Assembly (NCBI GenBank): GCA_039177115.1
Contig: JBCDFZ010000015.1
Coordinates: 10,193 to 74,192 of the forward strand
From: Myxococcota bacterium
Lineage (GTDB): Bacteria > Myxococcota_A > Polyangia > Polyangiales > Houyiibacteriaceae
Length of the DNA stretch: 64,000 nucleotides
Reading direction: 5' to 3'
Shown piece by piece: positions 1-64,000 of this stretch (position 1 is its first letter; each line of letters opens with the position of its first letter). Position numbers and translations under genes: made by a program. Under the pieces are notes generated by a model. That model did no database searches and had not been told where the DNA came from. It worked only from the letters and a program-made list of their open reading frames with translations.

Positions 1-1014
1 CACGGCGGCGCGAGTACCGCGGGCGACCCGCCCAACGCGGAGGCCCATCTCGCGGCGACGACCGAGGACTCTCCCTACCGTTTTCGTGAGGTCGCGGCCA
101 AACGACGCGGGAAAGCCGCCACGAAGCCTGCCGTCATCGGTGGTGGGCTCATTGGGATCGAGGCGGTCGAAGTGGCCGTGGCCGCCGGCCTCCAGCCTCA
201 TTTCTTCATCCGTGAGGAGTGGTTCTGGCCCATCGCGCTCGAGCCTCGCGAAGCCAAGTGGATCTCCGATCGCATGAGCGAGCACGGCGTGCGGGTTCAC
301 CTCGAACACGAGGTCGAGTCCCTCGACGCTGGCCCCGATGGTGCCATTCAACAGGTGACCACCGATCACGGGAGCTTCGACACCGACTGCGTCGTGATCT
401 CGATCGGCGTGATCCCCAACACGGATTGGCTTTCGGGTTCCGCCATCGACATCGACCCGCGTGGCGGCATCCTGGTCGACCCGCGGCTCCGAACGAGTGC
501 CCCCGACGTCTTTTCGGCGGGAGACTGTGCGTCGGTGACCTGGTTTGATGGCAGCCAACGTCCAGAGCAGCTCTGGTACACCGCCCGGGACCAAGGCCGG
601 ATCGCGGGGCAGGGCTTGCTCGGCGACACCGCCGAGTACGGTCGGGGGATCTGGTACAACTCGGCTAAGCTCATGGACATCGAGTACACCACAGTGGGCC
701 TGGTCAACTGGAACGTCGAGCGTGAGCAGAACTGGTTCTTCGAGGAGCGAGGTTCGGTGCGAAGCACCACGCGCATCGTGGTGCAGGACGGTCGCGTGGT
801 TGGCTTCAACCTGCTTGGGCGACGGTGGGATCACACCATCCTCATCCGATGGCTCGAAGAGCGTCGGTCTCTCGAGTGGGTGCTCGACCACATGCACGAG
901 GCGGCGTTCGATACCGAGTTCGTTCCTGCGCTCAAGCTTCCGCGCGCACCGCTCTCGCTCGAAGGCGCCGCGCCCAACCCCGCCATTCCCGGACCGACCG
1001 CGGTCCCGTTTTAG
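1..1014 (+). CDS. FAD/NAD(P)-dependent pyridine nucleotide-disulfide oxidoreductase family protein (5' end outside window)
   Basis: Frame 1 is open from nt 1. The translation carries a Rossmann motif (KPAVIGGGLIGIEAVE) and the family-typical FSAGDCA motif. Track ORF 172..1014 is its in-frame tail. Confidence 0.75.
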   Translation, partial: HGGASTAGDPPNAEAHLAATTEDSPYRFREVAAKRRGKAATKPAVIGGGLIGIEAVEVAVAAGLQPHFFIREEWFWPIALEPREAKWISDRMSEHGVRVHLEHEVESLDAGPDGAIQQVTTDHGSFDTDCVVISIGVIPNTDWLSGSAIDIDPRGGILVDPRLRTSAPDVFSAGDCASVTWFDGSQRPEQLWYTARDQGRIAGQGLLGDTAEYGRGIWYNSAKLMDIEYTTVGLVNWNVEREQNWFFEERGSVRSTTRIVVQDGRVVGFNLLGRRWDHTILIRWLEERRSLEWVLDHMHEAAFDTEFVPALKLPRAPLSLEGAAPNPAIPGPTAVPF

Positions 1015-1025
1015 AGAGGAGACAG

Positions 1026-2156
1026 ATGGATCAACAGGGACAGAACGGACTCTTGTCGACCTACCGGGAGGGTTGGCGAAACCGAAGTCCGCTCGGCATC
1101 GCGATCTCGCTGTCGCTCATCGTGTTTTACATCGTGCTCTACTGGGAGCACAAAGTGCAGGCGATGTTCGGGATGGCGCCGCTCACCGCCATCTCCGAGT
1201 CACTCGGCCTGCGAAACCGATGGTACCTCTATGGCTTCCTGTACTCGGTCGCGATCACCGGCGGCGCCATCTATTACCTGAGGCGTCACGGCAACAGCCG
1301 CTACAACCGCATGCGAATCAGCGTCAACGTGATCATTCAACTCGCGCTGGGGTTCTCGCTGCCGTTCATCATGCCGCTCTTCGGGGGCAAGGAGATGTAC
1401 TTCTCGTATTTCTGGCCGCTGAAGTACGACTACCTCTATCCCCAGACCCTCGCTGACCTTCCGCTCTACTTCGCGCTCTATACGATCGTAGGGTCGCTGA
1501 TCGCAGCTCCGATTCTCGCCGTGGTGTACGGCAAGCGTTGGTACTGCTCTTGGATCTGTGGCTGTGGCGGGCTCGCCAACACGTTCGGCGACCCGTGGCG
1601 CCATCTCACGAGCAAGTCGACCAAGTCGTGGAAGTTCGAGCAGTGGAGCATTCACATCGTGCTGTTCGTGGCCGTGGCGACTACGTTCCTCATCGGGCTC
1701 GACTGGCTCATCGGCGCGGAGCACCCAACGTTCCATCGTTTCGTCGCCGGGAACGATTGGCGCGACTGGTCGGTGAAGAGCTTCTACGGATTCGCGGTGG
1801 GCGCGATTCTCGCGGGGGTGATCGGCACCGGTCTCTATCCGATCCTCGGGCCTCGCGCGTGGTGCCGAAACTTCTGCCCGATGGCTGCGATCCTCGGCTG
1901 GGTGCAGAAGGTTGGCCGGTACCGCATCCGGGTGAAGCCCGACATGTGTATCTCCTGCGGCAACTGCAGCTCGTACTGCGAGATGGGGATCGACGTTCGT
2001 TCCTATGCGCAGAGCAATGAGAGCTTCACGCGGGCGTCCTGCGTGGGCTGCGGGATGTGCGCCCACATGTGTCCTCGGGGCGTGCTCAAGCTGGAAAACG
2101 ACTGGAAGGTCGCCGGGGACAAAGACCGACAGAACCTGTCGGTGGTGAACTTCTAG
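1026..2156 (+). CDS. polytopic membrane 4Fe-4S ferredoxin-type protein (NapH/MauN/YccM-like)
   Basis: ATG 1026 is preceded by AGAGAGGAG and lies inside track ORF 825..2156. The protein has hydrophobic helices, a CSWICGCGG motif and two ferredoxin motifs ([23 protein letters not shown]). It starts 12 nt after the upstream oxidoreductase stop. Confidence 0.75.
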
Positions 2157-2668
2157 GCGGAGAACGCGCGGTCCCAGGCGGCGAACACCGGTTCGGAAAA
2201 CAAGACGTATCGGATCAGTTCGAGCGGCCACGGGGATTCTCGGGTGACGGTGGCGGCGATGCGGGCGGCCTCATCGAACGGGTATCCGTACACCCCGCAG
2301 GAGATTGCCGGGAACGCGATCGTGCTCAGGCCGTGCGTTACCGCAAGCTCGAGAGAGCTGCGGAACGCCGAGGCCAAGAGCGCGGCGTCATCGGCGTTCT
2401 CGCCATAAATCGGGCCGACGGTGTGAATGACGTGAGCCGCCGGTAGATTGAAGCCCGCGGTGATGCGCGCCTCTCCGGTCGGGCATCGAACGCCCGGCGC
2501 GACCTCTGGGACACCGCGGCAGGCTTCGAGTAGGGCCGGGCCCGCCGCGCGGTGGATCGCACCGTCCACCCCGCCGCCGCCCAACATCGCGCGGTTGGCC
2601 GCGTTGACGATGGCGTCCACCGGTTCGCGGGTGAGGTCGCCTCGGCGGATGTCGACCAGCGCAGCCAC
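2153..2668 (-). CDS. macro-domain protein (ADP-ribose binding / O-acetyl-ADP-ribose deacetylase-like)
   Basis: 171-aa [23 protein letters not shown]...[15 protein letters not shown] matches the macro-domain signature. Confidence 0.85.
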
Positions 2669-2672
2669 TCTG

Positions 2673-3077
2673 TCAGAAGTCCGTCGGCGCCGGGCGGTTC
2701 ATCAGCATTTCGTAGGCTTTCGGCCCCAAAGCGCGGATCATCAGCCGGTCGAGGCGAAGCTCGAGCTCGTACTGCTCGGCCGCCGAGTCGTGGAGGAACG
2801 CGATCCCCATGCCTGCGGGGCGGTCGTCTCGGGCTTCGTCCTGGCGGACGGTCCATCGAACGACGCCCTTCATCGAGAGCTCTCCGAGCTCGGGCGCGCG
2901 AATTCGGAAAGAAAGCTCGGTTCCGACCTCGAGCGGCCGATCCGTCCGAATGAAGGTGCCGCCCTGGCTGATGTTGTGGGTGTAGTCGGACAGGAAAGCG
3001 TTGAGCTTGTCGTACTCGATGGGAAGCTCGACGTTGGCGCGCCCCTGCCGGCGTCGTTCTCGCTTTTCTTCGGTCAT
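2673..3077 (-). CDS. PilZ domain protein (myxobacterial TIGR02266-like)
   Basis: 134-aa [17 protein letters not shown]...[12 protein letters not shown]...GVVRWTV...GMGIAF follows the PilZ pattern RxxxR ... (D/N)xSxxG. Confidence 0.8.
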
Positions 3078-3130
3078 CCCCCAGAGCGGAGGGTAGAGGC
3101 CGGAGCCGCGGGCGGCAACACTCGGCTGCC

Positions 3131-3159
3131 TTGACTCAAAATCTCGGACTGCCTAATCT
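3131..3159 (+). promoter_or_regulatory. candidate sigma70-type promoter for the S1-domain gene
   Basis: TTGACT (3131-3136), 17 nt spacer, TAATCT (3154-3159), ~70 nt upstream of ATG 3228. Sequence match only, and the -10 element is weak. Confidence 0.3.
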
Positions 3160-3227
3160 ACGAGACTCGTTTAACCCCGGACGTTCCGCCTCGGCGTCGA
3201 GCGTCTTTCGCGCGCGAGGCACTGCGC

Positions 3228-5615
3228 ATGACTGAAACCGATTCCAAAACAAGTGAGACCTCATCGGAGGAGGCCGCGCCTGTGGAATCGCAAGGCGAAG
3301 CTCCGTCCACCCCTAGCCACGCTTCAGATCCGGCGCCCAGCGACGCGACCGCGGCCGATACAGCTCCGTCGAACGAGCCGGCTGTGCCTGCAACGGACTC
3401 GGCCGACGGCGGGCCGGCGGCCGCTGCAAGCGACTCTTCTGCTGACTCGACGCCCGGGGGCGAGGAGGCTGCGCTGACCGAGAGCTCCGCCGGACAGGTT
3501 GCTGCGGATGGGACCAAGAAGAAGCGTCGCCGTCGTCGAAAGAAAAAGGGGAGCCAGGCCGGTGCGAGCGAAGCGCCGGAGGGGAAGGGCGGACATCACA
3601 ATGCGCCGTTTCTTCGTTTCTTCTCGGGGGGCGCGGGTCGCAAGCATGCGTTCTCCGTGGGCGAGGTGATCGCGGGGCGCGTGGAGCGCGTTTCGGAGGG
3701 AGCGATCGTCGTGGACCTGTTCGGGAAGGCGAGCGCCATCGCCGACGCGGACGAGCCGCGCGAAGTTCCGATCATCCTCCAAGAGGAACGGCACTCGGCA
3801 GTGCCCGAGCCGCCTGCAGAAGAAGCCCCGGCCGAGGCCGCACCCCCGAGCCCGAGCGCACCGGCTGAAAGCGCGCCGGCCGAGAGCGTCGCGTCGGAGT
3901 CTCCCGACCCGACGCCGACGCCGTCGGTCGAGTCGGCGCCGGCCCAGCCCTCGGACGCGGACCAGTGGGAGTTCGCCGCCACGCAGACCTCGGACCTTCC
4001 ATATCCGGACCTCGGGGAGGCCGACACCGTCGTCGGCGCGCAGGCGTACGATTTCGAAGCCGACACGGCCGTGGGCGCCCAGCCCTACGACCCGACCGTT
4101 CCGCCGGCGTCGCCCGCGGCACCGTCTCCCGCGCCGGTCCCCGCGGAGCCCTCGGACGCGCCCGCGCCCGACATGACGCAAGCGACGCAGACCATCATCA
4201 GCGAGCCGCCCGCCGAGCAAACCCTGTCGGACGCGCCAGCGCCTACCGACGACGCTCAGACCACACCCCCGCCGCCCGAGGACCTCTCTGACGCGGATCT
4301 CACGCTGCTCGAGCCGCTTCCCGAGGTGGCTGCGCCGGACGTCGGTTCGATCTTCCGAGGCCGAATCGGCGGGGTGGCCGAGAGCGGGCACGTGGTCATC
4401 GTCAACCGCGAGGTCGACAAGCCCGCCGTCCGCAAGGCGATCCGCGCAGCGCGTGAGAATCACCAGCGTGTCCAAGGCGTGGTCTACGGCTTCAATCGAG
4501 GCGGGTTCGACGTCCTCGTCTCCGGCGTCCGTGCGTTCTGCCCGGCCAGCGCGATGTCGCTCACACCCATCGAGGACCCCAACGCGTTCGTCGGAAAGCG
4601 CTGGGAGTTCTCGTTGCCGCAGGACAAGGGCGGCAAGCGCAGCATCATCGTCAGTCGGCGTAGCATTCTCGAGAAGGAGGCGCGGAAGCGCGCTCGTGAA
4701 CGCATGGCTGAGCTCGAGGTGGGCGAGAAGCTCCGTGGCAAGGTCGTCGAGGTGCGCGACTACGGCGTACTGGTCGACCTCGGAGGTGGGCTCGACGGAC
4801 TCGTTCACATGAGTGAGGTGTCGTGGAGTCGCGGGGTGCGACCGAGTGAGGCCGCAAAAGTCGGCGACGAGGTCGACGTTCAGGTCGTGAAGGTGCAGCC
4901 CGCGACGCGAAAAGACCGCTTCGGTCGCGTGTCGCTGTCCATGCGTGCCTGCCAGCCCGACCCGTGGGACCTGGCGCAAGAAACGCTGCGCGTTGGCACA
5001 CCGGCGAAAGGCAAGGTGATTCGAACCACGGAGTTCGGCGCGTTCGTTCAGGTCGCTGAGAACGTCGAGGGTCTCCTGCACATCTCCGAGCTTGGAGGAA
5101 ACAAGGAGCTCACTCACGCGAAGCAGGCCCTCGAGGAGGGGGCCGAGATCGACGTGGTGATCGAGCGCATCGACCGCGAGCAGCGCCGCATTTCGCTGTC
5201 GAAGCTCTCGGAGGCAGACGCCAAGGCAATCGAGGCCGGCGAGATCGAAGTTGGAAAAGCGCCTCGATCGCTCAAGCCCGGGTCGCACATCGCCGTGATG
5301 GTCAAGCGCGTCGAGCACAGTGGCGCCCAGGTTCAGGTCGACGGTGTCATCGGGAAGCGGGGGCGAGGTTTCATTCCCAATCGCGAGCTTCAGGACGTAC
5401 GCGGTGAGCGCCGCAAAGGACCGTCGCAGGGCGACGTCATCGAGGTCAAAGTGATCGGCACGGAGCGAGACGGGACCCTCCGCTGTTCCGTGCGCGCGCG
5501 TCTCCTCGATGAAGAACGCAAGGCCGTCCGCGACTACCGCAAGGAGTCGGCCAAGCAAGGCCTTGGGACCTTTGGGGACCTTCTCAAGGCCAAGCTCGGA
5601 GATCCCGAGAAATAG
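3228..5615 (+). CDS. S1 RNA-binding domain protein (ribosomal protein S1-like) with long disordered N-terminal regions
   Basis: 795-aa ORF with about six S1-like repeats (e.g. VGEKLRGKVVEVRDYGVLVDLGGGLDGLVHMSEVS; VGTPAKGKVIRTTEFGAFVQVAENVEGLLHISEL). The N-terminal ~380 aa are Pro/Ala/Ser/Asp/Glu-rich and include a KKKRRRRRKKK patch. Confidence 0.8.
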   Translation: MTETDSKTSETSSEEAAPVESQGEAPSTPSHASDPAPSDATAADTAPSNEPAVPATDSADGGPAAAASDSSADSTPGGEEAALTESSAGQVAADGTKKKRRRRRKKKGSQAGASEAPEGKGGHHNAPFLRFFSGGAGRKHAFSVGEVIAGRVERVSEGAIVVDLFGKASAIADADEPREVPIILQEERHSAVPEPPAEEAPAEAAPPSPSAPAESAPAESVASESPDPTPTPSVESAPAQPSDADQWEFAATQTSDLPYPDLGEADTVVGAQAYDFEADTAVGAQPYDPTVPPASPAAPSPAPVPAEPSDAPAPDMTQATQTIISEPPAEQTLSDAPAPTDDAQTTPPPPEDLSDADLTLLEPLPEVAAPDVGSIFRGRIGGVAESGHVVIVNREVDKPAVRKAIRAARENHQRVQGVVYGFNRGGFDVLVSGVRAFCPASAMSLTPIEDPNAFVGKRWEFSLPQDKGGKRSIIVSRRSILEKEARKRARERMAELEVGEKLRGKVVEVRDYGVLVDLGGGLDGLVHMSEVSWSRGVRPSEAAKVGDEVDVQVVKVQPATRKDRFGRVSLSMRACQPDPWDLAQETLRVGTPAKGKVIRTTEFGAFVQVAENVEGLLHISELGGNKELTHAKQALEEGAEIDVVIERIDREQRRISLSKLSEADAKAIEAGEIEVGKAPRSLKPGSHIAVMVKRVEHSGAQVQVDGVIGKRGRGFIPNRELQDVRGERRKGPSQGDVIEVKVIGTERDGTLRCSVRARLLDEERKAVRDYRKESAKQGLGTFGDLLKAKLGDPEK

Positions 5616-5690
5616 GCGTGCCTCGAGACAGAGTTTCGCCGCAGAGGCTTGCGGGGGGTCGAGGCGTATGCCAGCTTCCCGCCCCTCATC

Positions 5691-5765
5691 GGGCGCATAA
5701 CTCAGGGGTAGAGTGGTTTCTTCACACGGAACAAGTCGTTGGTTCAAATCCAACTGCGCCCACCA
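5691..5765 (+). tRNA. tRNA-Val (anticodon CAC), CCA encoded
   Basis: Manual cloverleaf. Acceptor GGGCGCA/TGCGCCC, D stem ACTC/GAGT, anticodon stem GTTTC/GGAAC, loop TTCACAC, T arm GTTGG-TTCAAAT-CCAAC, discriminator A followed by CCA. Confidence 0.9.
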
Positions 5766-5798
5766 AAGCTCTCTTCTGGAAACGCCATGTGCGTGAAC

Positions 5799-5822
5799 GG
5801 GGCGACCGTCGCGGGTCGCCCC
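5799..5822 (+). terminator. GC-rich hairpin downstream of tRNA-Val (no T-tract)
   Basis: GGGGCGACC-gtcgcg-GGTCGCCCC is a perfect 9-bp stem. It lies between the tRNA and the meaB start. Confidence 0.3.
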
Positions 5823-5834
5823 GGGGAGTGACCA

Positions 5835-6866
5835 TTGGCTGACCTCGCGACGCTCGTCGACGGAATCCGAAACGCGGAGACTCGCGCTCTCGCGAGAGCG
5901 TGCCGCCTCATCGACGAACGGGACCCACGCGCGTTCAAGCTGCTGAAGGCGCTCTTCGCGCACGACGCGAGTGGATACGTGGTCGGCATCACCGGGACTC
6001 CAGGCTCGGGGAAGAGCACCCTCGTCGACGGACTAATCGCACACTACCGGGCCGCAGACCTTCGGGTGGCGGTTCTCGCGATCGACCCGACGAGCCCCTA
6101 CTCGGGCGGAGCCATTCTCGGCGACCGGATCCGCATGCAGCAACACTTCACCGACGAGGGCGTGTTCATTCGGTCCATTGCGACGCGAGGCCACCTGGGC
6201 GGGCTCTCCCGCTCCACGGGGGACGTGCTTCACGTGCTGAAGGCCGCGAAGTTCGACGTCGTGATCCTGGAAACCGTCGGCGTCGGGCAGGACGAGCTCG
6301 AGGTCACGCGCTTGGCCGACACGACGCTCGTGGTGATGGCCCCCGGGCTCGGAGACGACATCCAGGCCATCAAGGCCGGAATTCTCGAAGTTGCCGACGT
6401 TTTCGCCGTCAATAAGGCCGATCGCGTTGGGGCCGATGCCACGGTTCAGGACCTGCAGCAGATGATGTCGCTCCGCGGCGTTCCCGGCGGGGTCAGCAAG
6501 ATGCAGGGGCATACCGCCGTGTCGACCCTTCGCCGCGGTCCCGCCTTAGAAGCCGGCCAGTGGCTTCCGCCCATCTTGAAAACCGTCGCGCATCGCAGAG
6601 AGGGGCTGAAGGAGCTGGTCGGCGCCTTCGAGGAGCACCGTCGGTTCCTGACGGACACCGAAGCCGGGCTCGCGCGTCGCGAGGCCAGGCGCGCCGAGGA
6701 GTTTCGCGCAATCGTGTACCAGGCTCTCATCGACGAGGCCGACCGTCGCTTCGCCGACGACGTGGAGCGCGGGGTCGGTGACGTCGTCGAAGGGAAAGAC
6801 GACCCCTACTCGGTGGCCGCCGCGCTGGTCCGCCGTGCGTTGGGCGATCCTGACGACGCAGCGTAG
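5835..6866 (+). CDS. meaB: methylmalonyl-CoA mutase-associated GTPase MeaB (ArgK family)
   Basis: 343-aa ORF with a TTG start 6 nt after GGGGAG. It has a P-loop (GITGTPGSGKSTL), DPTSPYSGGAILGDRIRM and NKAD motifs typical of MeaB/ArgK. Confidence 0.9.
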   Translation: MADLATLVDGIRNAETRALARACRLIDERDPRAFKLLKALFAHDASGYVVGITGTPGSGKSTLVDGLIAHYRAADLRVAVLAIDPTSPYSGGAILGDRIRMQQHFTDEGVFIRSIATRGHLGGLSRSTGDVLHVLKAAKFDVVILETVGVGQDELEVTRLADTTLVVMAPGLGDDIQAIKAGILEVADVFAVNKADRVGADATVQDLQQMMSLRGVPGGVSKMQGHTAVSTLRRGPALEAGQWLPPILKTVAHRREGLKELVGAFEEHRRFLTDTEAGLARREARRAEEFRAIVYQALIDEADRRFADDVERGVGDVVEGKDDPYSVAAALVRRALGDPDDAA

Positions 6867-6900
6867 GCAGCCAGGCAGGCTTGGGCTAGAGTGCGCGCCC

Positions 6901-7677
6901 ATGACCACGTTCGTCGAAGTCGCGCGCGATGGATTTGTCGCGCTTCTCACCATCAACCGACCGGACAAGCTCAATGCGCTCAGCCAGGAGGTGCTCTCCG
7001 ACCTGCAGAGCGCCGTCGCGTCGATCCGCGCTGAGGACTCGATTCGCGCAGCGATCATCACCGGGACCGGCAAGGCTTTCGTGGCGGGCGCTGACATCGC
7101 CGCCATGCAGAACATGACCGAGGAACAGGGGCGGGCGTTCGGTGCGCTCGGTCACGCCGTGTTCGATGCGGTGCAGGGCCTCCGTTTTCCGGTCATTGCG
7201 GCGGTCAACGGGTTCGCGCTCGGCGGCGGCTGCGAGCTCGCGCTTGCGTGTGACTTCGTTTACGCGTCGAGCAAGGCGAGGTTCGGCCAGCCCGAGGTAG
7301 GTCTCGGCATCATCCCCGGGTTTGGCGGGACGCAAAGACTCACACGTCGAGTCGGTTCCGCCATGGCCAAAGAGCTTGTCTTCACGGGGAGGATGATCGG
7401 CGCCGACGAAGCGCTTCGGATTGGGCTCGCCAACGCGGTGGTCGCACCGGAGGAACTGCTGCCGGCGGTCCAGAAGGTGGCATCCGAGATCTCCGAGAAG
7501 GGGCCCATCGCGGTGTCGACGGCGAAGCGCCTAATCGACGAGGGCATTCACCTGCCGCTCTCCGAGGCAAACGCTCTCGAACGTGACGCGTTCGGCGCGT
7601 GCTTCGGTACCGAGGACCAAAGCGAGGGGATGGCCGCGTTTCTCGAGAAGCGCGGGGCGAACTTCAGCGGGCGCTAG
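6901..7677 (+). CDS. enoyl-CoA hydratase/isomerase (crotonase) family protein
   Basis: ATG 6901 lies inside track ORF 6778..7677. LTINRPDKLNAL, GKAFVAGADI and AAVNGFALGGGCELALACDF are crotonase-fold signatures. Confidence 0.9.
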   Translation: MTTFVEVARDGFVALLTINRPDKLNALSQEVLSDLQSAVASIRAEDSIRAAIITGTGKAFVAGADIAAMQNMTEEQGRAFGALGHAVFDAVQGLRFPVIAAVNGFALGGGCELALACDFVYASSKARFGQPEVGLGIIPGFGGTQRLTRRVGSAMAKELVFTGRMIGADEALRIGLANAVVAPEELLPAVQKVASEISEKGPIAVSTAKRLIDEGIHLPLSEANALERDAFGACFGTEDQSEGMAAFLEKRGANFSGR

Positions 7678-7712
7678 ACCGCGCTCACTTGGAAGTGATT
7701 GAGCGCGGTCTA
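7675..7712. terminator. perfect 13-bp inverted repeat between convergent genes (candidate bidirectional terminator)
   Basis: TAGACCGCGCTCA (7675-7687), a 12-nt loop, then TGAGCGCGGTCTA (7700-7712). The arms contain the stop codons of both flanking genes. Confidence 0.5.
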
Positions 7713-10391
7713 CTTCGACCCGAACGCGCTCTTCACGCTCGGCTGCTGCGCCTTGGCGAGCGCGGCGCAAAGCTGGATGGCCTCGACGGCGCCCGCCAGG
7801 TTGCGTGGGCCGCCTGCGAGTGAAGCGACGCGCGGAGCGAAGAACTGTTCGACTTCGCCTGCGGCTCCCTCGGAGCAGAACGACGCCATGTACCACGGCG
7901 CGAATCCCAGCTGCCGCTCGTTGAACCGGGCGGCCAGAGCATCGAAGTTGTTTTTGAACCACACCCAAGCCTCGTCGCGGGTCTCGGGGCTTTGGAACTG
8001 CGGTCGAAGGAGCTGTCTGATCTCGTTGATGCGGACGGACGGGTCGAGGGCGAGCTCGCGCGCCCTTGCCGCGAGCGTGGAGCCCTCCGCGTGTCCTAGC
8101 GCGTCGAGAATTCGGTTGCGTTCGGTTGCGTCCTGGGTGTCCGCGAGGAGCTCGACGAGATAGTCGAAGAATGCCGAGTCGCTCTCTTGGACCGCGACCT
8201 CGAGTGCGACCGTCGCCAGCTGAGGCTCAACGGAACCGGTGCTCGTGGAGCCGGGGTAGTCGACCGACGCGCGGCCAAGCGCCGCCGCTTGGGAACGCGT
8301 AGCACCGTCGCGCACGTCCATCGCCATGAACGTCACGACCGCTTCTCGGAGCAGCTTGTCGTCGCTGCTGTCACGCTTCTTCGCGCGCCAGCCGAGCGCA
8401 CGGTAACGCTTGCGGTAGAGATTCGCCGCGTAGCTTCGAACTGCGGGCTGGAGTTCAGCCGGGGCCGCATTGTCCATCATGAACCGAAGGGGCCGCATGG
8501 GTGCGGTCGCGACTCCGCGGATTTGGCTGCCGGCCAGCATGGGCATCCACGGAAGCAGCGTTTCCGCATTCGCGCTCCCTTGTTCGAACGTGGCGAACAG
8601 GCTGTCGACGACGGTGATCTGACCCCGTTCGGAGAGCCTCCTGAAGCCCTTCTTCTGAAGGTCGCTCCAGTCGTCTTTGCCGAGCGCAAAACGATAGTAC
8701 CCCCCACCTTCGTCGTTCGGCATGAACCACCTCGGGCAGTCCGGTAGCGCGATCGTCCCGGATTGCTCCGGCAGCACCGCACAGGTCACCCCCGTCGCGC
8801 TCCGAATGCACATGGGGATCTGCCACACCCGCTCCGTGTTCCCACCGGAGCCGAGTGGAAAGTAGCGCTCCTGGGACAGACGAACTGTGCCTTTTCCGCC
8901 GTTGCAGTCGAGTTCGGCATGTACCAGGGGAACCCCGGGCTGGTTCAAGAACGAGTTGAAGGGCCCGGACACGTCGCGGTCGTCAACCGCGTCGAGCGCT
9001 GCGAGAAGATCCTCGGCTGTGGCGGTGCTCTCCTCGTGCGTCCGTATGTAGCTTCGGATGCCGTCGCGGAACACGTCGGGGCCCATCCAGCGTTCGAACA
9101 TCTCGAGGACCGCGCCGCCTTTCTGATAGGTGATGCCGTCGAACGCGTTTTGGATATCGTGGTTGTTGCGCACCGGCTGACGAATCTGCCGCGCACTCGT
9201 CAGGCTATCGAGGCGCATGGCGCGATGCGCCGAGGCAAGGCTCGAGAGCTCGACCTGATACTCGGGGTTCACGACCGCCACCGCTTTGTTGCCCATCCAC
9301 GTGGCGAACGCCTCGTTGAGCCAGATGTCGTTCCACCAGGGCATCGTCACGAGGTTCCCGAACCACATGTGGGCGAGCTCGTGCGCCATCACATAGGAGA
9401 AGGCGCGCCGCTGGCCTTCGGTGGCCTGCTTGGGGTCGACGAGAAGCAGCCATTCTCGGAAGGTGATCAGCCCGACGTTCTCCATCGCGCCCGCGCTGAA
9501 GTCCGGCACTGCGACGATGTCGAGTTTCCGGTAGGGGTAGGGCAGAGCGAAGTAGCCCTCGAGCACTTCGAGGAGCTCCGGCGTGTGGGCAAGGGCGTAG
9601 TCGAGTCGATTGCCCTGACCTTGGGCCGCGAGCCCGCGAAACGGGACGGGATTCGGGCGAAGCTCGCTCGCGGGGATCGGATCCGCGGGGACCACGTCGA
9701 GCGGGCCGACGGCCCACGCGATCAGATAGGTCGGAAGCGGTGGGGTCGACATGAGGTGGAGCCGTTGCCTGCCGTCCGGAAGCCTCACGGCGGTGTCGAT
9801 CGGCGTGTTGCCTGCGGCGAAAACCTTCTCCGGCACGATGAGCGTGATGTCGAAGGGCGTCTTGAACCTAGGCTCGTCGAAACTCGGGAACGCGAGCCGC
9901 GCACTGATGGCTTCGAACTGGGTGAACGCGTATGCCTGCCCTCCTGCCTCCACCTTGTAGAGTCCGCGGAGCGGGTGGTCGTAGGCGCCCGTGTACGAGA
10001 TTCGAAGAGTCGCCGTGCCTGCGGGCAGGGGCTCCGCGAAGTCGACGCGCGACACGCCGTCGGCCGTGCGCTGCTGCCACGCCGCTGGGACGGCGGTGTC
10101 GCCGTAGACGGCCTCCGCGCGCGTGACCGTCAGACCTTGACCGTGCATCCAAAGCCCAGGCGTGACGTCATCGAGTTCGACGGTGATCGCGACGGTGCCT
10201 GCAAAACCGTCCGCTTCAGGATCGATTTCGATGGTCAGCGCGTAGCTCGTCGGGGAGACGCCCTGTGGGAGGCGGCCCTCGGGGACAGCGGAGTCGTCTG
10301 CCTCGGGCGAGGTTTCTGGCGGGGGAGCGGTTCCTGCGCAACCCACCGCGGTGACGAGGAGTGCGGTGACGGCGTATTTTGCGTAGTTCAT
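7710..10391 (-). CDS. pepN: M1-family zinc aminopeptidase (aminopeptidase N-like) lipoprotein
   Basis: Start ATG 10391 gives MNYAKYAVTALLVTAVGCAG, a lipobox signal peptide. GAMEN motif and HELAHMWFGNLVTMPWWNDIWLNEAFA (HEXXH-18-E) are present. The longer track ORF 7710..10589 has an Arg-rich, unlikely N-terminus. Confidence 0.9.
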   Translation of the reverse strand: MNYAKYAVTALLVTAVGCAGTAPPPETSPEADDSAVPEGRLPQGVSPTSYALTIEIDPEADGFAGTVAITVELDDVTPGLWMHGQGLTVTRAEAVYGDTAVPAAWQQRTADGVSRVDFAEPLPAGTATLRISYTGAYDHPLRGLYKVEAGGQAYAFTQFEAISARLAFPSFDEPRFKTPFDITLIVPEKVFAAGNTPIDTAVRLPDGRQRLHLMSTPPLPTYLIAWAVGPLDVVPADPIPASELRPNPVPFRGLAAQGQGNRLDYALAHTPELLEVLEGYFALPYPYRKLDIVAVPDFSAGAMENVGLITFREWLLLVDPKQATEGQRRAFSYVMAHELAHMWFGNLVTMPWWNDIWLNEAFATWMGNKAVAVVNPEYQVELSSLASAHRAMRLDSLTSARQIRQPVRNNHDIQNAFDGITYQKGGAVLEMFERWMGPDVFRDGIRSYIRTHEESTATAEDLLAALDAVDDRDVSGPFNSFLNQPGVPLVHAELDCNGGKGTVRLSQERYFPLGSGGNTERVWQIPMCIRSATGVTCAVLPEQSGTIALPDCPRWFMPNDEGGGYYRFALGKDDWSDLQKKGFRRLSERGQITVVDSLFATFEQGSANAETLLPWMPMLAGSQIRGVATAPMRPLRFMMDNAAPAELQPAVRSYAANLYRKRYRALGWRAKKRDSSDDKLLREAVVTFMAMDVRDGATRSQAAALGRASVDYPGSTSTGSVEPQLATVALEVAVQESDSAFFDYLVELLADTQDATERNRILDALGHAEGSTLAARARELALDPSVRINEIRQLLRPQFQSPETRDEAWVWFKNNFDALAARFNERQLGFAPWYMASFCSEGAAGEVEQFFAPRVASLAGGPRNLAGAVEAIQLCAALAKAQQPSVKSAFGSK

Positions 10392-11455
10392 CGTCTTCGA
10401 GGTCCTGGGTCGTGGCCGAGCGCGAACAAACGATCGTAGAGCGCGGGGCCGAGCGACTGGTGTGAGGTTTGCGGCATCGCTTGTCCGTGGGACGGGGGGA
10501 GGTGCCGAAGCGTCCGTGCGAGGTCGCGAGGAGAGGGGTCGCCGAGGTCGAGCGACACCTTGGTCGATGGTTGGCGGTTCGCTGCCCAAAGCGCGTAGAG
10601 CGCGAAGGCCACCGCCATGGTGTTGCCCGCAACGAGTTTCCGCGGGTCGCCCTCACCGGCGGCGCCTGCCGCCACGAAAGCGAGCGAGGCCAGGGGAAGC
10701 GCGATGAGCCATCGCTGCGTCCGTTCGAGCTGCGACTCGGCGTTCTCTCCCGCCTCGAAGGCGACCAGCGTTCTCCAGTAGCGTTCCGGCATGCGCGTCA
10801 TCACGCCGTCGGTGACGAGAACCGTGCGAAGCCAGGGAACGGCCGCCACGTGGGTGAGGAAGGGGTGGGGCGCGGGGAGGTGGGCAAGCCGCCACGACAC
10901 GCCGCGCACCGTCAGGCGTGAGCCGTAGATCGGCCAGATCGAGACCAGCATCAGGAGCCACGGGCTGAGAATCGCGGTCGTCCATACCGCGAGCGCCCCA
11001 CAGACGACCGCGCTTAGCGTCGGAGGCCAGGGGAGCGCAGGCAGAAGAAGACCTGTAGCGAGCGAGGCGAAAGCGACCGCCGTGAACCAGAGGGCGGAGG
11101 TCTGCACGGCGCGACCCGCCACCTCGAGCGAAGACATGGCCTCCGACTCTTCGTTCGTGCGCTGGCCGAGCGCCACCGCCACCCACGCGGTGGCCATGCA
11201 GAGTGTCGAGAAGAACCAAGCGCTTGCGAGCGGCCAGGGACGCAGGAGCGCCTCATCCGCGACGAGTGCGCCTGCAACCGCCGAGGCAAGGACCATGAGC
11301 GCGCCTCCGAACAGGCTGGTTCGACGAAACTTGTCGACCCGTCTTGCGCGCGCCGCGGGGTCTCGCGGCATCTCGCGAAGGAACATCGACTGGAGCATGC
11401 GGCAGACGACTGTGGGAACCAAGGCGCTCGCGACGAGAACGGCGACCGAGATCAT
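10388..11455 (-). CDS. polytopic membrane protein, unknown function
   Basis: Start ATG 11455 (MISVAVLVASALV...) forms an ATGA overlap with the xth stop. Its own stop forms an ATGA overlap with the pepN start. It has multiple hydrophobic helices and no motif I recognise. Confidence 0.6.
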   Translation of the reverse strand: MISVAVLVASALVPTVVCRMLQSMFLREMPRDPAARARRVDKFRRTSLFGGALMVLASAVAGALVADEALLRPWPLASAWFFSTLCMATAWVAVALGQRTNEESEAMSSLEVAGRAVQTSALWFTAVAFASLATGLLLPALPWPPTLSAVVCGALAVWTTAILSPWLLMLVSIWPIYGSRLTVRGVSWRLAHLPAPHPFLTHVAAVPWLRTVLVTDGVMTRMPERYWRTLVAFEAGENAESQLERTQRWLIALPLASLAFVAAGAAGEGDPRKLVAGNTMAVAFALYALWAANRQPSTKVSLDLGDPSPRDLARTLRHLPPSHGQAMPQTSHQSLGPALYDRLFALGHDPGPRRR

Positions 11456-12243
11456 GCGAACTCCACCATGACAGGGGCGTGGTCCGAAGGGGACTTCTTG
11501 CGCCGTTCCTCCCGATCGACGACGGCGCCGATCGTTCTCGAGGCCATCGGGCCCGTCGCATAGATGTGATCGATCCGGAGGCCGTTTCCACGTTCGAAGC
11601 CACGCCCGCGATAGTCCCACCAGGAGAAGACACCGCCCTGAGGGTGGAACGGACGAAACGTGTCGACCAGACCGATGGAGGCGACGCTGGCGAGACCGTC
11701 TCGGACCGGATCGCAGGCGAGCACGGAGTCTCGCCACTGGGACGGGCGACCGATGTCGTCGTCGTGAGGCGCCACGTTGAAATCTCCGCAGAGGGTCACG
11801 GGGTCGGTGCTCGCGTCGTAGCGACGGTCGAGCGTCGCGCGGAGACGCTTCATCCAGGCGAGTTTGTACTCGAACTTGTCAGACCCCACCTCACCGCCGT
11901 TCGGGAAGTAGGCGCTCAGGATCGTGACGCCGCCCACTTCGGCGCTCAGCAGTCGCGCCTGAGGGTCCTCGTCCTCTTCATCGTCGAAGCCTCGCACCAC
12001 GTTGGTGAGCGGGGTTCGACTCAGAATCGCGACGCCGTTGTATGTCTTTTGGCCGAATACCGCGGCCTCGTAGCCCGACCCGCGGACGTCTTCCAAGGGA
12101 AAGTCGTCGTCGACCACCTTCAGCTCCTGCAGGCACAGCACGTCCGGCTGCGCTGCGTCGAGCCAGTCGATCAGGTGCTGACGGCGCGCCCGGACGGAGT
12201 TCACGTTCCACGTCGCCACCTTCATCCCGAGATGCAGTAGCAT
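11452..12243 (-). CDS. xth: exodeoxyribonuclease III
   Basis: MKVATWNVNSVRARRQHLIDWLDAAQPDVLCLQELK and the C-terminal SDHAPV are ExoIII/AP-endonuclease family signatures. The start may instead be ATG 12225. Confidence 0.9.
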   Translation of the reverse strand: MLLHLGMKVATWNVNSVRARRQHLIDWLDAAQPDVLCLQELKVVDDDFPLEDVRGSGYEAAVFGQKTYNGVAILSRTPLTNVVRGFDDEEDEDPQARLLSAEVGGVTILSAYFPNGGEVGSDKFEYKLAWMKRLRATLDRRYDASTDPVTLCGDFNVAPHDDDIGRPSQWRDSVLACDPVRDGLASVASIGLVDTFRPFHPQGGVFSWWDYRGRGFERGNGLRIDHIYATGPMASRTIGAVVDREERRKKSPSDHAPVMVEFA

Positions 12244-12249
12244 GGATCC

Positions 12250-15253
<3,004 letters not shown>

Positions 15254-15254
15254 C

Positions 15255-16844
15255 TCAGAGCCTCAGGGCTTGCACACTGCTCACGTGGTCCATGGCGCGA
15301 AGCTCATCGAGCAAGTCGGTGGGAACCGGCGAGTCGACGTTCCACAGCGCGAGCGCCTGACCGCTCTTTTCGTCGAGTCCAACCTGCATCCGCGACACGT
15401 TGATTCCGCGTGCACCGAGGAGCGTGCCGACCGCGCCGATGACACCCGGCCGGTTCAGGTTTCGCATTGCGACCACGTCTCCTTCGAGAACGGCGTCGAT
15501 CTGGTAGCCCTCGAGGCCGACGAGACGCGGCTCGCCCTGGCGACCGGGTGTGCCCGTCGCCGTGTGAATCCCCCGCTCACCGGTCACGGTGACGCGAATG
15601 GTCGTGGCGTAGCGGTCGCTTGGTTCCTTCACCTCGGCCAGCTTGATGCCGCGCTCCTGGGCTTCGTAAGGTGCGCTGATCGGATTCACCGGCTCCTCGA
15701 GATGGTGCTGAAGGAAGCCGGCCAGCGCGGCTCGGGCGATGGGCGTCACGCCGAGTTCGCCGGCCTCGCCGGTGCAGGTCACCCGAAGCTCACGGACGTC
15801 GATCGGGTCGAGCTGCCCAATGAGGCTGCCGAGCGCCTTGGCGACGCCGACGTAGGGCTCCAGCCGCGCCGCGATTTCGGCGGGCAGTGCAGGGACGTTT
15901 ACCGCGTTCTTCACGATGCCGTCGCGCAGGTACGCCACGGCCTGCTCCGCGATCTCCACGGCGACGCGCTGCTGCGCCTCGGAGGTGGATGCCCCGAGAT
16001 GCGGCGTGCAGAGTACGTTGTCCAGCCCAAGCAGGGGGCTGTCTTTGTCGATCGGCTCCTGGGCGAACACGTCGAGTGCCGCACCGCCAATCTTGCCGGC
16101 TTCAGCCGCGCGCGCGAGGGCCTCCTCGTCGACAATTCCGCCGCGCGCTGCGTTCACCAGGAGGGCGCCTTTCTTCATCTTCTCGAACGCAGCGTCGCTG
16201 ATGAGATTCTTGGTGTCGGGCGTGAGAGGTGCGTGGATGGTGATGAAATCGGCCCTCGACAGAAGCTCGTCGAGCTCCACCAGTTCGATCCCGAGCTCGG
16301 CACAGCGGTCGCTGCTCATGACCGGGTCGACGCCCACGACCTTCAGCTTCAGCCCCTGCGCGCGGTCGGCCACGATGCGGCCGATGTTTCCGAGCCCGAT
16401 GATGCCGAGCGTTTTGAAGGCGATCTCTCGACCCTGGAACTTGCTTTTCTCCCACTTTCCGCTTCGCATCGAGGCCACCGCCTGCGGAACCCTTCGCGCG
16501 AGAGATGCGAGGAGCGCGAGTGCGTGTTCAGCGGTGGTCACGGAGTTCCCGGTCGGCGTGTTCATGACCACGATTCCGCGTCGGCTCGCGGCTGGGATAT
16601 CCACGTTGTCGACTCCGATGCCCGCGCGGCCGATCACGCGGAGCTTCTCCGCCGCGTCGATCACCTTCGGCGTGACTTTCGTGCCGGATCGGATGATGAG
16701 CCCGTCGTACTCGCCGATGACGTCGCAGAGCTCGTCTTCGCTCATGCCCGGTCGGAACTCGAGCTCGACGCCGGACGCTTCGCGCAAAACGTCGAGACCC
16801 GCCTCGGCGAGCTTGTCAGAGACGAGGACACGTAGGTTGGACAT
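15255..16844 (-). CDS. serA: D-3-phosphoglycerate dehydrogenase
   Basis: 529-aa ORF. It has the NAD-binding motif GIIGLGNIGRIVA, the catalytic region TPHLGAST and a C-terminal ACT-like domain. Confidence 0.95.
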   Translation of the reverse strand: MSNLRVLVSDKLAEAGLDVLREASGVELEFRPGMSEDELCDVIGEYDGLIIRSGTKVTPKVIDAAEKLRVIGRAGIGVDNVDIPAASRRGIVVMNTPTGNSVTTAEHALALLASLARRVPQAVASMRSGKWEKSKFQGREIAFKTLGIIGLGNIGRIVADRAQGLKLKVVGVDPVMSSDRCAELGIELVELDELLSRADFITIHAPLTPDTKNLISDAAFEKMKKGALLVNAARGGIVDEEALARAAEAGKIGGAALDVFAQEPIDKDSPLLGLDNVLCTPHLGASTSEAQQRVAVEIAEQAVAYLRDGIVKNAVNVPALPAEIAARLEPYVGVAKALGSLIGQLDPIDVRELRVTCTGEAGELGVTPIARAALAGFLQHHLEEPVNPISAPYEAQERGIKLAEVKEPSDRYATTIRVTVTGERGIHTATGTPGRQGEPRLVGLEGYQIDAVLEGDVVAMRNLNRPGVIGAVGTLLGARGINVSRMQVGLDEKSGQALALWNVDSPVPTDLLDELRAMDHVSSVQALRL

Positions 16845-16924
16845 GGAGACTCCTATGGAATTCGGCGGAAAAACGCCGGCGGAGAGCTAGCAGCCGCGTC
16901 GAGAGGGGTCAAGGAGCGCGAGCG

Positions 16925-19039
16925 CTACGTCCAGTGTACCGCGCCGAGCGCCAGCAGAAGCGCAATCACGCGGTAGCCACGCTCCGGATCGGCGGGCTGA
17001 CGCTGCTGCGCGACGAACGCGACCAACGTGTCGACGTCCTGCGGTGCCTTGCAGAGTTGGAGCGCCGATTGAACATCGGCTGGAAGCTTCGCCGTGGCGA
17101 CGGCCGTGTCGATTCGGTCCGCCTGCACGATACGACTTCGGCCTCGCTCGTGGAGCAGCTCGTGCTCGAAGCCGGCCGCAATCCTTCGCTGCAGTCCCCG
17201 ATCGAGGATCTCCCACGCGTCGAGCTTGAGCGGGAAGCCGCTGCTCGGGGGATCGACACCCTCGTAGAAGGTGGCCGTTCCGGATTCCCAGGTGAAGAGG
17301 TCGAGCAGCTTCTCCCGGACCTGTTCAGCGATGTGTTGAAAGAGCTCGAGCGGCTCGACGAGGCCGAGCGCGACCAGCGTGTCTCCGAGCTTGCCCTCGA
17401 AGCGGGGCATCACAGCCAGCGCCATGTCGAGTTCGCTTCGGTTGATGACGCGCTTCTTCACCAGGTACTCGCCGAGAAGCTCGCCCGCCAGGTTGCTGGT
17501 CACGAACGCCGGCACGCCTAGCTTCGTGTAGACTTCCTTACGGACACCGCCCTGCTCACAGAGCCAAAGCCCCGTGCGACGTGTGACGAGCGTGCGGACG
17601 AGCGCCGCGACGAAGCCCCCGTTTTCGAAGTCCATGCTGCGGTCGGCCGCGGCGGCCGACGTGATCTTCGTCGTCGTCGGCGTCATTCGCGACGCGGGAA
17701 CGTGACGGTATAGGTCTTGATGCGAAGAGAGCGGCTGGAAGTCGCCGCCCGCAACGCTCACGTTGTCATCGCCGGTGACCTGTCCCGTAGCTACGGCCTC
17801 GACGACCTTTGCGTACGGCAAGGGGCCCACGGTCGCTCCGTTCGGTTTGCGAATGCGGTATTCGAGTGGCGTGACGTTGGTGGTGCTTGGATGCGCGTCG
17901 GCCAGAAGAATTGGCGTGGGCGGCATCGTCGCTTTCGGAACCGTGTCGGCCGATGCCTTGCGAGTCCGCGGCTCGGTCGCGATCTCCCCCACGATCGTAG
18001 CGAGCTCCGCGCGCAGCACTTCCTCGGGGCGGCTCTGCCACGGCTCGAGGGCCGCCCAGAAAGCCCGCGCGGTCGGCGGCCGCTCGTCGACGTGAGCGGA
18101 GAGCGCGCTCAGGATCACCGCGCCCAAACCCTCTGGCAGCTGCGGCAGGAACTCGACGAACGGGTGAACCTCCGCGTCGCGGATCGCCAGCAGGACCGCT
18201 AGCTCGCTTCCTCCGGCGAACAGCGGACGACGCATGAACAGTTCGGCGGCAATCACGCCCGCCGAGAAGAGATCCGCGCGATGATCGACGTCGCCTCCCG
18301 AGACCTGCTCCGGCGCGAGGTAGCCGAGCTTGCCGTTCGCGCGTGTCGCGGTGTCGGGCTTGAACGGCTCCGCGTCTGCGCGCGCGATTCCGAAGTCTGC
18401 GATTTTGACGTCTCCGTGGATGGACATGAGCACGTTCGACGGACTGATGTCCCGGTGCACGATGCCGAGTGCGCTTCCGTCGCGATCGGTGGCGGAGTGC
18501 ACTGCGTCGAGCCCCTCGAGGATCTGTCGTACCAGGTACACCACGAGATCGTGCTCGAGTCGCTTGCCCTCGTGCGTCAGTCTTCGGTTGAGCCGCCAGA
18601 GATCGCAGCCCGGAACGTACTCGAGCGTGAGGTACGGCTGGCCTTCGATCTCTCCGTGTCCAAGAACGTGGACTACGTTCGGGTGGGTCACCTGACTCGC
18701 GAGCCTCGCCTCCTCGGCAAACATCTCCTGCGCGTCGGACTCTTCCGCGATGTGGGGAAGCATTCGCTTGAGGACCACGACCCGAGGTTCTCCGACCGAC
18801 CGAGGCTCGAGTGCGCGAAACACCTCAGCCATCCCGCCGACGGCGATGCGGTCCACCAGCGTGTACGCGCCAAGTGGCGTATTCGGTGGCGGTGCGGGAG
18901 GCGGTGACGACGGTCTCTGCACTCCCTGGATTCTAACGTTATCAACGGAAAATATCGATACCAGAGGAAATATTCGCCCCGAATTGATAGGTTTTTCGAC
19001 GCCGGAGGCAGCATCCGGGATGAGCGATCGGTACGCCAT
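16925..19039 (-). CDS. Ser/Thr protein kinase with ~330-aa C-terminal non-kinase region
   Basis: Hanks kinase motifs are present: GGMAEVFRA, VVLKRM, HRDISPSNVL, DFGIA, GYLAPE. The start is uncertain: ATG 19039 or GTG 18922 (see findings). Confidence 0.85.
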   Translation of the reverse strand: MAYRSLIPDAASGVEKPINSGRIFPLVSIFSVDNVRIQGVQRPSSPPPAPPPNTPLGAYTLVDRIAVGGMAEVFRALEPRSVGEPRVVVLKRMLPHIAEESDAQEMFAEEARLASQVTHPNVVHVLGHGEIEGQPYLTLEYVPGCDLWRLNRRLTHEGKRLEHDLVVYLVRQILEGLDAVHSATDRDGSALGIVHRDISPSNVLMSIHGDVKIADFGIARADAEPFKPDTATRANGKLGYLAPEQVSGGDVDHRADLFSAGVIAAELFMRRPLFAGGSELAVLLAIRDAEVHPFVEFLPQLPEGLGAVILSALSAHVDERPPTARAFWAALEPWQSRPEEVLRAELATIVGEIATEPRTRKASADTVPKATMPPTPILLADAHPSTTNVTPLEYRIRKPNGATVGPLPYAKVVEAVATGQVTGDDNVSVAGGDFQPLSSHQDLYRHVPASRMTPTTTKITSAAAADRSMDFENGGFVAALVRTLVTRRTGLWLCEQGGVRKEVYTKLGVPAFVTSNLAGELLGEYLVKKRVINRSELDMALAVMPRFEGKLGDTLVALGLVEPLELFQHIAEQVREKLLDLFTWESGTATFYEGVDPPSSGFPLKLDAWEILDRGLQRRIAAGFEHELLHERGRSRIVQADRIDTAVATAKLPADVQSALQLCKAPQDVDTLVAFVAQQRQPADPERGYRVIALLLALGAVHWT
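18930..18958 (-). promoter_or_regulatory. candidate promoter inside the annotated 5' end of the kinase ORF
   Basis: On the minus strand: TCGATA (18958-18953), 17 nt spacer, TAGAAT (18935-18930). An in-frame GTG (18922) lies 7 nt downstream. The segment is locally AT-rich. Confidence 0.3.
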
Positions 19040-19493
19040 CCCACAAATCCTCGATGGGTTGTCGAGGACGCTTCATCGGGACGACGCAGGACCTGCGCAG
19101 GCCTTGGACGCGCCGGCGCTCGAAGAGATGCCCGAGATTCAGATCGGCCTCGCGGAGGGACACCGGCTCCAGCTCCTGCGGACGCGGATTAGTTCGACGA
19201 ACGCCGACCCGTTCGGGCGGCTTCCCAGCGAAACCGATGCGGCCCGTTCCGTGCGTCGTTTGCATTAGGAGATGGCCGCACGCGACGACTCACTCTGCGT
19301 TCCGACGCCGGACCGTCTTGCGCTCGGAATCGGGAGACGTGAGGAGACTTGACCGGGAGCCATCCGGCAGCGATATAGGGCTCCGCGTAAGGTTCGTGTT
19401 GGGTTGACCCCCGCCGTGCACGACCCTACCGGCCCCCAGGGAGAGGAAATGTCGTGCGCGACGTCGTCGCGCCAGCCGCAGTTAGGCTGCCGC

Positions 19494-19509
19494 TCGTCAA
19501 AATTGACGA
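19494..19509. promoter_or_regulatory. palindrome TCGTCAA-AA-TTGACGA upstream of actA (candidate operator)
   Basis: Perfect 7-bp arms, ~76 nt upstream of ATG 19585. Confidence 0.3.
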
Positions 19510-19584
19510 CGCGACTTGTCCAAACCTCGGGCTTCGCCTAAATGGCGGCGCGGTCGTTGAGAGGACTCTGAGAGCAAACGCAGC

Positions 19585-20223
19585 ATGCAGATTTTCCCGC
19601 GCGAGTTGAACTACTTGCCCCTCGCCCTGGCGCTCGTGGCCGGCGGTCTCGGAACGGGGGTATTCGTTCTATTCTGGGTGTGGTTCACGCCCGCGAACCT
19701 TCAGGTGGGGTACACGCCCGAGCAGCCCGTTCACTACAGTCACCGACTGCACGCTGGAGAACTCGGGATGGACTGCCGCTACTGCCACTCGCAGGTCGAG
19801 CGATCGCACGAGGCCATGGTGCCCCCGACGCAGACGTGCATGGGCTGCCACGCGGTCGTGCACACCGAGTCGGAGGAACTCTCATTGGTGCGAGAGAGCT
19901 GGGACACCGACGATTCCATCCCTTGGGTTCGGGTGAACCAGATCCCAGACCACGCGTACTTCAACCACAGTGTGCATCTCGCTGGCGGGATCGGGTGCGT
20001 GTCCTGTCACGGCCGCATCGATCAGATGGAGGTCGTCGGGATCGTCGAGCCGCTTGCGATGCAGTGGTGCTTGAACTGCCACCGCAACCCGGAGCCGCAC
20101 GTCCGGCCGACCGACGAAATCACCAACATGTCCTGGCAGCCCGATGAAGCGTGGCTCGCCCAGCGTGCGGAAGTGGCTGCGAAGCTACAGCCGCCCATGA
20201 ACTGTTCGGGGTGCCACCGATGA
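19585..20223 (+). CDS. actA: alternative complex III subunit ActA (pentaheme cytochrome c)
   Basis: It has an N-terminal TM helix and five CxxCH motifs (CRYCH, CMGCH, CVSCH, CLNCH, CSGCH). It is the first gene of the act cluster. Confidence 0.85.
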   Translation: MQIFPRELNYLPLALALVAGGLGTGVFVLFWVWFTPANLQVGYTPEQPVHYSHRLHAGELGMDCRYCHSQVERSHEAMVPPTQTCMGCHAVVHTESEELSLVRESWDTDDSIPWVRVNQIPDHAYFNHSVHLAGGIGCVSCHGRIDQMEVVGIVEPLAMQWCLNCHRNPEPHVRPTDEITNMSWQPDEAWLAQRAEVAAKLQPPMNCSGCHR

Positions 20224-23200
20224 CTCGCCGAAAGCCATACAAGACGAATGCAGGGAAGGGGCCGTCGATCTGGCGGAGCCTCGAGGAAAAAGACCTCTCC
20301 CAAGAAGAGCGCAACCGGCGTGCGGAAGAAGAGCAGCCAGGGGGCTTCATCAAGGACCTCGTGCCGTCCTCGATGCTCGTCAGCCGACGAGCGATCATGA
20401 AGGGATCCTCGATCGCGGCGCTCGCTGCAGGGCTTCAGGGCTGCCTGCGCCGGCCCGAGAGCATCATCTACCCCTATAGTAAGGCGCCCGAGAATCTCAT
20501 TCCCGGAATCCCGTCACACTTCGCATCCGTGACCGCTCGTGGACGGGACGCGCTGGGCGTCGTCGTCACGAGCCACGATGGACGACCCACGAAGATCGAA
20601 GGGAACGCGATGTTTCCCTCGAGCCTCGGGGCCACCGATGTTCGGGGTCAGCTCTACGTCTGGGACCTATACGACCCCGACCGGTCGAAGTCGCCGGCGA
20701 AGCGCGAAGGCAACGCTCTCGTGGACGCGAGCTCAGAAGACTTCGACACGTTCTTCTCCGGGTTGGCCGACAAGCACGCGGCGGACCAGGGTGCGGGGCT
20801 TCGCATCGTGGCGCCGATCACCAACAGCCCCTCGTTCCGCGCACTCAAGGGCAAGGTGGTCGCCAAGTTCCCGAAGGCCAAGTTCACGACCTACAGCCCG
20901 GTCAACGACGACAACGCGCGGGAAGGGGCACGCCTCGCATTCGGCGGCACCGCAACCCCCGCGGTGTACGACTACTCTCGCGCGAAGGTCACCCTCTCGC
21001 TCGGGTCGGACTTCCTGGCGAGTGAGCCAGGCTCCGTTGCGGCGGCGCGCGGCTTCTCGACGACGCGCGCAATCACGTCGCCGGATCAGGCCATGAGTCG
21101 GCTCTACGTGGTTGAATCGAACTTCAGCCAAACCGGAAGCATGGCTGACCATCGGCTCCGTTCGTCGCAGGCCGACATCGAACAGTACGCCAAGGCGCTT
21201 GCGGCAGGATTGTCCGCCCGCGGTGTCGCTGGCTTGGCTCCGCTGGCTGCGAAGTTCAAGACGGAGCTCACCGCCGATGCGACCAAGGGGCTGAATCTCA
21301 AGTGGCTCGACGCGGTGATGGACGACCTCAACGCCAATGCGGGCCGATGCGTCGTCGTGGCAGGTTCAGGGCAGCCTCCCCGCGTTCATGCGCTCGTTCA
21401 TGCGATCAACGGCGCCCTCGGCAACTTTGGGAACACCACGTTCTTCGGGCCGGAAGTGGATGCCGACGAACCGACGGCGCGCGAGAGCATCGAGGCGCTT
21501 GCCAGCGAGTCGGGCGCGGTCACGACGCTCGTCATCATTGGCGGCAACCCCGTGTACGACGCTCCGGCCAACGTCGATTTCGCGGGTCTGCTTGCACGAG
21601 AGGGGCTGACCTCGGTGCACCTCTCGGACCATCGAAACGAGACGACGCTTGCGTCGAACTGGCACGCGCCGCTCGCGCACGAACTCGAGACGTGGGGCGA
21701 CCAGCAGGCCATGGACGGATCGATTGCCGTGCAGCAGCCCCTCATTGCGCCGCTCTACGGCGGACGGAGCGCCATCGAGTTCATGGCGACGCTCGCGGGG
21801 GAGGAAACGACGACGGGCTACGAAATCGTTGCCGCCCAGCACAGCGACGATGTGAAGCTCAACGCGCAACGACTCCTCGACGGCGGGGCGAACGCGAAGG
21901 AGGTCAACGAGGCGAGCATTTGGCGTCGCGGCCTTCACTCCGGAATCATCGCGTTCCCGAAGGGCACCATGCCGACGGTGTCGGTTGCTGCACTACTCAC
22001 CGCCTTCGAAGAGACTGAGCCGCGCACCCCGGCGAGTACCGCGAACTTGGAGGTCACATTCGAGCCCGACAACGCGCTCTTCGATGGTCGCCACGCGAAC
22101 AACCTTTGGGGGCTGGAGCTGCCTACGCCCATGACCAAGATCGTTTGGGACAACGCCGCGATCATGTCCCCCGCGACGCGCGACGCGCTGGGTCTCACAA
22201 ACGGTCAGATGCTCCGGTTGACGAAGGGTGAGCGTAGTGTCGACGTGCCCGTCTGGCCGCTGCCAGGTCACGCCGACAACTGCATCACGCTCACGCTCGG
22301 GTGGGGCCGAACAGCCGCCGGCCGCTACGGCAACGGCAAGGGCTTCGACGTTTACCCGCTTCGGACGACCGACGAGATGGACTTCGTCTCCGGCGTCACC
22401 GCGCAGGCGCTTCCCGAGACGTACAACGTCGTGCAGACGCAGACCCACGACAGCATGGAAGGGCGCCCGCTCGCGATCGACGCCACGCTCGCCGAGTACA
22501 AAAAGGAACCCGAGTTCGCTTCATATCGATCGGTCGAGCCCGTGAATACGCCGCCCCTGTGGAAGCAGCAGGACTACAGCGAGGGCTACCAGTGGGGCAT
22601 GACCATCGATCTGGCCTCGTGTTCCGGCTGCAATGCATGCGTAGCGGCCTGCCAGGCGGAGAACAACATTCCATCGGTAGGCAAGATCGAAGTCGAACGC
22701 GGCCGAGAGATGCACTGGCTTCGCCTCGACCGGTACTTCGTAGGCGACGATCAGGAAAGTCCCCAGGTGGCCGTGCAGCCGGTCGGATGCCAGCAGTGCG
22801 AAGAAGCGCCGTGCGAGAACGTGTGCCCCGTCAACGCGACGGTTCACAGCTCCGAGGGCCTCAACGACATGGTTTACAACCGCTGCGTCGGGACTCGCTA
22901 CTGCGCGAACAACTGTCCGTATAAGGTTCGGCGTTTCAACTACCTCGACTGGCAGGGCCACCTCGACGACAAGTACGCGTTCTACGGCGACTTCCCCGAG
23001 TCGAGGAAACTGCAGTTCAATCCGAACGTGACGGTGCGAATGCGAGGCGTCATGGAGAAGTGCACCTGGTGCGTCCAACGCATTCAGGAGGCGAAGATCG
23101 CCGCCGAGCGCGAGTACCGCAAAGTGCGCGACGGGGAAATCAAGACCGCCTGCAGTCAGGCGTGCCCGAGCCAGTCGATTACGTTTGGGAACCTCAACGA

Positions 23201-23339
23201 CCCGAACTCGAAGGTCAATAAGATGAAGGCGGTGAACCGCCAGTACCAGCTGTTGGCCGAGCTCGGAACCCGGCCTCGAACCACTTACCTGGCTCGGATT
23301 CGCAACCCGAACCCCGCGCTCGAAGGAAAGGGTAGCTGA
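20220..23339 (+). CDS. actB: alternative complex III subunit ActB (molybdopterin-oxidoreductase-like plus FeS domains)
   Basis: ATG 20220 forms an ATGA overlap with the actA stop. It has a twin-arginine signal (SRRAIMKGSSIAALAAG) and C-terminal cluster motifs CSGCNACVAAC, CQQCEEAPCENVCP and CVGTRYCANNCP. Confidence 0.9.
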   Translation: MTRRKPYKTNAGKGPSIWRSLEEKDLSQEERNRRAEEEQPGGFIKDLVPSSMLVSRRAIMKGSSIAALAAGLQGCLRRPESIIYPYSKAPENLIPGIPSHFASVTARGRDALGVVVTSHDGRPTKIEGNAMFPSSLGATDVRGQLYVWDLYDPDRSKSPAKREGNALVDASSEDFDTFFSGLADKHAADQGAGLRIVAPITNSPSFRALKGKVVAKFPKAKFTTYSPVNDDNAREGARLAFGGTATPAVYDYSRAKVTLSLGSDFLASEPGSVAAARGFSTTRAITSPDQAMSRLYVVESNFSQTGSMADHRLRSSQADIEQYAKALAAGLSARGVAGLAPLAAKFKTELTADATKGLNLKWLDAVMDDLNANAGRCVVVAGSGQPPRVHALVHAINGALGNFGNTTFFGPEVDADEPTARESIEALASESGAVTTLVIIGGNPVYDAPANVDFAGLLAREGLTSVHLSDHRNETTLASNWHAPLAHELETWGDQQAMDGSIAVQQPLIAPLYGGRSAIEFMATLAGEETTTGYEIVAAQHSDDVKLNAQRLLDGGANAKEVNEASIWRRGLHSGIIAFPKGTMPTVSVAALLTAFEETEPRTPASTANLEVTFEPDNALFDGRHANNLWGLELPTPMTKIVWDNAAIMSPATRDALGLTNGQMLRLTKGERSVDVPVWPLPGHADNCITLTLGWGRTAAGRYGNGKGFDVYPLRTTDEMDFVSGVTAQALPETYNVVQTQTHDSMEGRPLAIDATLAEYKKEPEFASYRSVEPVNTPPLWKQQDYSEGYQWGMTIDLASCSGCNACVAACQAENNIPSVGKIEVERGREMHWLRLDRYFVGDDQESPQVAVQPVGCQQCEEAPCENVCPVNATVHSSEGLNDMVYNRCVGTRYCANNCPYKVRRFNYLDWQGHLDDKYAFYGDFPESRKLQFNPNVTVRMRGVMEKCTWCVQRIQEAKIAAEREYRKVRDGEIKTACSQACPSQSITFGNLNDPNSKVNKMKAVNRQYQLLAELGTRPRTTYLARIRNPNPALEGKGS

Positions 23340-23344
23340 CCGCC

Positions 23345-24805
<1,461 letters not shown>

Positions 24806-24813
24806 GGCGCAAC

Positions 24814-25401
24814 ATGTCTGACGAAGCACAAGCGACGACCACGCGACCGGCCCTTTTCCTGGCCGAATACGACACGCCCAACGCCGTGGCCCTTGCCGCG
24901 ATGAAGGTGCGTGATGCCGGCTACGAGCGGTGGGACTGCCACACCCCGTACCCGCTTCACGGGCTCGACGAAGCGATGGGCCTCAAGCCCACCAAGATCG
25001 GCATCATCTCGTTCGTTTTCGGGATGCTCGGGGTCGGAACCGCCGTCTTGATGATCCAGTACATGAACAACTGGCAGATCAACTTCCTCGACATCGGCTG
25101 GGGCTACCCGATCGTGGTCGGCGGCAAGCCGCCAGGAGCGTTTCCTTCGATGGTGCCCATCATGTTTGAGCTCGGCATCCTGTTCACCGGTTTCGCCACG
25201 CTCTTCGGGTTGCTCGGCATCATCAAACTCCCCCGCCACAACCACCCGATTTTCGAGTCTGACCGGTTTGAGGCTGCGACGGACGACAAGTTCTTCATCT
25301 CGATTGAGGCCGGTGACAAGATGTTCGACCTCGAGCGGACCAAGGCGCTGCTCGACTCCACCGAGGCGACCTATGTCGAGCTGGTCCAGGAGGGCGCATG
25401 A
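24814..25401 (+). CDS. actD: alternative complex III subunit ActD
   Basis: Start ATG 24814; the track ORF starts at 24802. LAEYDTPNAVALAAMKVRDAGYERWDCHTPYPLHGLDEAMG followed by two TM helices is the ActD/DUF3341 pattern. Confidence 0.8.
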   Translation: MSDEAQATTTRPALFLAEYDTPNAVALAAMKVRDAGYERWDCHTPYPLHGLDEAMGLKPTKIGIISFVFGMLGVGTAVLMIQYMNNWQINFLDIGWGYPIVVGGKPPGAFPSMVPIMFELGILFTGFATLFGLLGIIKLPRHNHPIFESDRFEAATDDKFFISIEAGDKMFDLERTKALLDSTEATYVELVQEGA

Positions 25402-26024
25402 GCAAGTTCCTCCTCAGCCTGGTCGCCCTTGGGACGCTGCTCAGCGTGGGCTGCGTCGGATGGGAAACGGACAAGCCGCCCATCGTCGGTATCCGCAACA
25501 TGTACAATCAGCCGCGCTACGACACGCAGGAAGAGAAGCCGTTCTTCGAGGATAAGCGCTCGATGCGCCCCGAGATCGCCGGCACCGTATCCCGTGAGAT
25601 GCCGGCGTCGTTGTCCATTGCGACGGGACGCACGGCCGACGACGAATACGTGCTCGAGGTTCCTCGCTCAGTCGTGACGGCGGCCGGTGGCTACGAGCAG
25701 ATGCTCACCCGAGGCCGCAATCGGTACAACGTCTACTGCACGCCATGCCATTCCTATGCCGGAAACGGGAAGGGGATGGTCTCACGGCGTGCCGACCAGC
25801 TGGGCGCGACGGGCTTGGTGGCCCCGACGTTCCACGACGACCGCCTTCGACACGTCCCGGACGGTCAGATCTTCGCGACGATCACCAACGGGATCCGCAA
25901 CATGCCGAGCTACGCGAGCAACATCCCGGTCCAGGACCGCTGGGCAATCGTGACGTACGTCCGGGCACTTCAACTCAGCCAGGCGCCGCAGGCCGCGGTG
26001 ACCGACACGGAGCAGGCGCAGTGA
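25398..26024 (+). CDS. actE: alternative complex III subunit ActE (monoheme cytochrome c lipoprotein)
   Basis: ATGA overlap with actD. It has a lipobox (LLSVGC) and a single CTPCH heme motif. Confidence 0.8.
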   Translation: MSKFLLSLVALGTLLSVGCVGWETDKPPIVGIRNMYNQPRYDTQEEKPFFEDKRSMRPEIAGTVSREMPASLSIATGRTADDEYVLEVPRSVVTAAGGYEQMLTRGRNRYNVYCTPCHSYAGNGKGMVSRRADQLGATGLVAPTFHDDRLRHVPDGQIFATITNGIRNMPSYASNIPVQDRWAIVTYVRALQLSQAPQAAVTDTEQAQ

Positions 26025-27403
26025 GCGAAGCCGAAGACAACAACGTGACGTACCGCGCCGATGGCGATAGCTTCTGGTCGCGCGCCTGGGTCGTGCCCCT
26101 CGTGCTTGCGGTGGTCGGCGGACTGCTCGCCGTATTCACGGCGGCGCCAGAACGCCTAAGCTATGCCTACCTCTTCGGGCTGTTCTTCGTGGTGACGTTG
26201 ATGCTCGGAGCCATGTTCCTCGTGCTGATCCAGTTCTTGACCGCGTCACATTGGGGCGTGTCGTCTCGGCGCATCCCCGAAGTGATCATGTCGAGCGTAC
26301 CCATCGTGTTCCTGCTCGCGGTCCCGTTCATCTTCGGCGTGGCAGCGCACGAGGTGCCCATCTACAAAGAATGGCAGGACGCGGGCGGTCATGGCGCAGA
26401 CCACGGCGACGATCACGCCGACGATGGCGAAGAACATGGACTCTTGCTCGGAACGTCTGTCGCCCATGCCCAGGACGACGGTCACGGCCACGACTCCGGA
26501 GGCCACGGCGAAGCCGATACGCACGGCGATGGCGAAGCGCATGCGCACACGCCCCAGGAGTCCGCCCTTCATCATGAAATCGTTGCGCAGAAGACGGGCT
26601 ACCTGAACACCCGCGGATGGACCACGCGCGCTGTGGCCTACTTTGTCATCTGGGCGCTGATCGCGCTCGCCTACTTTCGATGGTCGCGACGTCAGGACGA
26701 GGACCACGACCTGAAGCACACGCTCAGGATGCAAAGCCTCGCGGCGCCGGCACTGATCCTGTTTGGGAGCGCGCTCACCTTTGCTGCGTTCGACTGGCTC
26801 ATGTCGCTCGAGGCAGCCTGGTTTTCCACGATCTTTGGGGTTGTGATATTCGCCGGATCGACCGTCTCGATCTTGGCGCTCACGATTCTAATCGGTTTGA
26901 GTTTCTATAAGCGCGGCCTCGTGGGCGAGACCCTCAACCCTGTGCATTTCCACGACCTCGCGAAACTGCTTTTTGGTTTCGTCTGCTTCTGGACCTACGT
27001 CTCCTTTAGCCAATGGATGCTGATCTGGTACGCAGGAATCCCCGAGGAAGCGACCTGGTTCCACAAGCGTTGGGAGGGCGGCTGGATGTCGATCTCTTAC
27101 CTGCTGATCTTCGGAAACTTCGTCGCCCCGTTCCTGCTCCTCATCTCGCGAGTTCAGAAGAAGAACCTTCGCTGGCTGCAGGCGATGTGCTTCTGGGTGC
27201 TGTTCATGCACGCGGTCGACCTCTACTGGTACATCCTGCCGCAGGCCGGGCGGTTCAGTGTTCAACCCGCGGACGTGGGCGCGCTCATGTTCGTAGGTGG
27301 CATCTTTTTCGCCTACGTTTTCTTTCGTCTTGGTCGGGTGCCGCTGGTCCCGATCGGCGATCCGCGGCTCCCGCGCAGCCGTCACCACCACCAGACCCAC
27401 TGA
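26021..27403 (+). CDS. actF: alternative complex III subunit ActF (second NrfD-like membrane subunit) with a His-rich loop
   Basis: GTG 26021 forms a GTGA overlap with the actE stop, inside track ORF 25745..27403. The protein is polytopic and sits in the position expected for ActF. Confidence 0.8.
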   Translation: MSEAEDNNVTYRADGDSFWSRAWVVPLVLAVVGGLLAVFTAAPERLSYAYLFGLFFVVTLMLGAMFLVLIQFLTASHWGVSSRRIPEVIMSSVPIVFLLAVPFIFGVAAHEVPIYKEWQDAGGHGADHGDDHADDGEEHGLLLGTSVAHAQDDGHGHDSGGHGEADTHGDGEAHAHTPQESALHHEIVAQKTGYLNTRGWTTRAVAYFVIWALIALAYFRWSRRQDEDHDLKHTLRMQSLAAPALILFGSALTFAAFDWLMSLEAAWFSTIFGVVIFAGSTVSILALTILIGLSFYKRGLVGETLNPVHFHDLAKLLFGFVCFWTYVSFSQWMLIWYAGIPEEATWFHKRWEGGWMSISYLLIFGNFVAPFLLLISRVQKKNLRWLQAMCFWVLFMHAVDLYWYILPQAGRFSVQPADVGALMFVGGIFFAYVFFRLGRVPLVPIGDPRLPRSRHHHQTH

Positions 27404-27412
27404 GCACCTAGG

Positions 27413-28045
27413 ATGATGACCCAGAAGAAGTTCTTGACCCCGTTTACCGCGCTTGTCGCATGTGCGATCGGCTGCGGTGGGTCGGATAAGGCGGAGCGCG
27501 AGGCGGCCGCGGCCGCGGACGAGTACGCGCTCGTGACGCAGGCGCAGGAAGAGACGCTCGAGCGGGGAGCGATGCCGATCGACGAGGCGATGGCCAAGCT
27601 CGCGAACACGCCCCGCGGTGAGCTCGAAGCAATCGCCGCGGCCCCGTCCGCGGACCTGTCGGCGATCAACGGTTGGGCTTTCGCAGGTTCGACCGACGGC
27701 GCTGCCGTCGCGGTCTTTATGCCGCCCGAGTGCGCGGGCGCGCCCGACCCGCACGCCTGCTGGGGCGAAAAACTGTACGGCGCGAAGGGATGCGTTGCGT
27801 GTCACGCCATCGACGGCGAGCGACAGCAGCCGTGCCCGAACTGGGCGGGGCTTTATGGGAAGGAGCGCCCGTTGACGACTGGGGAGACCGTCATCGCAGA
27901 TGATGCGTACATCGCCAATTCCATCGTCAACTCTTGGGACCAGATCGTCGAGGGCTACGGGAAGGTGATGCCGCCCTACGACATGCCCGACGAAGAAGTT
28001 CAGGCGCTCGTTGCCTACGTGAAGTCGCTTGGGAGCGGATCGTGA
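27413..28045 (+). CDS. monoheme c-type cytochrome lipoprotein
   Basis: It has a lipobox (LVACAIGC) and one CVACH motif in a class-I cytochrome c-like C-terminal domain (...VMPPYDMPDEEVQALVAYVKSL). Confidence 0.7.
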   Translation: MMTQKKFLTPFTALVACAIGCGGSDKAEREAAAAADEYALVTQAQEETLERGAMPIDEAMAKLANTPRGELEAIAAAPSADLSAINGWAFAGSTDGAAVAVFMPPECAGAPDPHACWGEKLYGAKGCVACHAIDGERQQPCPNWAGLYGKERPLTTGETVIADDAYIANSIVNSWDQIVEGYGKVMPPYDMPDEEVQALVAYVKSLGSGS

Positions 28046-28710
28046 TGAAACTCGGAAGCGTTGTCCTGGTCAGCGTGCTTTCATTTGGGCTGCTTGCGTG
28101 CGAGGCGCGCAAGGACAAGGAGTCCCTCGCCTACCAGGCCGAACTGTACGATGGCTGCGCGCAGTGTCATGGCGTCGCGGGGCAGGGCAATGAAGCAATC
28201 GGTGCGCCCGCCATCGCCGGTCTCGAGCGCTGGTACGTGAAAGCGCAGCTCCGTAAGTTCAAGCGGGGTCACCGAGGCTGGCACCCTGAAGATGCCGGCG
28301 GAAAACGCATGTGGCCCATGGCACGCGCCATGGACACAGACGAAAAGGTGGACCTCATTTCCCAGTACGTAGCCAGCATGCCTGCCGGGACGCCGGAACC
28401 GACACTCGAGGGCGGCAACCCGGCAACCGGAAAGATCTACTTCGCGACCTGCGTGCAATGTCACGGCGCAAATGCCGGCGGCAACATCGACGAGTACGGG
28501 CCCCCGCTGAACAACGCGAGTGACTGGTACCTGCTCACGCAGCTGCAGAATTTCAAGGCCGGACGCCGCGGCACCCATCCTGGGGACGTGACCGGTGCTA
28601 AGATGCGACCGTTCTCCATGACTCTGCCCAACGAACAGGCCATGAAGGACGTGATCGCGTACATTGGCACTCTTCGGGACCAAAACGAGGAAGAGACGAA
28701 AGTAAACTAG
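28045..28710 (+). CDS. diheme c-type cytochrome (c4-like) lipoprotein
   Basis: ATG 28045 overlaps the upstream TGA by 1 nt. It has a lipobox (GLLAC) and two heme motifs, CAQCH and CVQCH. Confidence 0.75.
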   Translation: MKLGSVVLVSVLSFGLLACEARKDKESLAYQAELYDGCAQCHGVAGQGNEAIGAPAIAGLERWYVKAQLRKFKRGHRGWHPEDAGGKRMWPMARAMDTDEKVDLISQYVASMPAGTPEPTLEGGNPATGKIYFATCVQCHGANAGGNIDEYGPPLNNASDWYLLTQLQNFKAGRRGTHPGDVTGAKMRPFSMTLPNEQAMKDVIAYIGTLRDQNEEETKVN

Positions 28711-28824
28711 ATGGCTGGCAACAATCGCAAACCAGACGAAGAGGCTCGCTTTTGGTTCACCTGGACCATGGGCGGGGCAGTGGTCTTCGTGGCTGTGATA
28801 TTCATGTTCATTCTGCGCGCGTAA
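28711..28824 (+). CDS. 37-aa single-TM micro-protein (not in the ORF track)
   Basis: The ATG immediately follows the cytochrome c stop. MAGNNRKPDEEARFWFTWTMGGAVVFVAVIFMFILRA* has a charged head and one hydrophobic helix. It ends 10 nt before coxB. Confidence 0.4.
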   Translation: MAGNNRKPDEEARFWFTWTMGGAVVFVAVIFMFILRA

Positions 28825-28834
28825 GGACCTCTGA

Positions 28835-29581
28835 ATGCTCCAAGGAATCTACGACTTCATCAAAGGCATCTTCGAGCCGCTCGGTGACTACCTGATCGGC
28901 TCGCTCGTTCCCGTCGGCTCTTCGTTCGCCGGTGACATCGACTCGCTCATTGCGCTGGTCGCCGTGTTCGTCGGCTTCTGGGGCCTCCTGGCGTACATCA
29001 TGTTCTTCTTCCTCATTTTCCGATACCGACGAAAGGAAGGCGTTCGCGCCCAGTACGTCACGGGCGAAGAGAAGAACCTCAAGCGATGGATCTCGTGGCC
29101 TCACGCCGCCATCATCGCGTGTGACCTGGTCATCGTCTTCATGGCGGTGATGGTCTGGTACAACGTCAAACAGCGTCTTCCTGAGCCCGACGCCACCGTA
29201 CGAATCGTCGCACAGCAGTGGGCGTGGAACTTCGTACATCCCGGCCCGGATGGGGTGCTCGACACCGACGACGACATCGACAGCTTCAACGAGCTTCACG
29301 TGCAGGATGGGCTTACCTATCAGTACGAGCTCGTGTCGAAAGATGTCATTCACGACTTCTCCGTACCCGTTTGGCGCCTCAAGCAGGATGCGATTCCTGG
29401 CCGCATCATGAAGGGTTGGTTCCAGCCGACGAAGACCGGTAGCTTCGACATTCAGTGCGCCGAGATGTGTGGCATCGGACACGGGATCATGGGGGCAAGG
29501 GTCGTCATCGAAACACCAGAGGAACATGCCGCTTGGATGTCGAACGGCGGCAGCAAGCTTGCGTCAGTGGTGGAGCGCTAA
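28835..29581 (+). CDS. coxB: cytochrome c oxidase subunit II (CuA; no fused cytochrome c domain)
   Basis: It has two N-terminal TM helices and the CuA motif HDFSVP...CAEMCGIGHGIM. Confidence 0.9.
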   Translation: MLQGIYDFIKGIFEPLGDYLIGSLVPVGSSFAGDIDSLIALVAVFVGFWGLLAYIMFFFLIFRYRRKEGVRAQYVTGEEKNLKRWISWPHAAIIACDLVIVFMAVMVWYNVKQRLPEPDATVRIVAQQWAWNFVHPGPDGVLDTDDDIDSFNELHVQDGLTYQYELVSKDVIHDFSVPVWRLKQDAIPGRIMKGWFQPTKTGSFDIQCAEMCGIGHGIMGARVVIETPEEHAAWMSNGGSKLASVVER

Positions 29582-29592
29582 AGGGTTGAACG

Positions 29593-31338
29593 ATGGCTGA
29601 AGCAGGCACAGCGACAATCGAGAGCCAGGACGCCCATGTGGTGAGCCACGGGCACGACGAGCACCATCACGAGCAGAGCTTCTGGAGCAAGTACATTTTC
29701 TCGGTCGACCACAAGGTCATCGCGATGCAGTACATGTTCACCGGCATCGTGATGGCGCTGATCGGCGGGTACATGTCCTACGTGTTCCGCATGCAGCTCG
29801 CCTACCCAGGAGAGAGTGTCCCAGGATACGGGGCGGTGTCCCAAGGCGAGTACAACGCCATGGTCACAAACCACGGCACCATCATGATTTTCTGGGTCGC
29901 CATGCCGATGCTGATTGCGGCCTTCGGCAACTACCTCATCCCGCTGATGATCGGCGCGGACGACATGGTCTTTCCGCGGATCAATCGGCTTTCTTACCAG
30001 ATCTTTCTGGTCAGCGCGGTCATTCTCTTGGTGTCGCTGTTCGTGCCGGGCGGCGGTTTTGGTGGCGCGTGGACCGCGTACCCGCCGCTCTCGGCAAACG
30101 CGGAGTACAACCTGACGCCGCTCGGAGCACAGCTTTGGATTGTGGCCGTGGCGCTCGAGTTCGTCGCGTTCCTCTTAGGCGGCATCAACTTCATCACGAC
30201 GCTCATGAACTCTCGCGCACCCGGGATGAAGATGTACGACATCCCGATGGTGCTCTGGATGATCGTCATTGCCAGCGTGCTCTTCATGGCCTCGGTCGGC
30301 CCGCTCATCGCCGGCGCTGTCATGCTGTTCATGGACCAGAGCATCGGAACCGGGTTCTTCGACCCGAATCGCGGCGGTGACCCAATCCTCTGGCAGCACC
30401 TCTTCTGGTTCTTCGGGCACCCCGAGGTGTACGTCGTGCTGTTGCCCGCCATGGGCATCGTGGCTGACGTGATGTGCACCTTCGCCCGCAAGAAGCTCTT
30501 CAACTACAAGCTGATCCTCTTCACCGTGTTCGCCACGGGCATCATCAGCTTCTTCGTGTGGGCGCACCATCAGTTCGTTGCCGGCATCGACCCGCGCATG
30601 GCCAACGTGTTCACCGTGACCACGCTCATCATCTCGATACCCATCGCCGAGATGCTGTTCCTGTACATCGCCACGTTGTACGGCGGGTCAATCCAGCTCA
30701 CCACGCCGATGCTCTGGGCACTCGCCTTCATCGCCGAGTTCTTGATCGGCGGCGTGACGGGCATCTTCCTCGGGGCGAGCGGTGCCGACATTTACTTCCA
30801 CGACACCTACTTCGTCCTCGCGCACTTCCACTATACGTTCTTCCCCATCGCCATCATCGGCTTCTTCTGCGGGCTCACGTATTGGTTCCCGAAGATGTTC
30901 GGGAAGATGATGAACGAAACGCTAGGGAAGATTCACTTCTGGGGCACGGTCATTCCGTTCAACTGCATCTTCATCCCGCTGTTCATTCTCGGTGCCGCGG
31001 GGCAGAACCGGCGTATCTACAACTTCCAGAATTACCCGGACCTCGCAGGGCTGCAGGACCTGCGTATCTTTGCGACGACGGCGCTCTTGGTCATGCTGGC
31101 CTTCCAGGCGGTCTTCCTGATCAACTTCGTGGTGAGCCTCATCAAGGGGAAGCCCGCCGGGAAGAACCCTTGGAAGAGCAACACCCTCGAATGGACGACG
31201 CAGTCGCCGCCTCCCCACGGCAACTGGCCGGAAGGTCTCCCCAACTGCTACCGCGGCCCGTACGAGTACAGCGTCCCGGGTCGAGAAGAAGACTACTGGC
31301 CGCAGAACGTGCCGCCAGACACGGCCCCCGCCGAGTGA
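29593..31338 (+). CDS. ctaD: cytochrome c oxidase subunit I
   Basis: 581-aa ORF. WFFGHPEVYVVLLPAMG, WAHHQF and HFHYTF are heme-copper oxidase signatures. Confidence 0.95.
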   Translation: MAEAGTATIESQDAHVVSHGHDEHHHEQSFWSKYIFSVDHKVIAMQYMFTGIVMALIGGYMSYVFRMQLAYPGESVPGYGAVSQGEYNAMVTNHGTIMIFWVAMPMLIAAFGNYLIPLMIGADDMVFPRINRLSYQIFLVSAVILLVSLFVPGGGFGGAWTAYPPLSANAEYNLTPLGAQLWIVAVALEFVAFLLGGINFITTLMNSRAPGMKMYDIPMVLWMIVIASVLFMASVGPLIAGAVMLFMDQSIGTGFFDPNRGGDPILWQHLFWFFGHPEVYVVLLPAMGIVADVMCTFARKKLFNYKLILFTVFATGIISFFVWAHHQFVAGIDPRMANVFTVTTLIISIPIAEMLFLYIATLYGGSIQLTTPMLWALAFIAEFLIGGVTGIFLGASGADIYFHDTYFVLAHFHYTFFPIAIIGFFCGLTYWFPKMFGKMMNETLGKIHFWGTVIPFNCIFIPLFILGAAGQNRRIYNFQNYPDLAGLQDLRIFATTALLVMLAFQAVFLINFVVSLIKGKPAGKNPWKSNTLEWTTQSPPPHGNWPEGLPNCYRGPYEYSVPGREEDYWPQNVPPDTAPAE

Positions 31339-31368
31339 CGACCTTAACGAAGTAACGACGAGGAATCG

Positions 31369-31947
31369 ATGAGCGCCACCAGACCCATTGCAACCACGAG
31401 AAGCGCGACGGGAATCCCGACGGGTAAGCTCGCCGTCTGGTGGGTCGTCGGATCCGAGATCGTGATTTTCGGCGGCCTGCTCATGGCGTACCTCATGCAC
31501 CGTCTCGGGCACCCCGAGTGGGCCGACTACGCCTCGCACACCAACCCGTGGTTTGGCGGCGTCAACACCTTCGTGCTTCTCACCTCATCGCTGTCCGCCG
31601 TGCTGGCTCACCACGCCGCCGAGAAGGGTGACGGGAAGCGGGCGGCACGCTTTCTCTACTTCACGTGCCTCGGCGGTTTGATCTTCATCGGGATCAAGTC
31701 GGTCGAGTGGTACATCGAGATCAGCCACGGCTACACCATCACGGCCAACGGCTTCTGGCAGTTCTATTACACCGCCGCCGGCCTCCACGCGCTCCACGTC
31801 ATCGGCGGCTGCATCATCATGCTCATCATCGCCGCGGACGCGAAGAAGCAGCTCGAGCTGCACCGGGTGGAGCTCATCGGCATTTACTGGCACTTCGTCG
31901 ACATCGTGTGGATTTTCCTCTTTCCCCTGCTCTACATCGCGAAGTGA
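31369..31947 (+). CDS. ctaE: cytochrome c oxidase subunit III family protein
   Basis: 192-aa, 5-TM protein. FYYTAAGLHALHVIGG and YWHFVDIVWIFLFPLLY are subunit III signatures. Confidence 0.85.
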   Translation: MSATRPIATTRSATGIPTGKLAVWWVVGSEIVIFGGLLMAYLMHRLGHPEWADYASHTNPWFGGVNTFVLLTSSLSAVLAHHAAEKGDGKRAARFLYFTCLGGLIFIGIKSVEWYIEISHGYTITANGFWQFYYTAAGLHALHVIGGCIIMLIIAADAKKQLELHRVELIGIYWHFVDIVWIFLFPLLYIAK

Positions 31948-31962
31948 GGCACGCGTCCAACC

Positions 31963-32424
31963 ATGGCTGAACACGAACAACACACAGGGCACGACGAGAA
32001 GTACTACGTCCGCATTTGGGGCATCCTTCTTGCGCTCCTCGCGGTGAGCATCATCGGCCCGATCCTCGCCCCGCATGTCGAGGACGGCTTTGCTGGTATC
32101 GGCATCCCTCACGTGAAGGGCTGGATGGTCACCCTCATCACGGCTTTCGGTATCGCCATCGTCAAGGCCTACATGGTGGCTGCCAACTTCATGCATCTCA
32201 ACATCGAGAAGAAGTACATCAGCTACCTGCTCATCACGATGATCATGCTGATGCTCTTGTTTTTTGCGGGTGTGTCCCCAGATGTCATGAGACACGAAGG
32301 CACGAATTGGACGAACGTAGCCGCCGAAGAAGAAATCGATCGGGCGCTCAAGGCTCAGGAAGCGGCAGCTGCGGAAGGCCACGGCGGTGACCACGAGGCC
32401 CACGGCGGCGAAGACGACCACTAG
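31963..32424 (+). CDS. prokaryotic cytochrome c oxidase subunit IV-like membrane protein
   Basis: 153-aa protein with YVRIWGILLALLAVSIIGP and further TM helices. Its position after subunit III fits. The C-terminal tail is acidic and His-rich. Confidence 0.6.
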   Translation: MAEHEQHTGHDEKYYVRIWGILLALLAVSIIGPILAPHVEDGFAGIGIPHVKGWMVTLITAFGIAIVKAYMVAANFMHLNIEKKYISYLLITMIMLMLLFFAGVSPDVMRHEGTNWTNVAAEEEIDRALKAQEAAAAEGHGGDHEAHGGEDDH

Positions 32425-32464
32425 CGCCTGCGACTGACATTCACCCGGAAAGGAGGAGCACCAC

Positions 32465-33055
32465 ATGGCCGACGACGCACTAGGACGACCCTATCGGGTA
32501 CCGGCCAGGCGCGAGCCGCTCCTCCCGAACGGCGTCATGGGCATGCTCATCTTCGTTGCGACGGAGGTGATGTTCTTTTCGGGGCTCATCAGTGCATTCA
32601 TCATCGGCAAGAGCAACGCCATCGGCGGGTGGCCTCCGCCGGGGCAGCCGCGTCTCCCCATCGAGGAGACCGGCTTCAACACCGTGGCGCTACTCGCCAG
32701 CGGAGTCTGTCTGTTCTTCGCGAACCGCGCGTTCAAGAAGCGCGACCCGCGCGTGAAAGGGCTTCTGCTGGCCTCGATCCTCCTCGGCGGTTTCTTCGTC
32801 GTGTTTCAAGGCGCCGAGTGGGTGGCGCTCATTCGCGAGGGGCTCACGCTCACGTCGGGGCAGCTCGGCGGATTCTTCTACCTCATCGTCGGCACGCATG
32901 CGCTCCACGTGGTCGCAGGGTTCGCCATCCTTCTCTACACCTACCGACAGCTCGTTCACGGCGAGCTCAGCCGGTACACGTTTTGGCCGGCACAAATCTT
33001 CTGGTACTTCGTTGTCGGCGTGTGGCCACTCCTCTACTGGCTGGTGTACCTGTGA
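32465..33055 (+). CDS. second heme-copper oxidase subunit III-like protein
   Basis: 196-aa ORF. MLIFVATEVMFFSGLISAF and FYLIVGTHALHVVAGF resemble subunit III. Confidence 0.75.
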   Translation: MADDALGRPYRVPARREPLLPNGVMGMLIFVATEVMFFSGLISAFIIGKSNAIGGWPPPGQPRLPIEETGFNTVALLASGVCLFFANRAFKKRDPRVKGLLLASILLGGFFVVFQGAEWVALIREGLTLTSGQLGGFFYLIVGTHALHVVAGFAILLYTYRQLVHGELSRYTFWPAQIFWYFVVGVWPLLYWLVYL

Positions 33056-33318
33056 TGCGAACGGCCTACGGCTTCCTCGCGCTCGCGGTTGGCTCGATGG
33101 CGAGCTTCGCCCACGCGTGCCCGTCCTGCTCGTCACCGCTTGAGGAGAACCGGCAGGCGTTCGTCGACACGACGATTTTTCTCACGCTCGTTCCACTCGG
33201 GATGATTGGCGGGTTCATTTGGTGGCTTCGCCGGAAGGCGCGTTCGCTCGAGCAGCCTGAAATCGCGGTGCCGGAGAACCTTCTTCGCGACCTCGGGCCG
33301 TTCTCGAAGAAGCCGTAG
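33055..33318 (+). CDS. 87-aa signal-peptide/TM protein with a CPSC motif
   Basis: ATG 33055 overlaps the upstream TGA by 1 nt and is the in-frame tail of track ORF 32629..33318. The sequence is MRTAYGFLALAVGSMASFAHA-CPSCSS..., then one TM helix (TIFLTLVPLGMIGGFIWWL) and a basic tail. Confidence 0.45.
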   Translation: MRTAYGFLALAVGSMASFAHACPSCSSPLEENRQAFVDTTIFLTLVPLGMIGGFIWWLRRKARSLEQPEIAVPENLLRDLGPFSKKP

Positions 33319-33321
33319 CCG

Positions 33322-34374
33322 TCAGGCGCGCGGTAGGCTCTCCCACGAGGGCTGACGCTCATCGTACAGCCCGCCGCGGTGGCGCTCTCGGTGGGTGACC
33401 CACACCGACACCCGCCTGGCGACGACGGCAAGAACGATGCCCGCCACCACATCGATGAACCAGTGCCAGCGTAGGAACATCGTGGCGAACACGATGTTGA
33501 CCGCAATGAACGCGAGCACTGGCCATGCCCAGCGAAACGCTTTGTCTGACCGATACGCGAAGGCGTAGTTCGCGAAGTAGACGGGGAACGCGGTGTGGAG
33601 CGAGGGAAAGATGTCGAGCTTCGCGCCTGCTGTCGCCACGGTGATCTGCACCTGCCGCCACCAGTAGCCTCCGTGGAGCGGCTCCTCGAAGTGAAGCGTG
33701 GAAAACGGACCCATGCCCGGGATGGCGGTGTAGAGGACATGCCCCGCGGCGACGATGACCAGGGCGCCCACCATGAGCTCCTGAAGCCGCCTGCCGCGCT
33801 GCAGGAAGAGCGAGGGCACGAGCATCACGATGAGAACGGCGAAGTGGCTGTAGTAGAAGAACGAGAGCCATTCGACCAGGCCTGGGTGGTTCCAGGCGGT
33901 AAACCAGGCCGCCGGCGTGGTCCCGAGGAGCGCCCTGTCGACGGCGTAGAGCTGGTAGTCCATCAGCTCTAGCTGGAGCGCGGGCAGGAGGAATCGCATC
34001 TCGAAGTACGAGAGCGCCATGGGGACGAAAAGCCCGAGGCGATAGGTCAGCACCCGTGCCCGCTGGGGCTGGATCAGCTCGCCGCGTGTCAGAAGGAGGG
34101 CGAAGACCGTCGCCATCAGAAGCGTGAACGAGGCGCTCCGTGCAAGCGCTGCGTCCGGAGAGTCGGGTGCGAGTAGAACGCGCGTGAAGAGGTAGCCGTG
34201 AAAGGCGAGGGCGATCACGTCCTGGGTCGCCAGGTTGTGCGCGGCGACCGAGGCGACCCCCTTAGCCCGTTCGGCAACGCTTCGTGTGAGCTCCAGCATG
34301 ACGGCAGCCCGAGTTCGCTCGCAGTGTGTCGAGCGGGGCCAATCCACGCAACCGGTCGGCGAGTGGTTCGCCAA
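33322..34374 (-). CDS. PAP2-superfamily polytopic membrane protein
   Basis: FPSLHTAFPVYF and RWHWFIDVVAGIV resemble PAP2 (acid phosphatase / phosphotransferase) motifs. The start may be ATG 34299. Confidence 0.6.
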   Translation of the reverse strand: MANHSPTGCVDWPRSTHCERTRAAVMLELTRSVAERAKGVASVAAHNLATQDVIALAFHGYLFTRVLLAPDSPDAALARSASFTLLMATVFALLLTRGELIQPQRARVLTYRLGLFVPMALSYFEMRFLLPALQLELMDYQLYAVDRALLGTTPAAWFTAWNHPGLVEWLSFFYYSHFAVLIVMLVPSLFLQRGRRLQELMVGALVIVAAGHVLYTAIPGMGPFSTLHFEEPLHGGYWWRQVQITVATAGAKLDIFPSLHTAFPVYFANYAFAYRSDKAFRWAWPVLAFIAVNIVFATMFLRWHWFIDVVAGIVLAVVARRVSVWVTHRERHRGGLYDERQPSWESLPRA

Positions 34375-34442
34375 GGCCGGAAAAATTCAATCGCTCATTC
34401 TGGTGGAGACGCGAGGAAGAAGGTGGGTTACACCTCGCGGAG

Positions 34443-35102
34443 ATGGACGGGAAGCCCTCAGAGCCAGTGCGGCGTAGCTCGATTCGCGAGGACGCGATCA
34501 ACCTGCCGAACCTCCTCACGATGCTTCGGATCGCGCTCATCCCGGTCGTGCTCTGGCTTCTGGCCGACGGCACGCCGCGCTCGAACTTCTGGGCCGCGAT
34601 GGTCTACATCGGCACGGCGCTGACCGACGTCATCGACGGGTACCTCGCGCGGCGATGGGGGCAGATCAGCGTCCTCGGGAAGTTCCTCGATCCGCTGGCC
34701 GACAAGCTCCTCGTGATGGCGACGCTGGTTTTCCTCGCGTATCTCGGACGGCTCCCGTTTCTCGGAGTGGTGGCCGTCATCATCATGGTTGGGCGGGAGC
34801 TCGCGATTACCGCGCTTCGGACCATCGCGATGAGCGAGGGGGTGGTCATGGCGGCCGTGCGCGCTGGCAAGGACAAAACCGCCCTGCAGATGACGGCGAT
34901 TCTCATGCTGATCGTCCACCAGCGGTACCTGGTCGATTTCGGCTTCTACCAAACCGAGTTCAGCTTTGTGGGGGCCGGGTTGGTACTGCTCTACCTGAGC
35001 CTGTTCCTCGCGTTGTGGAGCGGCGGGGAGTACTTCAAGTTGTTCGTCGATGCGGTCGACGCCAAAGACGAACGGCTGGCACGGGCAGCGCAGCAGGGAT
35101 GA
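34443..35102 (+). CDS. pgsA: CDP-diacylglycerol--glycerol-3-phosphate 3-phosphatidyltransferase
   Basis: ATG 34443 lies inside track ORF 34326..35102. The CDP-alcohol phosphatidyltransferase motif DVIDGYLARRWGQISVLGKFLDPLADK is present. Confidence 0.85.
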   Translation: MDGKPSEPVRRSSIREDAINLPNLLTMLRIALIPVVLWLLADGTPRSNFWAAMVYIGTALTDVIDGYLARRWGQISVLGKFLDPLADKLLVMATLVFLAYLGRLPFLGVVAVIIMVGRELAITALRTIAMSEGVVMAAVRAGKDKTALQMTAILMLIVHQRYLVDFGFYQTEFSFVGAGLVLLYLSLFLALWSGGEYFKLFVDAVDAKDERLARAAQQG

Positions 35103-35878
35103 CGGTTTCTACAGTTGAGACGGAGCTGCCGCGGCACTTCCTGGGCCGCGTGCATCGAGGCCGGAATCTACGCGAGGCGCTCGCAGAGCTTGCGCGGGAG
35201 CACCGCCTGACGACCGCGTGGATTACGGCGATCGGTGCCTTCGAGTGGGTCACGCTCACCGACTACAGTCAAAAGAAGCGCGCCTACGAACCGGAGCACC
35301 GTGTGCGCGCCTGCGAAGTGCTCTCGATGCAGGGCACCCTCTCCATGCGGGACGGAGAGCCGTTCTGGCAACTCCATGCCACGGTGAGCGTGGGCGCCCC
35401 CACGCGTCGCGTGCACGCCGGGCACGTCGTCGACGCATCGGTGTTCGCGCTCGAGTTTCGTGTCGCGGCGTTTGATGACCTTGCACTGTCGCGCACCGTG
35501 GATGACGCGACCGGCCTTGAGCTTTGGGACTTGGAGTCGAGCAGCGCGGGCACCGCGGCCACTTTCGATGAGCCTGCGCCGGACCCCGGGCCTGCTCCCG
35601 GGGCGTCGGCCGACGGCGCCGTCACCTGGGCGATGGCGGCGCAGGCGTCGGTCGAGGCGACGAAGCCCACGCCCGTCGCCCATCGGCCCGTGAAGGGCGA
35701 ATGGATCGACCACCCGAAGTTCGGCGTGTGCAAGGTCGAGGGCATGTCCGGGGAAGGGGTCGCCATCGTCAAGCTCCCCGATGCACGCCGCAAGAAGATC
35801 CAGCTCGGCATCTTCGACGTCTTCGAACCGCGCGACGACGGATCGCGCAAGATCTACCCGGTCCGGAAGAAGCAGTAG
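35099..35878 (+). CDS. PPC/DUF296-like domain protein with an unrelated C-terminal extension
   Basis: ATG 35099 forms an ATGA overlap with the pgsA stop. AWITAIGAFEWVTL...EVLSMQGTLS...WQLHATVS...AGHVVDASVFALEF fits the DUF296/PPC pattern. The protein continues through a Pro/Ala linker to a small KGEWIDHPKFGVCKVEG domain. Confidence 0.55.
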   Translation: MTVSTVETELPRHFLGRVHRGRNLREALAELAREHRLTTAWITAIGAFEWVTLTDYSQKKRAYEPEHRVRACEVLSMQGTLSMRDGEPFWQLHATVSVGAPTRRVHAGHVVDASVFALEFRVAAFDDLALSRTVDDATGLELWDLESSSAGTAATFDEPAPDPGPAPGASADGAVTWAMAAQASVEATKPTPVAHRPVKGEWIDHPKFGVCKVEGMSGEGVAIVKLPDARRKKIQLGIFDVFEPRDDGSRKIYPVRKKQ

Positions 35879-35883
35879 CCCGC

Positions 35884-36885
35884 TCAGTCTTCGAGCCGGA
35901 TGCGCGGGTCGAGCGCGGCCACGGCCACGTCGGCCAGCAGGTTCCCCACTTGAACGGCGATTCCGAACATCAGGACCACCGCCATGATGACCGGCGCGTC
36001 GAGGGATTGGATCGCTTCGATGGTGAGCAGCCCCAAGCCGGGCCAGGCGAAGATTTTTTCCGTGATGATGGCGCCGCCGACGAGCAGCGGGAGGCTCAGG
36101 CCAACGAGCGTGACCACGGGAAGAAGCGCATTCCGGATGCCGTGCCTCAAAACGACGCGCGCGGGAGGCACACCCTTGGCTCGCGCCGTCCGGACGTGGT
36201 CGTGACGCATCGTTTCGACGAGCTCACCCCGCATCACGCGCGCGTACGTGGCGGCTCCGGCGATGGCGAGGATGAAGGCCGGCAGGATGCCGTGGTAGAC
36301 GTGGTCGAGTGGGTCGACCCCGTATCCGCCGAAGGGAAACCAGCCGAGGAGGAACGACAGCACCAAAAGCGCAATGGGTCCGGTGACGTACGTCGGAAGA
36401 CTGATCCCGAGGAAAGTCGCGAACATGATGGTCGTGTCGGACCAGCGGTTTCGACGAAGTGCGGCGAGGATCCCCGCGGTGAGGCCAATCAAGAGCTCGA
36501 AGAAGATGGCCATCGATGCGAGCAGCATCGTGCGTGGCATACGATAGCGAATGACGTTCGCGACAGACTCGTGGTGCGAGTACGACTCTCCGAGGTCCCC
36601 CTGGAGGATGCCGCAGTACCCCCGACTCCCGTCTTCGTTTTCATACCTCGGCGAGTCTTTGCGGACGCACGGGACGGCCCCGAGGTAGCTGAGGAACTGA
36701 GACGGGATCGGCTGGTCCAAGCCTTTCTTCGCTTTGAAGTCTGCGATTTGCTCTGCGCGCGCCTGGGGGCCGAGAATGGTTGCCGCCGGGTCACCTGCGA
36801 CGAAAATCAGAAAGAAGACCAGCGTGAGCACGGACAGCAAAACCACGAGGCCCCAGAACCCCCGCTTGATGAGGAACCTTGCCAT
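35884..36885 (-). CDS. ABC transporter permease (DppB/OppB-like)
   Basis: Start ATG 36885 (MARFLIKRGFWGLVVLL) overlaps the SBP stop TAA by 1 nt. The EAA-loop region is RTARAKGVPPARVVLRHGIRNALLPVVT. Confidence 0.85.
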   Translation of the reverse strand: MARFLIKRGFWGLVVLLSVLTLVFFLIFVAGDPAATILGPQARAEQIADFKAKKGLDQPIPSQFLSYLGAVPCVRKDSPRYENEDGSRGYCGILQGDLGESYSHHESVANVIRYRMPRTMLLASMAIFFELLIGLTAGILAALRRNRWSDTTIMFATFLGISLPTYVTGPIALLVLSFLLGWFPFGGYGVDPLDHVYHGILPAFILAIAGAATYARVMRGELVETMRHDHVRTARAKGVPPARVVLRHGIRNALLPVVTLVGLSLPLLVGGAIITEKIFAWPGLGLLTIEAIQSLDAPVIMAVVLMFGIAVQVGNLLADVAVAALDPRIRLED

Positions 36886-38648
36886 TACGGTGTGGCCTCC
36901 TCGGCGTAGCGATCTTGGCTCACCCGGCGTCGAGGGAGGTCGAGCCACACGTTTCGGTATTCGTTGAGCCAGACGGGGTGCGGCCGGAAGTTCTTGACGT
37001 AGGGCTGCCAGACGAACAGTTCGACGGGGTAGAAGAGGAAGACCCACGGAGCGTCCGTGGCCAAGATCGCGTTGGCCTCTGCGTACAGCTCCAGCCTCTT
37101 CGCGCGGTCGATCTCCGCGCGCCCGCGGTCGAGGATCTTATCGAGCTTCGGGTTCCGATAGAACGCACGGTTCTCTGAGTTCTCGGGATGAATCGAGCGG
37201 CTGTGAAAGAGGATGTCCATGAAGTTCGATGCGTCCGGGAAGTCTTGGTGCCAGCCGCTGAAGGCCATCGGGACGACCCGGGGCCTGCCCGCCTCCTTCA
37301 GGTAGGTCGCAAACGTGACGGTCTTGAGCTCGAGGTCGATTCCAATTGCCTTGAGGTCCTGTTGAAAGAGCTGTCCGTACAGGGCCTCGCCGTCGGTGCG
37401 AACCCACATCTCGATGGGCTCGGGCAGCCCGTTTGGATATCCTGCGAGACGCATCTCTTCCTTCGCGTCTTCGAGGTCGTAGCGCTGACCCTGGGGCAGC
37501 TCCGGGTCGTAGGGTGGAAGCGTCGGGGGCAGGATCTGCGTGGCAGGGATCACACTTCCCGGGTCCAGTCGCTCGATCTTCGAGCGATCGACTGCGTAGG
37601 CGATCGCGCGGCGGACATGCACGTTGTCGAGCGGAGGAAGCTCGCAGTTCAACGTCAGTGCGAACAAGCCCGCCGACGGCACTTCGGTGACGAACGGCGC
37701 CCACGCTTCGGACTCGCGGAAGAACAGGCGGTTCACTTTGCTCGGTCGGTACAGGATGTCGAGGCCGCCGTTGCGAAACCGCGCGCTTGCCACGTCCGGG
37801 GAGATGTTCTCGAGGAAGACCATGTGCGCGACCCGTGGGCGCGGGTTCCAGTAGTCGTCGAAGCGGTCGAACTCCACCTGAACGCCGCGCTCCCAGCGCT
37901 TCAGGGCAAACGGTCCGGTGCCGACCGGGTGCCTTCCGACCGCCGTGACTCCCTCGGCCGCTTCCCAAGCCTCGACGTGCTCGCGGGGCAACGGAGACGC
38001 GAACGGCATGGCAAGCGCATTGAGGAACGTCTGATCGGGTTCGGTGAGCCGGAACTCGATGGTGTAGTCGTCGATGACGACGATTCCTTCGACTCGGTCG
38101 ACCTGGCCGTTGTGGTAGGCCTGCGCGCCGACGATGGACTTGTAGAACGGGTAGCCTGGCGAACCGAGACGCTCGCTCAAGAGGCGATGCATCGTCCAAG
38201 AGACGTCCTCGGCAACCAACTCACGTCCGTTGTGGAACTTCACGCCTTTGCGAAGCTCGAATCGAAACACTCGCCCTTCGTCGGAAATCTCGGGCAAATC
38301 CTTCGCGAGGCTGGGGATGAAGTTCCCGTCGTAGTCGTAGTCGAGAAGGGCGTCGTAGAGCAGCCGGCAAGCCGCCGTAGAGAGGGTGTCGTACGCAAAC
38401 GCCGGGTCCATCGTATGGATGTTGCTGCTTTCAGCAAAGATGAAGGTGCCCCCAGGGTTCGGGGTTTCGCTGCCTGCGCCGACGAACCGAGGACCGATGG
38501 GAGGCCTCGGAAGATGCGTTGCCACCCACCCGGCGAGTAGGACGCCGAGCGCAAGCGCAGCCACGGCGGCAACCCAGCCCGGAACGCGGGGGCTAGTCTT
38601 TGGGGTCGAACGCATCGCGAAGTCCTTCCCCGAAGAGGTTGAAGCCAA
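36885..38648 (-). CDS. ABC transporter substrate-binding protein, family 5 (peptide/nickel type)
   Basis: 587-aa ORF with an N-terminal TM/signal segment and family-5 SBP-like sequence throughout. The start may be ATG 38615. Confidence 0.8.
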   Translation of the reverse strand: MASTSSGKDFAMRSTPKTSPRVPGWVAAVAALALGVLLAGWVATHLPRPPIGPRFVGAGSETPNPGGTFIFAESSNIHTMDPAFAYDTLSTAACRLLYDALLDYDYDGNFIPSLAKDLPEISDEGRVFRFELRKGVKFHNGRELVAEDVSWTMHRLLSERLGSPGYPFYKSIVGAQAYHNGQVDRVEGIVVIDDYTIEFRLTEPDQTFLNALAMPFASPLPREHVEAWEAAEGVTAVGRHPVGTGPFALKRWERGVQVEFDRFDDYWNPRPRVAHMVFLENISPDVASARFRNGGLDILYRPSKVNRLFFRESEAWAPFVTEVPSAGLFALTLNCELPPLDNVHVRRAIAYAVDRSKIERLDPGSVIPATQILPPTLPPYDPELPQGQRYDLEDAKEEMRLAGYPNGLPEPIEMWVRTDGEALYGQLFQQDLKAIGIDLELKTVTFATYLKEAGRPRVVPMAFSGWHQDFPDASNFMDILFHSRSIHPENSENRAFYRNPKLDKILDRGRAEIDRAKRLELYAEANAILATDAPWVFLFYPVELFVWQPYVKNFRPHPVWLNEYRNVWLDLPRRRVSQDRYAEEATP

Positions 38649-39444
38649 ACACCGCCATGCTGATGAGCACCGCGGGATAGAGGGTGAGCCGTGGCACGCC
38701 GAGCAGAAGCGACTGGCTGTTGCTGAGCATCGAGCCCCAGCTGGAAGTCGGCGGGCGGACGCCTAGGCCAAGGTACGAGAGTGCGCTCTCTGCGATGATC
38801 ATTCTCGCCACGAGTATGGTGGCAATCGCGACGATCGGACCGGCAACGTTCGGGAGGATGTGGCGAACGAGGACGCGAAAGTGCCGGAGCCCGAGTGCCC
38901 GAGCCGCCTGGACGTAGTCGAGCTCGCGCGCCTCCATGGTTTTGGCGCGCGTGATTCGGGCGAGCGTGGTCCAACTCAACACCCCGAGCACCACGCAGAT
39001 GGTCCAGATCCCCGGTTTGTCCCAGACCCGCTGCATCACGATGGCGAGCAGCAGAAACGGCATGGAGAGCACGATGTCGACGAAACGCATCAAGGCGGCA
39101 TCGACTCGACCGCCCACGTAGCCGGCAACGAGACCGAGGAGCACGCCAATCACGACCGCGATGGCTGTGGCAACGTAGGCCACGAGCATCGACACGCGCG
39201 CACCCGATAGGAGGCGGCTCAGCTCGTCTCGGCCGAGCAGGTCGCCTCCGAGTCGATGCCCGGGCGACACGTCTGGGCCTGCAGGGAGGCCGTTCGAGAG
39301 GAGAAGCGACGGAAACTGCTCCCCAGGGTCGTAGGGCGCCAGCCAGGGCCCCAGCACGCCGAGCAGGGTCACCGCGACCACCAGGACCAGCCCGGCGAGT
39401 GCCCCCTTGTTCCGCCGAAAGCGTCGAAACGCCCGAGAATCCAT
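38593..39444 (-). CDS. ABC transporter permease (DppC/OppC-like)
   Basis: 283-aa ORF. YVQAARALGLRHFRVLVRHILPNVAGPIV is the EAA-loop region. Confidence 0.85.
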   Translation of the reverse strand: MDSRAFRRFRRNKGALAGLVLVVAVTLLGVLGPWLAPYDPGEQFPSLLLSNGLPAGPDVSPGHRLGGDLLGRDELSRLLSGARVSMLVAYVATAIAVVIGVLLGLVAGYVGGRVDAALMRFVDIVLSMPFLLLAIVMQRVWDKPGIWTICVVLGVLSWTTLARITRAKTMEARELDYVQAARALGLRHFRVLVRHILPNVAGPIVAIATILVARMIIAESALSYLGLGVRPPTSSWGSMLSNSQSLLLGVPRLTLYPAVLISMAVFGFNLFGEGLRDAFDPKD

Positions 39445-39690
39445 GCGTTTGTGGGCGTAGTGGCTTCCTGGCGACTCGTCAATTTACCCAGTGTGGTGGG
39501 TTGAAGAGCGGGGCAGGGCGCCTCTCGTGGCACGGGAACCGACTCGCGCCGAGACCGTCATGGGGCCTCTGTCGCCCGATCACCTGGATCGGCGATTCGC
39601 TGCCGAGTCAGCGGTCTCATAGGGATCTTAAGCACCTAATAAGGATCTCCACTGATACCTCCGATGGATGAAAGCCTGTCGGTGAGAACC

Positions 39691-39784
39691 AATTTTCATC
39701 ATTAAATCAGCAATTTACTCGTCAATGCATTTTAGCGTTGACATGTTTATTTTGAATAGAATACATTCGCTATAAGTTATTCAA
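39691..39784 (+). promoter_or_regulatory. strongly AT-rich leader/promoter region upstream of the MerR-like gene
   Basis: 25 G/C in 94 nt (~27% GC) in a ~2/3 GC context. It contains TTGACA (39738-39743), TAGAAT (39757-39762), TATAAG (39771-39776, 8 nt before ATG 39785) and the inverted pair GTCAA(39721)...TTGAC(39738). Confidence 0.5.
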
Positions 39785-40342
39785 ATGACTCTACCCAGAG
39801 GACAACATAGAGCACATCGAGAACCGGAGCGGAGCTGGTCGGAGACCGAGCTCGACGAGCTGGAGCAGGCCCACGCGAACGGGATGAGCGTCCAGCAGAT
39901 CGTCGACGCGTTTACGGCGAGGGGCTCGCGGCTCACCGAGGCGACGTTCCGCAAGTACGTCCAGCTCGGGCTTCTCCCGCGGAGCGTGCGCGTCGGGCGC
40001 AAGGGTAAGCACCGAGGGTCCCAGGGGCTCTATCCGGCGACGGCGGTCCGGCAGATCGACCACATCCGTCGCCTGATGAATCAAGGCTTCACGATGGAGG
40101 AAATCCAAAAGGAGTTCCTCTTCGTTCGAGGCGACATCGACGCCCTGAGCCGGCAGCTCAATCGCGTCTATCAGGCGATCGACAACGCCGTTCAGGAGCA
40201 GCAGCGCGAGGGCGGGGACGACCCCGGCGTATCCGACGCGCTCCACGAAGTTCGCGAGCTCGGCAAGGAGCTCGTTCAAAAACTCGAGGTCATCGAGCGA
40301 CGCCTGACGATGCGCGCCCGCATGGCCCGAGCCGCCGTCTGA
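39785..40342 (+). CDS. MerR-like HTH protein with C-terminal coiled-coil-like region
   Basis: 185-aa [13 protein letters not shown]...[13 protein letters not shown]...[31 protein letters not shown] follows the MerR N-terminal HTH/wing pattern, with an inserted basic loop. Confidence 0.6.
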
Positions 40343-40364
40343 CGAGTTGGAGGGGGAAAGACCA

Positions 40365-40892
40365 ATGCAGGACGCAGCAAGTGTGAAGAAGGATGCCGAG
40401 GCAACGGGAGAAGAAGAAGAGCGCGAATCGCTGGCCGACGCGCTCGCGGATCCCGATCAGGAAGAGCGACGGGGCCGTCGGAAGCGCAGATCGAGGGCTC
40501 GCGCAAGGACCATCTCGATACGTCGCCTGAGCAAGGCCGAGCTCAATCGCGGTCGCGAGCTGTATCCCGAGACCGACTATTGGAAGCCCAAGAGCCGCTC
40601 CGAGTGCAAGGACATGGAACGGCCGTGCCCGTTCGTCTCCTGCAAGTACCACCTCTACATCGACGTTCATCCCGTGCGAGGGTCCATCAAGCTCAACTTC
40701 CCGGACCTCGAGATCTGGGAGATGACCGAGACCTGCGCGCTCGACGTGGCCGACCGCGGAGGCATCACCCTCGAGGAGGTCGGCGAGATCATGAACCTCA
40801 CTCGAGAGCGCGTGCGGCAGGTGGAAACCGCCGGGCTTGCGCGTCTTCAAGACTTCCAGGGAGTCGACCGCCTCAAAGATTACGTGACCTAG
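40365..40892 (+). CDS. sigma-70 region-4-like HTH protein lacking region 2
   Basis: ATG 40365 lies 8 nt after GGAGGGGG; the track ORF starts at TTG 40347. The N-terminus is highly charged. It has a Cys cluster ([18 protein letters not shown]...ETC) and then [31 protein letters not shown], a typical region 4.2 HTH. Confidence 0.6.
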
Positions 40893-40920
40893 TCGCCACT
40901 CCAAGGGCCATCAGGGGGGA

Positions 40921-40950
40921 GGGTGTCGCCGAAAGGCGGCACCCTTTTTT
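40921..40950 (+). terminator. canonical intrinsic terminator
   Basis: GGGTGTCGCC-GAAA-GGCGGCACCC followed by TTTTTT, 29 nt after the stop at 40892. Confidence 0.75.
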
Positions 40951-41023
40951 ATGCATTCTGCGCCCCACTGGATCCCCCTGCGGCGCCTCTGGTACGGTCG
41001 CGCGCTCGAACGGGAGGTGTGAT

Positions 41024-42055
41024 GTGAGGACCTTGGCTTTGTGTTTCGTGGCCCTGCTGGCCGTTGGGTGTGGTGACGACGACAGCGGCCCCGGAGGGTC
41101 CGGCGGGACGGCCGGCTCCGGAGGAAGTGGAGGCGATGGCGGAGCGGGCGGAACCGGCGGCTCCGAGGCCCCGCTGCTCGATGAGTACGTCCTCGAAGAC
41201 GAGATGCTCGTCCCGGAGAGCGGCACGTTCGATTCGGTTGGTCGGAACTTCTACGTCGGAAGCGCGACGGAGGGCAGCGTGACCCGCGTGGCGGCCGACG
41301 GCGCCGAAGAGGTGTTCTTCGAGCCCGAGGGCGACAACTGGCGGACCCTCGGCATGGTGGCCGATGTGGAAGCGCGGCGCCTGTGGGTCTGCGCGCAGCG
41401 CACTGACCCCGTAGAGCAACAGATCTGGGTTCTCGACCTCGATTCGGGTGTGCAGAGCTTGGTTCTCGACATCCAGGACGACGCCGCGGCCGACGGCACG
41501 TGCAACGACGTCGCCCTCGACGCGGGCGGCCTCGCCTACGTGAGCGACTCGAGCAACCCGCGCATCTACCGCGCCGACGCTGAGGAAGAGTCGATTACCA
41601 CTTGGGCAGACGATCCGCTTCTCGGACCGGACGGCGGCAGCTTCGGTGGAAACGGCATTGCGGTGACCGAGGACGATGCGTTCGTGTTGCTCTCGAAGAC
41701 CTTCGCGTCGCAGATGTCGCCGCGGTTCCTCCGAATCAATCGCGCTGACCCGTCGGATATCGAAGGGATCGCCACCACCCCGGAGCTAGCGGGGACCGCG
41801 GACGGGATGAGCTTCCTCGACGGCGTGCTGTACCTCTCGCTGGTGGCCGAGGGCGACGTGCTCCGGATTGCCTCGGACGACGACTGGGCCACCGCCACCA
41901 TCGCGAGTACCGCGGCCGTCTCGGGGACCTCGACGGTGCGCCCTGCCGAGGGGCGGCTCTACGCGATTTACAGCGATATCACCAACTCCCTGCTTGGCCT
42001 GCCTCTGAATCCGCCGTTCCGGATCTTCGAGGTGGACCTCGATTCGTTCGAGTGA
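41024..42055 (+). CDS. lipoprotein, possibly beta-propeller (SMP-30/gluconolactonase/LRE-like)
   Basis: GTG 41024 follows GGGAGG. The lipobox is LLAVGC, followed by a GGS/GGT linker. Repeated strand-like segments (e.g. NGIAVTEDDAFVLLSK) are present. The fold assignment is a guess. Confidence 0.5.
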   Translation: MRTLALCFVALLAVGCGDDDSGPGGSGGTAGSGGSGGDGGAGGTGGSEAPLLDEYVLEDEMLVPESGTFDSVGRNFYVGSATEGSVTRVAADGAEEVFFEPEGDNWRTLGMVADVEARRLWVCAQRTDPVEQQIWVLDLDSGVQSLVLDIQDDAAADGTCNDVALDAGGLAYVSDSSNPRIYRADAEEESITTWADDPLLGPDGGSFGGNGIAVTEDDAFVLLSKTFASQMSPRFLRINRADPSDIEGIATTPELAGTADGMSFLDGVLYLSLVAEGDVLRIASDDDWATATIASTAAVSGTSTVRPAEGRLYAIYSDITNSLLGLPLNPPFRIFEVDLDSFE

Positions 42056-42065
42056 GCGAGCCGAC

Positions 42066-44429
42066 TTGTCAGGCCGGACTCCGCCCCGTACGGTGCGCGC
42101 CGTCGTGACCCGAGCGGCCGCAGCCATCTTCCTTGTCTTCTTGGTGAGCGCCACGGCGGCTGCCGATGAGCCTGCGTGCCCCCCGGGGAACCTGCTGGCC
42201 GGAAAAGCGCCGAGTCAGTCAAGCGGCGTCGGCGCGCCAAGCCGGCTCACCAACGGCGTGATGGCCAACGAGGGCGAGGCTTGGGACAGCACGCTCACGA
42301 GCAAGATCGACGCCGGCGGATACCTGGTGTACGACCTCGGCGCGCCGACGCGGATTACCGCGCTCGACCTCCAGGGTGACAACAACGACGAGTACCTCGT
42401 CGACATCTCCGACGACGGGCAGTCCTTCACCCAGATCTGGTCTGGGGACCCGGTGCGCGGCGAGGGCATGCGGCGCCGCAACGTACGCGGCCTCGACGCG
42501 GTGGGCCGATACCTCCGTTTTCGGGCCCAAGGTGGGGACAACTACTACAGCCTCAGTGAGGTTCAGGCGTTCTGTCAGCCCCCCGCGTCGTGGCCGCCCC
42601 CGGTCGAGCTGAAAGGAACCGGCGCCTGGTGGTGGAAGAACCTGATGAAGAAGCGGGACCACCGCTACCGGCTCGGGCTCAACGTACTCGGGCTGCTGTT
42701 CTTCCTGGCGCTCTTCGCCGCGAGCGAGCGCAAGCGGCTGCTCGGAATCGCGGTTGTGCTCGCGCTCGCAATGCTCGGCCTGTCGACCTATCGCTTCTAC
42801 GGTGCTCGGCATGCGCCCTGGTTTGCCGAGTGGGGGGTTTACGTCGTGGGCGCGGGGCTTGCCCTGTATCTGCTCGGTGGCTGGATACGTGCCAAACGGG
42901 AGTCGGCGGCGCTTTGGTGGGAGCGCGGCGCGCTGGTTTGCGTCATCGTCGCGTGCGCCGCGGCGTGGGTGAACTTTGGCGTCTATCACAGCTCGCGCAT
43001 CGTTCACTACTGGGACACCTTCCACTACTACATCGGGTCGAAGTACTACGAGGAGAACGAGTACGAACGCCTGTACGAGTGCGTCCTCGCCGCCGACTAC
43101 CAGGACCGAGGCGCGGCCGACTTGCGCAAGCGCAAGATCCGCGACCTCGGCGACAACCGACTTCACTACCTCACCGAGGACGACGTCAAGCGCTACGAGG
43201 AGACCTGTGTCTCGCACTTCTCTCCGGAGCGCTGGGAGGCGTTCAAGCAGGACGCCCGCTCGTTCCGCACCGTCATGGGGACGTCTTGGTGGCGCGACAT
43301 GGTCATGGACCACGGGTACAACGCGAGCCCGATCTCCAACATGGTTGCCGCAGCGCTGACGAACGTCGGGTGGGCGAGCCAAGTCCCGGACGACCCGACG
43401 GTCCGCGTGCGCCCGGACGACATGAAAACGTTCAGGACTCGGATTCTCCGATACGCGACGATCGACTTCGCCCTCTACGGGCTCTCCTTCTTGATGATCC
43501 TCTGGGCGTTCGGCCTTCGAAGCTGCGCGCTCGCGGTGCTCGTCTGGGGAACCGGATATCCGTGGGCGTACTTCTGGACTGGGGGCAGCTTCGCCCGCGT
43601 GCCGTGGTTCTTCATGGCCGTGGCCGCGGTCTGTCTGCTGAAGAAGGGGTGGCCCTTCCTATCGGGATTTTCGCTCTCTTGGAGCGCACTCCTCCGGCTG
43701 TTCCCGGCCGCGCTCGCGGGAGGGCCGGGCGCCGCCATCGTCGACCGCTTCATTCGACGAAAGAAGATCGACCGGCCTTGGCTGAACACCGAAGACAAAC
43801 GGTTCATTGCCGGTGGGCTCGTGGGTGTGTTGGTTCTTTGCTCGTTCAGCCTCGCCATCAACGGCGTGGAAGCGCACACGCGCTTCCTCGGCAACACGCT
43901 GAAGCACGCCGAGACGCCGCTCACCAACCACATGGGGCTCCCGACGTTGCTGTCCTACCGGCCGAGCAAGGTCGGTCGCTACACCAAGGACCAAAGCCTC
44001 GAAGACCCCTGGCAGAACTGGAAGCAGACCCGCAAAGACACCAAGCACGACCGTCGCTGGGCCCAAGCGCTCATCCTGCTTGGGATGTTCCTGCTGCTCG
44101 CCGTGGCGGGGCGGAAGATGGAAAGCTGGGCGCTCCTCGCTAGCAGTACCATCCTCATCATCGGGTTCTTCGAGCTGACCTGCTACTACTACAGCTTCGT
44201 CATACTCATGGCCCCGGTGGCGATCGACCGCCTTCGGCATGTCGTCGCGCTGATCCTCATGGTCACCGCGGGGCTCGTGATTCAGTTCCTCGTGGGTTGG
44301 TACGACGAGCAGTATCTCCTCGAGACCCTCGCGTGCCTGCTTCCGCTGCTGTACATCATCGGCGACATCGGGGCGACGACCCCGCCTTTTCGAGCCTCTC
44401 CCGAGCCTCGTTTGGGGTCCGCAAGCTGA
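42066..44429 (+). CDS. polytopic membrane protein with N-terminal F5/8 type C (discoidin)-like domain
   Basis: TTG start. A signal peptide is followed by YLVYDLGAPTRITALDLQGDNNDEYLVDISDDGQSF...YLRFRAQGGDNYYSLSEVQAF (discoidin-like), then more than 10 hydrophobic helices. Confidence 0.6.
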   Translation: MSGRTPPRTVRAVVTRAAAAIFLVFLVSATAAADEPACPPGNLLAGKAPSQSSGVGAPSRLTNGVMANEGEAWDSTLTSKIDAGGYLVYDLGAPTRITALDLQGDNNDEYLVDISDDGQSFTQIWSGDPVRGEGMRRRNVRGLDAVGRYLRFRAQGGDNYYSLSEVQAFCQPPASWPPPVELKGTGAWWWKNLMKKRDHRYRLGLNVLGLLFFLALFAASERKRLLGIAVVLALAMLGLSTYRFYGARHAPWFAEWGVYVVGAGLALYLLGGWIRAKRESAALWWERGALVCVIVACAAAWVNFGVYHSSRIVHYWDTFHYYIGSKYYEENEYERLYECVLAADYQDRGAADLRKRKIRDLGDNRLHYLTEDDVKRYEETCVSHFSPERWEAFKQDARSFRTVMGTSWWRDMVMDHGYNASPISNMVAAALTNVGWASQVPDDPTVRVRPDDMKTFRTRILRYATIDFALYGLSFLMILWAFGLRSCALAVLVWGTGYPWAYFWTGGSFARVPWFFMAVAAVCLLKKGWPFLSGFSLSWSALLRLFPAALAGGPGAAIVDRFIRRKKIDRPWLNTEDKRFIAGGLVGVLVLCSFSLAINGVEAHTRFLGNTLKHAETPLTNHMGLPTLLSYRPSKVGRYTKDQSLEDPWQNWKQTRKDTKHDRRWAQALILLGMFLLLAVAGRKMESWALLASSTILIIGFFELTCYYYSFVILMAPVAIDRLRHVVALILMVTAGLVIQFLVGWYDEQYLLETLACLLPLLYIIGDIGATTPPFRASPEPRLGSAS

Positions 44430-44449
44430 TCGCCTAGAATTGTTGGGGG

Positions 44450-44962
44450 ATGAACACGCGTGCGCTCTTCGGACTCGCGCTGCTCGTGGTGGGCTGCGCT
44501 GGCGGTAGCGGTATCGAGACGGCTTGTCCGAGTGGCCGGGTGGCGCTGTGCGACAATCCTTCTGATACACTGGCCTGCTGCCAGGAATTCAAGTGTGACG
44601 ACGGGCGTATCGTTCCTTGTTCGAGCCTCGCGCGGGCGGAGTGTCAAACGCAGGTGTGTGACCGCGTGGTCGACTTCGACCCCACCATGCCTGGCACCGG
44701 GGGCACCGGCGGCGGCATGTCGGGGACGGGCGGCATGGGCGCAACCGGGGGCGACCCGGGGCCTGGCGGCACGGGCGGCACTGGCGGCACGGGCGGCGTA
44801 GGCGGCACGGGCGGTGCCGGGGGTGCAGGCGGGGTCGGCGGCGCAGGAGGCGTGGGCGGTGTCGGCGGCGTGGGTGGAACTGGCGGCGCCGGTGGCGTCG
44901 GCGGCACCGGTGGTGCAGGCGGCGTAGGCGGCTCGGGCGGGGCCGCTGGCGCATCCACGTAG
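44450..44962 (+). CDS. lipoprotein with Cys-rich domain and long (GGX)n tail
   Basis: The lipobox is LLVVGC. There are eight Cys in residues ~26-70, followed by ~90 residues of GGT/GGV/GGA triplets. Confidence 0.65.
   Translation: MNTRALFGLALLVVGCAGGSGIETACPSGRVALCDNPSDTLACCQEFKCDDGRIVPCSSLARAECQTQVCDRVVDFDPTMPGTGGTGGGMSGTGGMGATGGDPGPGGTGGTGGTGGVGGTGGAGGAGGVGGAGGVGGVGGVGGTGGAGGVGGTGGAGGVGGSGGAAGAST
44684..44959 (+). repeat. in-frame GGN-GGC-NNN tandem repeats encoding (GGX)n
   Basis: Visible 9-nt periodicity (ggcggcacg / ggcggcgtg / ggtgcaggc ...) within the CDS above. Confidence 0.7.
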
Positions 44963-44997
44963 GTTGCAGCGTGCGTCGTCGAGACTTACCCTCAGCC

Positions 44998-45380
44998 GGT
45001 TAGACCGGTTCAAGCGATCGCTGGTGTGCTCTGCACACGGGAGGAAAGTCCGAGCTTCACAGGACAGGATGCCAGGTAACGCCTGGTGGGGGCGACCCCG
45101 AGGAAAGTGCCACAGAAAGCAAACCGCCTCGCCGCCGCAAGGCCGCGCGGCAAGGGTGAAAGGGTGAGGTAAGAGCTCACCGGGCTGGCGGTAACGTCGG
45201 TCGCACGGCAAACCCCATCCGAAGCAAGACGAAATAGGGAGGCGCATGAGGGTGGTTCCGCCCGAGTCTCCGGGTACCGTCGCTCGAGGCCGCTGGCGAC
45301 AGCGGTCCCAGAAGAATGATCGCGACCTGCGTTTCGGCGACGACCGCAGGAACAAAACTCGGCTTACGAACCCTCTAACC
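44998..45380 (+). ncRNA. rnpB: RNase P RNA, bacterial type A
   Basis: Conserved blocks are present: GGGAGGAAAGTCCGAGC, CAGGTAACGCCTGG, ACAGAAAGCAAACCGCC, GGGTGAAAGGGTGAGGTAAGAGCTCACC, CAAACCCCATCCGAAGCAAGACGAAATAGGGAGGC, AGAAGAATGATCGC, ACAAAACTCGGCTTAC. P1 pairs GGTTAGACCGGTTC (5') with GAACCCTCTAACC (3'). The ends are accurate to a few nt. Confidence 0.9.
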
Positions 45381-45568
45381 ACGGCGCGCGGCTTCGGTCG
45401 GGCGCCGTGCTGTTTGTGGCACGCGCTACGGATCCCGCCGAAGTGCGACCGGGAAACGCCAATGGTCTGCAGACCCGGAATCTGCCCGACCGGGAGGTGT
45501 TGTCCATTCATCGGCCGCGGGGTGACTCGCGAGCGAGACGAACAACCCACCGACTCAGGAGCGAGACG

Positions 45569-46171
45569 ATGACCTCAGCGACGACACTCGAAGACACACG
45601 GACCCCGCGCACCGCCTACTCCGAGAGCGGTACGCGCGCGAAGCTTCAGCAACGTGTCGCCGCGCCCGACCCGTCGGTTCTTCAGGTCCCGTGCCTGAAG
45701 GTGGTCTTTCAACACAACGGGCGACCTCGGCGAGTGGAGTGGCAGTGCCACGGGTCGGTCGGGTTCACGGGCTGCCCGCGCGACGCCGGATGTCAGTTCG
45801 CCGACAGCTCGCTTCATCTGACCGTTCAGGATTCCGCCGCCCGCGTGACCTGGGTCGACCTCGACGGCCTGTCGCTGGTGGACCGAGGAGCCCGTGGCGA
45901 CCGCCGAGTCGAGCCGTATCGAATCACGGATGTGTCCACCGTCCACGACGGGTTCGTGACCACGTACAGTTCGGTGCTCGCTTACCGTGTGTCGGACGAC
46001 CAGGGGCAGACGTCTCGGACGAACCTCACTCGGGTCACGGCCTCGTTCGTACCGGGTTCCAGCCTTCACCTGTTTTTCCTCTATCGAGACGTCGAGGGAA
46101 ACCCGGGACGGATCTCCGTGTTTGCCGATGCGGGGCGCGACGGCGCGGCGGCGCTACCGACGGCCTGCTGA
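45569..46171 (+). CDS. hypothetical protein
   Basis: ATG 45569 follows AGGAGCGAG, inside track ORF 45407..46171. 200 aa, no motif recognised. Confidence 0.5.
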   Translation: MTSATTLEDTRTPRTAYSESGTRAKLQQRVAAPDPSVLQVPCLKVVFQHNGRPRRVEWQCHGSVGFTGCPRDAGCQFADSSLHLTVQDSAARVTWVDLDGLSLVDRGARGDRRVEPYRITDVSTVHDGFVTTYSSVLAYRVSDDQGQTSRTNLTRVTASFVPGSSLHLFFLYRDVEGNPGRISVFADAGRDGAAALPTAC

Positions 46172-46208
46172 CGTCTGTATGGACGTGCCTCAATCGGCAC
46201 GCCCTCGG

Positions 46209-47960
46209 CTACATCGAGATCGAGCCCTTGCGGAAGTCCGAGCCGCCGATGTGGACGTTGAGAATGACCGGCTTTCCGGACGCCGCGATTCGCTTGGCTG
46301 CGTCGATGGTCTCGTCGATCTTGGAGGGGTCGTCGAGGAGCAGTCCGACGCCGCCGTAGCCGGCGCCCGCGTCGTGGTACGCGCTCCGCCGGAGGACGGT
46401 CCCGAGGTCGGTTCCGAGGAGCGGCACCTGTTCTCTCGCGATCTGGGCCCATGAGCCGTCGGTGCCGATGACCGCGATGGGCGCCATGCCGTGACGAACG
46501 AACGTGTCGACCTCCGCGAGGCTGTAGGCGCACGCGCCGTCACCGTAGATGATCCACATCTCCTTATCCGGCTTGACCGCGGCGGCTCCCACGGCGAAGC
46601 CGCCACCCACGCCGAGGGTCCCGAACACACCCGGGTCGAGCCACGATAGCGGCGCGCGCGGTCGCAGAATGTACGCGGCCGTCGCGACGAAATCCCCGCC
46701 GTCGACCACGAGCACGGCGTCGTCGGACATCTTTTCCTCCAGCCGAAGGAAGAACTGAAGGGGGTTCACCAGCTCCGACGGCGCGGCGGCCTGTTCGCGG
46801 ATCTCGGCGTCCCGCGCCTGTTCGCGTTCGCGAAGCGCATCGAACCAGTCGGTCCACGGGCCGAGGCCTCCGCCGACCGCGTCCGCGAGTCCACGAATGA
46901 AGTCGCCCGGGTGACCGTGCACGGGAATCTCGGGGCGGCGGTTCTTTCGAAGGTCGGTTGCGCTCAGGTTCGCCGACACCAGCGTGGCGCGGCTCGAGAT
47001 GCTTCGGCCGTAGCCGAGCCGGAAGTCGAACGGGAACCCGGCGACGATGACCAGGTCGGCCTCCTTGAGCGCGGCGCCGCGCTTGTGTCGGAACTGGATA
47101 TCGCTGTGCCGGCCGAGGAGACCGCGAGCCGTACCGCCGAGCCACGTGGGGATGCCGAGCGCGCGCACCGCGTCCGCGAGCGGTTCGCCGTCGGTGTAGT
47201 TGACGAGGGCCTGCCCACCGACGACGAGCGCGGGTCGCTTTGCGTCGCGGAGAAGCGAAGCGACCTTGTCGACGTGGCCGTTTCGGAGGCTGGGGCGGGG
47301 CGGAAGCGAGTCGCGGATCGACGGCACGAGATTGACGTGCGGCTGGTGGAACTGCCGGTAGAGGTGCCCACGCATGTACAGTTCGAGGGCCTTCGAGCCG
47401 ATGTCTTTCGCCCCTTGCACGCCGCTCTCTTTCATGAACATGTCGCGCACGAGCTCTTCGGCGTACAGCAGGTCGATGGGCACCTCGATGAAGACCGGCC
47501 CCGGGACGCCTTCCGTGGCGACGTCGAGCGCCTTCTCGACCGTAGGCCCGAGGCTTTGCACCGTCTTGAGCGATACGGCCCACTTGGTGATCGACTCCAT
47601 GAGTGAAAGCTGGTCGATGTCTTGAAGTGCGCCTCGCCCCTTGAGGAGTGTTGCGGCGGCGCCTCCGAAGATGAGGAGCGGCGACTGCGCGAGCTGCGCG
47701 TTCTTGACCGCGGTCACCGTGTTGGTGACACCCGGGCCTGCGGTCACAGCAGCCACGCCGGGGACGCCCGTCATGCGGGCGACCGCGTCGGCGGCGAACA
47801 CTGCGCTGACTTCGTCGCGAACGTCGACGACGTCGATGCCGTGAGCCTTCGCGCCGATTAGGATGGGCGAGATGTGGCCGCCGCAAAGTGTGAAGAGTTG
47901 CTTCACCCCGCGTGCCGCGAGGGTCCGGCCGATGATTGCGCCGCCGTCTTGAGACATCAT
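46209..47960 (-). CDS. thiamine diphosphate-dependent enzyme (acetolactate synthase / 2-hydroxyacyl-CoA lyase / oxalyl-CoA decarboxylase-like)
   Basis: Start ATG 47960 forms an ATGA overlap with the upstream thioesterase stop. The N-terminal pyrimidine-binding domain reads [11 protein letters not shown]...[14 protein letters not shown]. The ThDP motif is [13 protein letters not shown]...[17 protein letters not shown]. Confidence 0.8.
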
Positions 47961-48355
47961 TCGCTCCCTGGTCCATCGAGCACGTGATGCTCGAGCACGA
48001 AACACGTAAACGTACCTTCGAACACTTTCGTCGAGCCGACGTGCGCCTCGACCTGAACTTCGCGTTTGCGGCCGCGGCTCTCCATGGTGCGCGCGCGTGC
48101 CACAACGCGGTCGCCTTCGACGACCGGTTTCAAGAAGCGCGTGGCAGCTGCGCCGAGCACCACGTTGGGGTCGTTCACGGCGAGCATCGCCGCGAAGTCG
48201 GCGAGTCCGAAGACGAACCCACCGTGAACCAAACCGCGGTCGTCCACGGTCATGGTCGCACTCGCGTCGAGCGAGGCGGTGGCGGTGCCGTCGCCAATCT
48301 CGACCACTTTGCCTGTCAGGGCTGGATCCGCGCCCAGATGGGTGTTGACCTTCAT
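47957..48355 (-). CDS. hotdog-fold thioesterase (PaaI-like)
   Basis: 132-aa ORF. GLVHGGFVFGLADFAAMLAVN is typical of the PaaI/4HBT hotdog family. Confidence 0.75.
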   Translation of the reverse strand: MKVNTHLGADPALTGKVVEIGDGTATASLDASATMTVDDRGLVHGGFVFGLADFAAMLAVNDPNVVLGAAATRFLKPVVEGDRVVARARTMESRGRKREVQVEAHVGSTKVFEGTFTCFVLEHHVLDGPGSE

Positions 48356-48485
48356 GGAGTCGGGACGATTACACGAGCTGCGCCTGGAGAAAAGCAGCTC
48401 GCCTGGCGCTCCGGCGGCTTTATCGCTTGCCGTTTGGGCGTTCGGGTGTCTAATACACTTCAGATCAGGCGAGACGGAGGGTCAT

Positions 48486-48740
48486 GTGAACGAGTTGGCG
48501 CGTTACCTCATGGAAAACGCATACATCGACTTCCAAGGCGGAATCACCATCGAGGAAGTACGAAAGTTTCTCCGCGACGAGGATAGTCGTGAGTCCCGCG
48601 CACTCTTGTCGCGACTCATCGAGGACAACGGCCTCGATGACCTCATGGTGACCATTGCCGATTGTCTCAAGGAATACATCCGAACGGGAATCAACGAAGA
48701 CATCGTGCGCGCCCAGCTCACGACGTATAGCGACTCCTGA
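48486..48740 (+). CDS. small acidic hypothetical protein
   Basis: GTG 48486 lies 5 nt after GGAGG and is the tail of track ORF 48252..48740. 84 aa, no TM helix and no recognised motif. Confidence 0.45.
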   Translation: MNELARYLMENAYIDFQGGITIEEVRKFLRDEDSRESRALLSRLIEDNGLDDLMVTIADCLKEYIRTGINEDIVRAQLTTYSDS

Positions 48741-48793
48741 GGCGCCTCGGTCTCAGGGCATGGCCAGGAATCTCTGCTAAGCTCGGCTCTCCC

Positions 48794-49681
48794 ATGCGGT
48801 GGATGGTATTGTGCATTTTCCTAGCTTTCGGGGGCTTCGCCTGCGAGCGGTCCACCGGCGCCGATAGTGGCGGCATCACCCCGCCCTCCGCCGAGCAGCC
48901 GCTGCCTGCCAATGCCGGCGAGCCCATCGAAGACCTTCCTCAGGTCGACACCAAGTCGCTCGACGAGTTCTCAAAGGGGATCTGGCGCGACATGGTCAAC
49001 GAGCTCCTGTCCCCTTGCGGGGATCCGGTCAGCGTCGCGCGCTGCGTGGCCGAAGGTCGAAAGTGCAAGCGATGCGTCCCTGCGGCGCGGTACGTCGCTC
49101 GCCTGGTCGACGAAGGCTACGCCCGCGACGAGATCCGGGACATCTATCGGGTCCGATACGACGAGGGCACCAAGGTCGAGATCAGCGCGAAGGGGTCTCC
49201 TCTCCGAGGTTCGCCGATGGCGCCCGTCACCATTTACGAGTTTAGCGACTTCCAGTGCCCCCACTGCCGCCTCGCAGCGCCGTACCTCAAGCAGGTGGTC
49301 GACGGCTCGAACGGCAAGGTCAAAGTCGTGTTCATGCAGTACCCGCTGCCAGGGCATCCGAAGGCGCGCGAAGCCGCGGCCGCGACCATTGCCGCCGACA
49401 AGCAGGGCAAGTTCTGGGAGATGCACGACCTGATCTTCTTGAACCAGGACAAGCTGGGCGGCGTGAACTTCGACGACTACGCGAAGAAGCTCGGGCTCGA
49501 CGTCAAACGCTTCCAAGCCGACATGAAGTCCGACGAGACGGAGGCGAAAATCAAAGCCGACCGCGCAGAGGGCAAGAAAGCCGGCGTCGACTCGACGCCG
49601 AGCATCTACGTGAACGACCGACGTTTCATTTTCCCACCAGACAAGCTGGACGCGTACGTCCGTGAAGAACTCGGTCAGTAA
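48794..49681 (+). CDS. DsbA-family thiol:disulfide oxidoreductase (secreted)
   Basis: It has a signal peptide, a thioredoxin-fold active site FSDFQCPHCR, and a C-terminal GVDSTPSIYVN. Confidence 0.85.
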   Translation: MRWMVLCIFLAFGGFACERSTGADSGGITPPSAEQPLPANAGEPIEDLPQVDTKSLDEFSKGIWRDMVNELLSPCGDPVSVARCVAEGRKCKRCVPAARYVARLVDEGYARDEIRDIYRVRYDEGTKVEISAKGSPLRGSPMAPVTIYEFSDFQCPHCRLAAPYLKQVVDGSNGKVKVVFMQYPLPGHPKAREAAAATIAADKQGKFWEMHDLIFLNQDKLGGVNFDDYAKKLGLDVKRFQADMKSDETEAKIKADRAEGKKAGVDSTPSIYVNDRRFIFPPDKLDAYVREELGQ

Positions 49682-50165
49682 GTTCGCGGTCCTCGTGGTG
49701 CTGCTGTCGCTCTCGATGGCGACCATGGCCCATGCCCTCGCGCCCGGGGATACCCCGCCAGCTATCAACCTGCCCGACCAGTCGGGGGAGCAGGTCGACC
49801 TCAACGCTCTTCGCGGCAAGGTCGTGCTGGTCGACTTCTGGGCATCGTGGTGTGGCCCCTGCAAGCAAGAGATGCCGATCCTCGAAGCGCTGCACAAAAA
49901 GTACGAACCTCAGGGCCTGGTCATCGTCGGCGTCAACATCGACAACCAGGAAAAGAAGATGGCCAACTTCCTCAAGGCGCACCCCGTCACCTTCCGTCAG
50001 GTCCGCGACAAGAAACTCAAAGTCGCCTCCCGGTACAAACCCCCCACCATGCCCACCACCTTCCTCATCGGCCGGGACGGCAAGCTCCGCATGATCCACG
50101 AAGGATTCAACAAGAAGGACGCCGCGAAGATCGAGGCGGAAGTGAAGAAGGCGTTGGCGGAGTAG
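49662..50165 (+). CDS. TlpA/ResA-like periplasmic thiol-disulfide oxidoreductase
   Basis: GTG start overlaps the DsbA-like gene by 20 nt. It has a signal peptide and the active site DFWASWCGPCKQEMP. Confidence 0.85.
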   Translation: MKNSVSKFAVLVVLLSLSMATMAHALAPGDTPPAINLPDQSGEQVDLNALRGKVVLVDFWASWCGPCKQEMPILEALHKKYEPQGLVIVGVNIDNQEKKMANFLKAHPVTFRQVRDKKLKVASRYKPPTMPTTFLIGRDGKLRMIHEGFNKKDAAKIEAEVKKALAE

Positions 50166-50266
50166 GGGGCTCCATCGACGACGGCGAGCCGGTGACTCGC
50201 ACGCTGTCGATCCCCAGCGGACTGCGAGGCATCGCACAGAGGGGTCGCTATCTGGCGCAAGACGTG

Positions 50267-50374
50267 CACGTTGGCAGACGGGCGTTGACCGAGAACCGGG
50301 GATCCGGTTTCATCGAGGTTCCTTGGTATGGCGTCTCGATCCTCGCCTTCCCTCTGTCGTGCTCTCTCGATTCG
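50267..50374 (+). repeat. island repeat copy E (diverged; contains a ~60-nt insert)
   Basis: cacgTTGGCAGACGGGcg and, further on, cgccttccctctgtcgtgctctctcgattcg align to copies A and B (cgccttcccctcgagagcttctctaatctcgg). It ends 12 nt before ATG 50386. Confidence 0.45.
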
Positions 50375-50385
50375 ATTGTCTTGTC

Positions 50386-50970
50386 ATGAACCTTAGAACC
50401 TGCCTTGGTTTGCTTCTCCTGCTGCCGCTCTCCTTCGCCTGCGACGACAACCGTGCCTGTGTCGATTCGACCGAGTGTGAGGACGGTTCGGCGTGCGTGT
50501 CTTCCGTGGTGTTGGGCACATGCCTCCCGCTCTGCGACTCCCAGTCGGCTTGCGAAGGAGCAGACTTCTGTCTGCCTCGAGTCGAAGAGGCTCCCACGGT
50601 CGTACTCGAGTGGCCCGACGTGTGCGTCCCACCCGAGATGCTGGACTTCAATGAGCCGCCCACCGGTTGTGACGCGCGGGGGGTGGACGACTGCGACGTG
50701 GACGGCGAGTGTTCTCTCGGCAGGGGCTGGCGCATCGACCGTACGGAACGATGCCTGGAACGTGTCGGTGCTGGGTGTCTCCCCCTGAACACGGCCTGCG
50801 CTGACGGCACTGTTCTCACTCACAATACAGAAGGGGAGCTCATCTGGTTCAGCTCCCGATGCGGACCCTACGGCTTTGCGCCCCTCGATGATCTAGCACC
50901 GGGTGATCCGCTCTACGAAGAGCTGTATGGCGGGGAAGTGAGTTTTCAGACTTGGCCGGAGTGCGAGTGA
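50386..50970 (+). CDS. Cys-rich lipoprotein
   Basis: ATG 50386 lies inside track ORF 50323..50970. The lipobox is LSFAC. There are ~20 Cys in 195 aa. Confidence 0.6.
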   Translation: MNLRTCLGLLLLLPLSFACDDNRACVDSTECEDGSACVSSVVLGTCLPLCDSQSACEGADFCLPRVEEAPTVVLEWPDVCVPPEMLDFNEPPTGCDARGVDDCDVDGECSLGRGWRIDRTERCLERVGAGCLPLNTACADGTVLTHNTEGELIWFSSRCGPYGFAPLDDLAPGDPLYEELYGGEVSFQTWPECE

Positions 50971-51107
50971 GACCGGGAGACGGAGGGCTCTCCGCCAAGA
51001 GCCGGAACGCTCACCGCTCGAGCCAAACTCGTGGGGGTGCTGCCGAAAGACCTGAAATGCGCCGGCGATCCCCGTCGAGTCCCATTCCTGTTTACTATGC
51101 TCACAGC

Positions 51108-51521
51108 ATGAAGTGGATCTTTTGCCTGGTGTTGCTTGTCACCACGATGTCGGCATCGGCGCAAGACCCGACTGCTGCAACCAACGAGCTTCCACCTGCG
51201 ACTCTCGAAGAGCACGAGGCACAGCAGAGGAATCGATTGCTCGCGTATCCGCCTCGTTGTGAGGCGTTCGTGTCGAGGGCAGCGCCGCTTGCAGGTGTCA
51301 TCGTTGGCCCGACCCTCTCTTTGGCGGGGACGGGTGTCGCCTTGTTTGGAAGTGGCGAACGAGCGGACGGTTCCTTGACGGGCAAGGGAAAAGGGCTAGT
51401 CGCCGCGGGCTCGCTCATGGCAGTAACGGGGTTGATCGTCGCTGTGGTCAGCGGAGACAAACTCAAGGAAAGAAACCAGGCCAGGCGCAAGCAGACGTTC
51501 TCTGGCTGCCCACCTTACTAA
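51108..51521 (+). CDS. secreted/membrane-anchored hypothetical protein
   Basis: ATG 51108 lies inside track ORF 50952..51521. It has a signal peptide (MKWIFCLVLLVTTMSASA) and Gly/Ala-rich hydrophobic segments. Confidence 0.5.
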   Translation: MKWIFCLVLLVTTMSASAQDPTAATNELPPATLEEHEAQQRNRLLAYPPRCEAFVSRAAPLAGVIVGPTLSLAGTGVALFGSGERADGSLTGKGKGLVAAGSLMAVTGLIVAVVSGDKLKERNQARRKQTFSGCPPY

Positions 51522-51524
51522 GAG

Positions 51525-51667
51525 CTATCGACGGCTCCCGGAGCGCGGTTGGACTGGCGCCACCCCCGGCACCTCACTCACCCGAACCAATCGGTGGGAA
51601 GGTCCCGCGCGCGCGAAACGCTATCGAGTGGCCCTACCGTCGAGCGCAGCATGCTCGGACAGGTTGC
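51525..51667 (+). repeat. island repeat copy D (degenerate hairpin + conserved block + motif variant)
   Basis: ggcgccacccccggcacctcactcacccgaacc aligns to ttccgccaccccaggcacctcgctcactcgaaccc of copies B and C. tgCTCGGACAGGTTGC (51652-51667) matches ttGTCGGACAGGTTGC at 53879. Confidence 0.5.
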
Positions 51668-51832
51668 TGTCTGCCTCGCTGGCGGAAGCCCCAACCCAAT
51701 GAACGGACCCAAGCCAGGGTTCCAGACCATGAACATCGGTGTTACCGTTAATCAGTACTTGCGTTACCAAGACCACAAGACTCAACACTACTACTCGATG
51801 CCCATATCGGTGACCCTCGTCCTGGTAAAGCA

Positions 51833-52312
51833 GTGAAGCGCCGTCTCGTTTCCTTCTGCGTAGTTTCCGCGTTGCTTGCGAATGCATGCGGGGACTCCTC
51901 CGACGGCCCTGTTGTCCTCGCTGTGACCGACGAGGACTGCAGGGCGCTGCCTCCTGAGGAATGTCAACTCAGCAGCCTGTTCCTCTTCTACAAGACGGGC
52001 TTCTGGCCTGCGGATGACGCAGAACGCGACGGGTTTGCTTGCCAACTTACGCAAGGCTTCTTGTACAATCCAGAGGAGGATTGCGTGGACGAGCGTACGG
52101 TCAGTGAACCAGTGTGCCAACTCGACGTGTTCTCTGGTACGTACTCAATCTATAGGGGCCCAGACGGAAGACTCTGGGAGTTTGGTCCCCCGATGAAGAC
52201 GCCGCCGGTCGAAGGATGGACTTTCCACGCACTGCCCGACAGCGTCCGACCCGACCGACTCGCCATTTACCCAAACCCTCGATGTGCTCAGTACGGCGTC
52301 CCGCTGAGGTGA
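51833..52312 (+). CDS. lipoprotein, unknown function
   Basis: GTG start. The lipobox is LLANAC. 159 aa with 8 Cys. Confidence 0.55.
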   Translation: MKRRLVSFCVVSALLANACGDSSDGPVVLAVTDEDCRALPPEECQLSSLFLFYKTGFWPADDAERDGFACQLTQGFLYNPEEDCVDERTVSEPVCQLDVFSGTYSIYRGPDGRLWEFGPPMKTPPVEGWTFHALPDSVRPDRLAIYPNPRCAQYGVPLR

Positions 52313-52434
52313 GCGCGTAGAGCTCAACAAGACAGTGGTACGCTCGCGCGGGTATGAGTGAGAGCACGACCGGTTCGGCCAGGCCGGTAAAATGAATAAC
52401 GTATGGGCTTGCGGGGGTCGTTGTAGCCGGGTGG

Positions 52435-52722
52435 TTGGGGCTGCTCTCGTTGTACTTTCGTGGTGCTTTGATTTGGGGCCACTTGCCTCGAGGCGGCCGG
52501 GAGGACCCTAAGGATGTGGGAGAGGGCCTGCACTACACGCTGGCCGGTTACTCGGCTGCAACTATGGCGATCGGAACGCTTGTAATCTTCGCAGTCCTCG
52601 CCGCTTTCGCGGCGCTGGAACACAAGGGCGCACAGTCCGCAAAGATCGCAGCGTTTTTGTTGGCCGTCCTATCCGTCGCGGCGACGTTCGGGAGCCCAGT
52701 CGTGGGTTGGTACTTGGATTGA
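52435..52722 (+). CDS. small 2-TM membrane protein (start uncertain)
   Basis: 95-aa track ORF with a TTG start; an alternative start is ATG 52564. Two clear hydrophobic helices are present (MAIGTLVIFAVLAAFAAL, IAAFLLAVLSVAATFG). Confidence 0.4.
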   Translation: MGLLSLYFRGALIWGHLPRGGREDPKDVGEGLHYTLAGYSAATMAIGTLVIFAVLAAFAALEHKGAQSAKIAAFLLAVLSVAATFGSPVVGWYLD

Positions 52723-52842
52723 TGCGATAGGACGACGCATAGAGCCCCTCGTCGCGCCGACGAGAAGGACCGGTCGTGGCGCCTTCGACCGCCGACAAGC
52801 TCGATGGCCCGAGAGAATGCCTGGGCCCGTCGCGGGGACCGT

Positions 52843-53316
52843 TCACGATTCTGGCTGGATGCCTGAAAGAAGGCGACTCAGTCGTCCCACGTGTACCCAT
52901 CGCGATGGAATCGGATTGTCCCAAAGGAACACGAACACAGGGGGATCGCCGTCTTCATTGAGATCTATCGCCACGAGCACGTCATCTCCGGGCATTACGG
53001 ATCCTCCGATGAACAGGGCATCGTCAAAGACCAGGCGCGTATCATCGGAACCATTGAGGTCGTCGACAGTGCGGACCATGCAGAACGCGGCGTCAGCGAT
53101 CCAGCCGGCCACGTCGACCTGCCTAGCCACGGACCGCATACTCTTGAGGTCCTTGAACAGTCTCAGATCGTCCAACTCAGGAATGCGGAACAGCGATCGC
53201 AGAGCGTCCGGACCTGGGTTCCTCCACTCCCCTGATTCGATGGCTTGACGTAGCTGCTTTGGAACTCTGCTTCCCATCCGGTTGAACGCCGCTTTCGCCC
53301 TCGTCATTGCCACCAT
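52843..53316 (-). CDS. SUKH/SMI1-KNR4-like protein (putative immunity-type protein)
   Basis: 157-aa ORF. Its overall pattern resembles SMI1/KNR4 (SUKH) proteins: ...DDALFIGGSVMPGDDVLVAIDLNEDGDPPVFVFLWDNPIPSRWVHVGRLSRLL. This is judged by eye only. Confidence 0.45.
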   Translation of the reverse strand: MVAMTRAKAAFNRMGSRVPKQLRQAIESGEWRNPGPDALRSLFRIPELDDLRLFKDLKSMRSVARQVDVAGWIADAAFCMVRTVDDLNGSDDTRLVFDDALFIGGSVMPGDDVLVAIDLNEDGDPPVFVFLWDNPIPSRWVHVGRLSRLLSGIQPES

Positions 53317-53326
53317 ACCACGGGCA

Positions 53327-53405
53327 ACGCAGAACCCATGTTGCCAGACGGGCCCCGCGCCTTCCCCTCGAGAGCTTCTCTAATCTCGGCCCTTGGGGCC
53401 GGCAT
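53327..53405 (+). repeat. island repeat copy A (motif + imperfect hairpin, truncated)
   Basis: acgcagaacccatgTTGCCAGACGGGccccgcgccttcccctcgagagcttctctaatctcggcccttggggccggcatt aligns base-for-base with the left part of copy B. Confidence 0.6.
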
Positions 53406-53466
53406 TTTGTAACGGGAGGCCAACGCACAAGTTCGCTTGCTCGGACCGTGACCCTACGTTTCGAGA

Positions 53467-53865
53467 ATGGCGCGGGATCCACAACGGTACCTTCTCATGC
53501 CGAGTGTGACGATATGTGCGCTGGTCAGCTTCCTCGTGTGGGTGAACGCTTGGGAGTGGCTAGTTTCTCCGCCAGCGGAGGGGCGCCCTTTCACGATCCT
53601 GATCTGCGGGGCTTTCTGGGGCGGTCTTGCGTCAGCCCCGGGCTATATACGCGGCGCAAGACTGGTGGCCACGAACCGAGCTGCGAACGCCGCCGAGCGC
53701 GCCTGGGTGCTTTCGAGCGTAAGCGCGGCGCTACTGGTCTGCTTGGTCGGCGGCATCATGACACTGACTACGATTGTCTTCGGGTTCTTGGGACTGGCTT
53801 CGGCAGGTTCGGCGACGCGACTGCTCGTGGATCTCCTACGGGCTCAGCGGTCCGCCAGCGGGTGA
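53467..53865 (+). CDS. small 4-TM membrane protein
   Basis: 132-aa ORF with four hydrophobic segments. Confidence 0.55.
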   Translation: MARDPQRYLLMPSVTICALVSFLVWVNAWEWLVSPPAEGRPFTILICGAFWGGLASAPGYIRGARLVATNRAANAAERAWVLSSVSAALLVCLVGGIMTLTTIVFGFLGLASAGSATRLLVDLLRAQRSASG

Positions 53866-53915
53866 CGTCCAATACCCCTTGTCGGACAGGTTGCGATATC
53901 CGAGCATCGTCCGAG

Positions 53916-54338
53916 ATGGGCTGGGATCGGCTTCTGACGCTCGCGTACGTCGCATTGGCCGTGGCGATTGTCGCGAGCTTGACCGCATCGATCTGGACGA
54001 CGCTGTGGTGCCGTCGAAACCGACCGCTTCCGACAACGGTCCGCGTGGCTGTCGCGCTGTCAGCTCTCGGAGCCCTTCCGGGACTAGGGTTCGCTGTCTA
54101 CGCTGCCGTGGGTTGCATCCGGTGGGCGGCGGGATCCGCGGTCGAACCCGTGTACGACAGCCCGACCACTCCGATTGCCGTCCTTTGGCTATTCGTCGGA
54201 CCGTTCCTCTTGGTGACGGGGTGGGCACTGAACCACAGCGCAGGCGCACCGCCCGGCGGTGGTTGGGTTCACGCGAGCCACGCGGCCGTTTGTCTCTCTG
54301 GCGGCTTGGCGGCATTGATTGCGGCGCTGTTCGTCTAA
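53916..54338 (+). CDS. small 4-TM membrane protein
   Basis: ATG 53916 is the tail of track ORF 53307..54338. 140 aa with four hydrophobic segments. Confidence 0.55.
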   Translation: MGWDRLLTLAYVALAVAIVASLTASIWTTLWCRRNRPLPTTVRVAVALSALGALPGLGFAVYAAVGCIRWAAGSAVEPVYDSPTTPIAVLWLFVGPFLLVTGWALNHSAGAPPGGGWVHASHAAVCLSGGLAALIAALFV

Positions 54339-54379
54339 CGCACGTTGACTGTCGGAGGAGTTTCCCTAGTCGGGCAGTC

Positions 54380-54709
54380 CTACTCGTATGCTCGGCCCAC
54401 ATGGGCCACGACGTCGTCAGCATTGTACAGCACGTCCGCCATTGGAAACCCGACGAAGTGATATGTCACGCAGGTTCCCGCAGGTCTCTCAGCTGTGATG
54501 GGCCGGCAGACGGAATCTGAGGTCGATGGCAAGCAGGACTCGACCCCTTCGCGTTGCAGAGTCTGCGAGGGGTGGGAGCCGAGGCAGCGTTCCCACTCGT
54601 GACCGAGAAACACGTACAGGCCATGCCCGACCACGACGCAGAGGGCGAGGGTCATCCCCGCGATGACCGCGCCCCGGGTCGCTAGCCGTAGCAGTGCTCG
54701 ATTTCGCAT
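54380..54709 (-). CDS. small N-terminally anchored protein
   Basis: 109-aa ORF with one TM helix (GAVIAGMTLALCVVVGHGLYVFL), followed by a Cys-containing soluble part. Confidence 0.4.
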   Translation of the reverse strand: MRNRALLRLATRGAVIAGMTLALCVVVGHGLYVFLGHEWERCLGSHPSQTLQREGVESCLPSTSDSVCRPITAERPAGTCVTYHFVGFPMADVLYNADDVVAHVGRAYE

Positions 54710-54920
54710 ATCGGAAATTTACCCAGGCTTCACCGTACCACCTCCGATGCGGAAAGCTGATCGGTGTGACCGCGAGTCCGTTCGCCGGACGACGCCGGTC
54801 GCCTGGCGGGATCGGGTGAGCGTCGCCGAACCCATCGAAAACGCATGCCGTGTCCGCTATCTCCGACGACGGCAACAGTTCCACTCCGGAGTACTTAGGA
54901 TCGTACTCCAGACTCAGCGG

Positions 54921-55092
54921 ACGCAGAACCCGTGTCTCAGACGGACCCCCGCCTTCCGCCCGAGGGCTTCTCTAATCTCGGCCCCTGGGGCCGAGATTAG
55001 CCTTCCGCCACCCCAGGCACCTCGCTCACTCGAACCCGTCCGTGCCGCTTCCACCCGATGCTCGCGAGCCAAGTCCCTGGCAGCACACTCGG
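54921..55092 (+). repeat. island repeat copy B (motif variant + perfect hairpin + 63-bp block identical to copy C)
   Basis: The hairpin is AATCTCGGCC-cctgg-GGCCGAGATT (54974-54998). Nt 54996-55058 are identical to 58609-58671, and similarity continues to ~55092 and ~58705. Confidence 0.8.
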
Positions 55093-55142
55093 ACGTCGTC
55101 GTCGGCATAGCGCCACAGCAGTCAATTTGGCAGATTCCGCCC

Positions 55143-55604
55143 ATGGTCCCCGATCGTTCGCCAGAACAGCGCGTGCCCATCAGGAACGGAGCCTTACGCG
55201 ACGTGGACGCGCTTCTCGCGCTAGATTCGGTTGCCCGGATGGATGCACAACGCCGGACGCAGATTCGTAAATGGATCAGCGAAGGTCAGACGCTCGTCGC
55301 GCATCATGATGGGCGAATCGTCGGCTATGGAGTCGTCGAGCATTCATTCTTTGGGCGAGCATTCATCGCGATGCTGTATGTCGACCCCAGCGAGCGTCGG
55401 CGGGGGCTAGGCACGAGAATCGTGGAGCATCTGGAGCAGCGGGCAGAGAGCCCACGGGTATTCACCTCAACGAATCAATCGAACGTACCCATGCAACGAC
55501 TACTCGAGCGCATCGGTTACGAACGGTCTGGAAGTATCGAGAACTTGGATCCGGGCGCCCCTGAGTTGGTGTATTCGAAGCCCAAGGTGATTCGGTCGGA
55601 GTAG
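55143..55604 (+). CDS. GNAT family N-acetyltransferase
   Basis: ATG 55143 lies inside track ORF 54663..55604. The acetyl-CoA-binding motif is LYVDPSERRRGLGTRIVEHLEQRA (Q/RxxGxG/A). Confidence 0.8.
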   Translation: MVPDRSPEQRVPIRNGALRDVDALLALDSVARMDAQRRTQIRKWISEGQTLVAHHDGRIVGYGVVEHSFFGRAFIAMLYVDPSERRRGLGTRIVEHLEQRAESPRVFTSTNQSNVPMQRLLERIGYERSGSIENLDPGAPELVYSKPKVIRSE

Positions 55605-55956
55605 CTCGCGACTAGGACTGGCCGAGTCGCTCAAATCCCTCTGCCGGACCGACGATTGGCCTTGAGCCCCCTCGCGTTCGATTCCCTTGGGTCCGGCATG
55701 GCCGCTCCCCAACGCCTCCTAGGCGAGAGTCGAACAGTCCGAGACCGAAAGATCTGGCCGCCACCCTTCGCTGGGGCAACGTGGTCTGCATGTTGATGGA
55801 GCGGGGCGTTCAAGGACGGTTGTCGGACGGGCGAGCCGAACAATCGAGGAGCTGCAGCGCGAGGTGCAATGCCTCTGCGGGATGTACATCGCGGCTGTTC
55901 TTGAGGCCGAGCTTCGGCTTTGGCTCCGGTTCGACGCGGAGCAGCGTCGCGGTCGC

Positions 55957-56811
55957 CTATGGCACGGTTTCGTAGTTTTCGCCCAGCCCCTGATAGGGAC
56001 CCTGACCGACGTCGATCTGCAAGGGTGTCCGAACGGTCAGGCCGGCGCTTGTTTCGACTCGAAGGGAAGTGGTGCCAGGCTTTACGGGCCAGACGAAGGG
56101 TGTCTTGCCTTCGTGACGCTCCGGTTCGACATTCCAGAACGAATCCGATGTCATTTTCGGCGGGCCAATCAACTCGATGAACTCCGCAGGTCCTGGGGCT
56201 TCGAGCGTCCACACCAAATGTGTGAGGATCTCTTTGCCTTCGGCATCGGATAGGCGGAGCTCGAACATGGCAGCGATAACACCGACGCTTCCTGGCTCGC
56301 GAAGCACGGCCGTATCTCCGAATCGGTCTTCGGGGATCACGATCGCGTCGTCGGCGATCCAAGGACGATAGGCTAGTGCGACCGATACGGGTGCAGCGAC
56401 GTGAACCGGAAACCGCCGGACCGCCCCTGCGTCCGCCGTGATGATCAGCTCGGCCTCTCCTTCCGCCATCGCTCGCATCGTGAACCAGGTGTCGTAGTCC
56501 GTCTCGCCCCCACTCTGTCCAACATCACGTTCTTCGATCGATTCGAGTTGGAGAATCGTCTGGTCGCTCGATTCCAAGGTCACCGAGCCGACGACGACTT
56601 TGGCCAGCACGAACCCGCCGAGCTCCAACGTCGGCGGCTCCAGTTCCGAAGACCATTGACCAATCGTCTCGCCTCTGCGATCGAGCACTTTGACCACTTG
56701 CCCCCACGTTCCGTCGGGGAGCCCCCCATCGGGCGGCGAGCTTGGCTCATCGTCGCAGCCGACGAGAGTCAGGTTCCACAACAAGACCCAACACACTACG
56801 ACCTGTCGCAT
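55957..56811 (-). CDS. lipoprotein, unknown function
   Basis: ATG 56811 is preceded by GAGAGAGG. The lipobox is LTLVGC. 284 aa, likely beta-rich. Confidence 0.6.
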   Translation of the reverse strand: MRQVVVCWVLLWNLTLVGCDDEPSSPPDGGLPDGTWGQVVKVLDRRGETIGQWSSELEPPTLELGGFVLAKVVVGSVTLESSDQTILQLESIEERDVGQSGGETDYDTWFTMRAMAEGEAELIITADAGAVRRFPVHVAAPVSVALAYRPWIADDAIVIPEDRFGDTAVLREPGSVGVIAAMFELRLSDAEGKEILTHLVWTLEAPGPAEFIELIGPPKMTSDSFWNVEPERHEGKTPFVWPVKPGTTSLRVETSAGLTVRTPLQIDVGQGPYQGLGENYETVP

Positions 56812-57186
56812 GGCACACCTCTCTCTAAGAAAAGACTTGGCAAGAAACAAAGCAAAGAATGGGCCAGCCGCCGACCCCGGACAAACGCTCGGCAAAGCGG
56901 CGCGCCGCAAGGCGACTCGAGATAGTCCTCCTCGGGGAAGTTCGGCGCGTACGCGAGCACATAGCTGAGGAACTCATTCAACCTCTGACCATCCTGGATC
57001 CAGTCGGGCATCCGCGCCTCAAGGTACCACGGCAGCCCGCGAACCTGAGTAGACCACGCTCGTGCAGCTAGCCGACTATGAGTGAGGTGTACAAGTTCCC
57101 CTTGTCGGACGCAGATGATGCGACGCCCCGCCATCGACAACCCACAGCGCTCGCGGGAATGGCCCTCGCCAGCAACGATTCGTGAC

Positions 57187-57588
57187 ATGAGCACGTTGCC
57201 GCGCCGCCGACTCGCCCGTCCTCGGTTGGACGCGACCGAGGACGAAACCCTCTCATTCGCCCGCGAGTGGGTCGCGCTGGCAGCCGAGCAAGGCTTCGAG
57301 GTGGCCATCTCAGAGTTCGATGAGAATCGCGAGGTCGCGTGGTCACAGGAGTTGTTCGAGGAACTCACGTTTGACCACTTTGACGATGGGCGTCAGCCCC
57401 GAATCACGGCGCCGAACGCAGTTGCGGGGCTTCGCGTCGATGCCTTCGAATACAACGATGGCTCCGGTTTCGCTGTTGACGATGACCTTGCGCTTGATGA
57501 CAAGCGCTCGGACTACACGGCTCAGTTCGATTTCAGGAAGGCCGCAGATGGGTATCGAACCGTCCTCGAAAGCATCCACGTGCTCTGA
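57187..57588 (+). CDS. acidic cytoplasmic hypothetical protein
   Basis: ATG 57187 lies inside track ORF 57082..57588. Third-codon-position GC is high. 133 aa, Asp/Glu/Phe-rich, with no signal peptide or TM helix. Confidence 0.5.
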   Translation: MSTLPRRRLARPRLDATEDETLSFAREWVALAAEQGFEVAISEFDENREVAWSQELFEELTFDHFDDGRQPRITAPNAVAGLRVDAFEYNDGSGFAVDDDLALDDKRSDYTAQFDFRKAADGYRTVLESIHVL

Positions 57589-57656
57589 ATCCGACCAGAG
57601 TGTCCGCTAAATCCGCTTGTCGGACGCACAGGTCGCCCGGGGTCCACCGTCGCGAG

Positions 57657-58172
57657 CTACTTGGCGGGCGAGCCTCGCGGAGAAGCGGACAAAGCCACCT
57701 CCCTGACATCGTTCCGCAGAGCCCTCATCTGACTTGCCCTCGTCGCGATGGATAGGAGCGGGGAGAGCCGCTCGTCTATCACTACGGAGACAGAGGCGTA
57801 CCTCCACCATGGAAGGCCCTGCTCCAGCCGGCCCCTCGTCAACGAATACAGCAGGAACGCCGCGAACAGTTCAGAGGCGTCTTCGTCCGAGAGTTCGACG
57901 AGGTCGGCGAGTCTGACGCTGTATTCGTAGTCTTGCGTCCGCGGCTTGTCGCCAACCGCCGTCAACTTCAGTGAGTCGCGAGACCTCCGGTAGCTCAGAC
58001 CACTCCCGATCTTGAGCACTTGCGAATCCTCGGTATCGAGCAACACCGAGTACTCCTCGTCGATCCAAAGAACGAACTGGTATGCGCGTTCTCGCCCCAC
58101 CGCAGGTAAGAGGGCAATCGCGACAAACACCAGGGTCACGATGAGAACGGTAAACGCGAGGGTCAAAGACAT
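57657..58172 (-). CDS. N-terminally membrane-anchored hypothetical protein
   Basis: ATG 58172 (MSLTLAFTVLIVTLVFVAIALLP) lies 8 nt after the stop of the upstream 105-aa gene. Confidence 0.5.
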   Translation of the reverse strand: MSLTLAFTVLIVTLVFVAIALLPAVGRERAYQFVLWIDEEYSVLLDTEDSQVLKIGSGLSYRRSRDSLKLTAVGDKPRTQDYEYSVRLADLVELSDEDASELFAAFLLYSLTRGRLEQGLPWWRYASVSVVIDERLSPLLSIATRASQMRALRNDVREVALSASPRGSPAK

Positions 58173-58180
58173 GCTTCGCG

Positions 58181-58498
58181 CTACGGAACGAAGTGTCTGA
58201 GCACGAAGTAGAGCGCGAACATGGCGAGGATCGGGTAAAGCAGCGGCTTCCACCTGGCGTTCGGTAAACCTTCCATCTTGTCACGCAAGCTCGTGCTTCC
58301 CTTTGCGAGCCACATGAGGAGTGCTCCCTGCCACAGTGTCGCCGTGAAAAGCAGCAACTCAACGCGATCGAGCGGGAAGCCTTGGAGGCCCCAGGACACG
58401 AAAGCTGTGGCCCCGAGGACAAGGCAAACCCAAATGAAGAGCACCGCGATCGCTGGGAGAGGCGGATGGTCCGTGGGCTGCGTCATCGGCCCGAGCAT
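58181..58498 (-). CDS. small 3-4-TM membrane protein
   Basis: 105-aa ORF that is hydrophobic throughout. Confidence 0.5.
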   Translation of the reverse strand: MLGPMTQPTDHPPLPAIAVLFIWVCLVLGATAFVSWGLQGFPLDRVELLLFTATLWQGALLMWLAKGSTSLRDKMEGLPNARWKPLLYPILAMFALYFVLRHFVP

Positions 58499-58537
58499 AC
58501 CGGCATTCGGGACTGGTTGTCTTCGTAGCCGATCCGC

Positions 58538-58705
58538 ACGACAACCCGTGTTGTCGGACGGGCCGCTTCTCCCTCGCTGCTTTGCCTATCTCGGCCCCTC
58601 GGGCCGACATTAGCCTTCCGCCACCCCAGGCACCTCGCTCACTCGAACCCGTCCGTGCCGCTTCCACCCGACTCTGGCGAGCCAAGTCCGTGGCAGCACA
58701 CCCGG
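58538..58705 (+). repeat. island repeat copy C (motif + hairpin + block); right part overlaps the 3' end of the transposase gene
   Basis: It contains TTGTCGGACGGG (58551-58562), the hairpin ATCTCGGCCC-ctc-GGGCCGACAT (58588-58610, one mismatch), and a 63-bp block identical to copy B. Confidence 0.8.
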
Positions 58706-59380
58706 CGGTGGCCCCGTCGCCTGAAGCACGTTCCTATCCCTCCGCGCTGAGCTGAACGGGTCGACCCAAGTCGCCTGCGGCTGCTTCTTTCCCAGCTTCT
58801 TCAGGTGCCGCCGCCGGTTATTCAGCACGTACGCCAGCGCATGGCGCACCTGCCGGGGCGTTCGGAGTTGCACTGCATGATACCGGTCGACGAACACGCG
58901 CCCCCGTGCTCGCCCCATTGCGCGGTTGATCCCTTTGCTCACTCGAATCGAGAGCCCCTGCATCCCCCGTGAAAGCGAACGTCGATGCGAGGCCTCCACC
59001 ACCATGTGCACATGCCCATGCTGCACCGACCAATGCAGGACCCGCATCCCGAACCGCCCCTGCGCGGCCCCAATGGCCTTCACGATGGCCCCATAGAGCC
59101 TCCCCGAACGAAGCCGCAGCCGCCGGTCCATCCGCATCGTGACGTGAACAGGCACATAGCCAGGCAGCACCGGCCGCTCATCGTGCACCACCCGATCGCT
59201 CGACTTGGGCCGCCCAGCCCCCTCGCGACGCCCCCCGTGCCGCAGCGAATCGAGATGCAGCTGCCGGTCGCGACGGCCGCGCCGACGCCTCGGCGCTTTC
59301 CCACGCGTTTGCTCGGCCCGATGCCTCCTCTGATTGGGGCGCGACATGCTTTTGAATACCGCAGATATTAAGAAAGTCAA
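58610..59380 (-). mobile_element. IS200-like / REP-associated tyrosine (Y1, HUH) transposase gene
   Basis: 256-aa ORF. VLHWSVQHGHVHMVVEA carries the HUH motif, and RVFVDRYHAVQLRTPRQVRHALAYVLNN is the Tyr-containing helix region. Both are as in TnpA(IS200)/RAYT proteins. The start may be ATG 59347. No second IS gene (tnpB) is present. Confidence 0.75.
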
Positions 59381-59685
59381 GAGGCTTTAAGCGTTTGAGA
59401 CGGGGCTTTCGGGTGAGATGAGTTCGTCTTGGGGGGGGCGGTTCCTCAGAGAGTCGACTTCATGGCTGCAAGTTCGCTCTTCAGAGCAGCTCTTGACTCT
59501 TCAAGTTCGATCGATGCCCCTTGACGCCTCCCGCGGCGCTGCAGTCGCCACGGCGCATCATCATTCCTCTAGTAGCTTCTTCTTTGCGCCGTCCGTCAAC
59601 CGAAACCACCGCGACCCGCCGCTAGCTCGATCGCGCGATACCGCTTCCTTGTCGCAGTCCCGGCTTCGCCAGTCCGTCCTTCGCG

Positions 59686-59776
59686 CCGCTTGCCCCGCGG
59701 CCCGTGAAGCGACCCTGCGGCCACAACTCGCTCAGCTGCTGCATGACGAAGTCCACGACTTCGCAGTCGGCTTCGG
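59686..59776 (-). pseudogene. decayed duplicate of the last ~30 codons of the adjacent GAF-domain gene
   Basis: Nt 59686-59776 align to 59794-59885 with roughly 85% identity by eye. The relic reads PEADCEVVDFVMQQLSEL versus TEADCEIVDYVTQQLSEF in the intact gene, and the frames then diverge. Confidence 0.6.
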
Positions 59777-59797
59777 GTTGATCGGGTTGCTTGCCGC

Positions 59798-61087
59798 TTA
59801 CCCTGCCGCCCGTGACGCCGCCCCGCGCGCCACGAACTCGCTCAGCTGCTGCGTGACGTAGTCCACGATTTCGCAGTCGGCTTCGGTGAACATGCCTGCG
59901 GTGACTCCGTTGGCGAGTTGCAGCAAGCCAAACAATCGCCCTCGATGCACGAGTGGTCGGTAGAGGAGGGCGCGTACGTCTAGGCCTGGGACGCCGTCAA
60001 CGTCTTCTCGGAAGCGTGGGTCTTTTTGGGCTTGGGCCAGGACCAAGACTGCGTGTTCGGCGAGGCTGCTGGCTGCGGAGAGGAGGCCTGCCGTCGACGG
60101 GAAGGCTTTGCCTTTTCGGCCATGGGCGCCGATGCCGCGGGCGGCGACGACGCGGAACTCGTCGGTGTTGATGTCGAGGAGGAAGGCTGCGCTGGCCTCG
60201 GAGGGGACCAGCTCTTCAAACAGGTGGACGGCGAACTCGAGGGCTTCGGCTCGGTTCCTCAGGAACAGGAGGTCTTGGCAGGCCTCGAACGCGGCGGAGA
60301 GTCGATCTTCGGTGCCGGGAGCGGAGACGCTGCTGACGGCGGGCTCTCCTCGGGCGTCGTCCTCGAGCGGGAAATCGATGTCGATGCTCTTGTTCCAGTC
60401 TTTCCACTCGACGCGGACGACCGGGGGGCGCTCTGGCTTTCCCTGCCACACGTGATTGAAGAGCTCGATGCGGATGAACTTGGCGCCGTCCCGGGCCTCG
60501 ACGTCTTTTTGGGCGTCGCGCAGCAGCTTGGTCGCGAGTTTCTCGGCGACTCCCGCCTCGATGGGCCCTGGAACCGCATACATGCGCTCACGAAAATGAA
60601 GCGGTGTTTGCTCGGACGGATCCTCTTCGCGCGTGGCGACCAGGACAAGCTTCTTCGAAAGCTCCGGCGGCGGCGGGCGACTCGAAGGGGGCGGCGCGGA
60701 GGGAGGCGGCCTCGAGGGAGCGCGCTCCGGGGGACGACTCGACGTCAGGGGAATCGGGTTGGCGATCGCTGCGCGTCGCGCTTCAGACGGGGCGACCGAT
60801 CGAATCTCAGGGCGGCTGGGTACGGGGCGCTTGGTGCCAGGCGGGGCTTGCGGCGCGCTTGCCGGCGCGAGCTGGTAGCGACGTCGTTCCCGGGCGTCCT
60901 GGATCATCACGATGCCGTTGGGACTCACGTTGCAGCTCGCACCCGCGGGCACGCCGCCGCTTTCGCCGAGCTCCTTGCGGACGGCCTGCAGGGCCGCAAG
61001 CCACGTCGGTGCCTCGACTGTACCTTCGTACAGCGAGCTCGACGCGCCGAGCGCGGTGATCAGGACTTTCCAATGCTTCACGGCCAC
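59798..61087 (-). CDS. GAF domain-containing protein
   Basis: 429-aa ORF with a Pro-rich central linker. The C-terminal ~160 aa look GAF-like (...LLDINTDEFRVVAARG...VLVLAQAQKDPRF...ALLYRPLVHRGRLFGLLQLAN). Confidence 0.65.
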   Translation of the reverse strand: MAVKHWKVLITALGASSSLYEGTVEAPTWLAALQAVRKELGESGGVPAGASCNVSPNGIVMIQDARERRRYQLAPASAPQAPPGTKRPVPSRPEIRSVAPSEARRAAIANPIPLTSSRPPERAPSRPPPSAPPPSSRPPPPELSKKLVLVATREEDPSEQTPLHFRERMYAVPGPIEAGVAEKLATKLLRDAQKDVEARDGAKFIRIELFNHVWQGKPERPPVVRVEWKDWNKSIDIDFPLEDDARGEPAVSSVSAPGTEDRLSAAFEACQDLLFLRNRAEALEFAVHLFEELVPSEASAAFLLDINTDEFRVVAARGIGAHGRKGKAFPSTAGLLSAASSLAEHAVLVLAQAQKDPRFREDVDGVPGLDVRALLYRPLVHRGRLFGLLQLANGVTAGMFTEADCEIVDYVTQQLSEFVARGAASRAAG

Positions 61088-61187
61088 GGCTCTTCACCCG
61101 GCGAGGTTGGCGCCATGATAGCGAGGATCGGCGCCGAAGTCGCATCCCCGGCTGGCGCGCCGGGCAGGCTCATTGTAGGAATCCGCG

Positions 61188-61865
61188 GTGTGGATCCTCG
61201 TCGTCGGCAGAGAAGGCCTGGAAGAACGGCCTGAAAGCGCCGTCGCGTGCCTTCACGAACTTGGCTGTGACCTCAAGACGGCGAGCCTCTGGGACCGCCT
61301 AGACGAAGAGGAGCTGTCCGAGAACCCGCCGGCCGTGGTCCTGATCGAGGCTGGCGAGGAGGCCGATGCGGGCCGAGCCGCGCTGGTCCGGGTTCGTGGA
61401 GCCCGCCCGCTCCAAGAGATTCCCGTAATTATCGGGGTCACACTGAACGCGCTCTCCCGGCTCGATTCGGGCGACGGGTTCGATGACTTCGCCCTGATGC
61501 CGTACGTCCCGGCGGAACTCTACATGCGCATTCGCCGGGTCGAATGGAGCCGCAGCGAGTTCGCGCAACAGGAGCGCATCAAGATGGGCCCGCTCTGCAT
61601 CGACCTCGCGGCGCACGAGGTCACCATCGAAGGACGCCCACGTCAGCTCACCCATCAGGAGTTCGCGCTGCTGAGCTTCCTCTGCCAGAACCGCGGCCGC
61701 GTGTTCTCGCGCCAGCAGCTCCTCGAACGCGTGTGGGGCGTGGACTACTACGGCAGCAGCCGCACCGTGGACATCCACGTGAGGCGTCTCCGCATGAAGC
61801 TCGGCCACTCCGTGAACAACCTCGAGACGGTGCGCGGCGTCGGCTACAAAATGAAAGAACCGTGA
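61188..61865 (+). CDS. OmpR/PhoB-family winged-helix regulator with degenerate (pseudo-)receiver domain
   Basis: GTG start. The C-terminus LTHQEFALLSFLCQNRGRVFSRQQLLERVWG...RTVDIHVRRLRMKLG...VRGVGYKM is a typical OmpR-type domain. The N-terminal domain has the receiver fold pattern but lacks key residues (see findings). Confidence 0.8.
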   Translation: MWILVVGREGLEERPESAVACLHELGCDLKTASLWDRLDEEELSENPPAVVLIEAGEEADAGRAALVRVRGARPLQEIPVIIGVTLNALSRLDSGDGFDDFALMPYVPAELYMRIRRVEWSRSEFAQQERIKMGPLCIDLAAHEVTIEGRPRQLTHQEFALLSFLCQNRGRVFSRQQLLERVWGVDYYGSSRTVDIHVRRLRMKLGHSVNNLETVRGVGYKMKEP

Positions 61866-62881
61866 TGCGGCCCCCGCTCGCGATTTCGACGGGGGACCCG
61901 GCTGGTGTCGGCCCCGTGGTGACGGCGGCGGCGTTGACTCAGTCCATCGGAGAAGATCGCGCGGTGGTCTTCGGCGACGCGGTCTGGATGGAGGAGGCGC
62001 TTCGTACGCTCGGCTTCGAGGCCGTGCGTCGTGTCGACCCGGCCGACTCGAAGTCGCTCGCGGCTGGTGAGGTGGGTCTGGTGCACGTCGCGGACTGGCC
62101 GGTGACGATGATTCAGGCGCGCGCTGCGACCATCGACGGTGGGGCGGTGCAGTGCGCGGCACTCGACGCGGCATGCGATGCGACGCTCGCCGGACATACG
62201 CGCGCGCTGGTGACGGGGCCCGTCAGCAAGGAAGCCGTGCACCTGTCGGGCGTGTCGTTTCGGGGACAAACCGAGCATCTGGCGCGCCGTTCCGGGGTGC
62301 ATGTCGAACGGGTGACGATGATGTTCCTCGGGCCGCGCTTGAAGGTCGCGCTAGTGGCCACGCACTGGTCGATCAAGCGCGTCCCGTCGACCGTCACGCG
62401 CGAGCACATCGATCGCACGGTCCGACACCTTGCCGACGCGCTTGGCCGGTGGCTTCCCGGAGAGCGACCGCTTCAGATCGAGGTGACCGGCCTCAATCCC
62501 CACGCGGGCGAGGGCGGGCTTCTCGGCACCGAGGAGGAGACCATCATCGGTCCGACCCTCGACGACCTCCGCGACGACCGCGCCTTCACCGAGCGCGGGG
62601 TCGACGTCCTCGGCCCAACTCCCGCCGAGGCCGCGTTTCGGTACGCGGCCGACGGACGCGCCCACGGGGTCGTGGCGATGTTCCACGACCAGGCCACCAT
62701 CCCCTCGAAGCTCCTCGATTGGGGCGAGGCCGTGAACGTTACGTGGGGGCTTCCGTTCGTGCGAACCAGCGTCGACCACGGAGTCGCGTACGACGCCGCG
62801 GCGTCCGGCATCGCCTCCGAGAGCGGGATGATTGCCGCCATCCGTGCCGCCCAGCGGCTCACGGGTGGGCCGAGCGCATGA
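61865..62881 (+). CDS. pdxA: 4-hydroxythreonine-4-phosphate dehydrogenase
   Basis: ATG 61865 overlaps the upstream TGA by 1 nt. [21 protein letters not shown] and [11 protein letters not shown] are PdxA signatures. Confidence 0.9.
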
Positions 62882-64000
62882 GCGGCGAGATCGCGATCCG
62901 GGGCGCGCGCGAACACAACCTCAAAAACGTGAGCGTCTCCTTTCCACGAGGGCGCTTCACGGTGGTCACCGGGGTCAGCGGAAGCGGCAAGTCCAGCCTG
63001 GTGTTCGACACGCTCTACGCCGAAGGGCAGCGCCGATATGTCGAGTCATTGAGCGGGCATGCGCGGCGAATCTTGACCAAGCTTCCGCGTCCCGACGTCG
63101 ATGTCATCGAGGGCCTCTGCCCCGCGATTGCCGTGCGTGAGCGCGCCCCGACGCGAAACCCGAGGTCGACGGTAGGCACCATGACGGAGCTCGGCGACTA
63201 CCTTCGGGTTCTCTACGCGGCCCTCGGGCAAGTTCACTGCCCGGCCTGTGACGAACCGCTGTACGCGCACCCGCCCGCTGCGGTGGTTCGGGAGGCGATG
63301 GCGCTCGGCTCCGGTGTTCGCTTCTCGGTGCTGGCACCGGTCGTCCGGGCCGAGGAGAGCGCCCCCGACGGGCTGCTCGACGAGCTCCGCGGGAAAGGGT
63401 TCGTGAGGCTCCGCGTGAACGACGAGGTGCGTGACCTCGAGACCCTCGAGTCGCTCGATGCCGGAGCCACGGTCGAGGTCGTCATCGACCGACTTTCCGT
63501 GCGAGACGGCATCGACGTGCGGCTCGCGGAGGCGGTGGAGCTGGCCTACCAGGTCGGCGGCGGATTCGTCGTACTTCGCGTCGAAGACGGCACCCGACGT
63601 CGCTTCTCCGAAACCTATGCCTGTTTTGCGGGGCGCGCGTCGGTTCCCGTCGTCAGCCCGCGTCTGTTCTCTTTCAATACGCCTCTCGGGGCCTGTCCGG
63701 TGTGCGACGGGCTCGGGCGCACCCGGGTGTTTCAAGAATCGCTCGCCATCGACCCCGCGCAGTCGCTTCGACGCGGCGGCGTAAAAGCCTGGGGCAAGCC
63801 AGGCCTCGCGTTTCACCGGTCGATGCTGGAGAAGGCTCGGGAAGCCGGAATCGATCTGGACGTCCCCATCGAGGCGCTTCCGGACGCTACCCGCGAACTC
63901 CTCGTTCGAGGCGGCGAGGCCTTCGAAGGCGTGCTCCCCGCGCTCGACCGTCGCGCGCGCGACTACGCGAGGCGAAAGCTCGCGGAAGGAGCCGACGAAG
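62878..64000 (+). CDS. uvrA: excinuclease ABC subunit A (3' end outside window)
   Basis: ATG 62878 forms an ATGA overlap with the pdxA stop. I translated frame 1 by hand through ~63840 without meeting a stop, and I assume it stays open to nt 64000. [74 protein letters not shown] and [17 protein letters not shown] match UvrA. Confidence 0.9.

Follow-up and report, generated by a model that had tools for sequence, protein, structure and literature searches.

A conserved gene pair encoding a MerR-like protein and a candidate AsgB-type regulator in Myxococcota

Results

Organization of the locus

Two co-directional genes form the core of the locus, which lies within a 64-kb window (the whole stretch of DNA analyzed, 64,000 nucleotides). 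Gene 1 encodes a MerR-like protein and gene 2 a small protein with a sigma region 4.2-type helix-turn-helix; they are separated by 22 nt, a spacing that is constant among close relatives, and a strong ribosome-binding site of its own precedes gene 2. The coordinates of all features are provided in Table 1. The stem plus T6 terminator of the preliminary description is present at the end of the unit, namely GGGTGTCGCC-GAAA-GGCGGCACCC at 40921-40944 followed by T6 at 40945-40950, with a fold of -30.5 kcal/mol (z = -3.4). Its stem was kept in 39 related loci, which showed variable loops and compensatory changes and then T5-7. A search of Rfam returned only sub-threshold chance matches. In 66 of 75 loci, a divergent homologue of the OppC-like gene was located no more than 1.5 kb upstream of the MerR-like gene; we regard this transporter gene as a conserved neighbor of the module.

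Table 1. Features of the locus and the basis of their assignment
Feature	Position	Strand	Basis or remarks
OppC-like permease, first gene of divergent Opp-type ABC transporter operon	38593-39444	-	ORF list; Pfam OppC_N/BPD_transp_1 on the L001 orthologue
AT-rich island	39650-39784	.	Within the 340-nt divergent intergenic region 39445-39784; GC 0.31-0.39 in 100-nt windows
Predicted sigma-70-type promoter TTGACA-N18-TACATT	39738-39767	+	10/12 consensus matches; TTGAC at 97-100% conservation across the 74 unique upstream sequences of related loci
Spacer dyad of 17 bp, putative operator for the MerR-like protein	39746-39762	.	Per-position conservation, 74 unique sites
GAATACATTC, near-palindrome over the -10 hexamer	39759-39768	.	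GAATA 95-100% and TTC 94-97% conserved
Predicted short leader without Shine-Dalgarno sequence	39768-39784	+	Inferred from the -10 position
Gene 1, 185-aa MerR-like winged helix-turn-helix protein	39785-40342	+	Pfam MerR_1
Shine-Dalgarno sequence GGAGGGGG of gene 2	40349-40356	+	8 nt before the gene 2 ATG; read from the sequence
Gene 2, 175-aa AsgB-type protein (candidate)	40365-40892	+	Pfam, NCBIfam; PDB sequence matches to sigma region 4 only
Intrinsic terminator	40921-40950	+	10-bp GC-rich stem, GAAA loop, T6

Promoter, leader, and predicted operator

The region preceding gene 1 stands out by its base composition. The 94-nt stretch with 25 G/C that had been noticed at 39691-39784 is indeed the lowest in GC of the entire window (27% versus 64%). 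In 100-nt segments, the minimum was 0.27 as compared to a window mean of 0.64, and the next lowest, unrelated stretch had 0.46. This island is AT-rich in all close relatives as well.

A promoter scan of the region detected 3 promoter-like sites, versus 0.3 in shuffled sequences. The likely -10 element is TACATT (39762-39767), a hexamer common to the relatives that is located 18 nt after TTGACA (39738-39743); the spacer thus measures 18 bp with TACATT and 17 bp with ATACAT. A promoter core of the form TTGAC...TTC..TT.A...GAATA..TTC, in which TTGAC is followed by the 17-bp spacer dyad and GAATACATTC, was present in 76 of 79 loci with 92-100% conservation per position, and the DNA flanking it is variable. 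The preliminary description had pointed to a TATAAG located 8 nt before the ATG at 39785. This hexamer is found where described (39771-39776), but we rejected it as the -10 element, because it is kept in the closest clade only and more distant relatives without it still retain TTGAC-N18-TACATT.

Since an in-frame stop codon occupies 39773-39775, the ATG at 39785 is the first possible start, and the N terminus that it defines is conserved (alignment A2). The conserved -10 element ends 17 nt before this only possible start codon, so that the short or absent leader proposed earlier is plausible. Judging from the -10 position, we infer that transcription starts near 39773-39775, with a leader of about 10-12 nt; from an mRNA of this kind, gene 1 would be translated without a Shine-Dalgarno sequence. 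In distant relatives, too, the distance from the -10 element to AAATGAC is short (16-25 nt).

The dyad within the spacer has the family consensus ATTCnnTTnAAnnGAAT and reads TTTATTTTGAATAGAAT in the window. Over the 74 unique sites, its symmetric positions TT, TT, and A were conserved at 92-100% and the GAATA segment at 95-100%. Its symmetry is a reading of the family consensus, and its role as an operator is predicted. The dyad is kept in Sorangium (L084) and is absent from a distant pair (L090). Within the window, GAATACATTC occurs in a single copy, and a search for further operator copies there yielded nothing beyond a weak palindrome at 30951-30969 that is probably due to chance.

Gene 1 encodes a MerR-like protein

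The assignment of the 185-residue protein 1 as MerR-like was confirmed by Pfam, in which MerR_1 (PF13411) matched residues 46-109 above the cut-off (E = 3.2e-6; 27.6 bits versus 21.6). This match is weak, and the precomputed matches for relatives are no more than "faint"; the match to the MerR structure 4ua1 is likewise weak. The alignment of relatives (A2) shows a 45-residue N-terminal extension, a helical tail, and an invariant C-terminal RARMxRAxV. Protein 1 contains no cysteine, and neither Pfam nor NCBIfam detected a second domain that could serve as an effector- or metal-binding C-terminal domain.

Protein 1 shares a winged helix-turn-helix and a long helical region with those members of the MerR family, such as HspR and BldC, that have no ligand-binding domain. 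A further MerR-like trait is the predicted dyad between the -35 and -10 elements of the promoter next to gene 1. Protein 1 differs from the family in its N-terminal extension, in having no cysteine or other recognizable sensor, and in that its gene is almost always followed by a gene of the gene 2 type. The spacer of 17-18 bp, as compared to the 19-20 bp typical of MerR-activated promoters, the weakness of the MerR_1 match, and the L090 pair that has no dyad speak against the reading of the module that we favor below.

Gene 2 encodes a sigma region 4.2-type protein with four invariant cysteines

Protein 2 consists of an acidic and then arginine-rich N terminus, a cysteine module, a helix-turn-helix (residues 134-163), and a SigA-like C-terminal tail. 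Pfam and NCBIfam agree with the earlier view that its helix-turn-helix is of the region 4.2 type and that region 2 is missing: the only Pfam match was Sigma70_r4 (PF04545; model positions 20-49 of 50, residues 133-162), and there was no match to Sigma70_r2. Sigma70_r4 was also the only match in 146 of 148 relatives. A full-length alignment with ECF sigma factors, which would have spoken against the preliminary description, was not obtained, as the ECF/sigma-70 superfamily model TIGR02937 remained below its cut-off (23.6 versus 42.9 bits) and matched through region 4 only. Protein 2 hence does not qualify as a sigma-70 or ECF factor: it lacks region 2, and its region 4 is incomplete, with a match to 30 of the 50 profile positions that leaves out the beginning of the model.

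In NCBIfam and the PDB, protein 2 matched best to the C terminus of RpoD/SigA. The last 43 residues of SigA/RpoD (PDB 4g6d and 1ku7) align with residues 132-174 of protein 2; TLEEVG and TRER.RQ.E are identical, and both proteins carry a C-terminal RLKD(F/Y) tail. The helix-turn-helix hence fits the primary sigma region 4.2 motif TLEEVG...TRER(I/V)RQ(I/V)E, and T146, R147, E148, R149, R151, Q152, and E154 vary little or not at all among 148 relatives of about 50% identity. In contrast to SigA/RpoD, protein 2 has no regions 1-3, and a cysteine module takes the place of the unmatched first half of region 4.

The cysteine cluster reported ahead of the helix-turn-helix exists, but its first spacing is C81-x6-C88 and not C-x8-C. 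In the alignment of 148 diverse relatives, four cysteines were invariant (C81-x6-C88-x4-C93-x30-C124). Conservation alone leads us to propose that they form a metal site. A profile search of PDB sequences gave no match to this module, Pfam detected no zinc-ribbon or Wbl domain, and the protein has no CxxC. The Wbl spacing is C-xn-C-x2-C-x5-C and zinc ribbons have paired CxxC motifs, both unlike the C-x6-C-x4-C-x30-C of gene 2. A PHROGs search yielded no significant family, and PADLOC recovered nothing but an echo of MzaA through region 4.2.

AlphaFold2 supplied with the 148 diverse relatives modeled protein 2 with a pLDDT of 83.5, and residues 51-160 reached 94-96 per 10-residue block. This run superseded a first one based on 19 close relatives (pLDDT 45). 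Foldseek matches in the PDB spanned no more than about 48 residues of SigA region 4, and all their E values exceeded 0.3. Among its top matches, via the sigma chain, were complexes of WhiB-like proteins with SigA region 4 (PDB 6ono, 8d5v, and 8cyf). These resemble protein 2 in that a cysteine-ligated metal site, putative in protein 2, lies beside a region 4 fold; in the WhiB-like systems, however, the metal site and the region 4 fold belong to different chains, whereas protein 2 is one polypeptide.

Considering this likeness to primary sigma factors, protein 2 could be a mimic of sigma region 4 that acts through protein contacts, either by docking onto the RNA polymerase beta-flap or by titrating anti-sigma factors or activators. 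The 43 C-terminal residues are primary-sigma-like up to the last ones, including the RLKDY tail, and about 85% identity is maintained over residues 55-175 even where protein 1 is down to 55%, as would fit contact with a conserved machine. However, the profile match is confined to the second part of Sigma70_r4, and the first half of region 4, a contributor to the flap-tip pocket, is replaced by the cysteine module. Furthermore, the best-conserved positions are those of the TRERxRQxE motif, whose sigma counterparts contact -35 DNA. When the two sequences are compared, most of the basic patch of SigA/RpoD that activators contact appears to be missing; of the four activator-contacted basic residues of Escherichia coli sigma-70, apparently only one is kept. 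We therefore consider a mimic unlikely. For the related idea of a decoy, put forward in the preliminary description, nothing was found in favor: the residues aligned with TRERIRQIE are kept, and the first half of region 4 is unmatched.

The two genes are obligate neighbors

Relatives of gene 2 were detected in at least 573 species genomes, mostly of Polyangia. The MerR-like gene was located directly upstream in all 79 related genome loci with sufficient room, and in the reverse search, starting from the MerR-like gene, gene 2 followed downstream in 69 of 70 metagenome loci with room. The pair is also present in Sorangium and in a distant Deltaproteobacteria MAG, in which protein 1 is 35% identical. 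Gene 1 and gene 2 are thus obligate neighbors, contrary to the non-conservation that would have undone the preliminary description, and its notion of a self-contained two-gene transcription-factor module is supported.

Relatives of protein 2 are also encoded on 265 IMG/VR viral contigs, one of them next to baseplate genes, and other paralogues reside in prophage-like operons that also encode Dam, RuvC, Toprim, and DUF927. In these viral loci protein 2 relatives are solo, as the MerR-like gene was found in 0 of 80, and relatives without a partner also occur at other chromosomal sites, which suggests that gene 2 proteins can work alone. The joint two-component switch that the preliminary description proposed for the two proteins thus finds no support here. 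Together with the striking low-GC island, which might mark foreign DNA, the viral and prophage-like relatives would fit a pair that is the remnant or cargo of a phage or another mobile element. However, the low GC is limited to about 150 nt of promoter and the coding regions of both genes are at the genome level, the same divergent ABC operon accompanies the pair in most genomes (66 of 75), and the MerR-like gene is missing from all 80 viral loci. In addition, plasmid and cultured-phage collections contained no match to the cysteine module, and neither flanking attachment sites nor an integrase were seen. A mobile origin is consequently very unlikely.

The strict co-occurrence of the genes and the region 4-only nature of protein 2 also recall SigO-RsoA of Bacillus subtilis, likewise two adjacent genes, one of which provides region 4-type promoter recognition. 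The two proteins would then be a split two-subunit sigma factor, with protein 2 recognizing the -35 element and protein 1 the -10 element and carrying out melting. We judge this extremely improbable: the partner is region 2-like in SigO-RsoA and MerR-like here, Pfam gave no Sigma70_r2 signal in protein 1, which matches MerR_1 and 4ua1 instead, and protein 2 relatives exist without a partner.

Comparison with AsgB of Myxococcus xanthus

AsgB entered the work on Myxococcus development as a named regulator in 1989-1994 and has a role in A-signal production and growth. Plamann et al. are said to have proposed in 1994 (J Bacteriol 176:2013) that it binds -35-like TTGACA sequences, an idea that the preliminary description raised for protein 2. 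Both AsgB and protein 2 are small proteins of Myxococcota (163 versus 175 aa), the former from Myxococcus and the latter from a Polyangia-type genome, and they have the same sole recognizable domain, of about 30 residues at the C terminus. In AsgB (MXAN_2913; MXAN_RS14110, positions 3410626-3411117 of M. xanthus DK1622), this is a Pfam PF04545 match corresponding to a sigma region 4.2-like helix-turn-helix (PMC3986340). The preliminary description knew of no described system of this composition, which is not right: AsgB is such a small region 4.2-only protein (PMC3986340), and it is accompanied by an upstream MXAN_2912 (PMC4320627). The RefSeq name of AsgB is "DNA-binding protein" (PMC6791715 supplement), a name that protein 2 also bears, as do P0005 and P0309. 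MXAN_2912 is co-directional with asgB and regarded as the likely first gene of its operon (supplementary file 6 of PMC4320627), and according to the positions given its start precedes that of asgB by 567 bp (PMC4320627). For the present locus and L090, the start-to-start distances are 580 and 553 bp, respectively.

Because the descriptions and the gene spacing match, we propose that gene 2 and asgB are orthologous. Gene 2 would hence be an AsgB-type regulator, that is, of a known kind, a likeness drawn from published descriptions and gene spacing. The literature searched contained no mention of a four-cysteine site, a MerR-like partner, an operator-like dyad, or phage relatives, and no biochemical or structural study of AsgB was found.

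Discussion

Taken together, these data point to a chromosomal, probably autoregulated two-gene operon that encodes two DNA-binding transcription factors and in which gene 2 is the counterpart of asgB; we assign this reading a probability of about 0.7. Protein 2 would be a free-standing, ordinary transcription factor that recognizes TTGACA-like hexamers and governs a broad regulon. Its four cysteines may hold a metal, either zinc or an iron-sulfur cluster, and thereby staple the N-terminal module onto the helix-turn-helix. Protein 1 would be a MerR-like dimer without a sensor cysteine that binds the dyad in the spacer of its own promoter and sets the level of both proteins.

These elements could be joined in a more speculative reading, which we hold to be rather doubtful. 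AsgB-type proteins would be metal-cluster stand-ins for sigma region 4, in which the four invariant cysteines and His96 hold zinc or a redox- or iron-sensitive iron-sulfur cluster that gates a TTGACA-occupying helix-turn-helix. The C-x6-C-x4-C-x2-H spacing of gene 2 recalls the cluster-binding motif of IscR. Together with the spacer-bound MerR-like partner, such a protein would make up a switch residing at the promoter, either in competition with housekeeping sigma region 4 or in its place, and the solo copies in phages of high-GC bacteria would redirect host transcription. If true, the metal-cluster reading would also agree with the finding that iron-acquisition genes are over-expressed in an M. 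xanthus asgB mutant (PMC3986340).

In terms of annotation, "AsgB-type regulator plus MerR-like partner" would replace "sigma factor-like protein" and "MerR family regulator." For work on AsgB, the module offers several handles, namely, a MerR-like gene as obligate partner, an almost invariant candidate operator within the promoter of the operon itself, an invariant four-cysteine site, and a confident structural model. Conservation of the family extends well beyond the fruiting myxobacteria, and phages carry members as well, which speaks for a general role in transcription over a purely developmental one.

Organization and conservation of the gene pair

The module formed by the MerR-like gene (gene 1, encoding protein 1) and the gene that follows it (gene 2, encoding protein 2) is real, well defined, and strongly conserved. 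As the preliminary description had stated, the two genes are tightly spaced (22 nt), preceded by an AT-rich stretch (25 G/C among 94 nt) and followed by a stem plus T6 terminator. The AT-rich stretch is the GC minimum of the 64-kb window, with 0.27 in the lowest 100 nt compared with a window mean of 0.64 and a next unrelated minimum of 0.46. The terminator hairpin folds with -30.5 kcal/mol (z = -3.4), and its stem is retained in 39 related loci, in which the loops are variable and the stem changes are compensatory. An Rfam search at the locus gave no match.

Features of the gene pair and its surroundings (window positions)
Feature	Position	Strand	Remarks
Opp-type ABC operon	35884-39444	-	permease, substrate-binding protein, permease
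AT-rich stretch	39691-39784		
Promoter-like site	39725->39698	-	
Promoter-like site	39756->39729	-	
Predicted promoter	39738-39767	+	TTGACA-N18-TACATT
17-bp dyad	39746-39762		ATTCnnTTnAAnnGAAT; inside promoter spacer
Sequence overlapping -10 element			GAATACATTC
In-frame stop	39773-39775		
Gene 1 ORF	39785-40342	+	185 aa
Basic tail of protein 1	40317-40339	+	RARMxRAxV, residues 178-185
Gene 2 ribosome site			GGAGGGGG; 8 nt ahead of second ATG; read from sequence
Gene 2 ORF	40365-40892	+	175 aa
Terminator hairpin	40921-40944		GGGTGTCGCC-GAAA-GGCGGCACCC
T6	40945-40950		
Lipoprotein-like gene	41024-42055	+	glycine-rich; only some genomes
Multi-pass membrane protein gene	42066-44429	+	787 aa
ORF with repeats	44450-44962	+	cysteine-containing N terminus, then long (GGTGG/GGAGG)n glycine-rich repeats; opposite strand reads proline-rich repeats

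A scan with one genome per species showed that close relatives of protein 2 are encoded by at least 573 genomes, most of them from Polyangiales, Sandaracinaceae, and other Myxococcota MAGs. The MerR-like gene was found immediately upstream of gene 2, on the same strand, in all 79 related loci with room. The same arrangement was observed in Sorangium sp. So ce1036 and in a distant "Deltaproteobacteria" MAG, whose versions of protein 1 are 52% and 35% identical, respectively. In the reverse test, gene 2 adjoined the MerR-like gene in 69 of the 70 metagenome loci with room; the script had counted 67 loci with gene 2 as a neighbor, 10 with no room, and 3 in which it was apparently missing, but in two of the latter (L201 and L244) gene 2 is present in an overlapping reading frame. 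The suggested pairing holds in genome and metagenome loci alike. The lone exception is a metagenome locus (L229:200-1898) in which a minus-strand membrane-protein gene comes next, perhaps through rearrangement or as a chimera of the assembly. Residues 55-175 of protein 2 are approximately 85% identical even in relatives with a protein 1 identity down to approximately 55%. Typical myxobacterial pairs with synteny also occur in MAGs titled "Coxiellaceae" (L016) and "Salinibacteraceae" (L075), which are probably mis-binned or mislabelled contigs and not a sign of a wider host range.

The divergent Opp-type ABC operon, which shares the AT-rich intergenic region with gene 1, adjoins the pair in 66/75 genomes (the window plus the corresponding parts of L001, L003, the Sorangium locus L084, and most of L004-L083). 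Since the minus-strand promoter-like sites overlap the plus-strand promoter, co-regulation of the pair and this operon is possible. Downstream of the pair, most close relatives encode the 787-aa membrane protein, the L001 orthologue of which has a faint F5_F8_type_C match; in some genomes only, the lipoprotein-like gene separates it from the pair.

The predicted promoter region of gene 1

The sequence TTGAC-N4-TTC-N2-TT-N-A-N3-GAATA-N2-TTC is kept upstream of gene 1 in 76 of the 79 loci (74 distinct sequences), with each core position conserved at 92-100% and the neighboring DNA variable. We read this core as a predicted promoter with 10/12 consensus matches. MerR-family operators are usually dyads in the promoter spacer, the location of the dyad found here; however, MerR-type promoters typically have a spacer of 19-20 bp, whereas that of gene 1 has 17-18 bp. 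An mRNA leader from this promoter would be about 10-12 nt and at most 17 nt long, given that the in-frame stop makes ATG 39785 the earliest possible start of protein 1, whose N terminus is conserved. The leaderless or very short-leader mRNA suggested initially is plausible. A Shine-Dalgarno sequence is absent from the predicted leader of gene 1, and just 16-25 nt separate the -10 element from AAATGAC in distant relatives. The hexamer TATAAG is unlikely to be the -10 element because it is conserved in the closest clade only. Most likely, the pair would form an autoregulated operon that encodes two DNA-binding regulators.

Domain architecture of the two proteins

Residues 46-109 of protein 1 match Pfam MerR_1 (27.6 bits versus a threshold of 21.6), and a weak match to the MerR structure 4ua1 spans the recognition helix, the wing, and the following helices. 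Its N terminus is extended by 45 residues, it ends in a long helical tail, and it contains no cysteine anywhere. Its C-terminal RARMxRAxV is invariant in the alignment of relatives, or nearly so among those that are 64-90% identical overall; this tail might serve as a signal for docking or degradation. A split sigma factor formed by both proteins fails as an explanation, since region 2 is missing from protein 1.

In protein 2, Sigma70_r4 is the sole Pfam match and covers just profile positions 20-49 of 50, the sigma-70/ECF superfamily model scores far under the cut-off, and residues 132-174 align with the extreme C terminus of SigA/RpoD, with TLEEVG, TRER.RQ.E, and an RLKD(F/Y) tail in common. 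Protein 2 is therefore not a sigma factor. The initial view of a region-4-only protein is borne out, and no full-length match to ECF sigma factors speaks against it. The idea of a decoy, considered initially, or of a mimic of sigma region 4 loses ground, since region 4 is unmatched in its first half and the positions aligned to the DNA-contacting motif of sigma are the best conserved.

When 1.84 billion cluster representatives were searched exhaustively, 7476 clusters matched protein 2 at E<=1e-3, and 815 did so at E<=1e-30. Among 148 aligned relatives (~50% identity), P75, R78, C81, P87, C88, C93, P113, and C124 were invariant; near-invariant positions include H96 and the TRERxRQxE helix. The cysteine spacing is C81-x6-C88-x4-C93-x30-C124, which corrects the C-x8-C reported initially. 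That four cysteines are invariant in an otherwise divergent family argues for a metal site, which might hold zinc or an iron-sulfur cluster. AlphaFold2 produced a confident model from this alignment (mean pLDDT 83.5; 94-96 in the 10-residue blocks of residues 51-160), in which the cysteines lie on short strands and helices, followed by three helices equivalent to the latter half of sigma region 4. A Foldseek search of the PDB aligned just ~48 residues, to SigA region 4, with no match for residues 41-120. The cysteine module is covered by no profile in Pfam, NCBIfam, PHROG, or PDB sequences.

Solo relatives and phages

Protein 2-type genes also occur alone. One paralogue and a Ser/Thr protein kinase gene are arranged tail-to-tail (L086:5001-7210). 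For Myxococcus xanthus, PMC3986340 describes kinase genes, perhaps of the same family, beside HTH-Xre genes that are up-regulated in the asgB mutant. Other paralogues are found in long, prophage-like runs of overlapping small genes (L085:5346-12511 and L089:1-9318) with replication or recombination functions (AAA_25; HNH, Dam, RuvC, Toprim, DUF927); these runs resemble elements that have integrated into Myxococcota genomes. Furthermore, 265 IMG/VR viral contigs carry relatives with 43-69% identity, for which PHROGs v4 has no family. The 80 viral loci examined (L092-L171) have a median GC of 0.68, and the cysteine motif is kept in 67 of their 81 homologues. One viral copy (L103:3872-4570) has baseplate hub and wedge genes as its neighbors (1573-2706 and 5012-6592). 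Since it also occurs alone, the protein 2-type domain probably works as a transcription factor in its own right.

None of these 80 viral loci contained the MerR-like partner, which is confined to the group of chromosomal orthologues. The idea that the pair itself is mobile-element DNA fails for this reason and because its coding GC is normal for the genome and the same Opp-type operon lies alongside in 66/75 genomes.

Probable relationship to AsgB

AsgB of M. xanthus was reportedly proposed by Plamann et al. in 1994 to bind -35-like TTGACA sequences. This protein (MXAN_2913) is a 163-aa DNA-binding protein, of which the C-terminal ~30 residues match sigma-70 region 4, pfam04545 (PMC3986340). 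PMC4320627 cites Plamann 1994 for AsgB being essential for growth; stable asgB disruptions were made later (PMC3986340), and a transposon study of 2026 gives no fitness scores for AsgB. In M. xanthus, MXAN_2912 precedes asgB in the same orientation and may open its operon (PMC4320627). The start codons of MXAN_2912 and asgB are 567 bp apart, according to positions in PMC4320627, compared with 580 bp for the window pair and 553 bp for the distant pair L090. AsgB and the database relatives P0005 and P0309 share the RefSeq name "DNA-binding protein." From matching descriptions, taxon, and gene spacing, protein 2 is very probably AsgB-type. A link between peptide import and the AsgB-dependent A-signal (peptides, amino acids) is offered as a thought only.

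The key component of the module very probably belongs to an already known kind of regulator, AsgB, and the claim that no such system had been described is not upheld. The literature searched contains no description of a MerR-like gene as obligate partner, of a near-invariant, operator-like promoter, of the four-cysteine site, or of relatives borne by phages; these features make the mechanism of AsgB more testable.

Follow-up and report, generated by a model that had tools for sequence, protein, structure and literature searches.

A variable island with a Y1 transposase gene

The window, by which we mean the whole 64 kb stretch analysed, contains a variable island of ~9.6 kb (50166-59797, no strand assigned) that was delimited on the basis of synteny and lies between two convergent core genes, a tlpA-like gene (49662-50165) and a GAF gene (59798-61087). 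The island holds a transposase gene and 13 small unrelated genes whose products are of several kinds, namely lipoproteins, membrane proteins and one GNAT acetyltransferase; no paralogy was found among these cargo genes, and their GC3 is 0.65-0.77 vs 0.77-0.87 for the flanking genes. In the synteny comparison, the tlpA-like/GAF site was empty in three relatives (L016, L017 and L019), was occupied in L014 by different contents including a 72% identical GNAT, and in L018 held DUF805 together with a deleted or decayed copy of the same transposase adjoining GAF. The locus is, as synteny demonstrates, a hypervariable hot spot for accessory genes. No tyrosine or serine recombinase is encoded in the island, and the ~10 kb on each side consists of core genes that are syntenic in relatives. 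Next to the island, the 3' end of GAF carries a tandem duplication of 110 nt.

The transposase gene (58610-59347, minus strand) is RAYT-like and encodes a Y1 (HUH) protein of 245 aa from the ATG at 59347. Its HUH residues, H112/H114, and its catalytic tyrosine, Y173 (H115/H117/Y176 in the numbering of the 248-aa query), are retained and are invariant across 32 homologues. The protein matched Pfam Y1_Tnp (E=1.3e-7) and scored 34.8 bits against NCBIfam REP_Tyr_transpos, under the cut-off of 80; a profile search against the TnpA-REP structure 4er8 gave E=0.008, and Foldseek returned 4er8 first, followed by IS608 and ISDra2 TnpA. It is a true Y1 enzyme of the HUH/Tyr type, most closely matched among solved structures by E. 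coli TnpA-REP. Immediately 5' of the gene is a promoter-like block (59348-59385, minus strand) made up of TTGAC-N17-TATTCA and a small hairpin, AATATCtgcGGTATT. This block is the sole non-coding DNA conserved with relatives, the blastn matches consisting of gene and block only. The homologues have only the ORF and a 45-nt promoter in common, and they are ~80% identical paralogues, with at least four paralogues within one genome; no family members were found on plasmids or viral contigs. The C-terminal peptide PRTWLA.VGWKRHG.VRV.EVPG is also encoded by relatives of the transposase.

Repeat modules and transposase 3' relics

The island contains a series of plus-strand repeat modules, A to E, none of which was found outside it within the 64 kb window, just as the initial annotation had stated. 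Module C (58534-58705) comprises a pre-core, the core TTGTCGGAC (58551-58559), a 28-nt spacer, a palindrome (58588-58610) and the final 31 codons of the intact transposase gene, where ~30 had been estimated. The palindrome reaches the position at which the ORF terminates (58610), which puts the hairpin directly against the stop codon. Module B (54921-55094) has the core TCTCAGAC (54935-54942), a spacer, a perfect palindrome (54972-55000), a 92-nt relic of the transposase 3' end (55000-55092; aa 218-248, 87% identical) and the junction CTCGGAC (55088-55094). Module A (53327-53466) has the core TTGCCAGAC (53341-53349), a spacer, an imperfect palindrome (53383-53405) and a decayed transposase 3' relic of ~50 nt to the right of the palindrome, reaching the start of the plus-strand gene at 53467. 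Of the five copies to which one shared module had been ascribed, A, B and C have a core motif, a spacer and a palindrome, as well as a 56-nt block with the hairpin, in common, although the motif in B reads TCTCAGACGG and not TTGnCnGACGG as had been claimed. The similarity of B (54966-55092) to C (58579-58705) extends over 127 nt at 91% identity and takes in the last 31 codons of the transposase; the 63-nt identity noted earlier (54996-55058 and 58609-58671) proved to be the longest exact run. Module B is chimeric, being A-like on the left (84%) and C-like on the right (94%), with the switch at the palindrome.

The remaining two modules do not have the three-part structure. Module D (51522-51662) starts immediately past the upstream ORF's stop codon (51521), has no TTGnCnGACGG on its left, and consists of a decayed palindrome (~51525-51548), a decayed transposase 3' relic with 10 identical aa (51558-51587) and CTCGGAC (51654-51660). 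It has the junction GCAGCA..CTCGGAC in common with B, and its similarity to B (z=12.7), or to B or C (z ~11-13), is pronounced, yet it is heavily substituted. Module E (50267-50385) is weak: it has the core TTGGCAGAC (50271-50279), identical to that of A at 15 of 17 nt (z 3.4, but p ~0.1 under another scoring), and possibly a second, decayed core and spacer (~50331-50353) of weak, non-significant similarity (p 0.1-0.15).

When the transposase was searched against the 64 kb by tblastn, aa 218-248 were found at B and aa 237-246 at D, with no 5' fragments anywhere in the window; only 3' ends of the gene are repeated in the island. The relic sequence is native transposase coding sequence, its C-terminal peptide being the one that relatives also encode. 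Decay grows with distance from the intact gene: C is intact, B is 94% identical, A and D are decayed and E is vestigial. This series, in a locus that is hypervariable by synteny, supports an earlier suggestion of serial decayed insertions that may have assembled the cassette array. B and D alike end in CTCGGAC at one and the same transposase position, beyond which their sequences are entirely different; the homology between B and C also breaks at the CTCGGAC position, at which the intact gene reads CCCGGCGG, a near-match. Homology breaks off at a foot of the palindrome in two other places, on the right side of A and on the left side of D. Because the homologous flanks include native transposase coding sequence, the island copies are duplicates by descent and not independent REP insertions. 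Copy B had been read either as a relic of a transposase 3' end or as a mobilised REP-like unit, and these flanks favour the former.

Palindrome and core motif

Within the 64 kb the palindrome sequence occurs at A, B and C only (0 expected). The arms are perfect and 14 bp long in B (54972-54985 / 54987-55000), 10 nt with one mismatch in C, and carry three mismatches in A, where the hairpin is followed by a T-rich tail. The two segments of C proposed to be complementary, CGGACGGG (58555-58562) and CCCGTCCG (58648-58655), are so and pair on either strand, in the MFE as well as the centroid fold; a shifted equivalent was seen in B. The transposase gene has the palindrome on a single side; the palindrome has no GTAG or CGTC foot, and no matching second subterminal hairpin was found at the other end of the gene. 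Elsewhere it was found as singletons at at least 35 other Myxococcota-like loci, with at most three exact copies per representative genome, and it recurs at gene boundaries in related genomes. No Y1 gene was found near the 35 other loci, so the palindrome may be no more than an intergenic or terminator-like element common to the lineage. It was not found in the flanks of six transposase relatives; in one of these, L168, a different palindrome abuts the stop codon, and the L168-type palindrome occurs as an inverted doublet in L019.

The core motif is more widespread in the island than the palindrome, and its hairpin-less copies had been missed in the initial annotation. Exact TTGTCGGAC occurs at 53879, 55820, 57102, 57617 and 58551, always intergenic and on the plus strand. 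These five copies (0.79 expected; maximum of 3 in shuffles) are limited to 4.7 kb of the island, and the exact 9-mer does not occur in the remaining 54 kb of the window. Together with its variants, TTGTCGGAC is found in nearly every intergenic gap of the island, always on the plus strand, with a consensus of TTGYCRGAC (9-11 nt), usually followed by GG. Degenerate cores, defined by patterns that were picked after the motif had already been seen, are enriched in plus-strand intergenic DNA of the island (9 vs 2.0 expected; 6 vs 0.5 expected). Four of the exact copies are solo cores on the plus strand: that at 53879-53887 lies between two plus-strand ORFs and has CGGACAGGTTGC in common with the D junction, that at 55820-55828 has GTTGTCGGACGGGC in common with the module C core, and that at 57102-57110 has CTTGTCGGACGCA in common with the core at 57617-57625. 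A core-like TTTGAGACG (59394-59402, plus strand), for which the evidence is weak as the motif is short, lies just past the transposase promoter, and GAGACG is found at the equivalent position in L167 and L018. No hairpin accompanies the solo cores, and the DNA around them folds no better than shuffles (z ~0). The left and right flanks of the cores reassort (for example CCCC|AGGTTG, CCCC|GCA, CATG|AGGTTG, CGTG|GGGC), which is the pattern that crossover inside the core would give.

Discussion

The analysis shows how the modules are built and how they are related by homology, that the core is oriented and enriched, and that the locus is hypervariable; all of the evidence comes from one locus in one metagenome-assembled genome. 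A local REP/RAYT-like system was suggested initially, and TnpA-REP reportedly operates with REP/REPIN systems (the work of Nunvar in 2010, Ton-Hoang in 2012, and Bertels and Rainey in 2011/2017). If the palindrome were a cognate REP dispersed by the adjacent RAYT, this would fit the relationship of the Y1 enzyme to TnpA-REP, a chromosomal and not IS-like gene family, a GC-rich palindrome abutting the stop codon here (as a different one does in L168, with its doublet in L019), and the recurrence of the palindrome at gene boundaries in related genomes. However, the palindrome is perfect, one-sided, low-copy and footless, has 0 copies in the other 54 kb, is unlinked to the gene family in other genomes (no Y1 gene near the 35 other copies; five of the six transposase relatives without a palindrome), and stands in the island within duplicates that share non-palindrome flanks, coding sequence included, by descent; the gene family is itself multi-copy. 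A genome-wide REP system is not supported, and the REP/RAYT reading is already largely refuted, keeping a barely appreciable probability. RAYTs have been classified (PMC6006769, PMC5581495), and among them REP-less class 2 subclasses such as 2.1 and 2.3 have been described (PMC6006769), which the island transposase resembles in being without a cognate REP. Equally remote is a role of the repeats as a 5'-UTR element, operator or terminator for island genes. A core lies within 175 nt upstream of seven of the eight plus-strand genes, and the palindrome is placed where a transposase terminator would be, with the T-rich tail in A. Nevertheless, a 5'-UTR role is unlikely since the motif keeps one orientation whatever that of the neighbouring genes, four cores having only minus-strand genes after them; furthermore, the core comes with no conserved -10 element or structure, Rfam gave no match, and the repeated transposase coding relics would be left unexplained.

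An IS200/IS605-type insertion sequence (C) with non-autonomous PATE/MITE-like hairpin derivatives (A, B and D), inserted 3' of a TTGTCGGAC-like target, would account for the Y1 fold with its HUH and Tyr residues, the orientation-specific layout in which all copies point one way, the plus-strand core at a fixed distance of ~30 nt 5' of the hairpin, resembling a left-end cleavage site, and the core-like GAGAC at the other end of the gene unit. It is nonetheless very improbable: the second subterminal hairpin is missing, there are no identical copies, most cores are without a hairpin, the left module is found nowhere else, the protein is larger (245 aa with N- and C-terminal extensions), and the homologues are ~80% identical paralogues sharing ORF and promoter, not a multi-copy IS, and were not found on plasmids or viral contigs. 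Integrase-less, cis-mobilisable cassettes might instead have accreted tandemly through a conventional site-specific recombinase encoded elsewhere, with the transposase 3' end merely as attachment target. The island resembles integron cassette arrays and CALINs in that its genes are small, unrelated and mostly hypothetical, with short direct repeats of one orientation at every junction, in its apparent growth proximal to one anchor gene and in the reassortment of site halves. It also resembles SCC composite islands at the rlmH 3' end and ICE/CIME accretion, in which elements are stacked one after another beside the end of a conserved gene, a short direct repeat containing the end of the target gene bounds each element, and older elements are displaced distally and often lack a recombinase. 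Against this, the island has no IntI or other tyrosine or serine recombinase and is flanked by syntenic core genes, and the anchor is an HUH enzyme gene with the array at its 3' end. The sites are 9-11-nt cores that are non-palindromic, unlike a classical recombinase core site, and are unlike the 57-141-nt attC hairpins with their RYYYAAC/GTTRRRY pair (solo-core folds z ~0), and the island differs from SCC-like accretion in a much longer repeat (~90 nt coding plus palindrome and spacer) and in a target that is a transposase gene. We regard this explanation as improbable.

A more serious alternative, though still an unlikely one, is that the same architecture arose with no dedicated enzyme, foreign DNA having been brought in by homology-facilitated illegitimate recombination with one end anchored in the conserved GAF and transposase genes and the other joined where GC-rich microhomology occurs close to the anchor's end, and the rest having followed from local segmental duplication and gene conversion; the core would then be a recurrent microhomology or an otherwise functional motif. 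Gene conversion between nearby repeats would fit the 63-nt perfect identity and the chimeric module B, the neighbouring tandem duplication of the GAF 3' end shows active local duplication, the locus behaves in L014 as a hot spot of a generic kind with no transposase present, and the transposase relatives have no associated sites. Microhomology should not, however, reuse the same 9-14-nt sequence at least five times in one orientation; B and D also have the same junction at the same transposase position but different cargo, and left and right core flank types reassort. The island also recalls displaced 3'-end ("orphan") modules of Rhs/CDI polymorphic toxin loci, where 3' fragments of one gene precede successive cargo blocks, and "minimal mobile elements" or integration hot spots, where conserved flanking genes enclose different contents in relatives; it differs from such loci in that the repeated gene is a transposase and not a toxin, and in the short oriented junction motif at cassette boundaries.

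We lean, a shade short of even confidence, towards the repeats being displaced copies of one composite junction that mark serial additions of cassettes beside the Y1 transposase. Several points count against this reading: the L014 hot spot has variable genes and no transposase; the core, palindrome and repeated junction are absent beside the six related transposases (L001, L004, L013, L167, L168 and L018); the solo cores, having no adjacent hairpin, do not resemble known Y1 element ends; the palindrome has 35 other loci with no Y1 gene close by; and the evidence is that of a single locus, with degenerate-core statistics on patterns picked in knowledge of the motif. The composite junction would consist of the last ~30 transposase codons, the stop-abutting palindrome, a ~30-nt spacer and the oriented core. 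New DNA would have been added repeatedly on the transposase-proximal side of the island, each time by joining at a core-like site that precedes the transposase stop codon by ~90-130 nt, in an event that regenerated the intact gene, so that the old 3' end, palindrome, core and cargo would have been pushed away from it to give the series C, B, A, D, E. Solo cores would then be junctions between gene cassettes inside each block, and joining would probably be site-specific at the core. Known Y1 HUH relatives cut and rejoin single-stranded DNA beside hairpins. The resident Y1 HUH enzyme may therefore catalyse the joining, with the palindrome as its putative binding element, a step to which we give roughly half the confidence that we place in the serial addition of cassettes as a whole.

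A hypervariable site between two core genes

The island (50.2-59.8 kb) carries 13 small genes, here called cargo, and one Y1 transposase gene (58610-59347, minus strand). It lies between a tlpA-like gene and a GAF gene, which are convergent neighbours in relatives too, and its flanks are syntenic core genes there. A Pfam match was obtained for only two of the 14 island genes, a cargo GNAT acetyltransferase and the transposase (Y1_Tnp, E=1.3e-7), and the other 12 had none. The coding signature of the island genes is normal, with a GC3 of 0.65-0.77 versus 0.77-0.87 in the flanking genes. No paralogy was detected among the 13 cargo genes.

The gap between tlpA and GAF differs widely in size, from 9.6 kb in the window to 2.1 kb in locus L014, 1.0 kb in L018 and 0-70 nt in L016, L017 and L019, where the two genes overlap or stand 13-70 nt apart. 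In L014 the gap holds a GNAT gene (product 72% identical to the island GNAT), an HxlR-like regulator and a glyoxalase. Inside this variable region, a run of N with an identical 55-nt sequence on either side (L014:13200-13340) looks like a scaffolding artefact, so that the content of L014 is incompletely known there. In L018 the gap is occupied by a DUF805 gene and by a version of this transposase gene with an internal deletion, whose position beside GAF and orientation match those in the window. The same two core genes thus bracket differing contents, or none, and the site is a hypervariable locus or integration hot spot. Since L018 has a decayed transposase at this very site, the transposase is old here, the DNA on its 3' side being the variable part. 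A tRNA gene was rejected as the integration target, the sole tRNA being at 5.7 kb, and the repeat modules described below have no significant homology to the GAF 3' end or to the empty sites.

Two further repeats were observed in the window. A 110-nt tandem duplication (59685-59886; 1.9 copies, 87% matches) covers the GAF 3' end, and in its downstream GAF-end copy (59685-59794), a pseudo-tail, TTG has replaced the stop codon TTA; a 52-nt core of this copy (59725-59776) is 94% identical to the real gene, and likewise to L014. At 44693-44953 there is a long repeat of 9-nt period (GGCNNCGGC), whose in-frame translation would give a Gly-rich repeat protein segment.

Repeat copies and displaced gene ends

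Five same-orientation copies of a hairpin-bearing repeat (A to E) had been described in the initial annotation, and most of that description holds, although D and E need correcting. B and C have 127 nt in common at 91% identity, within which 63 nt are identical, and a 56-nt block with the palindrome ATCTCGGCCCCTGGGGCCGAGAT in it is common to A, B and C. This palindrome occurs only at A, B and C in the 64 kb, where no occurrence is expected, with 0 copies in the other 54 kb. In B it is perfect with 14-bp arms, and in C (58588-58610) it touches the transposase stop codon. D is not a full copy: it has no core motif on its left and aligns as the decayed remains of a palindrome and, after it, of a transposase 3' end, in which tblastn recovers ten identical residues. 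A also carries a decayed relic of the gene, of about 50 nt, to the right of its palindrome. What remains of E is a 17-nt match to the A core (15/17 identical, z 3.4), the similarity of its spacer not being significant. The long-range pairing proposed around the hairpin was recovered, CGGACGGG being paired with CCCGTCCG on both strands, in the centroid as well as the minimum-energy fold (z about -2 to -3), with most of this signal being due to the palindrome.

Within the window the transposase repeats are exclusively 3' ends, no 5' fragment being present anywhere. The repeated coding sequence is native to the gene, as the same C-terminal peptide is encoded by relatives. Decay increases with distance from the intact gene in the order C, B, A, D, E. 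The B and D relics stop at the same gene position with the same CTCGGAC and then pass into unrelated cargo, and a sequence close to the core (an internal CACACCCGGCGG site) lies at that position in the intact gene. B is chimeric, its left part matching A at 84% identity and C at 50%, and its right part matching C at 94%, and two further homology breaks fall at the palindrome feet. At the far end of the array, the two-gene block c1-c2 (50386-51521) is bracketed exactly by E, a left-module remnant, and D, with its palindrome and relic; the block has the appearance of an insertion into one older module, at the left foot of the palindrome.

An oriented core motif at the junctions

The core (TTGYCRGAC) is not confined to the hairpin-bearing copies, the sites without a hairpin (solo cores) having been missed initially. 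The exact sequence TTGTCGGAC occurs five times in the island, at 53879, 55820, 57102, 57617 and 58551, always intergenic and on the plus strand, against 0.79 expected and a maximum of 3 in shuffles, and nowhere else in the window. When variants at A, B, E, the B and D junctions and the transposase 5' flank are included, a core is found in nearly every intergenic gap, in constant orientation irrespective of that of the neighbouring genes. Two degenerate patterns gave 9 (2.0 expected) and 6 (0.5 expected) plus-strand sites in the intergenic DNA of the island, compared with 3 and 0 on the minus strand; since the patterns were chosen once the motif was known, their p-values are nominal. Pairs of cores share longer identities (GTTGTCGGACGGGC, CTTGTCGGACGCA and CGGACAGGTTGC), and the left and right flank types are found in differing combinations. 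The distance between core and palindrome is 28-33 nt in A, B and C.

The cores are plain oriented sequences and not hairpins. The folds of 12 junction regions were no better than those of shuffles (z from -1.35 to +1.29), which disposed of the inverted partners seen by eye (e.g. CGACAACccgtGTTGTCG). When the relatives' loci were scanned with PWMs and k-mers, neither the core nor any analogous repeated motif rose above background. The variant TCGGRYAGGTT near two related transposases was put down to chance since it is also found within the tlpA coding sequence, and the 14-nt core GTTGTCGGACGGGC had at least 120 matches in viral contigs, all singletons and consistent with chance.

The palindrome in other genomes

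An exact-pattern scan found the palindrome at 8 loci in GTDB representative genomes, mostly Myxococcota or "delta" MAGs, and at 27 metagenome loci. The 23-nt ATCTCGGCCCCTGGGGCCGAGAT is exactly conserved in at least 35 marine or sediment Myxococcota-like loci (L005-L012 and L140-L166; for example L007:7895-7918, L161:3726-3746 and L145:2399-2419). It is always single per locus, with at most three exact copies in any GTDB representative genome, and was not found in viral contigs. The flanks are of several kinds that recur; one kind, seen in about ten loci, has the palindrome overlapping the start codon ATG of a gene for a protein of about 280 aa which, as judged by eye, has a DUF1016-like N-terminal region and an SNase-like domain. 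The left module of core plus spacer had no significant match in the 35 palindrome loci or in any of the tlpA/GAF synteny loci. Runs of (GCTGAC/GCTGGC)n hexanucleotides adjoin the palindrome in several unrelated loci (L011:4225-4300, L141:2400-2480 and L144), and in L011 and L144 a conserved ...GCAGCTTTTTTGACGC lies on its other side.

None of the palindrome loci has a Y1 gene, and this palindrome is absent from the loci with related transposases (L001, L004, L013, L167, L018 and L168). At the stop codon of its transposase homologue L168 carries another palindrome (L168:1236-1262), and the same one occurs twice in L019 (3228-3308), as an inverted doublet exactly at the otherwise empty tlpA/GAF junction. 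This second family, AAAAGGGGAC[A/T]GTCCCCTTTT, looks like a bidirectional terminator. Taken together, these distributions make gene-end palindromes look like a habit of the lineage rather than a signature of the transposase.

The transposase

The catalytic residues named in the initial annotation are in place, the HUH motif (H115/H117 of the query) and Tyr176 being invariant across 32 homologues. A single-sequence PDB search returned only spurious ankyrin matches and a profile search was needed. The best family-profile match was 4er8, the E. coli TnpA-REP, from the HUH motif through the Tyr helix (E=0.008), with ISDra2 TnpA at E=0.03. The core of the AlphaFold model has a pLDDT above 90, and Foldseek again placed 4er8 at rank 1 (20% identity over 143 columns), with the IS608, ISDra2 and IS200 transposases ranking closely behind (IS TnpAs 9-14% over 104 columns). 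The protein is accordingly a Y1 HUH endonuclease, nearer to TnpA-REP than to IS200 TnpA by small margins. Its score against NF047646, the NCBI equivalog model for REP-associated tyrosine transposases, was 34.8 bits, below the cut-off of 80. Both of its termini are extended, and the N-terminal extension is disordered and Arg-rich.

The family is large (1723 matches) and chromosomal, with no matches on plasmids or in viral contigs. One related MAG, GCA_039197175.1, has at least four paralogues on four contigs, each 80-84% identical to the query. Transposase copies have in common only the DNA of the ORF and of a promoter-like block some 45 nt long (73-85% identity), and no terminal inverted repeats of the TIRYT type were found around the gene. 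In the window the block (59348-59385; TTGAC-N17-TATTCA) has a hairpin, AATATCtgcGGTATT, between the hexamers, and block and hairpin lie upstream of every family copy (L001, L004, L013, L167, L168 and L018). The block is the sole conserved non-coding DNA of the family and could be an operator. In profile the transposase resembles the REP-less class 2 TnpA-Y1 subclasses (PMC6006769) and is unlike classical RAYTs, which are single-copy and flanked by abundant 16-mers (PMC5581495).

Origin of the array

From this architecture, which can be read directly in the window, we infer a mechanism. The simplest history would be that DNA was added repeatedly next to the transposase. Each time, the new DNA would have been joined to the gene at a core-like site lying some 90-130 nt upstream of the stop codon, so that the gene was made complete again while its earlier tail, palindrome and core were displaced along with their cargo. 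Since one oriented 9-14-nt sequence is reused, identical junctions lead into different cargo and flanks are reassorted, site-specific joining is favoured over random microhomology. We hold this account tentatively, at a little below an even chance, and about half of that belongs to the version in which the Y1 protein makes the joins. Y1 is the sole candidate enzyme within the island, and known relatives of it bind hairpins and cut single-stranded DNA at a set distance away. Against its involvement stand the solo cores, which lack a hairpin, the related transposase loci, which lack such sites, and L014, which varies without a transposase. The same history could have come about by homology-anchored illegitimate recombination and gene conversion; this is rather unlikely, as the three features that favour site-specific joining all speak against it. 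A recombinase acting in trans would also produce such joins, but we consider it quite improbable, as no recombinase domain was found among the island proteins and the flanks are syntenic core genes.

The initial annotation had offered either a local REP/RAYT-like system or serial decayed insertions. The latter is supported, with direction and junctions now defined, whereas a REP/RAYT system is extremely improbable. The protein fold, with 4er8 as best match, agrees with it and is the only one of six features to do so, four being absent, among them a score above the NF047646 cut-off. For the sixth, a palindrome highly repeated in the extragenic DNA of the genome, the counts are 0 in the other 54 kb of the window and at most three exact copies in any GTDB representative genome. 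RAYT genes are flanked by cognate REPs or REPINs, but here the palindrome lies on the 3' side only, and no 5'-side partner, inverted or direct, was found. REPs are imperfect palindromes with a GTAG or CGTC foot, often in inverted doublets, whereas the foot here is CTAATCTC, B is perfect and the copies are single and in direct orientation. RAYTs are typically single-copy per genome, unlike the family with its several paralogues in one assembly. An IS200/IS605-type element with derivatives is only slightly less improbable. Such elements are discrete, with matching subterminal hairpins at both ends for the same TnpA and several near-identical copies with conserved ends. The transposase family has neither such copies nor such ends, and there is one GC-rich palindrome only, to which the small AT-rich promoter hairpin is unrelated. 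A role of the modules as regulatory elements is as improbable as a REP/RAYT system, and an Rfam scan of 48-61 kb (E<=1) returned no match.

With integrons and CALINs the island shares only the look of an array, namely small unrelated cassettes and sites in the same orientation. In integrons IntI and attI adjoin the array (though not required for CALIN), and here there is no IntI. The attC sites are imperfect inverted repeats of 57-141 nt, with R'' (RYYYAAC) and R' (GTTRRRY) boxes, that fold as hairpins; an attC reading was rejected since the island has neither these boxes nor long hairpins. SCC composite islands grow by tandem accretion at a gene 3' end, and polymorphic toxin loci carry displaced 3'-end modules. 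By analogy, the logic of the island would most resemble that of these two.

A bolder proposal, which we regard as distinctly unlikely, is an integron-like platform for cassettes with a RAYT-like Y1 HUH enzyme as its anchor. Cassettes would be captured as single-stranded DNA at the short oriented core TTGTCGGAC, either close to the 3' end of the gene that encodes the enzyme or inside that end, with the neighbouring palindrome as guide. At every capture the gene would receive a new tail, and the former tail, palindrome and core would be displaced. If true, this would be an array system built on HUH chemistry and not on a tyrosine recombinase. No account of a cassette array with an HUH anchor turned up in a literature search.

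The whole pattern rests on a single locus in one MAG and is unusual and testable. A RAYT-like gene of the REP-less kind is combined here with a hot spot for accessory genes, with directional scars of a 3' end and with a junction motif of constant orientation. Y1 transposases that are domesticated but have no cognate REP are widespread, and this locus places one of them at a hypervariable cassette site with scars of its own 3' end. If the enzyme makes the joins, this would give a role to REP-less Y1 families and a second, mechanistically distinct route to cassette arrays beside integrons. If it is not responsible, the locus would still be a worked example of a hot spot between convergent core genes with proximal addition and distal decay.
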